DNA of 64,000 nucleotides. Source: Flaccisagitta enflata. Its lineage: Eukaryota. Under the pieces are notes generated by a model that was not told where the DNA came from, made no database searches, and saw nothing but the letters and a program-made list of their open reading frames with translations. Both the position numbers and the translations under genes were made by a program. Shown piece after piece: positions 1-64,000 of this stretch (position 1 is its first letter; every line of letters begins with the position of its first letter). The stretch covers positions 4,030,001 to 4,094,000 of the forward strand of contig OZ231126.1 of the NCBI GenBank assembly GCA_965153355.1, given 5' to 3'.

Positions 1-603
1 CAAAACTTATTCGTGCCGGCAAAAACTTGTTTGAGCCAGCTAGCCCGCAAAAGCATATTCATGTGCATGCCCGCGAAAACTTATTAGTACATGCAAAAAT
101 TAGGTCGGCGATTATAAATTGTCATTCGTGTGTGCAAAAATGATCTGGATTTTACCAATACCATTCGCAATCATTAAGAAAATGAGTAAAATACCGTGAG
201 ACAAAAGAGACATTCACATTCATGAGAAGTACGGATAAATAATGCCGTCTAACCAAAAGAAGACAACGCCATAGAAAAACAACAGCAGCGTTAGTCGAGA
301 ATTCATGGCACATTTAAAGCGCCGGAAGAGATAACGGAATTATTACTCACCTAATTACCGCATCCTACAGCGAATTACTCACCCACTTCCTGCGGAGAGC
401 GGAGACCCGTATTCGCCGCTGGCCCGCTGCCACAGTTCTCTGACGCCGCTGAAAGATAAAAAGTTAAGAAAAGCCGATGATGCTTCACTGCTGCGTAGCA
501 GCTGCTGCTGCTTCAGCTGCGCAGGGGCGAGTCATAAACGCTGCTTCGCCGTGTTTTTCGTTGTCGAACTGCGGCAACTACACGTCACGCCCGCGACTGT
601 CTG

Positions 604-639
<36 letters not shown>

Positions 640-1174
640 AAAGTGGCCCTCATCGCGCATAATCGTTTCGGCTGTTTCCCTAATTGGGCGTTAGTGCTAC
701 GGTTGCTGACGGTTGCTGACCTTCAGTCTTTGACGACATTTCCAGTTCCACTGGTCATGCTCGCTGCCCGTCACGACAGTGCGTATCCTCAACACTCAAG
801 GTAAGTTTGCCAGCTATAATATAACGCCTAGTCTGTTAAGCGGGATTGCAGGAAACTTTCTCATTCGTTGTCACAATCTCTATTCATTTTTCCTCTTGAT
901 GCAGAACTGTGCTTATCGTCACGTTGCAAGGATAAAGAAAAACGACACGGGCGGTAGTCTTCAACCTCACGAAAATTGGCTGGTTGACCCCGATAGGTAG
1001 GTATTGAGTGCAAGAGTTGAATACATTCGATTCTCCGCTGCACAACGGAAGGCCTTCTTCTTTCTTTTTCTCTTTCTTTGTTTCTTTGTTTGTTTCTTTG
1101 TTTCTCTCTTTCCTTCTTTCTCATTCTTTCTATCTGTCTTTTTCATTCTTTCTTTCTGTCTTTCTTTCTTTCGT

Positions 1175-1205
<31 letters not shown>

Positions 1206-1274
1206 CATTCTTTCTTTCTCATTCTTTCTTTGTCTTTCTCTTTCTTTCAGTCTTTCTCTTTCTTTCTGTCTTTC

Positions 1275-1341
<67 letters not shown>

Positions 1342-1618
1342 CTTTCTTTCTTTCTTTCTTTCTTTCTCTTTCTTTCTTTATTTCTTTCTGTCTTTCTCAT
1401 TCTGTCTTTCTGTCTTTCTCATTCTGTCTTTCTTTCTCATTTTTTCTTTCTTTCCTTCTCATTCTTTCTTTCTTTCTCTCTTTCTTTCTTTCTTTCTTTC
1501 TCTTTGATAATGTGGTCCTGCTTTTACTTCCTTGTCTTTCTTTCCCTCTCAAGACTAGAATCTCCTGTCGATCAGTCCGTCGGTCCGTCCATCCCTTCTT
1601 TCCTTCATCTCTTTCCTT

Positions 1619-1782
1619 ATTAGTTGCGGACACGCAACTCTATAAGAGGCTTTGTCCGTCCGTCGTCCGTCGGTCGGTTGGTCGGTCCGTAGCTAGGTGA
1701 TCGAGTCAAAAACTGGGAAAATGCGCATATCCGCCCCTGCCCACCCGTCCGCAACTGGTGGCCGTGTATCCGGCCTTGTTCC
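1619..1782 (+). mobile_element. Short HINE/DINE-1-like element, family A. Related copies at ~5278-5402, 12418-12702, 20456-20655, 41142-41290, 43934-44180, 48666-49041, 50201-50322, 53219-53332
   Basis: TTAGTTGCG..CGCAACT 5' stem-loop, CTATAAGAGG, (GTCY)n tract, GGCC..GGCC hairpin, TTGTT end, inserted in T-runs. Confidence 0.75.
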
Positions 1783-2090
1783 AGTTTTTCCTTCTCTTTC
1801 CTTTTTCAACACCAATTTCCTTTTTTCATACATTTCCTTCTTCCTGTCCATCCTTTTTTCCTTTCGTGCCTTTTTATCTTTTCTTTCAGGCTTCCGGATC
1901 TCTCTTTCATTTTCTTTCCAGTTTCTGTAAAGTCTTAACCATTTTCCATCTTCACTTATCATTTAAATTCCGACACCATGTAAATGTTTTTTTCTGTAAT
2001 CAAGTTGTAATATGTCAGCTCACCCCGCTAATGATTTGCCGCAATTTCCCATGTTTTCCCTTTCCGTACAACCCCGCTTAGGTCGGGAAA

Positions 2091-2207
2091 ATGGGGTCTC
2101 TTTTTCGATCCGAGGAGATGGTTCTCTGCCAACTCTTCCTTCAGTCGGAGGCTGCTTACGCCTGCGTTTCCGAACTCGGAGAATTGGGACTCGTCCAATT
2201 TAGAGAT
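2091..2207 (+). CDS. ATP6V0A1: V-ATPase V0 subunit a, first coding exon (plus-strand partial copy)
   Basis: Translates [39 protein letters not shown], the conserved subunit-a N-terminus. AG at 2080-81, GTAAG at 2208. Probable 5'UTR exon donor at 801 (CAAG|GTAAGT). Confidence 0.9.
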
Positions 2208-2969
2208 GTAAGATTACAGTTTACTAATATCTACATGAAAGTGACTGGGTGAACTTGTCAAGTTTGAATGAGTGACAGTCAGGGGTGTAATTGTAAATAG
2301 GCCTGGGGAGTGGAGGGAGATGAAAAGCTCACAAGTCATCCAAGGATTGCACATGGTCAGCGGTTCCCGATGCCCTGCATGGAGTGATAGCTGAAGAAGT
2401 GGAGTGAGAGCAGGGCAGCGGCCCCAAAGGGCGTATGTCCTGTAGGACACAGGGGTGAATTTCCATACGTCCTGAGAGGGCATATTTGAGGCCTTTGGAG
2501 CCATTTTCCAAAATATTCAATGGGAGTTTTGCATTTTTTTAATTTCTCATTAATTTTTCATGTTATTCAATGGGAATTTCACATTTTTTTTCATTTTTCA
2601 TCAATTTCCAATGTTATTCAATGGGAAGTTTGCATTTTTTCAATTTCCCATGTTATTCAATAGGGAAGCTTTGGGGGGGGGGTGATGGACGGAAGGACGG
2701 ATGTATGGAAATTCACCCCTGTGTCCTACAGAACATCGGCCCTTTGGGGCCGCTGCCCAAAAAGTGCTTAAACATACCCCTAATGCGTGCTTATAGTTGG
2801 TGATTGTTTTTTGTCTTGCCGATATTTTCCCTTAGATTTAACCATCATATCTTCATAGCTGTAATGTTAAAGCTCATCCTAGTTTATGAATGATGAAATG
2901 GCCGATTTATTAACCTTGAACCCCACTTCCATCTTACGATCTTGCATGTGATTTTTTGCCTATCCGCAG

Positions 2970-3048
2970 TTGAATCCGGACGTGAATGCGTTTCAAAGGA
3001 AATTCGTCAACGAAGTTCGCCGATGCGACGAGATGGAGAGGAAATTAC
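2970..3048 (+). CDS. ATP6V0A1: V-ATPase V0 subunit a, second coding exon (plus-strand partial copy; no further exons follow)
   Basis: LNPDVNAFQRKFVNEVRRCDEMERKL(R), flanked by CAG and GTAAGT. Confidence 0.9.
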
Positions 3049-4010
3049 GTAAGTTCATTTATGGTCTTATGAATGACATGGCTCATTGGCTGCCGTACGT
3101 TATTGCCTCGAGGTAGATTTATTGGTACCCTTGCCTCTTCTCTTACGAACTCCCGAGCTAAACGGTCCTCTTCACACACACGCACACAACAGTAGTGATG
3201 ACGCACATCCATCTGACCGTCTATGAAGTCTTATTTCTCCATTGTGGGTAATACAATATCCGCAATTATAAGTGCCTCTGCCCATCTACGTACGACTCAA
3301 GAACAAGTGGCATGGGAGCATACAACCCCCATCCATACTCTCCCCCACCTCATGCTCACTTACATCTAGACAATCATTAAATCTGCATGTTATTGTATGT
3401 TTTCACACTTTTCGACTCGATCATCACGGACCAACGCACGTATCAACAGACGGACCAACAGACTAACGGGCGAAGTTGCTTGTCCGCAACTAAAAGTAAA
3501 AATCTGATGGGGGGGGGGGGGGGTAAATCAGGCCTCAGGCCCCATGTCAGGCTTTTCAGACCCCAAATTAGACCCCTCAGACCCAAATAAGGCCTTTCAG
3601 ACCCAAAATCAAGCCTCTCAGACCCCAAACAACGCCTCTCACACCCTAAATCAGACCTTTCAGAGCCAAAATCAGGTCTCTCAGCACTCCAAACCAGCTC
3701 CTCAAACTGGAGAAAATTGTCCTATGTGGAATCATAGGTCATTGGCCCCTCCGGGGCCGCTGCCCCTGTCATAATCTCATTCCCACATACACTAACTTAG
3801 GGGCATCGGGTACCGCTGACCATGTAACGCTTTTGCGACTATTACATTTACGGTCTTGATCCTGACTCAGTCTCAGACTTCGTCTCATGCTAAGTGGACG
3901 TGGCGAATTGGAGAGCTCCCCTACATCGTCAATGCATAGCAGTAAGGTGTTAGGAAAAACCGCTTGTAAATATTTGTATCAAATGATTGGCTCATCGCAT
4001 ATTCTTCCAG

Positions 4011-4182
4011 AGGCTCATCGCCACAAGACCAGCATGAGACCAAAATCAGTTTGAAAGTGGAAGTGACTCCAAAGCCCATTTTGGAATTACGGGCTCAAAA
4101 TCCTCTCATGTCACTCATGTGGGAGGAAATGGTGGCGGAAAACCTGCGCTCCCTCAAAGCAAATCAAATCAACGCCATACAA
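4011..4182 (+). CDS. Myosin XV-like C-terminal FERM region, exon n-3
   Basis: CCAG acceptor and GTAAG donor. Translates GSSPQDQHETKISLKVEVTPKPILELRAQNPLMSLMWEEMVAENLRSLKANQINAIQ, in phase with the next exon. Confidence 0.7.
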
Positions 4183-4397
4183 GTAAGCAAAGAGAAATCA
4201 TCTCGGACATTTCATTGTGTCAAATACTCGAAGTAAGAACTGAGAAAACAATGCGAGCCAACATTTACGCCTGAATTGTAGTAAATCATGAAGCGTTACT
4301 GTACAACCGACAGACAGCCTGCTACCGACGTGCACTGTACCCGGTAGCTTTTTTTTATATAATCCAATTACTATAGCATTTTTTTCTCTTCAACCAG

Positions 4398-4567
4398 GCC
4401 AAGACTCATTTTTTGAAGATCCTGGAAACTCGGTTCAAGCACTTTGGAGCGTCCTTTTTCGAAGTGTTTTGGATTTCGCATCCCTCCACTCCGATGGAAG
4501 AGGTGCAAAACAAAGTCTTTCTGGCAATATCCAAACACGGTATCGAATTCATCGATCCTATGTCCAG
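4398..4567 (+). CDS. Myosin XV-like C-terminal FERM region, exon n-2
   Basis: AKTHFLKILETRFKHFGASFFEVFWISHPSTPMEEVQNKVFLAISKHGIEFIDPMSR carries the MyTH4-FERM myosin pattern FGS.FF...LA.NKHG..F.D. Canonical AG/GT. Confidence 0.85.
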
Positions 4568-4716
4568 GTCCGTAAATTGTCAAGTAAATTGTCTAGTCAC
4601 AAATTGTCAAGTCAAGTCACGTGTGGGATTTTTACATTATACATGAATTTACCATATAGCTTACATTCTCTATCCGTCAAAATCAAATCAAATTTCTTTT
4701 TTTTTTTTTACCTCAG

Positions 4717-4765
4717 GGAGATCATAAATCACTTTCCTTTCCATCAAGTATTCTCAACCAGAAAG
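4717..4765 (+). CDS. Myosin XV-like C-terminal FERM region, exon n-1
   Basis: EIINHFPFHQVFSTRK. Long polypyrimidine tract plus CAG, GTAAG donor, phases match both neighbours. Confidence 0.85.
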
Positions 4766-5049
4766 GTAAGCAATTGGAGCTGTTGGAATGTGTATTTCGT
4801 AGCATAATGCCACCAAACTGATCGCAAAGCCATGTATACATGTAGGCCTACAAAGTTAACTATAAGAAAACAAGGGTGAATAATTACATTTGTAAATGAA
4901 TGATTGAATAAACAGTTGAGTGAATCATTAAATGAGTGAACGATCAACAAATCAACCTAACAAGTTTGCCAACATGGTTCCCTTCTAGCGATGCAAGGAC
5001 GCGTTTATATCTAAGAGAGCCTTTATTTCATTTCGTCCCCTAATGCCAG

Positions 5050-5226
5050 GTGACGGACGGTTGTGACCAATACCTGGACTTGAAATGCGGCAATCTGATG
5101 GTGCAAAAGGTGACGCGAGTGAAGACGAATCAATGCGAAATCATTTCCTCATTAATCGGCCAATACACGGAAAATATGGCCAAATACGAACAGGCCAAAA
5201 AGGACTCTGTAGTCACGTTGATTTGA
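5050..5226 (+). CDS. Myosin XV-like terminal coding exon
   Basis: VTDGCDQYLDLKCGNLMVQKVTRVKTNQCEIISSLIGQYTENMAKYEQAKKDSVVTLI*. The LD.KCGNLM.Q..TR..T.Q motif resembles the C-terminus of arthropod myosin XV (Myo10A/Sisyphus). Confidence 0.85.
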   Translation: MTDGCDQYLDLKCGNLMVQKVTRVKTNQCEIISSLIGQYTENMAKYEQAKKDSVVTLI

Positions 5227-6271
5227 CGGGGACAAGTCAGTGACACGAACGCATTGACTCATATACGCATGTCAGTCTTTAGATGTGTCATTGCATCTCT
5301 ACAAGAAGGTCTGTCCGTCAGTCGGTCTGTCCGTAAGTGCCTTACGCGCCTGTGCGCTAATCGCGCAAATGATGCATAGAGTAGCCTGGATGGGCTTGTT
5401 TTTTTTTTCAATCATCAGAAGCTTAAAACTATTACATTTCAACGATATACAAATCAGCGAGAGTTTAAAAAATCTTGTTTTAGTGAGATTTACAATGCAG
5501 ATGCAATCATGTAGCAATTACCTTCTAAGGAGCAAATGATTTCAACACATTCATCTTTTACACGCGCCAAATCAAGTTTGTAAGAAGCCATTTCCGTCAA
5601 CAGACTTTGTGACGCTTAACTCTCTTCGTACTTGAACCTGGTTCTAACATTATTCTTAATTGAATGACAGATTAAACCTGCCACATAAATATTTCATTGC
5701 TTGATGCCAGTTCAAAAAACACTAAAACAGCCCAGTGAGGGGAAACTAAACCCAATCATTCACTTGCAATAGATTTCCTAGATTCAGTTAAACATTCTTT
5801 TGAAAAAACTCCATAGACCAGCTCTTTTCTTGTGTAGGTTAAATGAACAGGAGTGTAATGTTTTTTTGAGTGCGTGCCAAGCTAGTGAACAAACGTGACA
5901 TGATGACGCCGATCCTCCATCATGAGAAGTTTTAGAACCATGAAAAACCCCATTAATGAAAAAAGAACAAAGAAAAAACTTAGGGCGTGTTTCTAGTGTG
6001 GATGAAAAACGCGTTTCTTCCCGTGAAATGTGCTCACACTATGAACATATATGTATATTCAAGAATTTCAACTGTTCCACGAGGGAGTGAGTCAGCCCAT
6101 GAACGGAACCAGCGAGCGAGCGCAGCGAAGTAGAGCGTTGCAGAGCGAGTAAACTGAGCGGTGTGAGCAAACAAATTACAAATGTAGCGAGCGACCGAGT
6201 GGTGCGTTAAAAACGCGATTGTCTGACTAGAAACGCACCCATCAAAGAAAACTTGGTCTCTATAGACATAC

Positions 6272-6387
6272 CCCAGCTGCAAAAATGTATTGAGGGAGAT
6301 GCTTTCGGCGTTGGTGTCGGCGAGCAAACTGGTGTTCTCATCTGATCTGGAGACGGCGGGAAATGAAGTCCGCGCTGCCATTTCCGC
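6272..6387 (-). CDS. ATP6V0A1: V-ATPase V0 subunit a, coding exon 5 (variable linker)
   Basis: Phase-0 AAG acceptor, AEMAARTSFPAVSRSDENTSLLADTNAESISLNTFLQLG, then phase-2 GTATGT donor at the expected LG|FVAG position. Confidence 0.7.
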
Positions 6388-7182
6388 CTTGAATATTTTT
6401 ACATGCACACAAGTCAATCAGGGCGTGTTTGCAGTGATGACAACAATCGCGAACATTCCCGTCGATCGCGTTTACATCATGCACACAAATAAATTAAAAT
6501 CATCCCTCGAAGAGCAAAATGAGCGAGCAAGTCAATTGACAGAGCAAGCAAATGCAGCAAGCGAACAAAGCAACCATATTGAAAATGTTGTAAAGAGTAT
6601 GTAAACTAAGTGAGCGGTGCAAACGAACGAACGAATATGGCGACCAAACGAGTGGCTCTATGTATACACGATTGCAACATGTAGATACTGGCCCTCACTC
6701 TTGAAGACATGTATGGATACCAATTTCACCCGCCCATTGTTGAAACGTGGGACAAAATCACATCATGCACCAAATGCCCGCCCGAACAGTTTTTACATAG
6801 TGAAAGCAAATGATAGCTTTATAGTTGCGGTCCGTCCATCTGTCCGCGATCTCTCGCGCCAACCCCGCTCCGGCGAGCATCCTTACCAGTCCCTATTACT
6901 ACCCACAGCGACTGCTATCATTCTGAGACTGTCCACACTCCAGACAGTCATTCGCCAATCGCAAAAATTGTGTGACCACGCCCGTGTGCTTCATTTTGCG
7001 CTAAACTCAAGCAGAAGGGGGTTTACAGCAGCCAGATGTTTACATGGAGCACTGATACCAGGCCGCCAGTATTCAAAACCAGATAAACATATAGATAGCA
7101 TCATCGCGTCATTAGCCCTAGGCCAAGTCAGCCAAGTCGGCTTTTAGGTTAGTAAGATAGATGAAATAAATGACGAACTAAC

Positions 7183-7311
7183 CTCCTCGAAGAAGAGCTG
7201 AGTTTTCCTGAGAATGTGTTTGAGTTCGGTGAGTTCGAGGAAGTTCTTTTTCAGGGCCTCCGCGTTTGTATTCACTTCCTTCATCTCATTCTCCAACTTT
7301 TCAAATGTCGC
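7183..7311 (-). CDS. ATP6V0A1: V-ATPase V0 subunit a, coding exon 4
   Basis: [43 protein letters not shown], 129 nt, flanked by CAG and GTTAGT. Confidence 0.95.
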
Positions 7312-8200
7312 CTGAAAGCAAGAAACAAGTCAAGTCAGAAGACGATAATCATTCATCACATTCACACATTCACTTGCTTCATCTCATTCTCCAACTTTTC
7401 AAAAGTCGCCTGAAAGCAAGAAACAGAAAGAAAGTCAGAAGACGATAATCATTCATCGCATTCATTCATTTATTCACTTCCCTCATCTCATTCTCCAACT
7501 TTTCAAATGTCGCCTGAAGCAAGAAACAGAAGTCAAGTCAGAAGACAATAATCATTCATCACATTCACACATTCACTTCCTTCATCTCATTCTCCGACTT
7601 TTCAAATGTCGCCTGAAAGCAAGAAACAGAAGTAAAGTCAGAAGACAATAATCATTCATCTCATTCATTCACTTCCCTCATCTCATTCTCCAACTTTTCA
7701 AATGTCGCCTGAAAGCAAGAAACAGAAGTAAAGTCAGAAGACCATAATCATTCATCACATTCACTTCCTTCATTCTCCTACTTTTCAAATATCGCCTGAA
7801 AGCAAGAAACAGAAGTCAGAAGACGATAATCATTCATCAAATTCATTCATTCACTTCCTTCATCTCATTCTCCAACTTTTCAAATGTCACCTGAAAGCAA
7901 GAAATAGAAGTTAAGTCAGAAGATGATAATCATTCATCACATTCATTCATTCACCTCCCTCATCTCATTCTCCAACTTTTCAAATGTCGTCTGAAAGCAA
8001 GAAACACAAGTCAGAAGACGATAATCATTCATCAAATTCATTCATTCACTTCCTTCATCTCATTCTCCAACTTTTCAAATGTCGCCTGAAAGCAAGAAAC
8101 ACAAGTCAGAAGATGATAATCATTCATCACATTCATTCATTCACTTCCCACATCTCATTCTCCAACTTTTCAAATGTCGCCTGAAAGCAAGAAACAGAAG
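7271..8200 (-). repeat. ~100-bp tandem array spanning the acceptor of V-ATPase exon 4 (10 acceptor copies)
   Basis: Unit = intron end plus the first ~40 nt of the exon ([14 protein letters not shown]). Confidence 0.95.
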
Positions 8201-8672
8201 CAGGGGTGTACAAATTTGAGCGACTTTTGATTTCATCCCCCCCTGGTCTTTGATTTCCTTCCCGGCCCATTCGAAAAACTTTGATTTTCTACCCCATGGA
8301 GTGTAAATATAGTAAAAATATTGACAGGGGCCTACTCTGGAATTCACTACATCAGCCTTAAACCAATAGGTAAAAGCTACCGTAACATAGAAATCAATGG
8401 CTTCAGGGGATTCATTTAAAAAATTCCCCAAACAAAACTTACGTGGCCCGATTTGCCCCCCCCCCCTGGCCTACATTTGTTAACAAGTCAACAACCAGGC
8501 TTACCTCCAAACCGATTATTTCTTTTGGTTGAGGCTATAATTCATAAATAGTCTATATTCGTTAACAACATGTCAACAACCAAACTCACCTCCGAATCGA
8601 TCATTTCTTTTGGTTGAGGCTATATAATTCATAGTCTATATTCGTTAACAACCTGTCAACAACCAAACTAAC

Positions 8673-8770
8673 CTCCAAATCGATCATTTCTCTTGGTTGG
8701 GGCGCGTCTGGATTTTCACCCGTGTCCAACATTGGAATGTCATCCTTACGAATCTCCTTTTCCAAAAATC
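8673..8770 (-). CDS. ATP6V0A1: V-ATPase V0 subunit a, coding exon 3
   Basis: (R)FLEKEIRKDDIPMLDTGENPDAPQPREMIDLE; phase-1 start matches the end of exon 2. Confidence 0.95.
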
Positions 8771-9306
8771 CTGAAAAAAAGGCAATTTTTTGACCATGAA
8801 AAACATATGAATTTTTTACGTCAACAAGGATTAGGACCCGCCCCCCCCCCATCAGATTTTTACTTTTAGTTGCGGACAAGCGACTTCGTCCGTCAGTCTG
8901 TTGGTCCGTCTGTTGATACGTGCGTTGGTCCGTGATAATCGAGTCGAAAAGTGTGAAAACATAAAAAAACATGCTGATTTGATGACTGTCTAGATGTAAG
9001 TGAGCATGAGGTGGGGGAGAGAGTATGGATGGGGGTTGTATGCTCCCATGCCACTTGTTCTTGAGTCGTACGTAGATGGGCAGAGGCACTTATAATTGCG
9101 GATATTGTATTACCCACAATGGAGAAATAAGACTTCATAGTCAGATGGATGTGCGTCATCACTACACTGTTGTGTGCGTGTGCGAAGAGGACCGTTTAGC
9201 TCGGGAGCTCGTTAGAGAAGAGGCAAGGGTAGCAATAAATCTACCGAGGCAATTGCGTACAGCAGCCAATGAGCCATGTCATTCATAAGACCATAAATGA
9301 ACTTAC

Positions 9307-9385
9307 GTAATTTCCTCTCCATCTCGTCGCATCGGCGAACTTCGTTGACGAATTTCCTTTGAAACGCATTCACGTCCGGATTCAA
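9307..9385 (-). CDS. ATP6V0A1: V-ATPase V0 subunit a, coding exon 2
   Basis: Exact reverse complement of 2970-3048. Confidence 0.95.
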
Positions 9386-9471
9386 CTGCAGATAGGCATA
9401 AGAATCACATGCAAGATCGTGAGACAGAAGTGGGGTTCAAGGTTATCAAATCGGCCATTTCATCATACATA

Positions 9472-10078
9472 CTATCTTCGCCAAAAGAAACGCGACACCC
9501 TGGGAATGATATGATTTATTGACCATATTCTGATAAAATTTGGCTACTGAAAGGGTTTGTAAGTCAAGTAAGTTATTTTTATAAGAAACAAACCAGGCTG
9601 TGAGTCTAAATTGCAATTTCTGACGCATTTCTTCATTAACAGATGCGATAACCTTTTCTTATTTGTCCACAGTTTTTGCAAGCCTTTAATTTTCAAAACA
9701 TGTCTTGTTTTTTGCTTGCCATTTCCAAACGGTTTGAGCTGCAGAACCCAGATTGAGCTCATCTTTTAGATTTTTTGAAGTAGATTAATTTGCTTTTTTG
9801 GAAAAAGTATCTAGCTTGACCAGAAGCTGAGATAACTAAAATTAAGCTTAAATGAAATTTTTTCCATTTTTTTCCATAATTTTTCATCAATTCTGAAAAT
9901 GACTATTTCCCCTCTTTTGCTTCCCATTTCTAAACGCTTTAAGATACAATTACCAGATTGGACTCATTTTGTAGATCTTTTGAAGTAGATTAATATGTTT
10001 TTTTTAAAAAGTTTCTGGCTTTTCTAGAAGCAAAGATATTCAAGGTAGAAGATGTCGCGTTTCTTTTGGCGAAGATAG
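9472..10078. mobile_element. MITE, Tc1/mariner-type
   Basis: TIR CTATCTTCGCCAAAAGAAACGCGACA, TA flanks; empty site in the left arm near 2885. Confidence 0.9.
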
Positions 10079-10318
10079 TATATACTGGGATGAGCTTTTA
10101 ACATTACAGCTATGAAGATATATGATGGTTAAATCTAAGGAAAAATATCGGCAAGACAAAACACAATCACCAACCATATGCACTCATTAGGGGTATATTT
10201 AAGTACTCATTAGCTTTTCATCTCCCTCCACTCCCCAGGCCTATTTACACCCCTGACTGTCACTCATTCTAACTTGACAAGTTCACCAAGTCAATGAAAC
10301 ACTTTCATGTAGATATTA

Positions 10319-10903
10319 CTATCTTGGAAAAAATAAAAGTCCAGGACGTTTTGTCATATTATAGCTTTGATATACATGATTTGATATAAAAATTGGTGAC
10401 TAAAATGGAGCCAATAAACAGGGCTAGCAAATGGTGCCAAGCTGAGACTCATTGCGTTCACTTAAATTTTATATTAAAATGAGTGGAAGTGTTGATTTTA
10501 GAAATGGACACAAAACTTGAATAGATTATAAATGCACGACTTTTTGTTACAGTGTTGCTTTGATATGCAAAATTTGAAAGGAAAATCAGTGACCATTTTA
10601 AAGCTCTTGATCAGGGCAATCTATTGCCGCCAAGCAGAGACTCATAGCTCTTTTCATTTGGATTCTACATCAAAAAGAGTGAGAACGTTCATTCTCAGAA
10701 ATTGTAAAAAAATGTGTGGGGGCATAATACTTCAAAATGGCATCATACTCTTTACCAAGACATACCCTTACAGATGCAAACGGTTTCTAAAATTCAAAAA
10801 GGTTATTCTAAGCACTGGGCTTATGAAAATGGTCATTATTTTATCAGATTTGCAATCAAATCATTCTTTTATCCAGCTTGGACTTTTATTTTTTCCAAGA
10901 TAG
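10319..10903. mobile_element. MITE / deleted Tc1-like element
   Basis: TIR CTATCTTGGAAAAAATAAAAGTCCA, TA flanks; absent from the left arm. Confidence 0.9.
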
Positions 10904-10920
10904 TAGTACTGTAATCTTAC

Positions 10921-11037
10921 ATCTCTAAATTGGACGAGTCCCAATTCCCCGAGTTCGGAAACGCAGGCGTAAGCAGCTTCAGACTGGAGGAAGAGTTGGC
11001 AGAGAACCATCTCCTCGGATCGAAAAAGAGACCCCAT
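10921..11037 (-). CDS. ATP6V0A1: V-ATPase V0 subunit a, coding exon 1 (ATG at 11037)
   Basis: Same peptide as 2091-2207, with four synonymous differences. Probable 5'UTR exon donor at 13474. Confidence 0.95.
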
Positions 11038-11132
11038 TTTACCGACCTAAGCGGGGTTGTACGGAAAGGGAAAACATGGGAAATTGCGGCAAATCATTAG
11101 CGGGGTGAGCTGACATATTACAATTTGATTAC

Positions 11133-12274
11133 GACATCATGAACCATATCTTGACACTCGTTCCATCTCTTTTTTGCACCATTTTTTCTATAAAATTATC
11201 CATTTTTGACTAAAAATCTGTTTTGACATGTGCTATGTGAGCCCATTCATACTATTTTAAAGAATCAGCCCTCAAATTGCATGCTTTGTACAGGAAAATG
11301 ACCTTAAATTGGCAAAATTTTCAAGCAAAATCTTAGAAAAGAGTAAGAATTGTTTTAAAGAGGTATCTTTACTGTATTATTACCGACACAGTTTGTATAA
11401 TATGGTCATTTTTTTTATGAGAGGCTGTTCATATCTATCTGACACTAGTATTAAACTTTTTTGCCATATGATTTTTAGCATTTTGGATGTCTTTGTCAAG
11501 TACCTTTTAAAAAATGTCAGCTGACAATCAAATTTCAAAAAATAGGATATTTTATTATGAAAAATTCATTTAGGGTACTTCCCATTGGAGTAAAGTCAAG
11601 AAATTTGAACTGTAGTCAAAAGAAGCATTCAACCTTAAGCATTTCAAATTTCGTAACAATCGGTGGATTTAAAGTATCAATTATGTGAGTTTTTCTATTC
11701 CAAATTGCAAAATTTAAAGTTTTTGAAAAAAACATTTTTCATCCCCTAAATAACAAATCTTGAACATAGATGAATATTTTGCATTTTTAGAAACATCAGA
11801 TCTGAGATAATGTAATTCACTAGGGTCTGATGTTTTTGGTTTTTCCAATTTTTCAATTTCTATGCAAATTGTTATTTAGGGTGCACCTATGTCAGATTCA
11901 ACAGAAATATGAAATAAAGGATGTTTTTTATTTAGAGTTTTACATGGGGCACTTCCTGGTGAAGAAAAGTCATGAAATTTTTATGGTAGTTAAATGAAGC
12001 ACCAAACCACCTGCATGTCAATTTTCATTACTATAAGAAAATTTTTGATATCTGTTTGTGAATCTTTAAATATTAATTTGTGAAATTTATGAAATTAGTC
12101 ATTTTTAAATGAAAAATCACTATTTTTTTTTCTGATGATATTTTGCATCAATTTTCTCTATTAACTACCCAAAGTGACATATATTATCAGGTGAATTATT
12201 TGTTTTTGGTAAAAAACATTTTGATTTGTTTATTCTTGGCGAAACTGAAGTGTCACAATAATTTTCATTGTGTC
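11133..12274. mobile_element. Non-autonomous TIR element with GACA...TGTC ends and a 4-bp TSD
   Basis: TTAC duplicated at 11129-32 and 12275-78; empty site in the left arm near 1995. Confidence 0.8.
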
Positions 12275-13545
12275 TTACAAAAAAAAAACATTTACATGGT
12301 GTCGGAACTTAAATGATAAGTGAAGATGGAAAATGGTTAACACTTAACAGAAATTGGAAAGAAAATAAAAGAGAGAAAGCCGGAAGCCTGAAAGAAAAGA
12401 TAAAAGGCACGAAAGGAAACAAGCCCGACCGGGCAACGATGCGTCCGGGCTGTGTCTCAGCGTGTATTTATCATGTGACATATGTACGGAGAGACATATG
12501 GACGAACAGACGGGTGAATAGACTCTCAAGACATGTTGGTTGATCATTTGTTTCAGTGTAGGATCTCACCGTGGCCAAAAACAGCCGAGAAACGCGGTTT
12601 TTGCACAAGCGTAACGTACGGACGGACGGACGGACGGACGGACGGACCGACGGACGGACAGACCCTCTTATAGAGATGCGTTCCTGACGGAATCATCTAA
12701 AAAAGGAAAGTGGTGTTGAAAAAGGAAAGAGAAGAAGGAATAACTGGAATAAGGAAAGAGATGAAGGAAAGAAGGGATGGACGGACCGACGGACCGACCG
12801 ACAGGAAATTCTAGTCTTGAGAAGGAAAGAAAGACAAAAAGGAAAGAAACGCAGGATCACATAATCGACATGTAAGAAATAAAGGAACAATAGGAAGAAA
12901 GGAAAGACGTCAGGAAAAACAGAGAAAGGACAGCAAAACGAAAACGAGGAATAGGCTGAATGAAAGAGGAAAGAGAAGAAAATTAAGTTAAGGAAGAAGG
13001 CAAGGAAAGAGGGAGACTTAAGGACAGTGAAGAGGGAAAGGAAAGAAAAGTCATAAAACAAGAAAAGTAATGTAATAAAAAGAAGCGATGTGAAGAGGGA
13101 AAGGAAAGAGAAGAAATATAAGAGATAAAGACGTATTGGCGAATTTCAAAGAAAGAAAGAAAGAGAAAGAAAGAATGAGAAAGAAAGAAAGAAAGAAAGG
13201 AAGAAAGAAAGAAAGACGAAGGCCTTTCGTTGTGCAGCGGAGAATCGAGTGTATTCAACTCTTGCACTCAATACCTACCGATCGGGGTCGCCCAGCCAAT
13301 TTTCGTGAGGTTGAAGACTACCGCCCGTGTCGTATTTCTTTATCCTTGCAACGTGACGACAAGCACAGTTCTGCATCAACAGGAAAAATGAATAGAGATT
13401 GTGACAACGAATATGAAAGTTTCCTACAATCCCTCTAAATAGACTAGGCGTTATATTATAGATGACAAACTTACCTTGAGTGTTGAGGATACGCACTGTC
13501 GCGACGGGCAGCGAGCATGAACCAGTGGAACTGGAAATGGAAATG

Positions 13546-14427
13546 GGGAAAAAACCGTGAGAAGCCCCGTCACAGAAGCCCTGAGTGGACATGAGAAGCC
13601 CCGGGTGGATATGAGAAGCCCTAAGTGGATGTAAGAAGCCCCTTTTCAAAATAAGTGGGTTTTCTTAAATTTTTCAATTTTAATATGCATTTTAACATTT
13701 TTTTTTCAACCTCAATAGGCCAAAATAGTTTTTCAATTGAAAAATAAGTAATGAACAATTTTTTTTTAAATTGATAAGATAAAAACATGATATTTAAACT
13801 ACAACTGAAAAAACTCCACACAACATATTTTTAGTTGCGTATTAAGCAACTACACCTCACTTTGTCTATCTGACTGTTGATTGGTCTATCCAATATCATA
13901 ATATTATTTTATGTTTTATGATCTTTTACATCTTTACTCATGCCTAAATTATCTAGCGGCCTCAAATAATACTGCTGCTTACCGGCATTCAACTAAGGAA
14001 ACTATATAACTACTCATATTGATAAAATGCTCTTAACCATTACTCACTTTTATATTTTGTGAAATAATTCACTAGTTTACTCTTAGTTAAAATCATCGGT
14101 TAAATGCTTGAAAGCACTGTGCATCTCACGTTTATTGAGAGCTTCTCATGTCTTGAGGGCTTTTTACATCAAGCTGGGGCTTCAAACTTAAGGGCTTCTT
14201 ATTATGCCAAATCCACCCTTATTTACTGTGAGAAGCCCCAAAGTTGGAAGCCTTAATTGGATACAAAAAGCTTACAAAGGATATGAGAAGCCCCCCACAT
14301 ATAATAGTTATAAGGGTTTCTTAAATCCTGGGGCTTCTCACGTCCACTCAGGGCTTCTCACATTCACTCGGGGCTTCTCACGTTCACTCGGGGCTTCCAG
14401 CTCTGGGGCTTCTTAAATTGCCGAGCC
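13546..14427. mobile_element. Mutator-like (MULE/foldback-type) non-autonomous element
   Basis: 9-bp TSD ATGGAAATG (13537-45 and 14428-36), GG...CC ends, inward-facing clusters of GAGAAGCCCC / GGGGCTTCTC; absent from the left arm (near 740). Confidence 0.8.
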
Positions 14428-14499
14428 ATGGAAATGTCGTCAAAGACTGAAGGTCAGCAACCATCAGCAACCGTAGCACTAACGCCCAATTAGGGAAAC

Positions 14500-14538
14500 A
14501 GCCGAAACGATTATGCGCGATGAGGGCCACGATGGGGG

Positions 14539-14586
<48 letters not shown>

Positions 14587-14852
14587 TAGCAGACAGTCGC
14601 GGGCGTGACGTGTAGTTGCCGCAGTTCGACAACGAAAAACACGGCGACGCAGCGTTTATGACTCGCCCCTGCGCAGCTGAAGCAGCAGCAGCTGCTACGC
14701 AGCAGTGAAGCATCATCGGCTTTTCTTAACTTTTTATCTTTCAGCGGCGTCAGAGAACTGTGGCAGCGGGCCAGCGGCGAATACGGGTCTCCGCTCTCCG
14801 CAGGAAGTGGGTGAGTAATTCGCTGTAGGATGCGGTAATCAGGTGAGTAATA
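14500..14852 (+). promoter_or_regulatory. Putative bidirectional promoter / first non-coding exon of a gene divergent from V-ATPase a (mirror copy at ~340-660)
   Basis: CpG-rich segment with a (GA)n tract, upstream of the V-ATPase 5'UTR exon. Two plus-strand donors GTGAGTAAT at 14811 and 14843. Confidence 0.45.
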
Positions 14853-15754
14853 ATTCCGTTATCTCTTCCGGCGCTTTTAATATGTCATGAATTCTCGACT
14901 AACGCTGCTGTTGTTTTTCTATGGCGTTTTTTTTCTTTCGGTCAGACGGCATTGTTTCTCCGTACCTCTCATGAATGTGAATATCTCTTTTGTCTCACGC
15001 TATTTTACTCATTTTCTTAATGATTGCGAATGGTATTGGTAAAATCCAGATCATTTTTGCACGCACGAATGACAATTTATAATCGCCGACCTAATTTATG
15101 CGTGCACCAATAAGTTTCAGCGGGCATGCACATGAATATGCTTTTGCGGGCTAGCTGGCTCAAACAAGTTTTGGCCGGCACGAATACGTTTTTGCACGCT
15201 GATGTCCCGTAATTTTTCTATCTGGCGCCCCGGGCGCTTAGAAATTGTTTTTTTCTATCCAGAGAGTATTTCAATGATGGCTATCTTCAAAGCGGTGGCC
15301 GGGGTGACCAATGCCACCCCTTCAGCATGTCAAGTGCAGTTTTGTCGTGCATGTGTAGTACGCACAACTTCGTGCCCATTTAGTATTATCATTTGATAAA
15401 TTGTTCGGAGAAAATCTTAAAATTTAGTTTTACTATTTGCATCTGGAATTTTAAATAGCTTTATGGTCTAAAGTATCCAGTCCCTTCTAGATGCCGCTGT
15501 AGGCGTTCAAAAAAAAAGTTGGAATTTATCAGCTTTTCGTACGTCTAGACTTGTGATAACGGGGGGGGGGGTGCTTGGTATTATATATTAATGAAGTTAG
15601 GGGCTGATATTTGAAATATAAATTAGTAAAGAAAAAGATTTATTCTTTATGATAGATAGTTGCTATGTAAATATATGTCTATGTATTCTTGCTATAGTAA
15701 TAATATTTTGAGAGATTTTGAGGGAACATTGCTGAAGATTAAATTTGCTATAAC

Positions 15755-16503
15755 TTTTTGTCCCCGACGAACAGTTTTCGTCGGTGGACTATGTGATGGA
15801 CCTGATCGTGTAGTCTGTCGTCTGTCGTCTGTCTGTCTGTTTAAAACCCTCTCATATTTTTGGAACCAGACTTCAGAATTTCATGAAACTTTGCTGGTGT
15901 TGTTTATAGGTCAATAGGAGCTTGTGTACCAATTTTCAGAAAAATTCACTAACTTTTACTACCCTTTGCCTATTATTTTTGTAGTAATATTTAGCTGGGA
16001 CTTAGGTGGTTTACATAGGTAGAGGGTAGTAAAGGTTTATGAATTTTTTTTTAATTTGGTATACAAGTAGAGGGTAGTAAATGAACACACCCTGCAAAAT
16101 TCGAATTAAATCTGAAGTCTGGTTTATGAGATATTAGCTTATTTATGTAGTAGTATGTTGCTAGGACTTAGGCAATTTACATAGGCAAAGGGTAGTAAAG
16201 GTATGTGAATTTTTTTCTAATTTGGTACACAAGTAGAGGGTAGTAAATGAATAACCCCTGCAAAATTCGAATTAAATCTGAAGTCTGGTTTATGAGATAT
16301 TAGCTTATTTATGTAGTAATATGTTATTAGGACTTAAGCAGTTTTCATAGGCAAAGGGTGGTAAAAGTTTATGTATTTTTTTTAAAACTTAGTAAACAGG
16401 TAAATAATGTCAATTAAACAGCTCCTGCAAAATTTGATTTAAATCTGAAGTCTGGTTTATGAGATATAAACTGTTTTATTTAGTTATATATAACTGTTGT
16501 GGG

Positions 16504-16574
<71 letters not shown>

Positions 16575-16661
16575 GCACGCGCACACACACACACACAGTG
16601 CTGTTTGCCGTCAAGGACTCCGGGCGACCAAGGTTTATTTCTTGGGACTTGCTCAGTGTTT
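15755..16661 (+). mobile_element. HINE-like element with ~167-bp internal tandem repeats and a (CA)n tract
   Basis: 5' stem-loop GTCCCCGACGAA..TTCGTCGGTGGAC, (GTCT)n tract, three repeated blocks at ~16000-16480, 3' CCAAG..CTTGG hairpin. Confidence 0.6.
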
Positions 16662-17391
16662 AATGTTCAAGGTGTGCTGTCATGGACTTTAAGGTATGCC
16701 GTCATGGATTTTAAGGTATGCTGTCGCTGGGACTAAAGGTATGCCAGGCTGACTTTAGGGTATGTCATGACTGTAAGGTAAGGCCATCATGGACATCACT
16801 ATTTTTTTCTAAAAAAAAAAATTTTTTAAATTTTTTGAATTTTTTTTTTTTTGAATTTTTTTTTTTTTTTTTGAATTTTTAGATTTTTGAAAAGCAGCCA
16901 CAGAACGCGCCCGAGAAGATACACCATAAAAAAAATTTCAAAGTCCAAATAGAAAAAATTTCAAAAAAAAGAAAAAAAAAAATCTAACAAATGCTAAAAA
17001 AAAATTTTATAAATTTTTAATTTTTTTTTGAATTTTTTTTTTTTTTTTGAAATTTTTTTTTGGAAAATTTTTGAATTTGAAATTTTTTTTTTTTTTTTTG
17101 AAATTTTTTTTTTTTTAAAATTTTTTTCTGAAATTTTTTTTTTTGAATTTTTTTTTTTTTGTAGTGTATTTTCTTCTCGAGTCGCGTTTACGCGACGAGA
17201 GTTTGTGTACCATGCCCCAGTCGGGGGACTGTAATTTTGAAGTTGGTGAAAAAATTAGGTACACGACATTTCTGGGTTTGAGCTTCAAGATTTTTGAAAT
17301 TCATCGAACTTCGATGATTTTTGAAAATCATTGAACTTCAGATGATTTTTGACTTTTCACTAGTGTTGATGTCGTGTCGTTGTTAGTGTAG

Positions 17392-17426
<35 letters not shown>

Positions 17427-17529
17427 GATAAAGACCAATGCATACAACGACTTGACCACGACAACGTACTATTTTCTTGGTTGGAGCTTCTCAAAGGAAA
17501 AAATCATCGAAGTCAAACGTTGTTAGGTG

Positions 17530-17617
<88 letters not shown>

Positions 17618-17782
17618 CTCGGTAAAGACCACGACAACGACAACGATGTGACAACGACGCGATCCGATGATGCGATCGGTTGAAGCGATCATGGAATGAG
17701 ATTGGTGGTTACATGTCGTGGTCACGTGATGTGGTCATCGGAAATTCAATGAAATGACCGCGACCGCCCGCGACCGCATTTT

Positions 17783-18392
17783 CAACAACTATGGGACAAC
17801 GACTATATGACAACGACTATGGGACAACGACTATGGGACAACGACTATGGGACAACGACTATGGGACAACAACACAACGACTCAACAACTATGGGACAAC
17901 GACTAAGTGACAACGACTAAGTGACAACGACTAAGTGACAACGACTAAGTGACAACGACTAAGTGACAACGACTAAGTGACAACGACTAAGTGACAACGA
18001 CTATGTGACAACGACTATGGGACAACGACTATGGGACAACGACTATGGGACAACGACTATGGGACAACGCCACTAAGTGACAACGTATCAAGTGACAAAC
18101 GCACTTGGGACAACGACTAAGTGACAAATCTACTATGTGACAAAATGACTATGGGACAACGATCAGGACAAAATTTAATTGTGTACAACGACGCGGGACA
18201 ACGACTATGGGACAAACGCTCATGTGACAACGAACATGGACAACGCCTGCGACAACGTCATGGGACAACGCCTTGGACAATGTCTATGGGACAATGTCTA
18301 TGGGACAATGTCTATGGACAATGCTCCAGGGACAATGTCTATGGACAATGTCTATGGGACAACGACTATGGGACAACGACTATGGGACAACG
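17783..18392. repeat. 14-bp minisatellite ATGGGACAACGACT / AAGTGACAACGACT
   Basis: Direct reading; homogeneous sub-blocks. Confidence 0.95.
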
Positions 18393-18540
18393 ACAAGAAA
18401 TCACCCAATGCGATCGTGACCGCGATAGCGACAACTTCTGGCTAAAAGCATTTTCAATAGTGTTGTTGTCGTGTCAGATGTTAGTAACTCTGTAAAGACA
18501 ACACAACTCACAATTATTTGTAATGGTGTAGTTTGACCGC

Positions 18541-18601
<61 letters not shown>

Positions 18602-18705
18602 ATTACAGCGACAGCGACCGGGACCTTGACCGGGACCTTTTCTGGCTAAAAGCATTTTCACAAGTGTTGGTGTCGTGTTGGGGTTAGTGCTCTGCTCTCT
18701 CTCTC

Positions 18706-18770
<65 letters not shown>

Positions 18771-18777
18771 CCTTCTC

Positions 18778-19311
18778 CCAACTCTGTCAATGTCATAGTC
18801 CCAACTTGTCAATGTTATAGTCTCAACTTGTCAATGTCATAGTCTCAACTTTTGTCAATGTCATAGTCTCAACTTCTGTCAATGTCATAGTCCTAAATCC
18901 TCTTGTCAATGTCATAGTCTCAACTTGTCAATGTCATTGTCCCAACTTGTCAATGTCATAGTCTCAACTTTTGTCATCAGTATTGTCTCAACTCTTGTCA
19001 ATGGCATTGTCCCAACCCTTGTCAATGGTATTGTCCTAACTCTTGTCAATGTCATAGTCCCAACTCTTGCCAATGGTATTGTCCCAACTTTTGTCAATGG
19101 TATTGTCCTAACTTGTAAATGGTATTTTCCAACTTCTTGTCAATGGCATTAATCCGAACTTTGTCAATGGTATTGTCCCCAACTTTAAGTCAATGGCATT
19201 GTCCCAATCCTTGTCATGGCATTATCCCAACTTCTTGTCAATGGCATTGTCCCAACTCTTGTCAATGGCATTGTCCCAACTCTTGTCAATGGCATTGTCC
19301 CAACTCTTGTC

Positions 19312-19314
<3 letters not shown>
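18778..19314. repeat. ~24-bp minisatellite AACTCTTGTCAATGGCATTGTCCC
   Basis: Direct reading; further patches at ~20995-21120, 22155-22320 and 26490-26600. Confidence 0.9.
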
Positions 19315-19364
<50 letters not shown>

Positions 19365-20351
19365 TTTCTCTCTCGACAATATCAGCAACAGACTCACACT
19401 TGGCCCTGAAAAATCATATTTTTAGAATCAGATATTTCTGGTTGACTATGACAGAAACATGAACGTCGATGTCCGGGGGATTAGATTTGGGTATTGCCGA
19501 AGCTTAATGGCGAGAGATATCCTTATTGATCTGGGCCGATACGCCAAATCGACGATTTTTGTGAAAATTGCAGAAGAACCGTAGTTTTCTTAAATTTAAA
19601 TATTCTCCCCTTTGAGTGTGAAAACACAAACAAACAAGCGGAATTCATCTTGTATGCAATTCACTAGTTAGGGCCAACAAGCGTAGGGCCGTTGCTATCA
19701 AAATTACCACTTTTTTTGAAAAAAATATGATTTTCTTAAATTAACGTGGATGGGACAATTAAATAGTAGAAAAAACGTGATTGCCCAAAATTCAAGATTT
19801 TATCATAACTCTTCCATCTTTGAATTTTTTCGCGCAATTCTTTTGGGATGTCTTTCTTGTGAAATGGGGGCGTATCTGAGCCCATATTAGTCCACTATTT
19901 CACCCATAATGAGGATGAAATTAACTTGTTATGCCATTCCTTTCAAATTTGTCCAAATTGCCTTCTTTCCAGTAATCACTTTCAGGTGCTCAAAAAGTAC
20001 AAATTTGGACAGTTCATGTTTTTGGCAAGACAATATCAATCAAGTATGACCAAACAGCCATGATGACTTAAAATTATCAATAAAACAACTCAATGGGCCT
20101 CAAGAAAAGGGATAATTAAGAACTGTTACAATTTGTTACAGGAAAATAGAGAGCGAACGCCACCTTGGGTGGACACGTTTAAATGGGATAAAAAAAGTCA
20201 GCCTATTTTCACAAACCAAATTTTTAAGCAATTATATCTCCCCCAACATTTGATAGCAATAATATCAATTGCTAGTCCCTCATGAACTGATATTGCCATG
20301 TCAGCCTTGCGTTGGTCTGGAAATAAGACATGTGAGCCTCTTGATGAAATC

Positions 20352-20405
<54 letters not shown>

Positions 20406-21199
20406 GTTTTATGTCTTGATATGTTGGTATTTGGCATGGTTGTTAAGAGTAATGAAAAGGCCGGATACACGGCTACCCTAGTCGCATGCGGGTGGGCAGG
20501 AGCAGTGCTGGAGAAGGTCACTAGGGCATCTGGGCAGGAGCCGTATGCTCAAAGCTCAAAAAACGCCGAAAAAGTAAAAAGGGGACTGACCAACAAACTG
20601 ACCAACCAATGGACCAACATAGCGGGGTGTAGAGTTGCGTAGCACGCAACTAAAATAGTGACTGTTTTAGGAGGGACAGTGTCATTTACTGTTTTGGCTA
20701 TGAGACCTATGAAAGAGGGGACAAAGATGTTGATGAGTAATGAGTGTGGGGATAACGCCATTGTCGAGTCCCTGCTCTTGTCAATGCTGTTGTCCCATAT
20801 ATTGTCAATGATGTTCTACTGAGTCTTGCTTATGTTTTCCCCCCAGTCTTGAGTCTGCTCAATGACGTTTTACCGAGTCCTCTGTCTTCCTGAGTCTTCT
20901 CAATGTCTCCCCGAGTCTTCTCAATGTCTCCCCAAGTCTTATAATTGTCTCGTGTCATTGACGTGTCTTGATGACATTTAATCATCTCTCATCCATGACA
21001 TTATCCCAACTCTTGTCAGTGGCACTGTCCCAACTCTTGGCATTGTCCCAACCCTTGCCAATGACATTGTCCCAACTCTTGTCAATAGCATTGTCCCCAC
21101 TCTTTTCAATGATATTGTCCCACAACCTTGGAATTAAGTTTATCGCATCACTTAAAGCCTCATACCTCCTTTACAAATAAAAAAATCTAAAGAAATATT

Positions 21200-21740
21200 A
21201 GTGAGGTTCTGAAACGTCTTCGAATTTTCTAGTAGTTGGCGCCAACTGCATTACTGTGCATCTCACCGGTTTAGAAATGAGAGCTGAATGAAGTAAGGTA
21301 CCTCTTTAGAAAAATGGCATAAAAATGGCGTTTTTGAAACATGGTTCATAGAAGATGGTGTGCCCGCTCACTGGCTGATTCAAGGAAGCAATGGCATCAA
21401 AGGCACAGTGTCAAAGGTAAAACACTGCTCCAGTGGGCTCAGAAACTGCCCAGATCTCAACCTGATTGAATCGCTATAGTCCCAATTATAGCAATGGCAA
21501 AGTCGAAAATGTGCAACATGGATGGCAGGACTGAAAAGAATCGCGCTAAAGTCCGGGGGAAGATCACCTTATCATACCTTCAGATGCAGTGCGAAAGCAT
21601 GCTGAGACGCAGGAGAGTGTGAAAAGGTTATGGAGTGCATGACCAAGTATCAAGATTGTTAGGGACACGTTAATTGTATTATCTTGTCCATGAAATGCCA
21701 ATAATGTCAATAAACTTCAATAAACTTTTTTCCAAGATAG
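21200..21740 (+). pseudogene. Tc1/mariner transposase relic with right TIR
   Basis: WFIEDGVPAH and CPDLNLIESL* correspond to the Tc1 motifs FQQDNAPAH and SPDLNPIENLW. The end TTTTTTCCAAGATAG-TA matches the TIR of 10319-10903. Confidence 0.75.
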
Positions 21741-21742
21741 TA

Positions 21743-22152
21743 CCACGCGTATCAAAAAAAAAGACGCACTTTTAAATGGTTAATTTAGCCAATGAATTTT
21801 CAAAAAACTATAGAAAATCTTAGGTCATTTTGAAGCCCTTTGAAAGTACTTTCATTTGGCGCCAATCTGGTATTGCTATCTTTTTTCGTTTAGAAATGGC
21901 ATCAGTTTGAGTAAAAACGTTGCCTGTTTCAGTTTTGCAATCCCTATGAAAAAAGTGCATTTTAGCAAAATAGTGCTTCTCTTTGCAGAGCTCTAGCTCC
22001 TAAACCGTTTGAGATACAGATCTGGGATTGGTCTAGAATGAAAGATTTTTTGAAAATCTTTCAAAATGACTCAACGAAAACTTCTAAAATTGTTTTTTGT
22101 AACTGTTTTATTACTAAATAAAGAGGTGCGTCTTTTTTTTTGATACGCGTGG
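21743..22152. mobile_element. MITE with TA flanks
   Basis: TIR CCACGCGTATCAAAAAAAAAGACGCAC. Confidence 0.9.
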
Positions 22153-22596
22153 TAACTCTTGTCAATGACATTGTCCCAACTCTTGTCAATAGCTCTTGTC
22201 AATGATTTTGTTCAAACTCGTCAATGACATTGTGCCAACTTGTCAATGACATTGTCCCAATTCTTGTCAATGACATTATCCCAACTCTTGTCAATGACTA
22301 TGTCCCAACTTGTCAATGAAAATGTCAAGGATGATGGAATTGATAATTCTATAACATTGAAATGGAGATGATGATATTTTTGATGATGTTATTTTTGATG
22401 ATGTTATTTTTGATGATGTTATTTTTGATGATGATGATGATGATGGATGATAATAATGAAGATGAGGATGTGAGTAACTATGGCAGTTGTATGGACCAAG
22501 ATTTTGCAATCAAGTGTTGGAGTTGTCCCCTTCAATCAAGTTTTGAGGGTGTATTTGTCCACTTTAATCAAGTGTTGAGGTAGGTAGGGATAATTA

Positions 22597-23228
22597 TTGT
22601 CCCTCAATAGACTCGTCCCTTAATCGACTCGTCCCTCTATCGACTTGTCCCTCAAAACTCCTTTCTCAATGGACTCGTCCCTCAATCGCCTTGTCCTCAA
22701 TTGACTTGTCCTCTCACCGACTTGTCCTCAATCGACTTGTCCTCAATCGACTTGTCCTCAATCGACTTGTCCTCAATCGACTTGTCTCAATGACTTGCTC
22801 TGTCCTCAATCGACTTGTTCCCTCACCGACTTGTCCCTCAATCAACTTGTCCTCAATCGACTTGTTCTCAATCGACTTGTTCCTCAATCGACTTGTCCTC
22901 ACCGATTTGTCCTCAATCGACTTGTCTCAATCGACTTGTCCTCAATCGACTTGTCCTCACTCAGATTTGTCTCAATCAACCTGCCCTCAATCAACTCGTC
23001 CCTCAATCAACTTGTCCCTCAATCAACTTGTCCCTTAATCGACTTGTCCCTCAATTGACTTGTCCCTTGATCAACTTGTCTGTTGATCGACTTGTCCCTG
23101 AATCAACTTTTCCCTCAAACGACTCGTCCCTCAACAGACTCGTCCCGCGATTGACTTGTACCATTGACTTGTCCCATTGACTTGTCCCTCAATCAACTCG
23201 GCCCTCAATTGACTCGTCCTTCAATCAA
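22597..23228. repeat. 15-16-bp minisatellite TCAATCGACTTGTCC(C)
   Basis: Direct reading. Confidence 0.95.
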
Positions 23229-23493
23229 TCATTTTATGGCCAGATCAACATCTCGTATGTTTTGTAGATTTCAAAAATTATATGTAGTTTCGGAGATCAG
23301 AGATATAACAAATCTCTAAAGATTCAATTGTCGGGATGATGAGGTGTAGAGAAGGGTGAGATTATTGATGTCTAGCTCTCTCTCTCTCTCTGTTGTTGGT
23401 GATATTAAGTATATGTTGGGATGGCTTCAATGCTTTGGAGACAAAGATTTTTATGCCCAAGCATCAGTGTTGCTTTCTGGGTTAGTGCTCTAG

Positions 23494-23563
<70 letters not shown>

Positions 23564-23623
23564 ATGGATGCTTCAAATATGAAGATCTTCTCTCTCGAGT
23601 GTCTCTCTTTGGTGTCGAGTCTG

Positions 23624-23660
<37 letters not shown>

Positions 23661-24462
23661 ATTCTCAGTTTCATGTCTTGGCATGTTGGTATTTGGCATG
23701 GTTGTCAAGACTAATGAAAAGAAAGACACTATTTTTAAGTAGTGACAGTGTCATTTACTGCTTTGGCTATGATACCTATGAAAGAGGGAACAAAGATGTT
23801 GATTGTGATGAGTGTGGGGACAACGCCATTGTTGAGTCCCTGCTCTTGTCAATGCTTTTTTCCCGGATACTGTCAATGACGTTTTCCCGAGTCTTGTCAA
23901 TGTTTTCCCGAGTCTTGTCGCTGATGTTTTCCCTGAGTCTTCTCAATCGTCTTCCCAAGTCATTGTCATTGTCTCGTGTCATTGGTGTCTTGAGGACGAT
24001 GTTTATCAAACACCATTTGCATGCTGGAAAACGATACAAACGCAATCAGGTTGAAGGACAACAAAAGCTATCATGGGATCATTATCAAAGCAGATGGAGC
24101 GTTTATCTTTAGAACCAGATCTTGATAATCCAAACAGGGATCAGTGGTGTTCGTTACTCCATAGCTGGAGGCCAAATGCCACACCATCGCGGTAGGGTTT
24201 TGACCGAAGGCAAATCTCCAACTTGTCAATTAAGTTTTCCAGAATTTTGTCAATAACCTTATCCCAAATCTTGTCAATGACATTGTTTCAATTCCTGTTA
24301 GTGACATCTCCAAAGTCTTTTCAGTGAGGTTGTCCGAAGTCCAAGACTTCATATTCTCTTTCAAATATAAAAGTTAAGAATGACACATCCCCCTTTGTCA
24401 TTGACACCATCTCACTGATGACAGTCCCTCAACTATTAATGAAATCCTCCTTCTGGCCTCCT

Positions 24463-24968
24463 AGTCAGTCCCAATTCCGCATTCATCCATATGATTGTAT
24501 CTCATCATATATCGGCAAACCAAAACTTTTTCCATCCGGGCATATTTCGATATATCGAAATATGACTAACAAAAGTTTGATTTTCTCTGTTGTGTCTTTT
24601 GTAAAATCTGAATGAATTTCAGAGCCTTTTGTCTTGTTTACGGTCTTCAATGATTTTAGGTCTTCAATGATTTTAGGTCTTCAATGATTTTAGGAGAAAT
24701 TGATTTACAAATGCTGCACCATTCAATCATATCATTAGATCTTGTTCATCCTTCATTATCTTTTATCTCACCAATTATTTGAGTATTGGGTAGAAAATAA
24801 GATCAGAGCTTGATAAATGCTTTGCTACTTTCTTTTGAGTGGCCAAACAGAAAGGGTAAGATGAGTCATATTTTGATATATCGACATATGCCCAGATAAA
24901 CTAAGTTGCTTTATCTCGTAATATGACGAGATATGGTCAAATGGATGAATGCGGAATTGGGACTGACT
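24463..24968. mobile_element. MITE
   Basis: TIR AGTCAGTCCCAATTCCGCATTCATCCAT; TSD unclear. Confidence 0.75.
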
Positions 24969-25409
24969 GTTCCTCCACCTTTCCTAATCTGATAACTACG
25001 GTCCCCAGAGATGCAGATTCATGGTAGCAAAGTAGCAATGCTACGCGGCAGGCAAGGCCCAATGTGCGGCAGATGCGGCAGGAGGGGAAAGGGAAGGCAA
25101 TGAAAGGGGTAAAGAAGAAAGGAAAGAAGAATGAAATTACGACATGAAGGGAAAAATTAACTTGTGGAAACAAGAGAAAGAAAGAAAGAAAGAAAGAACA
25201 TACTAACAACCTACTAAATTGAGAGACATAAGACAGAATGATACAATTAATAGTGAGTAAAAGCTGCGGCAGCTCTTGAGAGACCACTTCTGCTACGCGG
25301 CAGCTTGCGGAATTTGCATCTCTGACGGTCCCAGTATCCATTAATTGACTTCATCCCCAATAATGATGTCAACATTAATTGCTGTCAATATGTTGCCAAT
25401 CCTGATTTA

Positions 25410-26414
25410 CGGTGCGCCGCATTAAAAAGAGAACACTTGTTGTAAACAGCATTTTGTTGCTCTAAAATTGATTTTCTAAACCAAATATGGATGAATATGT
25501 TGCTTATGCGTTAGTAGTTGATGGATCCACCTTCAAATTGGATGACAAGCTAAATACGCCGTGGCATTAAAGCGTACAAGTTGGCGAGGTAGTTGCTGAT
25601 GAGTCGGCACCAAATTGTAAAGGTAACTATGGCAAAGGGCACTTTGTATTGCTAGTTTTTGCTTAATTATTGGCCTGAGACACAAAAAACTCATGACCAT
25701 TTGAAAGCTCTGCAAAAAATCTCACAAATGCGACGTTGCTGGTCATTGTAGCTTTATTGGTTTAGAAATGGCATAGGTTTACAGACAAAAATCACCAATT
25801 GAAAAAAGTGCTCATTTTAATCTTTTTTAGCAGGCAATTTTACTATTTCCGTTTTTGTCAAGGATGCAGCTTAGGATTGTCTTTACTACTTGATATCCAT
25901 GGGCAAATTAAAGAGCTTCGAATTTTCTTTAAAATGGCGCCAAAAACAAAAATCTAATTCAAAGCGTTTGATGTTTATGTTAGAATAAAGATAACCTACT
26001 GAAATATTGTTGTGAATTTCCAAATTTTTGACAACCTGTCTTCATCCTAATGCTATTTCTAAACGAATAGAGCTATGGGATCCAGCAAGGTCTCATTTGA
26101 AAGATCTTTTGCAGAGCTTCAAAATGGTCATAGATTTTGCTATGTTTTTTTAATTGCTTGGATGTGAAACGCTGACAAACAAGTAGTCCGCTTTTTCATT
26201 TTGCCATTTTGCCAATTTTTCCCCATTCCAATTTTATAGCTTCTTTTCAAAGCGTCACTGCGTCCAAACGAATTGACCGATTTAAACGCGGTTTGCGGCA
26301 AACGCTTTGTCTTTCAAAGAGCTTCAAAATGGTCACTGATAAAGATACAATTCTTTTATTTTAAGCTGCGAAACAATGGTAAACGTACTGTTCTCTTTTT
26401 AATGCGCCGCACTG
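25410..26414. mobile_element. MITE with TA flanks
   Basis: TIR C(G/A)GTGCG(C/G)CGCATTAAAAAGAGAACA. Confidence 0.85.
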
Positions 26415-27006
26415 TATGACCATGTCCCTAGTCTCACTCTTGAACTCATGGGGGCATTCAACGTTAAGTATTTAACAACCAGTTGAATCCTCTTGTCAAT
26501 GACATTGTCAAAATGTTAATGACATTGTCCCAACTTTGGTCAATAATGTTGTCCCAACTCTGGTCAATGATGTTGTCCCAACTCTGGTCAATGACATTGT
26601 CCATGTAAGATGGAACTTGGGACAGCATATTGTTGGGCGTAGGGCCTAAGCAATGTAACCAGGCAAAATGGTAGAGCATATAGCTGTATACACGGCTACC
26701 CTAGTCACATGCGGGTGGGGAGGTGTTGTATTTGAGGTCAGTTTATTTTGGCAGGAGAAGTGAGGTAAAAGACCGCAAAAACCCCCAAAAAGTAAATTGC
26801 GATGGACTGCAAACCGACGGACGGACCGGGTGAGTCTGTTGTGTGCATGCGACTAAAAAATGAGGCACTAAAAATGAGGTACTAGAAATGAGGCACATGA
26901 TGGAAAATGATGCAAGCTGTCAGGTTGAAGGACAACAAAACCTATTGCGGGATCATTATCAAGGCAGATCGAGCTTTATCTTTAGAACCAGATCTTGATT
27001 ATCTAA

Positions 27007-28398
27007 TAGGGGTGGGGATAATGCACCATAGTCAACGGATCAAGCTGCAGGTGAAGAATATGTGCTAACATGATGAGAATAGATGGTATACCAAGTTTCA
27101 GGACCTTTGGAACAGTTTCAGCCTAGCCCTCCACCCCCCCCCCCCCTGCCCCCAAGGCTTCAAAACCCAGAAAAAGCAACTTTTTTGCTATTTTAAGTGT
27201 GTTTTGCCTGCCAAATATGTTAAAAAATGATAGAAACTACTAAAACACATTCTAAAATGTGTAACCTGACATGTGATTACCCATTTGGGCCGTGATACAG
27301 GATTTTTTATGGGTATAGACAGTATTACTGCAAAATGATGATTTTTGCCAGTTTTAAGTAATTTAAGTTATATTGTGATATCATCTGTACAAAAATTTAT
27401 GTTACATGTTCATGGCAAGTATGTCGTTAGGGACAGTCTGTGGGTGGGCAGGGGCAGTAATGCAGGTGGGCTGGGGCTGTCTTGTAGGTGGGCAGGGGCT
27501 GTTATGCTTAAAAATCACAATTTTGGCTAATTTTGCATCATCGTATTATTTTGTATTATGAACCAACCCTAGGATAGATGGGCACACTCCCTTAAAGAGT
27601 CGCTTAGCAAGCAACTTAAACATGAAAAAATGTATAATGATATTGTACATCTCAAAGCAGACACTCTTTTTATTATCACATCAGTTTTGCAATCAAATCT
27701 AAAAAATGTTGCTAAAATGTGTCTGTTGTTTCATCAAAAGCGAATATCATGATCATATTTGAGAGTGGTATGAAAAGGATTCCAAAGGTGAGTGGTATGC
27801 AACCTAGCATAATCACATGTCAGGTTGCACATTTTAGAATGGTTCATAATAGGAAAATTTACAATGATGCAAAATTGGCCAAAATTGTGATTTCTAAGCA
27901 TAACAGCCCTTGCCCACCTACAAGACATCCCCAGCCCACCTGCATTACTGCCCCTGCCCACCCACTGACTGCCCCTAACAACATACTTGCCATAAACATG
28001 TAACATATATTTTTGAACAGATGATATCACAATATAACTTGAAATACTTATAACTGGCAAAAATCATCATTTTGCAGTAAGTCTGGAGGGTCTATACCCA
28101 CAAAAACCCTGTATCACACCCCAAATGGGTAATCACATGTCAGGTTACACATTTTAGAATGTGTTTTAGTAGTTTCCATCATTTTTTAACACATTTGGAA
28201 GGCAAAACACGCTTAAAATATTGCAAAAAAATCGTTTTTTCTGGATTTTGAAGCTCTGGGGGCAGGGGGGGTGGAGGGCTAGGCTGAAACTGTTCCAAAG
28301 GTCCTGAAACTTGGCATACCATCTATTCTCATCATGTTAGCACATATTCTTCACCTGCAGCTTGATCCGTTGACTATGGTGCATTATCCCCACCCCTA
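27007..28398. mobile_element. hAT-type foldback MITE with ~550-bp inverted arms
   Basis: TAGGGG...CCCCTA ends and 8-bp TSD TTATCTAA (26999-27006, 28399-28406). A paralogous empty site lies near 24125. Confidence 0.92.
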
Positions 28399-28779
28399 TT
28401 ATCTAAAGAGGGATCAGTGGTGTTCTTTACTCCATAGCTGAACGCCAAATGCAGGGCCATGGCAGGGTTTTGGCAGATCACCGTGGTAGGGTTTTGAACG
28501 GAGGCAAATCTTTAATTTGTCAATGAAGTTGTCCAGAATCTTGTCAATAACATTATCTCAAATCTTGTCAATGACATTGTCTCGAGTCTTGTTAGTGACA
28601 TCTAAGTCTTTTCAGTGAAGTTGTCCCGAGTCCAATACTCATGATACTCTCTTTTGAATATAAAAGAATTCACACTGATGACATTCCTTAACTATTAATG
28701 AAATCCTCCTTCCTCTTTTTTCTTTACCTGATAAATAAGGTCCCATTATCCACTAATTGGCTTTATCCCCCAACAATGA

Positions 28780-31270
28780 TGTCAATGACAATGTCCCCAC
28801 TCTCGTCAATGACCATGTCCCCAACCCTTGTCAATGACCATGCCCTCAGCCCTCGTCTCTGACAATGTCCCCAACCCTCGTCTATGGTAATGTCCCCAAC
28901 TCTTGTCAATGACAATGTCCCCAACTCTTGTCAATGACAATGTCCCCAACTCTTGTCAATGACAATGTCCCCAACTCTTGTCAATGACAATGTCCCCAAC
29001 TCTTGTCAATGACAATGTCCCCAACTCTTGTCAATGACAATGTCCCCAACTCTTGTCAATGACAATGTCCCCAACTCTTGTCAATGACAATGTCCCCAAC
29101 TCTTGTCAATGACAATGTCCCCAACTCTTGTCAATGACAATGTCCCCAACTCTTGTCAATGACAATGTCCCCAACTCTTGTCAATGACAATGTCCCCAAC
29201 TCTTGTCAATGACAATGTCCCCAACTCTTGTCAATGACAATGTCCCCAACTCTTGTCAATGACCCTGTCCCCAACCCTCGTCAATGACTCTGTCCCCAAC
29301 CCTCCCATCTCTCATCAATGGCAATTTCCCAAATTTTGTCATTAACAATGTCCAAACTCTCGACAATGTCATTGACAATGTCCCAACTCTTGTCAATGTT
29401 TTTGACAATGTCCCTGCTCTCATCAATGCCCATGTCTCCACTCTCATCAACGCTGATATCCCCACTCTCATCAAAGCTGATATCCCCACTTTTAAAACTA
29501 AAATGTCCTCTCTTCAACTAAAACTTCTTTTCTACTAAAATGTCTTCTTTTCAACTAAAATGTCCCTATCAATGACAAGAAAAGGATTCAAGATCCAGAA
29601 GATTATTTTCCTTGTAGGCTGATGACAATGACAATGTCCCCAACTCTCATCCTGACGATGTCCCCAACTCGCATCGATGATTGTCCCCAACTCTCATCGA
29701 TGACAATATCTGCAACTCTCAACGATGACAATATCTGCAACTCTCATCTATGACAATGTCTCCATCTCTCATTGATGACAATATCCCCAACTCTCATCGA
29801 TGACATTGTCCCTAATTCTCATCAATGTCAATGTCCCCAATTCCCACTGATGACAATGTCCCCAACTCTCATCGATGACAATGTCCCCAACTCTCATCGA
29901 TGACAATGTCCCCAACTCTCATCGATGACAATATCCCCAACTCTCATCGATGACAATGTCCCCAACTTTCATCGATGATAATGCCCCCAACTTTCATCGA
30001 TGATAATGCCCCCAACTTTCATCGATGACCATGTCCCCAACCCTTGTCAATGACCATGTCCCCAACCCTCGTCAATGACCATGTCCCCAACCCTCGCCAA
30101 TGACCATGCCCCCAACCCTTGTCAATGACAATGTCCCCAACCCTTGTCTATATTTATGTCAATAACAATGTCCAAACTCTGGTCAATGTCCATGTCATCC
30201 TCTCTTCTCACTCTCATCGTCAATTTCCATGTCATCCTCTTCTAACTCTCACCAACTATGTCCCAACTCTCATCAACGATGATGCCCCAACTCTTACCTA
30301 TGATGATGTCTTAACACTTATCAATGACTGTGTCCTAGCTCTCTTCCATGACAATTTCCCAACTCTCATTTACGATAATGTGCCAGCTCTCACCAACAAT
30401 GTCCCAACTCAACGATTGTGTCCCACCTTTCATTTATGACAATCTCCCAACTCTCATCAATGACAATGTCCCAACCTGGTTCAAGTGACGAAATCCCCAA
30501 CCTGGAAGTACGTCTTTAAGTTATAAAGTTTGTTTCTGAGCTTAACCCGTGAATTTGTTCTGATTGAGAAAGAGGGAGCAGGGTGGCCCTAAAAGAAATA
30601 ATCGGCAGTTTCGCTGTAAAGATAACAATGTTGAGCAGATGTAGTAGATGATCTACAATGTCCCAACTCTCATTAACAGAAATATCCCCATTTCTTATTA
30701 ACAGAAATGTCTCCAACTTTCATCAATGGCAATATCCCCAACTCTTGTAGATGACAATGTCCCTAACTCTCATTGATTACAATGTCCCTAACTCTAATTG
30801 ATTACAATGTCCCTAACTCTCATCAATTTTAGTGTCCCTATCTCTCATTGATGACAATGTCCTTATCTCTCACCAATGACAATATCCCTAACTCTCATCA
30901 ATGACAATGTCTCTAACTCTCATTGATGACAATGTCTCTAACTCTCATAGATGACAATGTCCCTAACTCTCATCGATGCTGATGTCCCTAACTTTCATCG
31001 ATGCTGATGTCCCTAACTCTCATCGATGCTGATGTCCCTAACTCTTAACGATGCTGATGTCCCTAACTCTCATCAATGCTGATGTTCCTAACTCTCATCG
31101 ATGATGTTCCTAACTCTCATCAATGATGTCCTTAAGTCTCATTGACTCTTCTCATCAATTACGATGTCCCTCTCAATGATGACGATGTCCCTAACTCGCA
31201 TCGATGATAATGTTCCCAAACCTTGTCAACTCTTGGCAATGTCTCAACTCTCATCAATGGCAATGTGCCA
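28780..31270. repeat. 25-bp satellite TCTTGTCAATGACAATGTCCCCAAC and its derivatives
   Basis: Perfect copies at ~28895-29260; diverged variants with CTCATCGATGAC and CCCTAACT further right. Confidence 0.95.
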
Positions 31271-31419
31271 ACTACCATAACCAAGTCTCCATCCATCATG
31301 TTGACGCAGTCTGCAACTGCTTTCTTAATCTGTTCAGATTGTCCACTTCCTCACTGGAGTGTTGTGATTGTTCACTCCTTAAATCAATTTTCAATGTTGT
31401 CAAGTGCCAAGGTCGTCCG

Positions 31420-32640
31420 CTTCCTCAAACAAGTGTCAAGGTCATCTGCTTCCCCAAATAAGTGTCAAGGTTATCTGCTTCCTCAATTCAGTGTCAAGGT
31501 TGTCCGCTTCCTTAAATGAGTGTCTAGGTTGTCCGCTTCCTCAAATGAGGGTCAAGGTTGTCCGCTTCCTCAGATGAGAGTCAAGGTTGTCCGCTTCCTG
31601 AGATGAGAGTCAAGGTTGTCCGCTTCCTGAGATGAGAGTCAAGGTTGTCCGCTTCCTGAGATAAGTGTCAAGGTTGTCCGCTTCCTGAGATGAGTGTCAA
31701 GGTTGTCCACCTCCTCAAATGAGTGTCAAGGTTGTCCGCCTCCTCAAATGAGTGTCAAGGTTGTCCGCCTCCTCAAATGAGTGTCAAGGTTGTCCGCTTC
31801 CTCAAATGAGTGTCAAGGTTGTCGGCTTCCTCAAATGAGTGTCAAGGTTGTCGGCTTCCTCAAATGAGTGTCAAGGTTGTCCGCTTCCTCAAATGAGTGT
31901 CAAGGTTGTCCGCTTCCTCAAATGAGTGTCAAGGTTGTCCGCTTCCTCAAATGAGTGTCAAGGTTGTCCGCTTCCTCAAATGAGTGTCAAGGTTGTCCGC
32001 TTCCTCAAATGAGTGTGAAGGTTGTCCGCTGCCTCAAATGAGTGTGAAGGTTGTCGCCTTCCTCAATTGAGTGTCAAGGCTGTCGCCATCCTCAATTGAG
32101 TGTCAAAGCTGTCGCCTTCCTCAATTGAGTGTCAAAGCTGTCGCCTTCCTCAATTGAGTGTCAAGGCTGTCGCCTTCCTCAATTGAGTGTCAAGGCTGTC
32201 GCCTTCCTCAATTGAGTGTCAAGGCTGTCGCCTTCCTCAATTGAGTGTCAAGGCTGTCGCCTTCCTCAATTGAGTGTCAAGGCTGTCGCCTTCCTCAATT
32301 GAGTGTCAAGGCTGTCGCCTTCCTCAATTGAGTGTCAAGGCTGTCGCCTTCCTCAATTGAGTGTCAAGGCTGTCGCCTTCCTCAATTGAGTGTCAAGGCT
32401 GTCGCCTTCCTCAATTGAGTGTCAAGGCTGTCGCCTTCCTCAATTGAGTGTCAAGGTTGTCGCCTTCCTCAATTGAGTGTCAAGGCTGTCGCCTTCCTCA
32501 ATTGAGTGTCAAGGCTGTCGCTTTCATCAATTGAATGTCCATGCTGTCGCCTTCCTCAATTGAGTGTCCAGGTTGTCGCCTTCCTCGAGTGTCAAGGTTG
32601 TCACCTTTTTCAATTGAGTGTCAAGGTTGTCACCTTTCTC
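31420..32640. repeat. 29-bp satellite GAGTGTCAAGGTTGTCCGCTTCCTCAAAT, switching to GAGTGTCAAGGCTGTCGCCTTCCTCAATT near 32050
   Basis: Direct reading. Confidence 0.95.
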
Positions 32641-33324
32641 AAGATTGTTGCCAATTGAGTGGAGCACAAACTGATGGAAGGATAAAATTGGGTACCCACT
32701 CACACACTCACTTGTCTAGGTTGTCCACTTTAGTCAAGTGTCAAGGTTGTCTGCTATAAAAGAGTTCGGGTTCTCTTCCTCCAGTTGTCCTGCTCCAGTT
32801 GTCCTGCTCCAGCCATGCCCAAGGCTGCCCACTTCAGTCAAGGGTTCAAGGTTGTCTGCTTCAGTCAAGTGTCGAGGTTGTCAGCCTCAAGTCGAGTGTT
32901 GGGGGTTGTCCCCCTCAGTCAAGCATTGAGGTTGTCCGCTCAAATAGCCAAGATCCTATCAGAGGTAATGCTCCATCAAATTGTTGTCATATGTGGACAA
33001 AAGCGATTTATGGTTTGTCCCCACGGACATGCAACAAGCAGATTGTCCCTGGTACACGCAACATGGATTGTCCCTAGTAGAAATGTCATGGATTGTACAA
33101 GTGTCATATATTGTCCCTGGAGTGTCATGGTTGTCCCTGAAACAAGGTTCATGGATTGTCCCTGGTACAAGTGTTATTGTCCCTGGGACAAAAATGATTG
33201 TCTATAATCAAGTGTCATGAATTGTCTCTGGAATAAGTGTCCAGGATTCTCTCTAGATCAACCATCATGGATTTTCCCTGGGACAAATGACAAAGTTCCA
33301 TTATTTTTGAGAATACTCACAACT

Positions 33325-36300
33325 TGATGATTTTCAAAAATCATCGAACTTCGATGATTTTCAAAAATCATCGAACTTCGATGATTTTCAAAAATCATCG
33401 AACTTCGATGATTTTTGCAAAATCTGCGCTGAAGCTGCTGCTGTGTTTTCTACTGCCAAATACTGCTCTGCTGCTAAATCCCCTTTTTAAACCCCTGCCT
33501 TATAGCCCCAACCTTCCCTAAATATATTATTATATTAGTTTGCAAAAGAGACTCATGCAGCAGTACATACTTCACTATAGCAGTGTATCTGCAGAGGTGG
33601 TCTGGACCAAGCAGTGTGGCAGAGCAGCAAATCAGCAGCCCAGCAGCCCAGCAGCCAATTAAGTGACTAAAAAGGTTTTCTTAGGAATTATCATCGAAGT
33701 TCGATGATTTTGGACTATAGCAAAAAATCATCGAAGTTTGATCATTTATTTCTATGGATCCTCTTAGGAAAAATCATTGAACTCCAGTAATGTTTGAGAA
33801 TCATCAACTATCAATGATTTTTCCTCAGGAAGGATTCATAGGAAAAAATCATCGAAGTTTGATGATTTTTGAAAATCATCGAAGTTCGATGATTTTTGTA
33901 AATCATCGAAGTTCGATGATTTTTGAAAATCATTGAACTTCGATGATTTTTGAAAATCATTGAACTTCGATGATTTTCAACTTCGATGATTTTTGAAAAT
34001 CATCGAAGTTCAATGATTTTTGATAGATATGTGCTGAAGCGGCTGCTGTGGTTTTTACTGCAAAGTACTGCTCTGCTGCTAAATCCCCTTTTTAAACCCC
34101 TGCCTTATAGCCCCAACCTTCCCTAAATATATTATTATATTAGTTTGCAATGGAGACTCATGCAGCAGTATATACTTCACTAAAGCAGTGTATCTGCAGA
34201 GGTGGTCTGGACCAAGCAGTGTGGCAGAGCAGCAAATCAGCAGCCCAGCAGCCCAGCAGCCAATTAAGTGACTAAAAAGGTTTTCTTAGGAATTATCATC
34301 GAAGTTCGATGATTTTGGACTTTGAGGCTCTATAGCAAAAAAACATCGAAGTTTGATCATTTATTTCTATGGATCCTCTTAGGAAAAATCATTGAACTCC
34401 AGTAATGTTTGAGAATCATCAACTATCAATGATTTTTCCTCAGGAAGGATTCATAGGAAAAAATCATCGAAATTCGATGATTTTTGAAAATCATCGAAGT
34501 TCGATGATTTTTGAAAATCATCGAAGTTCGATGATTTTTGTAAATCATCGAAGTTCGATGCTTTTTGAAAATCATTGAACTTCGATGATTTTTGAAAATC
34601 ATCGAAGTTCGATGATTTTTGATAGATATGTGCTGAAGCGGCTGCTGTGGTTTTTACTGCAAAGTACTGCTCTGCTGCTAAATCCCCTTTTTAAACCCCT
34701 GCCTTATAGCCCCAACCTTCCCTAAATATATTATTATATTAGTTTGCAATGGAGACTCATGCAGCAGTATATACTTCACTATAGCAGTGTATCTGCAGAG
34801 GTGGTCTGGACCAAGCAGTGTGGCAGAGCAGCAGATCAGCAGCCCAGCAGCCCAGCAGCCAATTAAGTGGCTAAAAAGGTTTTCTAAGGAATTATCATCG
34901 AAGTTCGATGATTTTAGACTTCGAGGCTCCATAGAAAAAAATCATCGATCATTTATTTCTATGGATCCTCTTAGGAAAAATCATTGAACTCCAGTAATTT
35001 TTGAGAATCATCAACTATCAATGATTTTTCCTCAGGAAGGATTCATAAGAAAAAATCATCGAAGTTCGATGATTTTCAAAATCATCGAAGTTCGATGATT
35101 TTTGAAAATCATTGTAGTTCGATGATTTTTGAAAATCATCGTAGTTCGATGATTTTTGAAAATCATCGAAGTTCGATGATTTTTGAAAATCATCGAAGTT
35201 CGATGATTTTTGAAAATCATCGAAGTTCGATGATTTTTGAAAATCATCGAAGTTCGATGATTTTTGAAAATCATCGAAGTTCGATGATTTTTGAAAATCA
35301 TCGAAGTTCGATGATTTTTGAAAATCATCGAAGTTCGATGATTTTTGAAAATCATCGAAGTTCGATGATTTTTGATAGATATGTGCTGAAGCGGCTGCTG
35401 TGGTTTTTACTGCAAAGTACTGCTCTGCTGCTAAATCCCCTTTTTAAACCCCTGCCTTATAGCCCCAACCTTCCCTAAATATATTATTATATTAGTTTGC
35501 AATGGAGACTCATGCAGCAGTATATACTTCACTATAGCAGTGTATCTGCAGAGGTGGTCTGGACCAAGCAGTGTGGCAGAGCAGCAGATCAGCAGCCCAG
35601 CAGCCCAGCAGCCAATTAAGTGGCTAAAAAGGTTTTCTAAGGAATTATCATCGAAGTTCGATGATTTTAGACTTCGAGGCTCCATAGCAAAAAATCATCG
35701 AAGTTTGATCATTTATTTGTATGGATCCTTATAAGAAAAATGATTCAGTAATGTTTGAATCATTGACTATCAATGATTTTTCCTCAGGAAGGATTCATAG
35801 CAAAAAATCATCGAAGTTCGATGATCTTTGAGAATCATCGAGTTTCGATGATTTTTAAATATCATCGAGTTTCGATGATTTTTGAAAATCATCGACTTTC
35901 GATGATTTTTCCTTAGAAAGTATCCTTAGCAAAAATCATCGAAGTTCGATGATTTTTGAGAATCATCGAGTTTCGATGATTTTTGAAAATCATCGACTTT
36001 CGATGATTTTTCCTCAGAAAGCACCCTTAGCAAAAATCATTGAAGTTCGATGATTTTTGAGAATCATCGAGTTTCAATGATTTTTGAAAATCATCGACTT
36101 TCGATGATTTTTCCTTAGAAAGTATCCTTAGCAAAAATCATCGAAGTTCGATGATTTTTGAGAATCATCGAGTTTCGATGATTTTTGAAAATCATCGACT
36201 TTCGATGATTTTTCCTCAGAAAGTATCCTTAGAAAAAAATCATTGAAGTTCGATGATTTTTGAGAATCATCGAGTTTCGATGATTTTTTGCTATGGATCC

Positions 36301-36402
36301 TGTAAGGAAAAATCATCGAAACTCGATGATTCTCAAAAATCATCGAAACTCGATGATTTTTAAGAATCATCGAAGTTCGATGATTTTTGAAAATCATCGA
36401 AA
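33325..36402. repeat. 27-bp palindromic repeat (AAAATCATCGAA-G-TTCGATGATTTT core) in higher-order units
   Basis: Four ~600-750-bp units start near 33420, 34021, 34621 and 35373, each a shared ~250-bp block plus a variable number of 27-mers. A 108-bp higher-order repeat spans ~35870-36280. Confidence 0.95.
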
Positions 36403-37391
36403 TGTCGCGGTCACCTCCGTGTCTGGGTAGATAATTTACAAGCTTTTTTATAATATGTTTTGTATGAATGTCGTTTGCTTGGCTATTGTTAGGAAGCGTA
36501 TCCATATGTGAAAACCCTTAGCAGTGACTAAATGAGCGACATTCTTGCACATCCTATTAAGAAGATATAGCAAATTTAATTTTTGGCAATGTGCCTTCAA
36601 AAAATTTCTCAAAATATTTACATTTTTGCGGGAAGTGTTTCTACGGCAACCGACGATCATGGGCAATGAATCATTCTTTTATAAATTTTTATTCCAAATA
36701 TCAGTCCTCTTTATTTATTTTCCTATGATGCTTGCCCCCGTTAACTCAAGTCTAGACGACGTGTTTGGGGTCTATCACCTTTTAATGCCCACCCATGTGT
36801 TCGAACTTGTGTCTGCATGTACCAATTTGTGCTTGCGTTTTTTGAATGCCCGCTTGCATCTTCAAATATGCGTTTACATGGATGAAATTGAGCATGTAAT
36901 TGATGGCGGGTCGTGTGTTTCAAACTATCATCTGCATAAAAGAACCAGCTCACATGCTTGCCTCAGTTAAGTTAAGAGACTGAATAAATTATGTATAATC
37001 GTACTGAGGGTACACGGACGGACCGTCGTTGCAGCGAACTGTTTCCAAGTTTTATTTCATTTTCTAAAAGTTGAAACTTCTATGCGAGCTGTCGATGGCG
37101 ATCAACACACGGTTTTCCCATTAATCTGGTTTCTCATGAGGTAACTGTTTAACCAGGAATCTTTACATCCGGAAAGGCTCGGCCAATGTTAATAAGCAAG
37201 GTGACTTCAAACAAGGCCACCGCTTAAATTGATGGTACGCTGCTAATGTGCGACGTGGATAGTTGAGATTCGTCCGTATTGCACTCATCATCTGATGTAT
37301 TGCACTGCGCACTGCTAGAAACATAAGCCTATTAAGCCTAAGCACGGTCACATCTACAAAAGACCATAATCCTTAAGGGTTTGTGATTTGA

Positions 37392-37799
37392 TTACAGATT
37401 CAATGATAATACAATGAGAGGGGCAGCAAAATCGCTAGCACCCCTACCCACAGTTAAGATGGGTAATGTCACAAAGACAACTAAGGTGGCAGCTGGAAGC
37501 TTATCCCAAAATAATTCCCGCCATTGGGGCATTTTTCGAATTTCCTTCTCATTCCATAGAAAATGATCATAAAAGGGCTAAATCCAACACTTCTGAAAAT
37601 GGCCGATTTTCACTCTAAAAATAGCTGTATCTCTAAAACTAGGGTGAGATTACAAAATCGCCTCGATGGCGGGAATTGTATGGAGATAAGCTATCGGCCA
37701 CCACCTTTGATACCCTCGTGGTATTGATCATTTGAGCTACAGGTAGGGGTGCTAGCGATTTCGACTACCCCTCTCACTGTAATATCATTGCTTCTGTAT
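37392..37799. mobile_element. Old MITE / inverted-repeat element upstream of the PAK coding start
   Basis: Arms CAATGAGAGGGGCAGCAAAATCGCTAGCACCCCTACC and GGTAGGGGTGCTAGCGATTTCGACTACCCCTCTCACTG. Confidence 0.75.
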
Positions 37800-38135
37800 C
37801 TATCTATTCCATTCTATATTTTCACACCCGAGTGGGAGATAGAAGGGACCGTGGAGATAGAACTGTGTGTAGAACTCGCGATCTGCAAACTATTTGTTTA
37901 CGGCGGCGCTGCACGTGCATGCACCGGACTAGGATTGCGTATAGTAAGCGCGTGATGCTGTGCGCGGGATCCCAAAGAGAAAAAAATTTAGGCAAGGAAT
38001 GTTGAAAATTGTAACGAAGTGTCGATTCTTTAGTAGAAAATGTTGAAGAATGTATTCGAGAAGGAGGGGGCGGGGGGGGGGGGTGGGAAGATTTCGATCC
38101 TCGATTTTTCCTCTTTTCCTATGCGAAGTGCTGAT

Positions 38136-38190
<55 letters not shown>

Positions 38191-38794
38191 CTCTCTCTCT
38201 CTCTCTCCTTCTCTCTCTCTCTCTCCTTCTCTCATATCGGGAGGAATTTCTCATTAAGAAGTAGGGGTGAGGGTTGTAAACACGTTAATTCATTCTTCAT
38301 CGCTCTGAACTTTCGAATCTGTACTGCTCGTGGCTCGGGGATAGAACGTGTCTGGACGGTATTATTGGGCCCGCGGTACTCTGGGTCCGCTCCGTTCTCT
38401 TCCGCCAGGAGTAGATTAAGTCCAAATAATTATTTCATTCGTTTTTCTACACCGCAATCATTTCCAAAGCTTACTTCTCTTCTTTTTGACAAGTAAAAAA
38501 AAAACACTCATCTCGAACGAGATATAAACAAGGTAACGTGTGACATCTTTCACTGACTCTGCGTCGAAACTGTGTGACATCAGTCACCATATTCCCGGAT
38601 TAGATTCGGACCCGAAAAGAGAGAAAAACTCGCCGTCAAAAAATAAAGACGCAGAAAAAAGTCTCAAACTGATGAAGGACATACTAAACATACTGAATTA
38701 AAACGTAAGATTGAAAGAAGACGTTATTAACGAGATTTGGAAAGAACCAGTAAAAGACAAATAAAGACAACAAAAAATACCCAAGAGACGAGAT

Positions 38795-39049
38795 ATGTCT
38801 TCGGACTACGACGGCGAGGGTGAGACTCCGCCCGCGCCGCCGGTCCGTCATACGAGCAGTCGACCTTCCGACGGACTGCATGGAGGGGGTGGAGGGACCA
38901 CGGGGACCCTTCCTCATCATCATCTTCATCACGGGGGTGTCGGGACGACCCTGTCAGCCCACGGAGGAGGACTGGCTGAAAAACCGCTGCCTCGGGAACC
39001 CGATAAGAAACCCAAAACCCCCAAAATCAAAAGAGGGGAAAAGAAAGAG
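38795..39049 (+). CDS. Pak: Group I p21-activated kinase, coding exon 1
   Basis: MSSDYDGEGETPPAPPVRHTSS...KPLPREP carries the Nck-binding PPAPPxRxxS motif. GTAAG donor at 39050. Confidence 0.92.
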
Positions 39050-39478
39050 GTAAGAGACTAGAACAAAACCGTTCACTTTGTAACACTCTTTTTGACACTG
39101 AGTAATTGCAGACAGAATTTGGGCCCTAGAGGCAAATAGGAAACTGGGTTTACTTATTTAGTTATCGATCGAGCCTTCTTTAACATGTATAAGTTGGGAA
39201 AAGAAGAAATTAGTCAAACGGCTCTTTCAATTTTATTGCACTCTTTGATCCCGGATCAATGGTTGGGCAATTGAAACTGTTCTCTTTGTTCTACCATGTC
39301 GTTCGCTAATTTTGCCACTCCTTACCTACCCCTCACTCCTCCCCCACTTCTCTCCACCTTCCTCCCCCCTCCCCCACTTCCTCACCTCTTCCTTACCTGT
39401 ACCTCCACTTCTTGATCCAACCTGGTCTGCTGGGTGCCAAAACTGTGGTGATCTCTCCATTCCATGTCTGGTTGTTAG

Positions 39479-39551
39479 CCGGACAAGCCTGTTATTTCGC
39501 CACCCACCAACTTTGAACACACTGTCCACGTCGGATTCGATCCCAGAACCG
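39479..39551 (+). CDS. Pak: PAK coding exon 2 (CRIB/PBD)
   Basis: PDKPVISPPTNFEHTVHVGFDPRTG. Confidence 0.97.
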
Positions 39552-40562
39552 GTAAGCCATTTGCTTTCATACCAGTAATGGCGGCTGTCGCCGTAAGGAA
39601 AAAAGTCGTATGCATTTGTCATTTTTCACCATGCTTTTATCTTCAGTCACTGAAATTTTTTTTTTGTTTGATCAAGTCAAAAGCAATTTGTATGTATTGA
39701 TTGCACTGAAAATCAAAGAAAAATAGGACCAAGCCAAATGAGCCAAATGAGCTAGATGAGCTAAATCATTCTAAATTATTCAACCAGACAACCAACTTTG
39801 CTCACTGATATGCTTTTTTGTATTTGCATGCTTAAATCAAAACATTATTTCATTCATCCTATTTAAAATCAGAGAAAAAGAGCAAGCTAAATGAGCTAAC
39901 TGAGTTAGAATACTTAAAAACGCCCTCACAGATGAGCAGCTCTACTCACTGACATGTTTTTATTTGCTTGCTTAATCAAGTATGAAAATATTTATTCATT
40001 TATCATAATTGAAATCAGAAAGAATAGAATGAGCTAAGTGAGCTAAATGAGCTGAAATGCTCAAAAACGCCCTCACAGATGAGCAGCTGTGCTCATAAAC
40101 ATGTTTTCTTGTATTTGCATGCTCAAACAAACTTAAATACTCTTTTATTCATCTTACACAAAATCGTAAAAAATCAAAAAAAAATTCATTCGAATTTTTC
40201 ATAAATAAATCTTTAAAAAATCAAAGCGCGAAAAATATTTGTCACAAAGCATTTTGCTTGGCGCCAAATGAAAGAGAATTATCAAATTTACTTACCCTAT
40301 CAAATTCATTGGAGGCCCCAATCGGTCGGTGGAGATGCTCAACGTTCCCATAAGAAAATGAAAACCCTGACTTCGACTTTTTTCCTGATAATCAAAAGAG
40401 AATGATGCTGTTCAGTGTTCCTAGTTGGTCTATAGGACGACATGAGAAGTTGATAACTGGAGCAGTGTCAGTGCAGTCAGTAGGAAAAGATGGGAGAAAG
40501 TCTCATAGCGCTTCATACCTTACAATTGAAACCTCGATCGCGGCGTCTTTCTCACTTGACAG

Positions 40563-40717
40563 GCGAGTTCACAGGCATGCCCGAGTCGTGGGCCAAATTA
40601 CTGCAGGCCTCCAACATTTCCGCCGCCGAACAAAAAAAGAATCCCCAAGCTGTCGTCGACGTCCTCCAGTGGTATCATGGGCATCAAGGCAGGGAACAAC
40701 AGTCCAAATTTATGCAG
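40563..40717 (+). CDS. Pak: PAK coding exon 3 (autoinhibitory domain)
   Basis: [51 protein letters not shown]. Confidence 0.97.
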
Positions 40718-41410
40718 GTAAATGCTGCAGTGGTATCCTGGGCATCAAGGCAGGGAACAATAGTCTAAATTTATGCAGGTAAATGCTGCAGTGGTATCAT
40801 GGGCATCAAGGCAGGGAACAATAGTCTAAATTTATGCAGGTAAATGCTGCAGTGGTATCATGGGCATCAAGGAAGGGAACATCAGTCCACATTTATGCAG
40901 GTAAATACGGTAGTGACACCATGAACATCAAGACAGGGAAAAACAGACCGGGATTTTGGAGGGTAACGCTCAACGTGGTATCATGGACTGCAATACCGCA
41001 AGGCAGGGATCAATGGTCCAATTCTATGTAGGTACCTGGTAATCTGGTACATTATGTTGTGCTCTGTCAAGAGTACCGTTCTATGTCATCTGCTGCACTC
41101 CTCGTCACTGTTCATCTTTCTTTCCAACTTTTTTTTTTCTGAACAAGGCCGGATACACGGCCAATACCAGTCGCGGACGGGTGGGCAGGGGCGGAAATAC
41201 GCGTTTTCACATTTTTTGACTCGTGGTCACGGACCAACGGACCGACGGACGGACAAAGCCTCTTATAGAGTCGCTTGTCCGCGACTAAAAAGAGGAAGAC
41301 ATGGCAAACAAAATCAGTGGCAGCCAATATTGCTTAAGCCAATAAATAGTAACAGTAATGATTTCTTTCCTAACCAATTTTTCCTTTCCAATTGACCCCA
41401 ATTGACTCAG

Positions 41411-41675
41411 GTTCAGAAGCCGAGTGCGCCATCACCGACCGTCTACGACGTGACGCAACGATTAGCCGGCGCTCAAATGACGGTCGGCCCCGGCTCCGGC
41501 CCAGCTCATTCACATTATCAGGGACCAACAACCACGGCGACGGCAACAACAACAACAAACAATTTGAACAACGCCGCTTCCGCTGCCGCCGCCGCCGCCG
41601 CCATTGTCAACGGGGGCAAAATCGTCGCCACTCATCAGGCGCAGTACTCTGGCAACACCGCCTATGGACAACCGC
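41411..41675 (+). CDS. Pak: PAK coding exon 4 (low-complexity linker)
   Basis: Flanked by CAG and GTAAG; open frame VQKPSAPSPTVYD...AYGQP; phase consistent with neighbours. Confidence 0.8.
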
Positions 41676-42037
41676 GTAAGTTTGGCAGACCTGCCCGGGT
41701 TAATAACGACATGTTGAGCAGATCAACTGTTTCTTTTTGGTTTGCATTCTGTCTACCTTTGTCATTCTCTCTCACTGTCTATTTGTCCATCTGTCTGTCC
41801 GCTTTTGTTTCGTTTTCTCGTCGAGGTTGTCCGATATGAACTTCCCTAAATCTTTGTCCGCCTGTCTGTCTCATATGTCTCTGTCCGCTTCTGTCTCATT
41901 CACTCTCTTATTGTGTTCGTAACGGTACACGTCCCTGTCTGCGTTTTTTAGTTTCTATCCAGTGGTTGCAGGTGCATGCACCTGTCTATACGACTATGTT
42001 ATTCATGCACACCAATGAGCATTTATATATATCCCTT

Positions 42038-42494
42038 TTTGGGCAGCGGCCCCAAAGGGGTCGATGACCTATGCTTTCACACTTATGGGGAATTTTCTCC
42101 TCCTCCTTCTCCTCCTCTTCTTCTCCAGGCCCATTTCTCAGCCTGGAGGCCCATATCCCAGCCTGGAGGCCCAAATTCCAGTCTTGAGGCCCAAATCCCA
42201 CCCTCAAGGCCCAAATCCCAATCCCAAGGGCCAGATTCCACTTTCCAGGGTTTTGGGCCTCAAGACTGGGATTTGGGCCTTGATGCTGGGATATGGGCCT
42301 CCAGGCTGAGATATGGTCCTGGAGGCTGGGGGCAGGGAGGTGCGGAGGAGAAGGAGGAGGAGAAAATTCCCCATGTGTGAAAACATAGGTCATCAACCCC
42401 TTTGGGGTCGCTGCCCTGCTCCTCCCTCAACTTCAATTACAACCTTCTTAAGCAGGGCACGGGTACCGCTGACCATCTAACGCTTTTGCGACTA
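42038..42494 (+). mobile_element. HINE-like family B with subterminal inverted repeats. Related copies at ~2329-2764 (-), 3523-3842 (5' truncated), and degenerate ones in 47170-48520
   Basis: GGGCAGCGGCCCCAAAGGGG...CCCCTTTGGGGTCGCTGCCC inverted repeats, followed by a conserved tail GGGTACCGCTGACCATCTAACGCTTTTGCGACTA. Confidence 0.75.
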
Positions 42495-42510
42495 TCTCTT
42501 GCTTCTGCAG

Positions 42511-42606
42511 TGACTACGTTTGCCTCTCACGTGTCCAACGCCACGCATTCCGCCAAAGCAGATTCTCAAAATTCCAACACCATCTCACCTAGTCACGCCA
42601 CACACG
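42511..42606 (+). CDS. Pak: PAK coding exon 5 (96 nt, symmetric phase 1; possible cassette exon)
   Basis: Flanked by CTGCAG and GTGAG; TTFASHVSNATHSAKADSQNSNTISPSHATH. Confidence 0.7.
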
Positions 42607-42896
42607 GTGAGCGATTCAATGCTCTGACCAATTCATGCGTCGTTATATGATTTGGGTTTCGCTCTAATTGAAGTCGGGGGGGGGGGCGTTGTGTGTTCTG
42701 TTGATTGCTGAAAACAATGATAAAGACGACGATGACCGATGAACGTTGTACCGTTGATGTTACCGATGACGATCCCGATGACGTTATACCGATGATGACC
42801 ACATAACGATGACGTCATGTACCGATGATGATAACGAACAAACGGAACGTATAAAATTGATGACAATGTTGACGATGACGATCTAATTTGTTGCAG

Positions 42897-43061
42897 GCGG
42901 TGCGCCGAGCGCGACTCCCGTTTCCGCTTTAACGGCGCCTCTTTCGTCCAAATCGGCGTCGAAGCCGAAAGAAGCGGCGTCGGTGGAGGAAGATGAAGAG
43001 ACGCCGCCGCCCATAGCAGCCAGACCAGAAAAGACCAAGTCCATCTACACCAAACCCATCG
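42897..43061 (+). CDS. Pak: PAK coding exon 6 (PIX-binding motif)
   Basis: ...EEDEETPPPIAARPEKTKSIYTKPI matches the PAK1 PPPVIAPRPEHTKSIYT motif. Confidence 0.93.
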
Positions 43062-44867
43062 GTAAGGAGTCGGCGATATACAAATTAAGGGCTGATTAGG
43101 GGTCAGCAACATGGAGAAACTTCGCCAACAACCACGGCAGGTAGACCAGAAAAGACCAAGTCCGTATACACCAAATCCATCGGTAAGGAGTCGATGATAT
43201 ACAAATTCAGGGCTGATTAGGGGTCAGTAACATGAAGAAACACCACCACCAACCATTGCAGCCACACTAGAAAAGACCAAGTCCATCTACACCAGGCCCA
43301 TCGGTAAGGAGTCGGCGATCGATATACAAATTGAGGGTGAATTAAGGGTCATTAACATGAAGAAACTTCACCAACAACCATCGCAGCCAAACCAGAAAAG
43401 ACCAAGTCCATCTACACCAAACCCATCGGTAAGGAGTCGGCGATATACAAATTAAGGGCTAATTAGGGGTCAGTAAACTTCACCAACAACCACGGTAGGC
43501 AGACCAGAAAAGACCAAGGGAAAGTCTGTCTACAATCGGCAAGGAATTGGTCCATGACTCATGAATGCAGGCATTGCTTCATAGATCTTGATAGGTACAT
43601 AAATAGTGAGGCTTTGGGCGCAGTTTTAGTGACGACAAAAAAAGCGTTTTTTTTTTAACCGTCGATCGCGTTCACAGCAAGAATGCATTATCGTAAATTT
43701 CAACTGTCCCACATGTGAGTGAGCAAGCCTGTGAATAAATTGATCGAGCGGAGCGCTGCAGAGAAAGTGAGCAGAGTGAGCGGTGCGAGCGAACGAACGT
43801 GGCGAGCGACCGAGTGGCCCTTTGTCAGTTGACTCGTGTGGGTGATGGGTCTTTTAAGTCCAAAACTGCACTGAACCGGAAACGATCGAGTCATAAGCAA
43901 TTACATTTTATAGTCGCGTGGAAGAGATTTCAAAACAAGGCCGGATACACTTCTATGGCCTACGCTAGTTGCGTGCTATAGCGCAGGGCAAGTGTCGTCA
44001 GATAGACAAGGTATATATGAGCAGCGATGGTGATGTAGAAACCCTTCTCAACGCCTTTTTAAGTGACGAAATAACTGATAGGCAAAAGCTCAAGGCAGTC
44101 GAGGGTCGGTCGGACGGACGGACGGACGGATGGACGAAGGTCGAAGCGGAGTATAGAATCGAGTGTGCGCGTCTAAAAACTAGACACACGCGCAAACCAT
44201 CGATCTCTCAATTGCACGACCCGCTCTCAGACAGATTCATCATCTTTTGAATCTTTCCTTTAGTTGGCAATGTAAAATGAATTGAATCGAAGAGAGAGAA
44301 AAAAAGTAATTCTTTTCCTGTCAAAAAAAAAGTACAAATGTAAGTTATAAGGGGGGAAAAAACACCATTAATAGTTTGAGCTAATGAAAACAAACTGTAC
44401 TTTTTTTTCTCGTGATTTTGGCCTTTCGGCGGGCGCATGATTGTTTACATTTTCAAAAAATCAAGCGACCCGCACGTTTAAAAAAAGAAATCTTATCAAA
44501 ACTTAATGGTCTCTCGCTATCGTTTCGATCTATTCACTCCAATTCTCTCCCCCCCCCCTCCCCCTTTATCGCCCTTCCCTTTTCTTGTCCAGAAATTCAC
44601 TGTGGGATGAGAATTTACACACATTATCTCTCTCCCCCCCTTTCCCATGCCATTCATTCCCTTCGCTTTCCCTCCTTTCCCTTCTCCCATTCTTTACATC
44701 TCTTCTTCCCTTCTCTTCTTTTCCTTCTCACCCTTGACCTTCTTTACCTTCTCTTCTTTGTCTGTCTGATTGTCTGAAATTGGGGCTATTTTTGTGCGTG
44801 TGTCTGTCTCTCTCCTTTCTCTCTCACTCTCTCACTCTATCGCTCTCTCACTCTCTCACTCTCTTTT

Positions 44868-44926
<59 letters not shown>

Positions 44927-45792
44927 CCCCCTTTTGACATGAAACATGTTCGGGCCTTATTTGAAGCATTTCATTTGGCGACCAAATGAAGAGAGAATGA
45001 GGAAGTCTGAAATCACCAACTTCAGTTTGTTTGTTTTTAGATTTTTGATCAAAGCTGGCCTCCAGCCTCCTTATTTGGTATTAATCAGCTGCGGCCTGTT
45101 TTGATTCGGAATACAATTTTCACTCGTTCTCCTCCTTTATCTTCCTCCCATCCCCCTATCGATAAGTTAGTTGGGGGGTATGAGGGGCTGGTTAATGACG
45201 TCAGTCTTGTTAAGTACTGACTCTCTACTCGCCCAGTTCCTGTCAAGCTCTTCATTCCATATTTCTCATGTGCCATAATGTGACAAGATCGATTTTTTCC
45301 AGCTTATCTTCATCAGTAGCCACTGGCTTCAACATTCGAACTCTATCGCACCTCAGGCCCAGAGACATACATTCTTACACTATCATACCTCAGACTCCTC
45401 AGACCCTAAGACCAACATTCTTACACTCTCATACCTCAGACTCCTCAGACCAACATTCAAACACTACCGCACCTTGGACTCCTGAGGCCCAAAGACCAAC
45501 ATTCTAACACAATCACACCTCAGACCACTCGGGCCCAAAAACTAACTTTCTAACAATATCACCTTCTACTCCTCAGGCCCTAAGACACACCTGCCACTCT
45601 TTTTAGATGCGTCCGTCAGGAACGCATCTCTATAAGAGGGCCTGTCCGTCCGTCGGTCGGTCCGTCCGTCCGTCCGTATGTCCGTTACGCAAGTGCAAAA
45701 ACCGCGTTTCTCGGCTGTTTTTGGCCACGGTGCGATCCTATACTAAACAAATGATCAACCAACATGTTTTGAGAGCCTCCTTTACCACTTAT

Positions 45793-48700
45793 GACACGGA
45801 GAAAGATAAAAGTGAATTAGCCAGTCACATAATTTTTGCATTTATTTTTGCATCGAAAACTGTTGTTTTTGACCAACAACGTGTTCTACTGGCATAAAAG
45901 ATAGTAAATTGTCACTTTCCAGGCATATGATACTCTGGTGCGCTCATTTGAGTCCAAACTAAAGTGATATCTTCAAAAGAAAAATGAGAAATACTCAAAA
46001 AACAGCTGTAATGATCAAGACACCATGATTTCTTTGACCTGTTACGGATACATTTTTTGTTTTCAGCTCCTGTTCTTTAATGAAATCCACTCAGGCTATC
46101 ATCAGGTTTGTGTGAAAAAAATTGGCACTCTTATTTTTAAAACTTAGATGCCAAAATAGAAATAAATTTAAAAATAGCCAAAATGTAATGAAAAATGGAA
46201 AATCTTAAAAAAAATAGTTCAGCCCTGATTTGGCGCACTTCTTGATGGCGCAGCCCCACAAGATTTTAGTACAAGTTAACTGGATGTGTAATCCACCTAC
46301 AGTTCAAATTTCATCCACCTGCGACTATTTTAACCTGCATTTTTACTCTTTTTTCGCTGAGATGTGTTGTAATCCAAGATTTTGGAAAAAAACATTTTGA
46401 ATTTTGAGAATTATGAATATGGAAAATTAAGGGCAATTTTGCATTTTCAAAAACATGAGCCTCTAGATATTGGATTTTGCTAGAGGCTGATGTTTTTCGT
46501 TTTTGCATTTTTTCATTTTTTATGCAAATTCATAATTCTCAATGAGATGTGTCAAAATGACAAAATTGTGATTTTTCTCTCTAGACTTGATATAGGCCTT
46601 GAATTGGCGCACTTCCTGATGGCGCAGCCCCACAAGATTTTAAGACAAGTGAACTGGATGTGTAGTCCACTTACAGTTCAAATTTCATCCACCTGCGACC
46701 ATTTTAACCTGCGTTTTTACTTGTTTTTTTGCTGAGATGTGTCGCAATCTAAGATTTTTGAAAAAAGTATTTTGAATTTTAAAAATTATGAATACAAAAA
46801 ACTAAGAGCAATTTTGCATTTCCAAAGACATGAGCCTCTAGATACTGGATTTTGCCAGAGGCTGATGTTTTTTGTTTTTGCATTTTTTCATTTTTTATGC
46901 AAATTCATAATTTTCAATGAGATGTGTCAAAATGACATAAATGTGATTTTTTTCTCAAGACATGATTTAAGCCTTAAAGAGCATATTTTCAGGCTCTGAG
47001 GGGCCGGTAAGCTCAATTAAATCCAAAGTCTTGCAAAAGAGTAGTCACCGCCATTTGAAAAAAAGGTGCCTGGGCCCCAGGGGTCCTGGGGGACCCCTCA
47101 TATGAGCAACAAGGATCTCACATGTTCTGTTGCCTTGCATGAGGTGTTAAGGTGATAAGGAGGGTTGAGTAGGGCAGCACGCCTAAAGGGCTGATATCCT
47201 GTAGTACACAGTGGTGAATTTTCATATGACCAGCAATGGGGGCTGAGAGGGCCTGATCATGCCTTAGAGGTCTTATTTTAGGCTACAGTGATCTAGATTA
47301 AGCAATTAGTTGTAAAAGGGTTTATCTTGAACCCTAGGGGATGATTTAAGGCTTATGGGGACTGATTTTATGCCTGTAAAAATTGACTTAAGACCAGGGA
47401 GGGATGATTTCAGCAAAGTGAGAATTGGTGCACACCTAAAAGAGCTGATTTTAAGTCAATGAGGGATGATTTAGGGCCAAAGAGAGCTGATTTAAGGCCT
47501 AAGAAGACTGATTTTAGGCCTAAGAGGGTTGATTCAGGGTCTAAATGGAATGATTTTAGGCATTGGAGGGTTGATTCCAGGTCTCCAGCTGGATTGAGGC
47601 CACTGGCTTTTTTGAGGGTTGTCGCGGACAGACAGACAAATAGATGTATAAAGCTTCACCCCTGTGTTGTATTTGAGGCTGCTGCCCAAACAACATCGTT
47701 GAAGTATTAGGCAGACAAAGAGATAAACAATGAGTCATCCAAGGATCACACAGTGTCAGTCGTATCTAATACCCTGCTTGGAGTGATCAGTTGAAAAAGT
47801 GGCGTGAGAGTAGGGCAGCGGCCTTAAAGGGCCAATGTCTTTTAGGACACTGGAGTGAATTTCCATATGTCCATCAATCCTAAGAGGTCAGGCTTCAGGT
47901 TTTAGAGGGCAAATTTGAGACCTTATAGGGCTTATTTCAGGCCCGAGAGGGCTGAATACAAGCCTGGTAGGGTTGATTTAGGGCCAAAGAGTGCTGATTT
48001 TGCGCCAAAGTGCACTGATTTTATGCCTAAGAAGGTTGATTTTGGAACTGAGAGGGTTGATTTGGGTTTTGTGGGATTGATTTCAAGCCTGAAAGAGCCA
48101 GATTTGGGCCTTGGGAGGGATATTTGGATAGACAGATGGACAGACAGACAGATGGAGATGGACAGAAAGACAGATGGACAAATTCACCCCAATGTGAAGG
48201 CAGCTGCCCTGTGTCAGGGCAAAAAAAAAAAAGAAGAAAAATAGCAAAAGCGTTAAATAATCAGCGGTACCTATGCCCTGCCCAAGTAGGTTGTGATTAA
48301 AGTTAGGGAAGGAAGAAGGGCAGCACCCTCAGAGGGGCCAATGACCTATGCTTTCACATATGAGGAAGTTTCACCTTCTAGCAGTTGGGATTTGGGCCTT
48401 TTTGTTTTGGGGCTGAATTCTGTTCTTGAGGCTGAAATTTAATCTTTAAGGCTGAGATTGGGGCTTTGAGGTTGGGATTTGGGCCTTAAGATTGGGATTT
48501 GGGCTTTGAACTAATATTTTGTCCCATATTGGCTAGAACAGAATTCTGCTTATAACAGATAAAATTTGCTGGTCCCTTTAAATCCATTGGAGGGGGAGTC
48601 AACTGTATGCGGCAAGGTTTATGTCTCAGTCTATTGCTCCATCCGTCTACTGATGGCACCTTGGTTTTTTAGTTGCGGACACACAACTCTATAAGAGGCT

Positions 48701-50078
48701 TTGTCCGTCTGTCCGTTTGACGGTCCGTCCTTCCGTTGGTCCGTGTGGGGTCATCAAGTTGAAAAAGTGCGAATTTTTGATGCTGCAGTTGTTATTGTGT
48801 GTTTGTGTTGGAGAGGGGTTGGGAGTTGGGGGTTGGGGTGAGGCTGGGGGTCGGATGCCCCTGCCCACCCATCCGCAACGATATTGTGACCCCGCGTCAC
48901 TTGTTTTTTTAGGTGCGACAAAGCACCTTCATAACTGGCTGTGTCCCTTGGTCGGTTGGTTGGTTGGTTGGTCTGTTGGTTGGGTAACGCATTCGTTCGA
49001 CGATCCACACGTCGCGCCTTATTGGCCTACTTGGCCTTGTTCATTCATGAATGCCTTTTTGTCTCTTGCTAAGCGACTGATCAGAGGGAATGTTCATTGG
49101 TCGAAAGCGACTCAAAGAGAGCCTATTTCATTAAGAGGGAGTGTTGATTGGTTGCAGGGATGCGTCTCTTTTCCTTCCCACCCACATAACAACCCCCTAC
49201 CACCCACAAAACTGTCCCTGCCCATTGCTTCTGCCCATTCGAAGCGATTCCATATCGGTCATGTTTCCGTCCTTGTTTTGTCCTGTGCAGATGTCCAACA
49301 TGTGCTTATGAAAGTTGAAACAACATTGCCCTTATAAAAGGAGGCCAGAATTCTCCAATTTCAATCCAAATTCTCCAATTTCAATCCAAATTCTCCAATT
49401 TCAATCCAAATTCTCCAATTTCAATCCAAATTCTCCAATTTCAATCCACACCCCTGCCCTTCCATGAATAAGACTGATGTGTCAGTCGGTCGGTCCCTTG
49501 GCCTTCTATTTGGCTCAGAATTAAGGATTGCTATTGACAGGAAAAGCAGATAAAAAAACAGTTATCATTCATGACTAATTTGAATGAATGAATGAATGAA
49601 TTAATGAATGAATGAATGAATATGCGAACAAAGTATAGATGATCGAAGTTATAGACAATTGCTCAATGTGTAATCGCAAGCTAAGATCCCGATTATAACA
49701 TTCAAATTATGACATGATGATAAAATGAGCAAAAAATGGTTTTTTATTGCTTTTGATAATTTATAATAGGGCAATTCCATATAAAACTTGATAAAAAATA
49801 GATATTTTATACAAATTATATTTATTGGCAATAATTTAAAGTATTTTCTAATTGATTATACTTGAAAAATATGGAAAAATCTCATCATATTATGAAAATC
49901 ATTATAAAATATTAAATTGTTAATATTTAACTAACTAAAATAGATTTTGCATCAATTTTTTTTGTTTTGTAACTGGAAAGTGATATACTATGCTACCATA
50001 AAGAAAAAAAATGTTTTAGGACACTTAAATTTTTTAACCTTGGTGACTACCAAATTTCACGCGATCTTGCACCGTGTC
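45793..50078. mobile_element. 4.3-kb composite TIR element (GACACGG...CCGTGTC, 4-bp TSD TTAT) splitting a family-A HINE (45601-45792 plus 50079-50200)
   Basis: TSD at 45789-92 and 50079-82. The two flanks rejoin to match the intact copy at 12418-12702 (-). Confidence 0.8.
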
Positions 50079-50336
50079 TTATTCATTTCACCCGTCTGTT
50101 CGTCCCTCTGTCTCATGATCAATGATCAATGGTCAATGTCACATGATCAATACACGCAGAGACACGGCCCGGACGCATCGTTGCCCGGTCGGGCTTGTTT
50201 TTTTAGGTGCGCCATCGCATCTCTATAAGAGGTTCTGTCCGTCCGTCGGTTCGTCCGTCGGTCCGTTACGCCTCTTCTATTATCACGCAGATGATGCATC
50301 GAGTTGCCCACCTGGGCTTGTTTTTTGCCATTTCAG

Positions 50337-50579
50337 ACAAAGATGAGCCCAAGATCACGTTGGCGCCAATCGACGAAGTCGTGTCTCCCAAAACTACGGA
50401 CAAACCACTTCCTTCCGCCTCTTCCAGCAACACCACGACGACGACGAACACGAACACAACGACGACGACGAAACCGACGAAAAAGAAGAAAATGACCGAT
50501 GAGGAGATTTATGATCGATTGAGAAGTATCGTCTCTGTCGGAGATCCCAACAGAAAGTACACCAAGCTAGACAAAATAG
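50337..50579 (+). CDS. Pak: PAK coding exon 7 (start of the kinase domain)
   Basis: ...[33 protein letters not shown](G). Confidence 0.95.
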
Positions 50580-50837
50580 GTGAGAGAGAGAGAGAATGGG
50601 ATAGAAATAAGGAAAGGCGGGAAGGGTGGGTGTAATGGGAGCTTTCTAATCCCCCTAGCCACATGTTTCTTTGCCATTCCGGGCAAAGTTTTCCGTCTCG
50701 GCAGGCCTATGAATCTATTCTCTGTCCCCCCCCTCTCCCTTCCCCCGTTGTGTCGCGTGCGTTTTGTCCTTGAATGAAAGTTCCACCGCGTTGTCATGAA
50801 TCATGTCTCGTCTTTTCGTTATTTCGCGTGATGCATT

Positions 50838-51343
50838 TGGGTGCTTCACATAGCAAAAGTTGGGAGTATACCTTCACCCTATTTAGGTAATGTGGAGGAG
50901 CAAAAATTATGAAGATGATTATGTTCCTTTTTTTAAAATTCCTTCATCTTCCGTTTTTGTTTTGGCCTTAAAGTTTCCACTGATTTCCCAGAATTCAGCA
51001 AAATTCTGTGTAGTTTTGTTACAAAACGGACAATTATTTGTTTTAGAAAATCATGATATATGAAAAACTAAACTAAAATATGGGAACATAAGTTATGAAA
51101 GAGCAGAAAGGCAGAACTGCAATTCTGTGAGGAGTAGAAAATTATGAAAGCTGATTTAAACAATGTCAACATATTGTTTTATCCCACTGCATTATGTAAA
51201 TTAGGTCCTCAAAAGCAATTTTCTAAACGGAAGATGAACGATTTTTGATAAAATAAAAATGGAAAGGGTTTTAAAATTGGTTACTCTATATTAGGTAAAA
51301 AGGGCAAAAAGAAATAACCAACTTTTGCTATGCGAAGCTCCCA
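50838..51343. mobile_element. MITE
   Basis: TIR GGG(T/A)GCTTC(A/G)CATAGCAAAAGTTGG. Confidence 0.75.
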
Positions 51344-52069
51344 AGTGATGCATCTTCTCTAGAAGCCTCTGGGTCTCGAGACCGCGTGGCTCTATGTTAA
51401 TTCAAACTCGCCAAGGCGTCATGACATTTCAACTGGCATTTTCAAAATTGCTGTCCTTATCGAATATATATGAACCTATGTTCAATGAGGCCCACGTTTT
51501 CAAGCCCTTGTTTAGCCGCTACGTACAGCTTTTCTCCTTTATGATACTTTCCAATATCCAGTGGGCGACGTGACCGCCAAGAATTGTCATTTTACTTGTA
51601 CTAGTCTTTTTGAGATTTTTCAAATGTAGGTCAAGCTGCGTCTGTGACGGTTGTTTCCTTGTCCTTCTTAATGATTGTACTACTTAATATTGTCCGTCTT
51701 ATTCTAACTTGTGAATGTAGGTCAAGGTGCATCCGTAACGGTTCTGTCTCTGTCCTTAGCATTACATATCGTCTCCGTCTTGATCTTGCTTTAATTTCTC
51801 AATCTAGGTCAAGGTGCGTCTGCGACGCGACGGTTCTTTCCTTGTCCTTCTTAATAATTGTACTACATAAAATTGTCTGTCTTATTCTAACTTGTGAATG
51901 TAGGTCAAGGTGCATCTGTAACGGTTCTGTCCCTGTCCTTAGTATTACATATCGTATCCGTCTTGATCATCCTCTAACTTCTCATTCTAGGTCAAGGTGC
52001 ATCTGTCACGGTTCTGACCCTGTCCTTTCATCGTCTCCGTCTTAATCTTGCTTTAACTACTCAATCTAG

Positions 52070-52167
52070 GTCAAGGTGCGTCTGGGACCGTTTTTACGGC
52101 GATCGAAACCGCGACTGGACTCGAAGTCGCCATCAAGCAAATGAACTTGGCTCAACAACCGAAAAAG
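52070..52167 (+). CDS. Pak: PAK coding exon 8 (Gly loop, VAIK)
   Basis: [33 protein letters not shown]. Confidence 0.97.
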
Positions 52168-52560
52168 GTAAGACGTTTTTCTGGGTCGTGGACGCGGGGG
52201 GGGGGCGCTGGGTGGAGGACGAAATGGCTCTCGTTTGCACTGAATGCGTGACTGCTCCTTAAGATGGAGTTTTACGAACCAGCCCGATCGGGCAACAAGT
52301 CAAGATGCGTCATCGCATACACGCTCTTGGCTGAGTAACAACGGGTTATTTTTTTCTCAGGCTCAATGTTGTTATTTGAAAGACTATGAGGCTCAAACCG
52401 TTGCTAAACTGTTGTTATTTTTTCTCATCAATCTTCTAATATAACGATTGATTAGGATGTCTTTACCATCATTCCTTCCGCTGCTTTCTCTGGAATGAAA
52501 GGGATCTAGGGTGGGAATGAGAACAACCATTCAAAATCAGGAACAAAATATTGCTATAAC

Positions 52561-53735
52561 CAGTGTGGCAGAAACAGGGGCACACTTGGCACATTGTGCC
52601 TCGGAACTATAGCACGAAAGTCGGACTTAAAGATTTGATAATGGAAAAAATTGGGGAAAAGAAGAAAAAAGTAGGCGGAAAATGGAAAAATCAGAAGGAT
52701 AAATAGGGTACAGTTAAAAACCTTCCTAACGAAGCCCAAGGGAACCTGATATTTTTTCGTTACAGGCGAATTTCGCTGTAGCCATAAAGAAACAATTGCT
52801 AGAACTATAGTAGCATAAACAACCATCAGAATTGTTTTGTCCATTTAGAACAACAAGCTAAGAGTGACGCGGTAGGAAATAACATCTCATCACACGCACG
52901 TACGCACGCACGCACACATGCATGCACACACACATGCGCGCACGCACACACGCGCGCACGCACATGCACGCGCAGGCTCACGCACACGCACACACACTCT
53001 AACAGACGTACTTCTTCCTTCTCTCTACTCTCTAGGATCATTTTCTTTCTCTTTCTTCTTTTTCAACCTTTCTCTCTCTTCCCTCTTTCTTTCTTCCTTT
53101 CTTTCTTTCTTTCTATCTCTGTTTCTTTCTTTCTTTCTTTCTTTCTTTCTCTCTTGCTTTCTTGCTTTCTTGCTTTCTTGCTTTCTTGCTTTCTTTATTT
53201 CTTTCTTTCCCTCTTACTTTTTAGGTGCGACAAAGCACCTCTATAACTGGCTCTGTCCGTCGGTTGGTCCGTCTGTAACGCATTCGTTCGACAATCAACA
53301 CGTCGCACCTTATTGGCCTACTTGGCCTTGTTTTCTTTTTCTTTCTCTCCATGAAGAATTTCGTTACGTGTCACTCAGAAATACCATTTTCAAGGGAAAA
53401 GACTTTGTTACAGGCGATTTTTCGTTAGTTACAGTTCGTTTTAGGCGATTTTCTTTAACAAAGAATCTAAAGGAAGAATGACGGGGCTTTCACAAATATT
53501 CGTTAGGGGCGGAATTTCGTAAGAAGCGTGTTCGTTAGAACGATTTTCTTCTGTATTAGTTTTGATCACTTTTACTTTTGTTGTATGAACTCTTAGTTTC
53601 CATGAATTGAAAAGAAAAATTAAAAAAACTAGTAGTTTTATGCAATATTTTCATAATAATGGTTGATCTTTAAAAGTCGGACTTATAGCGCTGTGAAACT
53701 TGTGCCTTGGACCTATAGAATTTTCTGCCACCCTG
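52561..53735. mobile_element. hAT-type MITE containing a nested TA-flanked MITE (~52709-53556) and a HINE
   Basis: TIR CAG(T/G)GTGGCAGAAA; 8-bp TSD GCTATAAC at 52553-60 and 53736-43. Confidence 0.85.
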
Positions 53736-54391
53736 GCTATAACTAAAATACTGTTGAAAAAGCCACCTCTTCTATGAAACAACCGCATGTTACAATTGAA
53801 TGCAACGGAAATTTTAGCAAATCTAATTTTCTGAGGCTGACGATGTTGCTAGAAATGTTCTTATTTTTTTGACATTTTGAGCCTCAACGTTGTTATAAAG
53901 AAGGTTGTTACTCAGTCAAGTGCGTGTAATCGTAGATGAGATCATGAGAATAATGGACGGATGGATCAATAGCGTCACACTCTTTTAGTACTCTTTTAGT
54001 AATGCGAAAACCGGATAACGCAACTGAAATAGGAAACCGCTTATAACCTACGTCTGCCAAAATCTATGTAATATGTAATCATTAATTATCAATCATTGAT
54101 ATTATAGTGTAGGCGAAGCGATTTATCGTAGAATCAAGGCGATGATGTAGACATTCTTTTCCGTTATCACTATACCCAAAATCTATGTAATATGATAGGT
54201 GGAACAATATCCCTCACTATACCCAAACTAAAAATATGGAAGAGGGCCTTGTGTAATCATTAATTATCAGTTATTGATATTAAAGTGTAGGCGAAGCGAT
54301 TTATCGCAGAATCAAGGCGATGATGTAGACATTCTTTTCCGTTATTGATATTACGTGAGAGTCAATTATCGTTCCCCATCTGCTTGTTCAG

Positions 54392-54481
54392 GAATTGATT
54401 ATCAATGAGATTTTGGTGATGCGAGAGAACAAAAACGCGAACATCGTCAATTACCTCGACTCGTATCTCGTCGCTGACGAC
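54392..54481 (+). CDS. Pak: PAK coding exon 9
   Basis: [30 protein letters not shown]. Confidence 0.97.
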
Positions 54482-55370
54482 GTAAGTAGGAGAGTGAGCG
54501 AAGTGAGTGAGCGAATTGATACTGATACCATACTCAATTTTATTCACACTTGGTTTTGTAATTATGGAACTTTGGCCATACCTGCTCCCATCTTCGGGCA
54601 AATGGCTGCTCTTTCCTTCTCATCGAGCAGAATAAATGGTCCTCATTGAAACTGAAAGTATTTCAATTAACTTGTATTGTTGACCTTCACCCTTTACACG
54701 AAAATTAAAAGGCGTTCGTTGTTTCACATTCTCACCTTCTTCTGCCCTTTAAGTATGTATTTTTAACAATGTTTGATGATGTTAATGACTGATGAATTGG
54801 CCTCGAGTTTGCTCTATAATCCAGTCTTTGACCTCGACAGAATAACAAAAATGTATCAAACCATTGAAGACTTTTTGGTTTTTTTTTTTTTTAAAGAGAA
54901 ATTTCCTCTCGTGTACCAGATCGCAGATTTTGGTTGAAAGAATGTAATCGGTTCCCTCCCTCCCTCCACTGAACTTTCTGATATATCCTGCTGCCCAGTG
55001 ATTTTTTTATGTGGGAGATCTATCTGATGAGATATACAACTAGTGGCATTCGCCATATGGTGTTCCACGAAAACTTGATTTGGCATGAAAAAGAAAAGCG
55101 ATGATTCATAAAACATTTCTAATAATAATGACCGGACAAATCAGTGTCGTAGATAATGGCCGCCTGTGGGCGGCCTAACTACCACCTGTTAGCGACCTCA
55201 CTGCCGCCTATGGGCGGCCTCACTGCCGCCTATGGGCGGTCCCACTGCCGCGCCTATGGGCGGTCTACTACGCGGGCGTTCTGCCTGGGGCCGTCCCTGC
55301 CGCCTGCGGGCGGTCCTACTGCCGCCTGTGGGCAGTCCCACTGCCGCCTGTGGGCGGTCCCACAATAAGG

Positions 55371-56158
55371 CATACATCAGGGAATTCTGGGCTGTGTGAC
55401 ATACATCAGAAAAAACTGGGTGGTTTGACATACATCAAAGAATTCTGGGCTGTGTGACATATATCGGAGAAAACTGGGTGGTGTGAGATACATTAAAGAA
55501 TTCTGGGCTGTGTGACATAAATTGGTGAAAACTGGGTGGTGTGACATACATCAGAGAATTCTTGGCTGTGTGACATACATTGGAGAAAACTAGGTGGTGT
55601 GACATACATCAGAGAATTCTGGGCTGTGTGACATATATCAAAGAAAACTGGGTAGTGTGACATACATCGAAGGACTCTGGGTTGTGGGACGTACATCGGA
55701 GAAAACTGGGTGGTGTTACATACATCCAAGAATTCTGGGCTGTGTGACATACATCAGAGAAGATTAGGTGGTGTGACAGACATCAGAGAATTCTGGGCTG
55801 TGTGACATATATTGAAGAAAACTGGGTGGTGTGACATACATCAGAGAATTCTGGGCTGTGTGACATACTTGGAGAAAACTAGGTGGTGTGACATACATCA
55901 GAGAATACTGGACTGTGACATCGCAGAAAACTGGGTGGTGTGACATACATTGGAGAATACTGGGCTGTGTGACAAACATCGCAGAAAACTAGGTGGTGTG
56001 ACATACCTCGGAGAATTCTGGGCTGTGTGACATACATTGGAGAAAACTGGGTAGTGTGACAAACATCAGAGAATTCTTTACTGTGTGACATACATTGGAG
56101 AAAACTGGGTGGTGTGACATACATCTGAAAATTCTGGGCTGTGTGACATACATTGGAA
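55371..56158. repeat. 29-bp tandem array, left part (two interspersed variants)
   Basis: Units TGTGACATACATCGGAGAATTCTGGGCTG and TGTGACATACATTGGAGAAAACTGGGTGG. Preceded by a 22-bp GC-rich array (CACTGCCGCCTGTGGGCGGTCC) at ~55158-55363. Confidence 0.95.
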
Positions 56159-59100
56159 TAATAATTTCTTTCTGGAAATTCTTTTCCTTCGCCGTGTCCG
56201 TATATGATATTTGGAGGAATTCCTACAATTCCGAGAGAGGTAGTAGCTCTGATGCCAGAGACTAAAAAAGACTTTTGTTTCTGGCCGATATGCCGGCTCC
56301 GCTGGTCTCTATCTTCATTCTGAATGTCACAGAGTCAAGGAAGCGGATATGAAGGACGGCAATGAAGGGCGAAGACCGTCCCCGCGTTGGACCAATCGCC
56401 CGCTAGGAGCACTTTGACGACGAAAGCACCCTGAGCGAAGACGTCGAAGGCGGAACTGGCACGCGTCGATCTGGAAGGGCATGAAGCCAGACACCAGGAA
56501 CGACGCACTAAAGAGGCTCGAGAGCCTCGCTTCTTCAATGCGAGAACGAGGCGTCCTCGATGCAAAACTGCTTTCGTGACCGACGCTAAAATCTTTACGA
56601 AGACGAAACAGTACCCCACGATAAACGGACAACCTAAAAAGTCCGCTAAAATCGACGCCATCGATGGAAGGCGTCCTACCACGACAGGGCTGCCAAGGAG
56701 ACTCTCTGGTTGCAAAATATTGGAGTGGGAGTAATAGGAGAATTAATAGGAGTATTAACCGGAGAAGTTATAGGAGTAGATAAACAGCCATAAGAGGGAA
56801 GAGGCGGCAAGCCTAGTCCTCGGCTACCACCCCCCCCTCTTCCCTTCCAAAGGAGAGGGAATAAAAGAGTAACTTCCCCCGAAACCCATCTGACAAAATT
56901 CAATATTTAGTAAAAAAAAAATATTTGATGTAAGCATTCTTATTTGTTATTAAGAATGACCAAATCATGAAGGGATTTGATTAAAGATAATAGCAATAAG
57001 AGGGAAGAGGCGGCAAACCTAGCCCTCGGCTACCACCCCCCCCCTCTTTCCTTCCCTAAGGAGAGGGAATAAAAGAGAAACTTCCCTCGAAAACAATCTG
57101 ACAAAATACAATATTTAGTAAAAGAATATTTGATACAAACATTCTTATCTGTTACTAAGAATGTCCCAACCATGAAGGGATTTGATATGTTTAGAAAAAC
57201 AGAGCAGAGGGTGGAATTGTTACGAGATGAAACATCTCTAACATCGCCATGAAAGTCTGGGAAAGAGATCATGAATGAGGATAAACGGGACAAAGTAACT
57301 TGTCTCCTGAAAAACAATGTTTTAAAGAACATAAATAATATAACATTCGATTTCTGACAGGAGAATGTCCAAAGCCCCCATGACCATCTGTAAACAAGCA
57401 GGCTGAATGGGGCAATACGACCCCCGAATAAAAACAATATTATAAAATAGAATATTCAATAAACATTCTGTATGTACGATAAGCAGAATGTAACCAAGCC
57501 TTGAACTTCTGTAAAAGAGGCTATAAATGAGGCGGAATGGGACATAGAAAAGATGTCCCCCGAACGGAATCCCTATTTCTGAGGAAAACATTAAGTTTTT
57601 AACCATTCTTGCATGAAAAGAAGAATGCCCAACCCTGTCATGAAATTTTGGAAATAATGAGAAATGAATAACAGCCAGTAATAAATGTATAGTACGCTAT
57701 ATCCGGCTAAGTCGGCCACATCCAGATGAGGCCGTGGAAGGGAACCTGTAGGAAACAAATATATGGAAATATTTGAAATTATCATTCTATGACTGAAGAG
57801 GCAAGAATGACAATGACTGGGCTCGACATCTCCATTTCCTGAAATGAAACGATGGATAAGATGAGCTGACAGTGCAGGTATGTTATACAACATAAGACCT
57901 CGAATCTGCACTTCCACAGTAATGAACGAGGGCAGATTTGATCCTGAGGGCATAGATAACTATAAATATAATGCCGAAAAGAACCCAATAATTTATATCG
58001 AAATAAAAGGGGATACAAAAAAAAGAAGCAGGGAGGCCACTGATTCTGTATGCCTGATGGCAACCAGCCACGTAACTCCCAAAAAATTATTTCAATAATT
58101 AAGGGATATGATAATAGCAGAGAATCTTCCGCTTAGCAATAAGGGCAGATTATATCTTGAAGGCCTGAGCAAAAATAAAAATGCCAGCCGCGTGCATGTT
58201 GGAAACATGCCACAAAAATCCAGGAACTAACGAGGCCGCGAGGCATGACTGAAAAGCAGAGTTAGAAGGAAGGGGAAATTGGCCCAAAACCCAACAAAAA
58301 AAGGGAGATGGACATGTATAGACATAATAATATTTCTTCTTTGAAATATACCTTCCTTCCCTGGTCATGTTTTCATAGAAAACTAAGGAAGAAAAACTCC
58401 GACCCCATTGAACCCCATGTAAGAGGCGCCTGAAGGACTCAACGTCATACGCTGATCATTTAAGGATAAGCTGCGTTGGAGCAATCGGAACAAACTTGTT
58501 CTTACCAGAAATTTGTTACCATAAGCCAGAGGATTTGAGTCCCAGGGGGAATTGATAGAAGTAACCCGGAGCGATGAGCGGGGACTTCCAAAGGTTGAAC
58601 ATTTGACAAATGTAACCGGACGGGACGGCAGATGTTGATGTCGGGACGAAGGTGACACAACATTCGTACAGAGATGTCCCAGTAATTCCGTAAGATGGGG
58701 GGACACGTCACAGCCCGTTGACATTGAAATGTTCATTGTCCAAATGCTGAGCAGGAAGGGGAGGAAACTCGATACTTTCCACCTTATCGCCAAGGAAAAA
58801 ACTTGACGACGACGATCCAAAGAGTTGCGCGAAGAGGAGGCGGAAGAGGAGGAGGCGGAGGAAGAAGAGACTCGACGAGAATGATTTCTTCGGAACCAAT
58901 ATTTTTTCCCAACTTCTCAACGGAGGTCATAATGGATATCCATTTTGTTTGAGAATTGAAGCCGTTGACCACCGGCGACGTAGTTTTTCCCTGCATCAGC
59001 GAAAACACTGGGGACGACCCCACCACCATGAGAGTGAAAAGAGGCGCAGTAAGATACGGATAATAAGCGTATCTGGCAAAACGACAGTCTGATGTCTCTA

Positions 59101-61496
59101 ACAGAATTGTTAAGCACAGTTCATTGAAACGGGGATGCAATCATCTTGAATTTGCCACCCCTCCTCTCCTGTTGCTGCGAAATTTTCCGCGTAACACCCA
59201 CTTCTTGTAGCGAGGGAAGAAGAGGACGAAGCTGCACAAGAAAATCAAGGTAGAGTAAGACCTAGATCTTCACCATCACCACGCTGTCTAGCCAAAGACT
59301 ACTGCTTAGTAGTCGACACGGCCCACGCCATAATTTGATGAAATTGCAAATTTGTTTAACTTAGACCCGCAGATTATCTAGAAGAAAGCTGACGAATAGA
59401 GGCGATTCTTGAAGCGTTCATACTGTTGCTGCAATTTAGCAGCAGCAGCAGGCCTGGTGCAACATCCTGGTCCGTGGAAAAAAGCGTGGAAGAGATACTC
59501 AAGGGACTCTCTGAGGGCAAGTATGATGCGGGAAATCCAGTCCTTAGTTTACGAAGATGTAAACTAGATGATTTCTTCTAAACCTTATGTAGGCGCCACA
59601 CTTTACTTTTTGCAGTGTGAAATGCTGAAATGCAGAAGTCAATTGCATCATACTTCATGGACCAACACCGCACCACGGATTGTCGGCGGTCCAAGTGCTA
59701 GCTTGCTGGATTGCTTGCCTGCTTGCTTGAGAAAGGCGCCAAATGAATTAGAAGGCGCTTCCCAAAAAGAACTCCGCATTCATTTGATGGGATAAGATGA
59801 GATGGAATTTCGCCCAAAATGTCCTATCTGAGATATGCGTCAGACTCATCAAACTTCTGTTTGTCGTGTGACAGACTCCCATCAACGTCCTTATTATCTG
59901 GAATTAGACAGATAACGCCTTGCCATGAGAATTCTTCACGAGAATTTCCATGACTGCACATGACCTGCAGCTTACGGATACAGGGCGACCGATAGCTAAA
60001 GGATACCGGGCGGGGCCGACAGCTCAAGGATGCCGGCCAGTCAGTATATCAAGTATACCGATGATCAGTACATCAAGAGTACTGATAGCATGTGCCTCAC
60101 GTGTCCAAAACCATCCTGAGTGGTCCCGAGCCAAAGGCATGGTTTTTACTCGCACCTCTCCTCGCATGGTAGAACCCGCTGGTGGGTGCGAGGGCGGAGG
60201 AGGAGGGGGCGGTTCATTGATGCAGCCCCCCTCCTGTGAGGGCATGGGAGGAGTGCGACCGAACTACTTACGACGTCGGACTGCGAGCGGGACGATGGAC
60301 ACGCAAGTGGGCTATCCCGTAGAACAACAGCAGGTTGGATGAAAACAGCAGGGGCAGCAGATGCAGTCGCCGCGGCTCGCAAAGGGAAGACGGGGATCGA
60401 CGTCACATGAAAAGCAAGCGAAAGTAGGGAAAAATGTGATTAACAATAAGCGATATGATGTAGAGACAGACCAAAATTTCAGTCCAAATGGAGGATGAAA
60501 GGGGCGGCCGGCGGGTCTCATATACGGACACGGCGAAGGAAAAGAATTTCCAGAAAGAAATTATTATTCCGTTCGCCTTTTGTCCGTATATGATATTTGG
60601 AAGAAATGCCACCGAACTGAAAGTGTCTGGTGTATCATAAAGCATTAAATCAATTTCACACTTACCCTTGCGCTGATGATCCCGAATTCCAACATAGCGA
60701 ATAGACAAGGACGATGTGCTGCTGTCGCCGTGCTGATGTTGCTGTTGTTCTACTGCAGACGGGGATGCTCTTTTTGGCACCCTCTGCTGCCGCAACTAGG
60801 GATGTATCTTATCAAGCCCTGATGCATCTGGAGATCTGAATGCAGCAATACCCCCACCGCCAATATGGATGGAAGCTGATGCTGCAACTCGTCACGACGG
60901 CTGAGATCACCAGAGGGAGAGCGACGCGGCGAAAAACGTAGCGAAAGCTCTCGGCTTGGAAAACAACCATGATAAGGGGCAGTGCATGCCGCCCATTTAT
61001 GCGCCCGGAGTGAAGCGGTAGAAGAATCAACGCAGATGACTCGACGCGACGATTAACTCCGACCAAAAGGGAAGCCAGTACTGAAAAGAGGCCAGTAAGC
61101 CTTTTCCAGGCCAGTGATATATGATCGGTGAGTTGCCGGTCAAATGCCGGCATCTTAGCTGGGCGCATAAAATCGGTCAAGGGATAAATATCTTGACTGG
61201 TCACGGTTGACGTTGATAGTAGATCAAGCCATGTTGGGTCCAAAAAAGGGCGAGAACGCGAAATTTGGACGTTGGTAGTAGTTGATTAAGCATAGAAATT
61301 TTAAGAAATTTCACAAGATTTCTGATGAGCTGTCTCTCGGACGTGAGTAGAAATCGGAATGAAGATAGAGACCAGCGGAGCCGGCATATCGGCCAGAAAC
61401 AAAAGTCTTTTTTAGTCTCTGGCATCAGAGCTACTACCTCTCTCGGAATTGTAGGAATTCCTCCAAATATCATATACGGACAAAAGGCGAACGGAA
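56155..61496 (-). mobile_element. DIRS1-like tyrosine-recombinase retrotransposon with decayed ORFs
   Basis: 126-bp identical inverted repeats (56195-56320 and 61357-61482) with unequal outer extensions. The internal complementary region 60518-60601 matches both ends joined through GGAA. YR-like C-terminus SRSTRASSAFDVFAQGAFVVKVLLAGDWSNAGTVF lies in ORF 56335..56715 (-). Faint RT-like remnants (KFKM, YAYY, LPFLLS) at ~58740-59155 (-). Confidence 0.85.
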
Positions 61497-62649
61497 AATT
61501 CTGGGCTTTGTGTCATACATTGGAGAACATAGGGTGGTGTGACATACATCGGAGAATTCTAGGCTGTGTGACATACATTGGAGAAAACTGGGTGATGTGA
61601 CAAAAACATCAGAGAATTCTGTACTATGCGACATACATTGGAGAAAACTGGGTCGTGTGACATACATCGGAAAATTCTGGGCTGTGTGACATACATTGGA
61701 GAAAACTGGCTGGTGTGACATACATTGGAAAATTCTAGGCTGTGTGACATACATTGGAGAAAATAGGGTGGTGTGACATACATCGGAGAATTCTAGGCTG
61801 TGTGACATACATTGGAGAAAACTGGCTGACGTGACATACATTGGAGAATTCTGAGTTGTGTGACATACATTGGAGAAAACTGGGTGGTGTGACATATATC
61901 GGAGAAAACTGGGTGGTGTGACATACATCGGAGAATTCTGGGTTGTGTGACATACATTGGAAAAAACTGCGTTGTGTGACATACATCGGAGAATTCTGGG
62001 TGGTGTGACATACATTGGAGAAAACTGGGTGGTGTGACATACATCGGAAAATTCTGGGCTGTGTGACATACATTGGAGAAAACTGGCTGGTGTGACATAC
62101 ATTGGAAAATTCTGGGCTGTGTGACATACATTGGAGAAAATAGGGTGGTGTGACATACATCGGAGAATTCTAGGCTGTGTGACATACATTGGAGAAAACT
62201 GGCTGGTGTGACATACATCGGAGAATTCTGAGTTGTGTGACATACATTGGAGAAAACTGGGTGGTGTGACATATATCGGAGAAAACTGGGTGGTGTGACA
62301 TACATCGGAGAATTCTGGGTTGTGTGACATACATTGGAGAAAACTGCGTTGAGTGACATACATCGGAGAATTCTGGGTGGTGTGACATACATCGGAGAAA
62401 ACTGGGTAGTGTGACATACATCGGAGAATTCTGGGTTGTGTGACATACATTGGAGAATTCTGGGCTGTGTGACATACATCGGAGAATTCTGGGTTGTGTG
62501 ACATACATTGGAGAAAACTGGGTGGTGTGACATACATCGGAAAAAACTGGATGGTGTGACATCGGAAAAAACTGGATGGTGTGACATACATTGGAGAATT
62601 CTGGGTTGTGTGACATACACTGGAGAAAACTGGGTCGCGTGACATACAT
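61493..62649. repeat. 29-bp tandem array, right part
   Basis: Same units and orientation as 55371-56158; resumes in register after the DIRS-like element. Confidence 0.95.
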
Positions 62650-63151
62650 TTTTACATAGGAAAAATCTGGGACGGACGGACGTACACACGGAAAATTTCT
62701 TAATATTTAGTGTTCCACTATCGTGGAACACAATGAGTGAATCAATCCGTGGAAAAAGAAAAAGAAATCTTCATGAGTGATTGCACAGTAAACATAATTC
62801 TATCGCCTTTAGAAAAAGGTTCATTCGATATGTTTGTAACTCTGTCTTTATCTTTATCTTAGTCTTTATCGCGAGGTTTTATCATCACGGAGTTAAATTT
62901 CACGACTTATACTAATTTGTGTCAATTTAACTTTTAAGTTATGGATTGTTTACAAGGACGTTGTTAGTGTCCGTCTGGATCGAGTCATCGTCAACGTAGC
63001 TTTTCGACGGAAACGGCGAGTCTGTTAATACTATAGCCTATAACGCCCTTAAATCAAGGCCCAAGTCATTTCCCATACCGTTCCTATATGATCTGGCGTA
63101 GTAAACATCTTAAGCTTTCCAGTCAGTCCACTTTCCTGACACTCCACCTGA

Positions 63152-63616
<465 letters not shown>

Positions 63617-64000
63617 TGAGTCACTCTTGAAGACAATCAAGACAAAAATGCAATGGGTTTGTAATGGAAAAGCACGTTAATTTTCATCAATCCCTTCATA
63701 TATCCATACACGATGGATTTGGCCTTTGTGCTGCGAATCATGCTGCGAGTGAAACTGTTTCTCTGACTCGTTCATTATTATGCTAACCGAATATTTAGGT
63801 CGAGGGTCCTACCACTGAGAGACTGATAACGCGACGTTCTTAATATAGAATGGAATTCCTTAATTTATCTCCCCTCCCCCTTTCCTCATCCCCCTCGCTG
63901 TTCTTTGCTCCTCCCCCTTTGTTTTCTTCTTTACCTCTTCGATTACGACAATCTTCATCTTCCTCCACTTCCTCTTCATACTTTTCCGTCTCCTCTTCCT

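Follow-up and report, generated by a model that had tools for sequence, protein, structure and literature searches.

A probably non-autonomous DIRS1-like (ITR + ICR) element with a non-coding interior, in satellite DNA of a PAK1-like intron

Insertion site, termini and ICR

The element lies in the 64-kb window (the whole stretch of DNA that was analysed), at a GGAA within a 29/58-bp satellite, the site being intronic to a PAK1-like gene in the genome of a marine animal. Its parts and flanks are as follows, with a strand given where one is assigned.

55371-56154: left flank, 29/58-bp satellite, in which ...CATT precedes the GGAA of the element
56155-61496: whole element, 5,342 bp, with GGAA at its start and end
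56155-56183: terminal extension of 29 nt, at the left end only (termini aligned end to end)
56184-56194: divergent part of the left ITR, 11 nt, a gapped match to the outermost 14 nt on the right side
56195-56323, plus strand: left conserved ITR, perfect over 126 nt
56195 (plus), 60518 (minus), 60581-60593 (plus) and 61470 (minus): 13-nt box TGTCCGTATATGA, at the ITR and ICR boundaries
60518-60570: ICR half complementary to the left (extension-bearing) end, 53 of 53 positions against 56155-56207
60567-60612: ICR half complementary to the right end, 42 of 46 positions against 61451-61496
61354-61482, minus strand: right conserved ITR, a copy of 56195-56323 in inverted orientation
61483-61496: divergent part of the right ITR, the outer 14 nt, with GGAA at its end and no extension past it
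61497-62650: right flank, 29/58-bp satellite again, as on the left, resuming with AAATTCTGGG...

The insertion reads CATT-(GGAA...GGAA)-AATTCTGGG, with no target-site duplication, and a target form containing the junction sequence is present nearby, the uninterrupted satellite form CATTGGAAAATTCT occurring twice in the right-flank array. In reads, an empty allele of the site is indistinguishable from other satellite units.

The ITRs were found by repeat search as arms of 129 nt with 99% identity (56195-56323 and 61354-61482), and base-by-base comparison gives a perfect match of 126 nt (56195-56320 and 61357-61482) with the first mismatch at 56321, in agreement with the original prediction of identical 126-bp ITRs. 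The terminal extension, also anticipated at the 56155 end, is present there and absent from the other terminus; it has its complement in the ICR and contains, by folding, a hairpin of 6 bp (AATTTC/GAAATT, 56163-56180) located 8 nt from the end. The 13-nt box, with exactly four occurrences in the 64-kb window, forms a boundary common to both ITRs and both ICR halves. The two ICR halves have TTCC (60567-60570) in common, which is complementary to the GGAA at 56155-56158 and 61493-61496, and the right-end half is perfect (35/35) up to 60601, its four mismatches falling within 60602-60610. Aligned with both ends joined over one GGAA, the ICR complement matches without gap or mismatch for ~90 nt, and the earlier description of 60518-60601 as the complement of both outer ends joined through a single GGAA proved exact.

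The region is rich in tandem and inverted repeats, as would be expected if the structure were a non-mobile assembly of chance or structural inverted repeats in satellite-rich DNA. This explanation was rejected and is scarcely credible, because an 88-nt segment exactly complementary to both termini of a 5.3-kb unit, correctly ordered and with 4 nt shared, is not a product of chance, and because the satellite continues in register beyond the far side of the element.

A non-coding interior and its probable copies

Pfam searches returned 0 families at E ≤ 1 for the six read-through frames of the element, no RT, RNase H, YR or gag at E ≤ 10 for its 87 ORFs of ≥35 aa, and no RT, RNase H, integrase/recombinase or gag at E ≤ 0.01 for the window ORFs of ≥70 aa, including those of the element. 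The RT/YR remnants and YR C-terminus proposed earlier have no Pfam match on either strand in the six frames and 87 ORFs, and the notion of a coding interior with decayed genes found no support, protein homology being absent from both strands; the proposed frameshifts fall with it, since there is no frame that could be shifted. The interior is simply non-coding. The abundant stops of the original prediction are there (85/109/96 in the plus frames and 49/65/46 in the minus frames). The longest ORF has 177 aa, and a protein-database search found one relative of it and none of the ITR-spanning ORF; in this sole relative the ORF is frame-shifted, with otherwise identical sequence. One ENA contig also gave a match. 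As ORFs for gag, RT, RNase H and YR are lacking, the element can only be a non-autonomous derivative and not a full member of its group, and it probably belongs to the DIRS1-like (ITR + ICR) retrotransposons, as a non-coding and non-autonomous member.

Three further features stand out within the element.

56783-57186: tandem duplication of ~206 bp (56783-56981 versus 56989-57186, 87%)
58830-58870: GAG/GGA-rich low-complexity stretch, depth 37,300, which draws unrelated reads
60537-60575: junction core, with a ~30-fold word depth, relative to the interior beside it, in each of the three DNA runs

The first of these confirms a ~206-bp duplication predicted at 56791-57190, and sits among looser repeats spaced 205-324 bp. 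The public read material comprised the DNA runs X1, X2 and X3 and ~6% of one polyA RNA run. The contigs number ~22 million in X1 and ~21 million in X2 and average ~53 nt, which is unlike several-hundred-fold genome coverage. The run contigs are built from 31-letter words, too short to bridge the 129-nt ITR, and could therefore attest the interior of other copies, but not their ends or the orientation of interior to extension. The interior is fully covered by contigs of 500-1,400 nt with ~0.4-1.2% differences, at word depths of 357-486 (X1) and 148-337 (X2), and X3 contigs match scattered interior parts (21 of 30 bins); contigs with ~99% identity over the interior come from two runs of the same organism and from a marine metagenome. 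The rarest satellite-variant contigs have depths of 93-100 (X1) and 36-86 (X2) in the same comparison, giving, as a rough lower bound, a copy number of at least ~4 relative to these contigs rather than to a single-copy baseline. The ~1% differences between runs and window could in principle be those of alleles of one locus. One X2 contig (56291-57590) spans the ~206-bp duplication, which is thus a family feature and not private to the copy in the window, and there are probably several near-identical copies with the same internal duplication.

The depth rises further at the cis-acting parts. The ITR is represented in X1 by a contig of 126 nt without differences, at a word depth of 1186, more than twice that of the interior. 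At 60550, within the junction core, the depth is 14,775 (X1), 6,378 (X2) and 173 (X3), compared with 486, ~178-268 and ~3 alongside, and loose ends occur at 60537 and 60575 identically across the three runs, which suggests that the core is common to other, more abundant elements with different flanks. Taken as depths without a single-copy baseline, these values suggest a young multi-copy family accompanied by a far larger sister population with the same junction. No transcripts were seen: the 82 RNA reads obtained from ~6% of one polyA run are all partial and lie on low-complexity sequence, mostly in the bin 58830-59011, with a few in 59558-59739.

These data bear on a further possibility, that this was once an autonomous DIRS element and now survives as a dead relic in a single copy, its mobilization having ended. 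Its 5,342 bp correspond to an autonomous length (the mean of 28 elements is 5,160 bp; PMC3266345), no partner was found in the window or in collection scans, no RNA was seen, and the copy number is given without calibration. However, similarity to RT and YR would have been wholly lost while the ITRs match at 126/126 and the ICR at 53/53 positions, and an interior that old should not keep perfect ends, unless these were regenerated by a recent replication cycle; the interior depth of at least ~4 times that of the rarest satellite-variant contigs, and the breaking of contigs every 0.5-1.4 kb, also count against a relic, making this explanation very unlikely.

Sense strand and position of the ICR

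The choice of a sense strand starts from a structure that is strand-symmetric, offers no ORF and gave no visible transcript. Across all 5 kb, the plus strand is rich in A (A 32%, T 22%), a bias that the sense strands of retroelements usually show. This composition favours the plus strand as sense and counts against the minus strand, and changes private to the window copy point the same way without being significant, with G-to-A versus C-to-T counts on the plus strand of 13 versus 8 (X1) and 16 versus 10 (X2). The stops favour the opposite choice, as the minus strand has 151 of them compared with 195.6 ± 9.1 in dinucleotide shuffles, and the plus strand is at expectation. However, the stop ratio of 0.77 is still inside the 0.75-1.22 spanned by control blocks of 5 kb from this window, near the lower limit, the deficit is located in degenerate tandem repeats, and the longest minus-strand ORF, frame-shifted in its relative, is no longer than those of shuffles (44 of 300 reach it); nor does the minus strand contain any ORF with homology in Pfam.

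Between the ICR and the right ITR, which lacks the extension, there are 741 nt; the left ITR, which has it, is 4,194 nt away. The earlier description of the ICR as 5'-located thus holds in its placement near the extension-free ITR, but the 5' label depends solely on equating the extension with the 3' end. The layout is either of the lE type, for which reports to date are confined to fungi and amoebozoa, or of the rE type with an ICR moved 5'. With the plus strand as sense, the ICR would be 3'-proximal as usual, the extension would be an lE (lE-only), and the whole lineage and its partner would be built in this way; we advance this tentatively, as a reading somewhat short of probable. With the minus strand as sense, the extension would be the canonical 3' rE and the ICR would have been relocated to ~740 nt inside the 5' ITR, which is scarcely less likely. 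A route to the latter would be inversion of the interior via the perfect ITRs, together with extra sequence between ICR and ITR; a simple flip would bring the ICR right up to the other ITR, with no 741-nt gap, and in Xenopus families the ICR and ITR are described as overlapping slightly. The 741-nt gap between ICR and ITR stays unusual with the plus strand as sense.

Published elements supply arguments in both directions. Published ICRs are described as 3'-terminal, close to the right repeat, consistent with a plus sense strand, and lE-only elements are known, with ICR halves of 52-36 and 110-39 and thus a longer left half, as in the 53-46 found here (PMC3266345). These are AcasDIRS1 (Acanthamoeba) and AmDIRS1 (Allomyces), which likewise carry the extension at the ICR-distal end, but are autonomous and belong to an amoebozoan and a fungus, with no metazoan lE example in Table 3 of the same survey (PMC3266345). 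Among the metazoan elements with determined termini in that table, 21 of 21 are rE-only, with extensions of 26-50 nt, left extensions being confined to fungi and amoebozoa (PMC3266345), which argues for a minus sense strand (lICR 46, rICR 53) and against an lE, seen in 0 of the 21. Read on the minus strand, the termini are pyrimidine-rich (TTCC) and the junction is a purine one (GGAA), resembling the NTT/AAN of 23 of 28 elements, and on the plus strand the termini are purine-rich (GGA/GAA), which is rare in Table 3 (PMC3266345). The small hairpin in the extension, 8 nt from its end, also fits the minus strand as sense, a comparable hairpin at the 3' terminus of DIRS-1 RNA having been proposed to serve as primer (Poulter and Goodwin, as cited).

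Known systems and a proposed cycle

Large and small derivatives of LTR retrotransposons (LARD and TRIM) keep only cis-acting ends and are mobilized in trans, the LARD interior being long and non-coding; unlike the present element, they have direct LTRs, partners with a DDE integrase and target-site duplications. TOC1 of Chlamydomonas has split direct repeats. TOC1 is a non-autonomous DIRS retrotransposon (PMC9940879), and together with SIRE/VIPER of Trypanosoma cruzi (PMC6681497) it exemplifies gene-less or truncated members of the DIRS order that are thought to depend on an autonomous partner. VIPER/SIRE differ from the present element in having split direct repeats rather than ITR and ICR, and SIRE is a short terminal fragment (PMC6681497), whereas the element described here is of full size and its interior is unrelated.

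The closest correspondence is with metazoan DIRS1-like elements (GaDIRS1, XtDIRS2, DpuDIRS3; Piednoël et al. 2011, PMC3266345), which share ITRs with conserved and divergent parts, one extension of ~30 nt, adjacent ICR halves that have a short circular junction in common, a box of ≥10 nt in both ITRs and both ICR halves, a size of ~5 kb, and identical short end sequences without target duplication. The ranges of Table 3 include the length of 5,342 bp, the extension of 29 nt, the divergent (11-14 nt) and conserved (129 nt) ITR parts and the ICR halves of 46 and 53 nt (PMC3266345). By contrast, the present element is without gag, RT/RH/MT and YR, its ICR halves share 4 nt at the junction (GGAA/TTCC), where 3 (NTT/AAN) are usual, and its ICR is 741 nt from the extension-free terminus, the tabulated metazoan ICRs being at the 3' end, the same end as the rE (PMC3266345). 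DIRS-1 of Dictyostelium discoideum (Cappello model; PMC7192593) also has an ICR complementary to both termini that serves as an end-restoring template, but is autonomous, with its ICR near the right repeat.

The element was probably spread by enzymes borrowed from a relative, and by analogy with DIRS-1 the following cycle may be proposed. An inward promoter in the ITR would give a sub-genomic RNA, which the RT of another element could copy into single-stranded cDNA. The cDNA ends would anneal to the two ICR halves, with the ICR acting as both splint and template, and templating would restore the full termini and generate the circle junction ...GAAC-GGAA-TAAT.... A tyrosine recombinase supplied in trans could then recombine the GGAA of the junction with a target GGAA, here that of the satellite unit CATTGGAAAATTCT, and the outcome would be an element bounded by GGAA with no true target duplication. 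In Dictyostelium, DIRS-1 cannot retrotranspose without its ICR, and the DIRS-1 RT makes cDNA in trans from the RNA of another element, as in the cycle proposed here, but a truncated DIRS-1 failed to finish the retrotransposition cycle in trans, so that a full trans cycle was not obtained experimentally (Malicki et al. 2020, PMC7192593).

We infer that a partner recognizing the shared junction core exists. No autonomous partner was found within the 64-kb window, and metagenome and viral contig collections, when scanned, yielded two chance 20-mer matches and 0 matches. Hints of a partner are confined to the excess depth at the ITR and the junction core. Parts of the element are contained in 14 runs from 9 studies, 12 of the 14 being marine or seawater metagenomes.

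Termini and dimensions of the element

The DIRS-like element at 56155-61496 begins and ends with GGAA, and the inverted terminal repeats (ITRs), internal complementary region (ICR) and circle-junction template claimed for it in the original prediction proved exact to the coordinate by repeat search, base-by-base comparison and alignment. The repeat search returned inverted arms of 129 nt at 56195-56323 and 61354-61482 (99% identity), and base by base the ITR pair is free of mismatches over 126 nt (56195-56320), the first mismatch lying at 56321. The left end (56155-56207) is the reverse complement of the ICR half at 60518-60570 in 53 of 53 positions, and the right end (61451-61496) that of the half at 60567-60612, perfectly over the 35 nt up to 60601 and with four mismatches thereafter. 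Both halves share the TTCC at 60567-60570, which is the complement of the terminal GGAA at both element ends, and the complement of the ICR aligns to the two ends fused over one GGAA with no gaps and no mismatches. A 13-nt boundary box, TGTCCGTATATGA, has exactly four copies in the 64 kb: one within each ICR half, and one where each conserved ITR has its outer edge. The tandem duplication of ~206 bp was also confirmed (56783-56981 and 56989-57186, 87% identity).

As judged from its sequence, the element has all of the cis features that define DIRS1-like elements, and the coding features are absent. It resembles the DIRS1-like elements described by Piednoël et al. 2011 (PMC3266345) in having a conserved and a divergent ITR part, one extension, two overlapping ICR halves and a common box, and its dimensions fall within Table 3 of that paper.

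Dimensions of the element
Length: 5,342 bp
Extension: 29 nt
Divergent ITR: 11-14 nt
Conserved ITR: 129 nt
ICR halves: 46 and 53 nt

Coding capacity and orientation

The RT/YR remnants and the YR C-terminus that had been proposed for the interior found no support in profile searches, which gave no RT, RNase H, recombinase or gag match. In Pfam, the six read-through frames of the element matched no family at E<=1, its ORFs of at least 70 aa had no match at E<=0.01, and the 87 ORFs of at least 35 aa on both strands, searched to E<=10, included no RT, RNase H, recombinase/integrase, gag or methyltransferase, producing only scattered unrelated matches (E 0.015-3). Stop-to-stop ORFs of at least 70 aa across the whole 64 kb likewise yielded no RT or integrase in Pfam. 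At 177 aa, the longest ORF is on the minus strand, and its sole database relative comes from a 662-nt ENA contig; the two are identical save for one stretch that lies in another reading frame, and the frame of this ORF is therefore not conserved. A protein search with the ITR-spanning ORF, aimed at partners with other interiors, gave no matches, and ARAGORN found no tRNA; three sub-threshold matches of hairpins to miRNA models in Rfam (E<=1) were taken as noise. The interior of the element appears to be simply non-coding, with no evidence of descent from genes.

The ITR/ICR design is strand-symmetric, so the sense of the element is set by ORFs or transcripts alone, of which it shows neither. 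Whichever strand is read, the ITR lacking the extension is 741 nt away from the ICR and the extension-bearing ITR 4,194 nt. A minus-strand sense, as originally predicted, fits the rule of a right terminal extension in metazoan elements: in PMC3266345, 21 of 21 metazoan DIRS1-like elements with determined termini have the right extension only, with their ICRs at the 3' end, and left extensions are confined to fungi and amoebozoa. This sense also gives pyrimidine-rich termini, a purine junction, and a 6-bp hairpin within the extension, 8 nt from the end, which recalls the primer hairpin proposed for DIRS-1 (cited in PMC7192593). The 151 minus-strand stops (196 +/- 9 in shuffles) point the same way, but the deficit is weak, because the ratio of 0.77 compares with 0.75-1.22 in control blocks of the window and ORF lengths are no greater than in shuffles; with the frame-shifted relative also in view, stop depletion was set aside as a trace of old coding. 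A plus-strand sense seems about equally probable: the right end is the nearer to the ICR, the plus strand is A-rich throughout, and elements with a left extension only, likewise with the longer left half, are described in PMC3266345. In either sense the geometry is unlike that of described metazoan elements; in Xenopus, ICR and ITR "overlap slightly in most families". Had the interior been inverted between the perfect ITRs, this would account for the side on which the ICR lies, but not for the 741-nt gap.

Copies, junction core and proposed cycle

Part of the element is carried by 14 runs from nine studies, two of them from the same organism (the DNA runs X1 and X2) and 12 of them marine or seawater metagenomes, which marks the host as a marine animal. 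Contigs of X1 and X2, in pieces of 500-1,400 nt with ~0.4-1.2% differences from the window, cover the whole interior, at an uncalibrated depth of 31-letter words of 357-486 in X1 and 148-337 in X2. The ~206-bp duplication, counted in the original prediction among the lesions of the interior, is spanned by a single X2 contig and is thus probably a trait of the family. The contigs of the rarest satellite variants have depths of 93-100 (X1) and 36-86 (X2), giving a rough lower bound of ~4 copies; the run sizes (~22 and ~21 million contigs in X1 and X2, mean ~53 nt) do not resemble several-hundred-fold coverage, and the interior contigs end after 0.5-1.4 kb each, as differences between copies would lead one to expect. 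All three observations argue that the element is present in more than one copy. The marine metagenome run X3 holds scattered pieces of it with 0-3 differences, at a depth of ~3.

The 126-nt ITR contig has a depth of 1186 in X1, more than twice that of the interior, and some ITRs may therefore sit in elements with a different interior. The junction core at 60537-60575 (extension, GGAA and 5 nt) reaches depths of 14,775, 6,378 and 173 in X1, X2 and X3, ~30 times the adjoining interior. Foreign 20-nt sequences flank it at either side, the same ones in each of the three runs. Core depth and foreign flanks together suggest that related elements, far more numerous than this one, share the core but not the adjoining sequence. 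No circle junction was identified among the 31-letter-word contigs and short reads, in which it would look the same as the ICR. Contigs of this abundant sister family have A/T-rich versions where the element has its CpG-rich box (…ACGGACACGGCGA…), a pattern that resembles older copies altered by decay or editing (C-to-T / G-to-A). Metagenome contigs scanned for the 20 nt that begin the element gave two loci, both chance matches of 20-21 nt at which similarity ends, and a scan of viral contigs with a 24-nt ICR junction word gave no matches.

By analogy with DIRS-1, an ITR promoter would give rise to RNA, which a borrowed RT would copy into single-stranded cDNA; the cDNA ends would anneal to the ICR, restoring the extension and divergent ITR parts and forming the circle junction, whose GGAA a borrowed tyrosine recombinase would exchange with one in the genome. 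Because ICR, ITRs and termini agree near-perfectly around an interior without coding constraint, their agreement is best explained by recent passage through such a cycle. None of the runs carrying part of the element is an RNA run, and the ~6% read of one raw polyA RNA run, a weak test of expression, held no genuine element reads, the 82 reads placed on the element all being partial matches to low-complexity stretches.

Of all retrotransposon orders, DIRS is the one least understood. Work in Dictyostelium, the sole experimental system, found the ICR to be essential and the RT capable of acting in trans; a complete cycle in trans could not be shown (PMC7192593). Non-autonomous members of the order are already known, namely TOC1 (PMC9940879) and SIRE/VIPER of the split-direct-repeat group (PMC6681497). 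Full-text searches for non-autonomous DIRS elements yielded TOC1 and SIRE only, and no animal family of the ITR/ICR type without genes was described there; Repbase may hold entries for non-autonomous DIRS elements. TOC1 presumably belongs to the split-direct-repeat group.

A young multi-copy family keeping only ITRs, extension and ICR would supply the in-trans evidence from nature, and would also define the minimal cis requirements. It is conceivable, though we think it rather unlikely, that the element represents a DIRS1-like lineage of metazoans whose full-sized, entirely gene-less member depends on other elements for every step of its amplification, with the ICR displaced opposite the extension, 741 nt inside, and a much more abundant partner family sharing only the ~39-nt extension/junction core. 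If so, every protein step of DIRS transposition (reverse transcription, end restoration and recombination) could act in trans, the junction core would be all that is minimally needed for recognition, and the ICR would be free to vary in its position and orientation with respect to the termini. The deep, invariant core probably marks the sequence read by the recombinase and the priming step, and if the odd placing of ICR and extension holds for both family and partner, it would show that this geometry is not fixed in animals. Gene-less DIRS elements are invisible to protein-based finders (e.g. ReDoSt and RepeatPeps-type searches), so that large genomes of marine invertebrates may contain more DNA of DIRS origin than has been counted.

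Insertion site and neighbouring satellites

A 29/58-bp satellite lies on both sides of the element (55371-56157 and 61509-62650). The flanks read ...CATT[GGAA ... GGAA]AATTCTGGG..., and the array to the right has two copies of the unbroken satellite form CATTGGAAAATTCT; by its appearance, then, the element was inserted by recombination at a GGAA, without true target duplication. Read joints that skip from one flank to the other are satellite-to-satellite matches and no proof of an empty site.

For stop-to-stop ORFs of at least 70 aa from the whole 64-kb window, Pfam matches were confined to exons of the host (V_ATPase_I, PBD, Pkinase) and to low-complexity sequence.

Host exons in the window
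9215-9436, minus strand: isolated exon of the V-ATPase subunit-a N-terminus (Pfam V_ATPase_I, E = 2e-9)
39479-39697, plus strand: PBD exon (Pfam)
40484-40765, plus strand: PBD exon (Pfam)
63152-63616, plus strand: kinase exon (Pfam Pkinase; matches human PAK1-3 structures, E = 1e-19)

The group-I PAK exons (PBD and kinase) span more than 24 kb of satellite-rich introns, and these matches place the element within a long satellite-filled intron of an animal group-I PAK gene. A 141-bp tandem duplication at 63186-63519 (2.3 copies, 91%) takes in the opening codons of the PAK kinase exon together with the 3' end of an intron, giving a pseudo-exon start just upstream of the true one.

The satellite flanking the element is a 29-bp repeat in which two types of unit alternate to form a 58-bp dimer, and is hugely abundant in the organism's reads, with a summed word depth of >1 million in X1; in a marine metagenome the sum is ~98,000. 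Directly adjoining its start is a GC-rich, partly palindromic 22/44-bp tandem repeat (GCCGCCTGTGGGCGG…, 55159-55363). Several arrays of a 27-bp near-perfect palindromic unit (AAAATCATCGAAGTTCGATGATTTTTG, up to 97% identity) occupy 33321-36400, interleaved with higher-order units of 101-175 bp. The region 28780-32642 holds long arrays of a 25-bp satellite (28780-30148 and 30706-31126) and a 29-bp satellite array of 93% identity (31403-32642), to which the recurrent 22-24-bp 'TTGTCAATG…GTCCCAAC' repeats at 18.7-28.6 kb are related.
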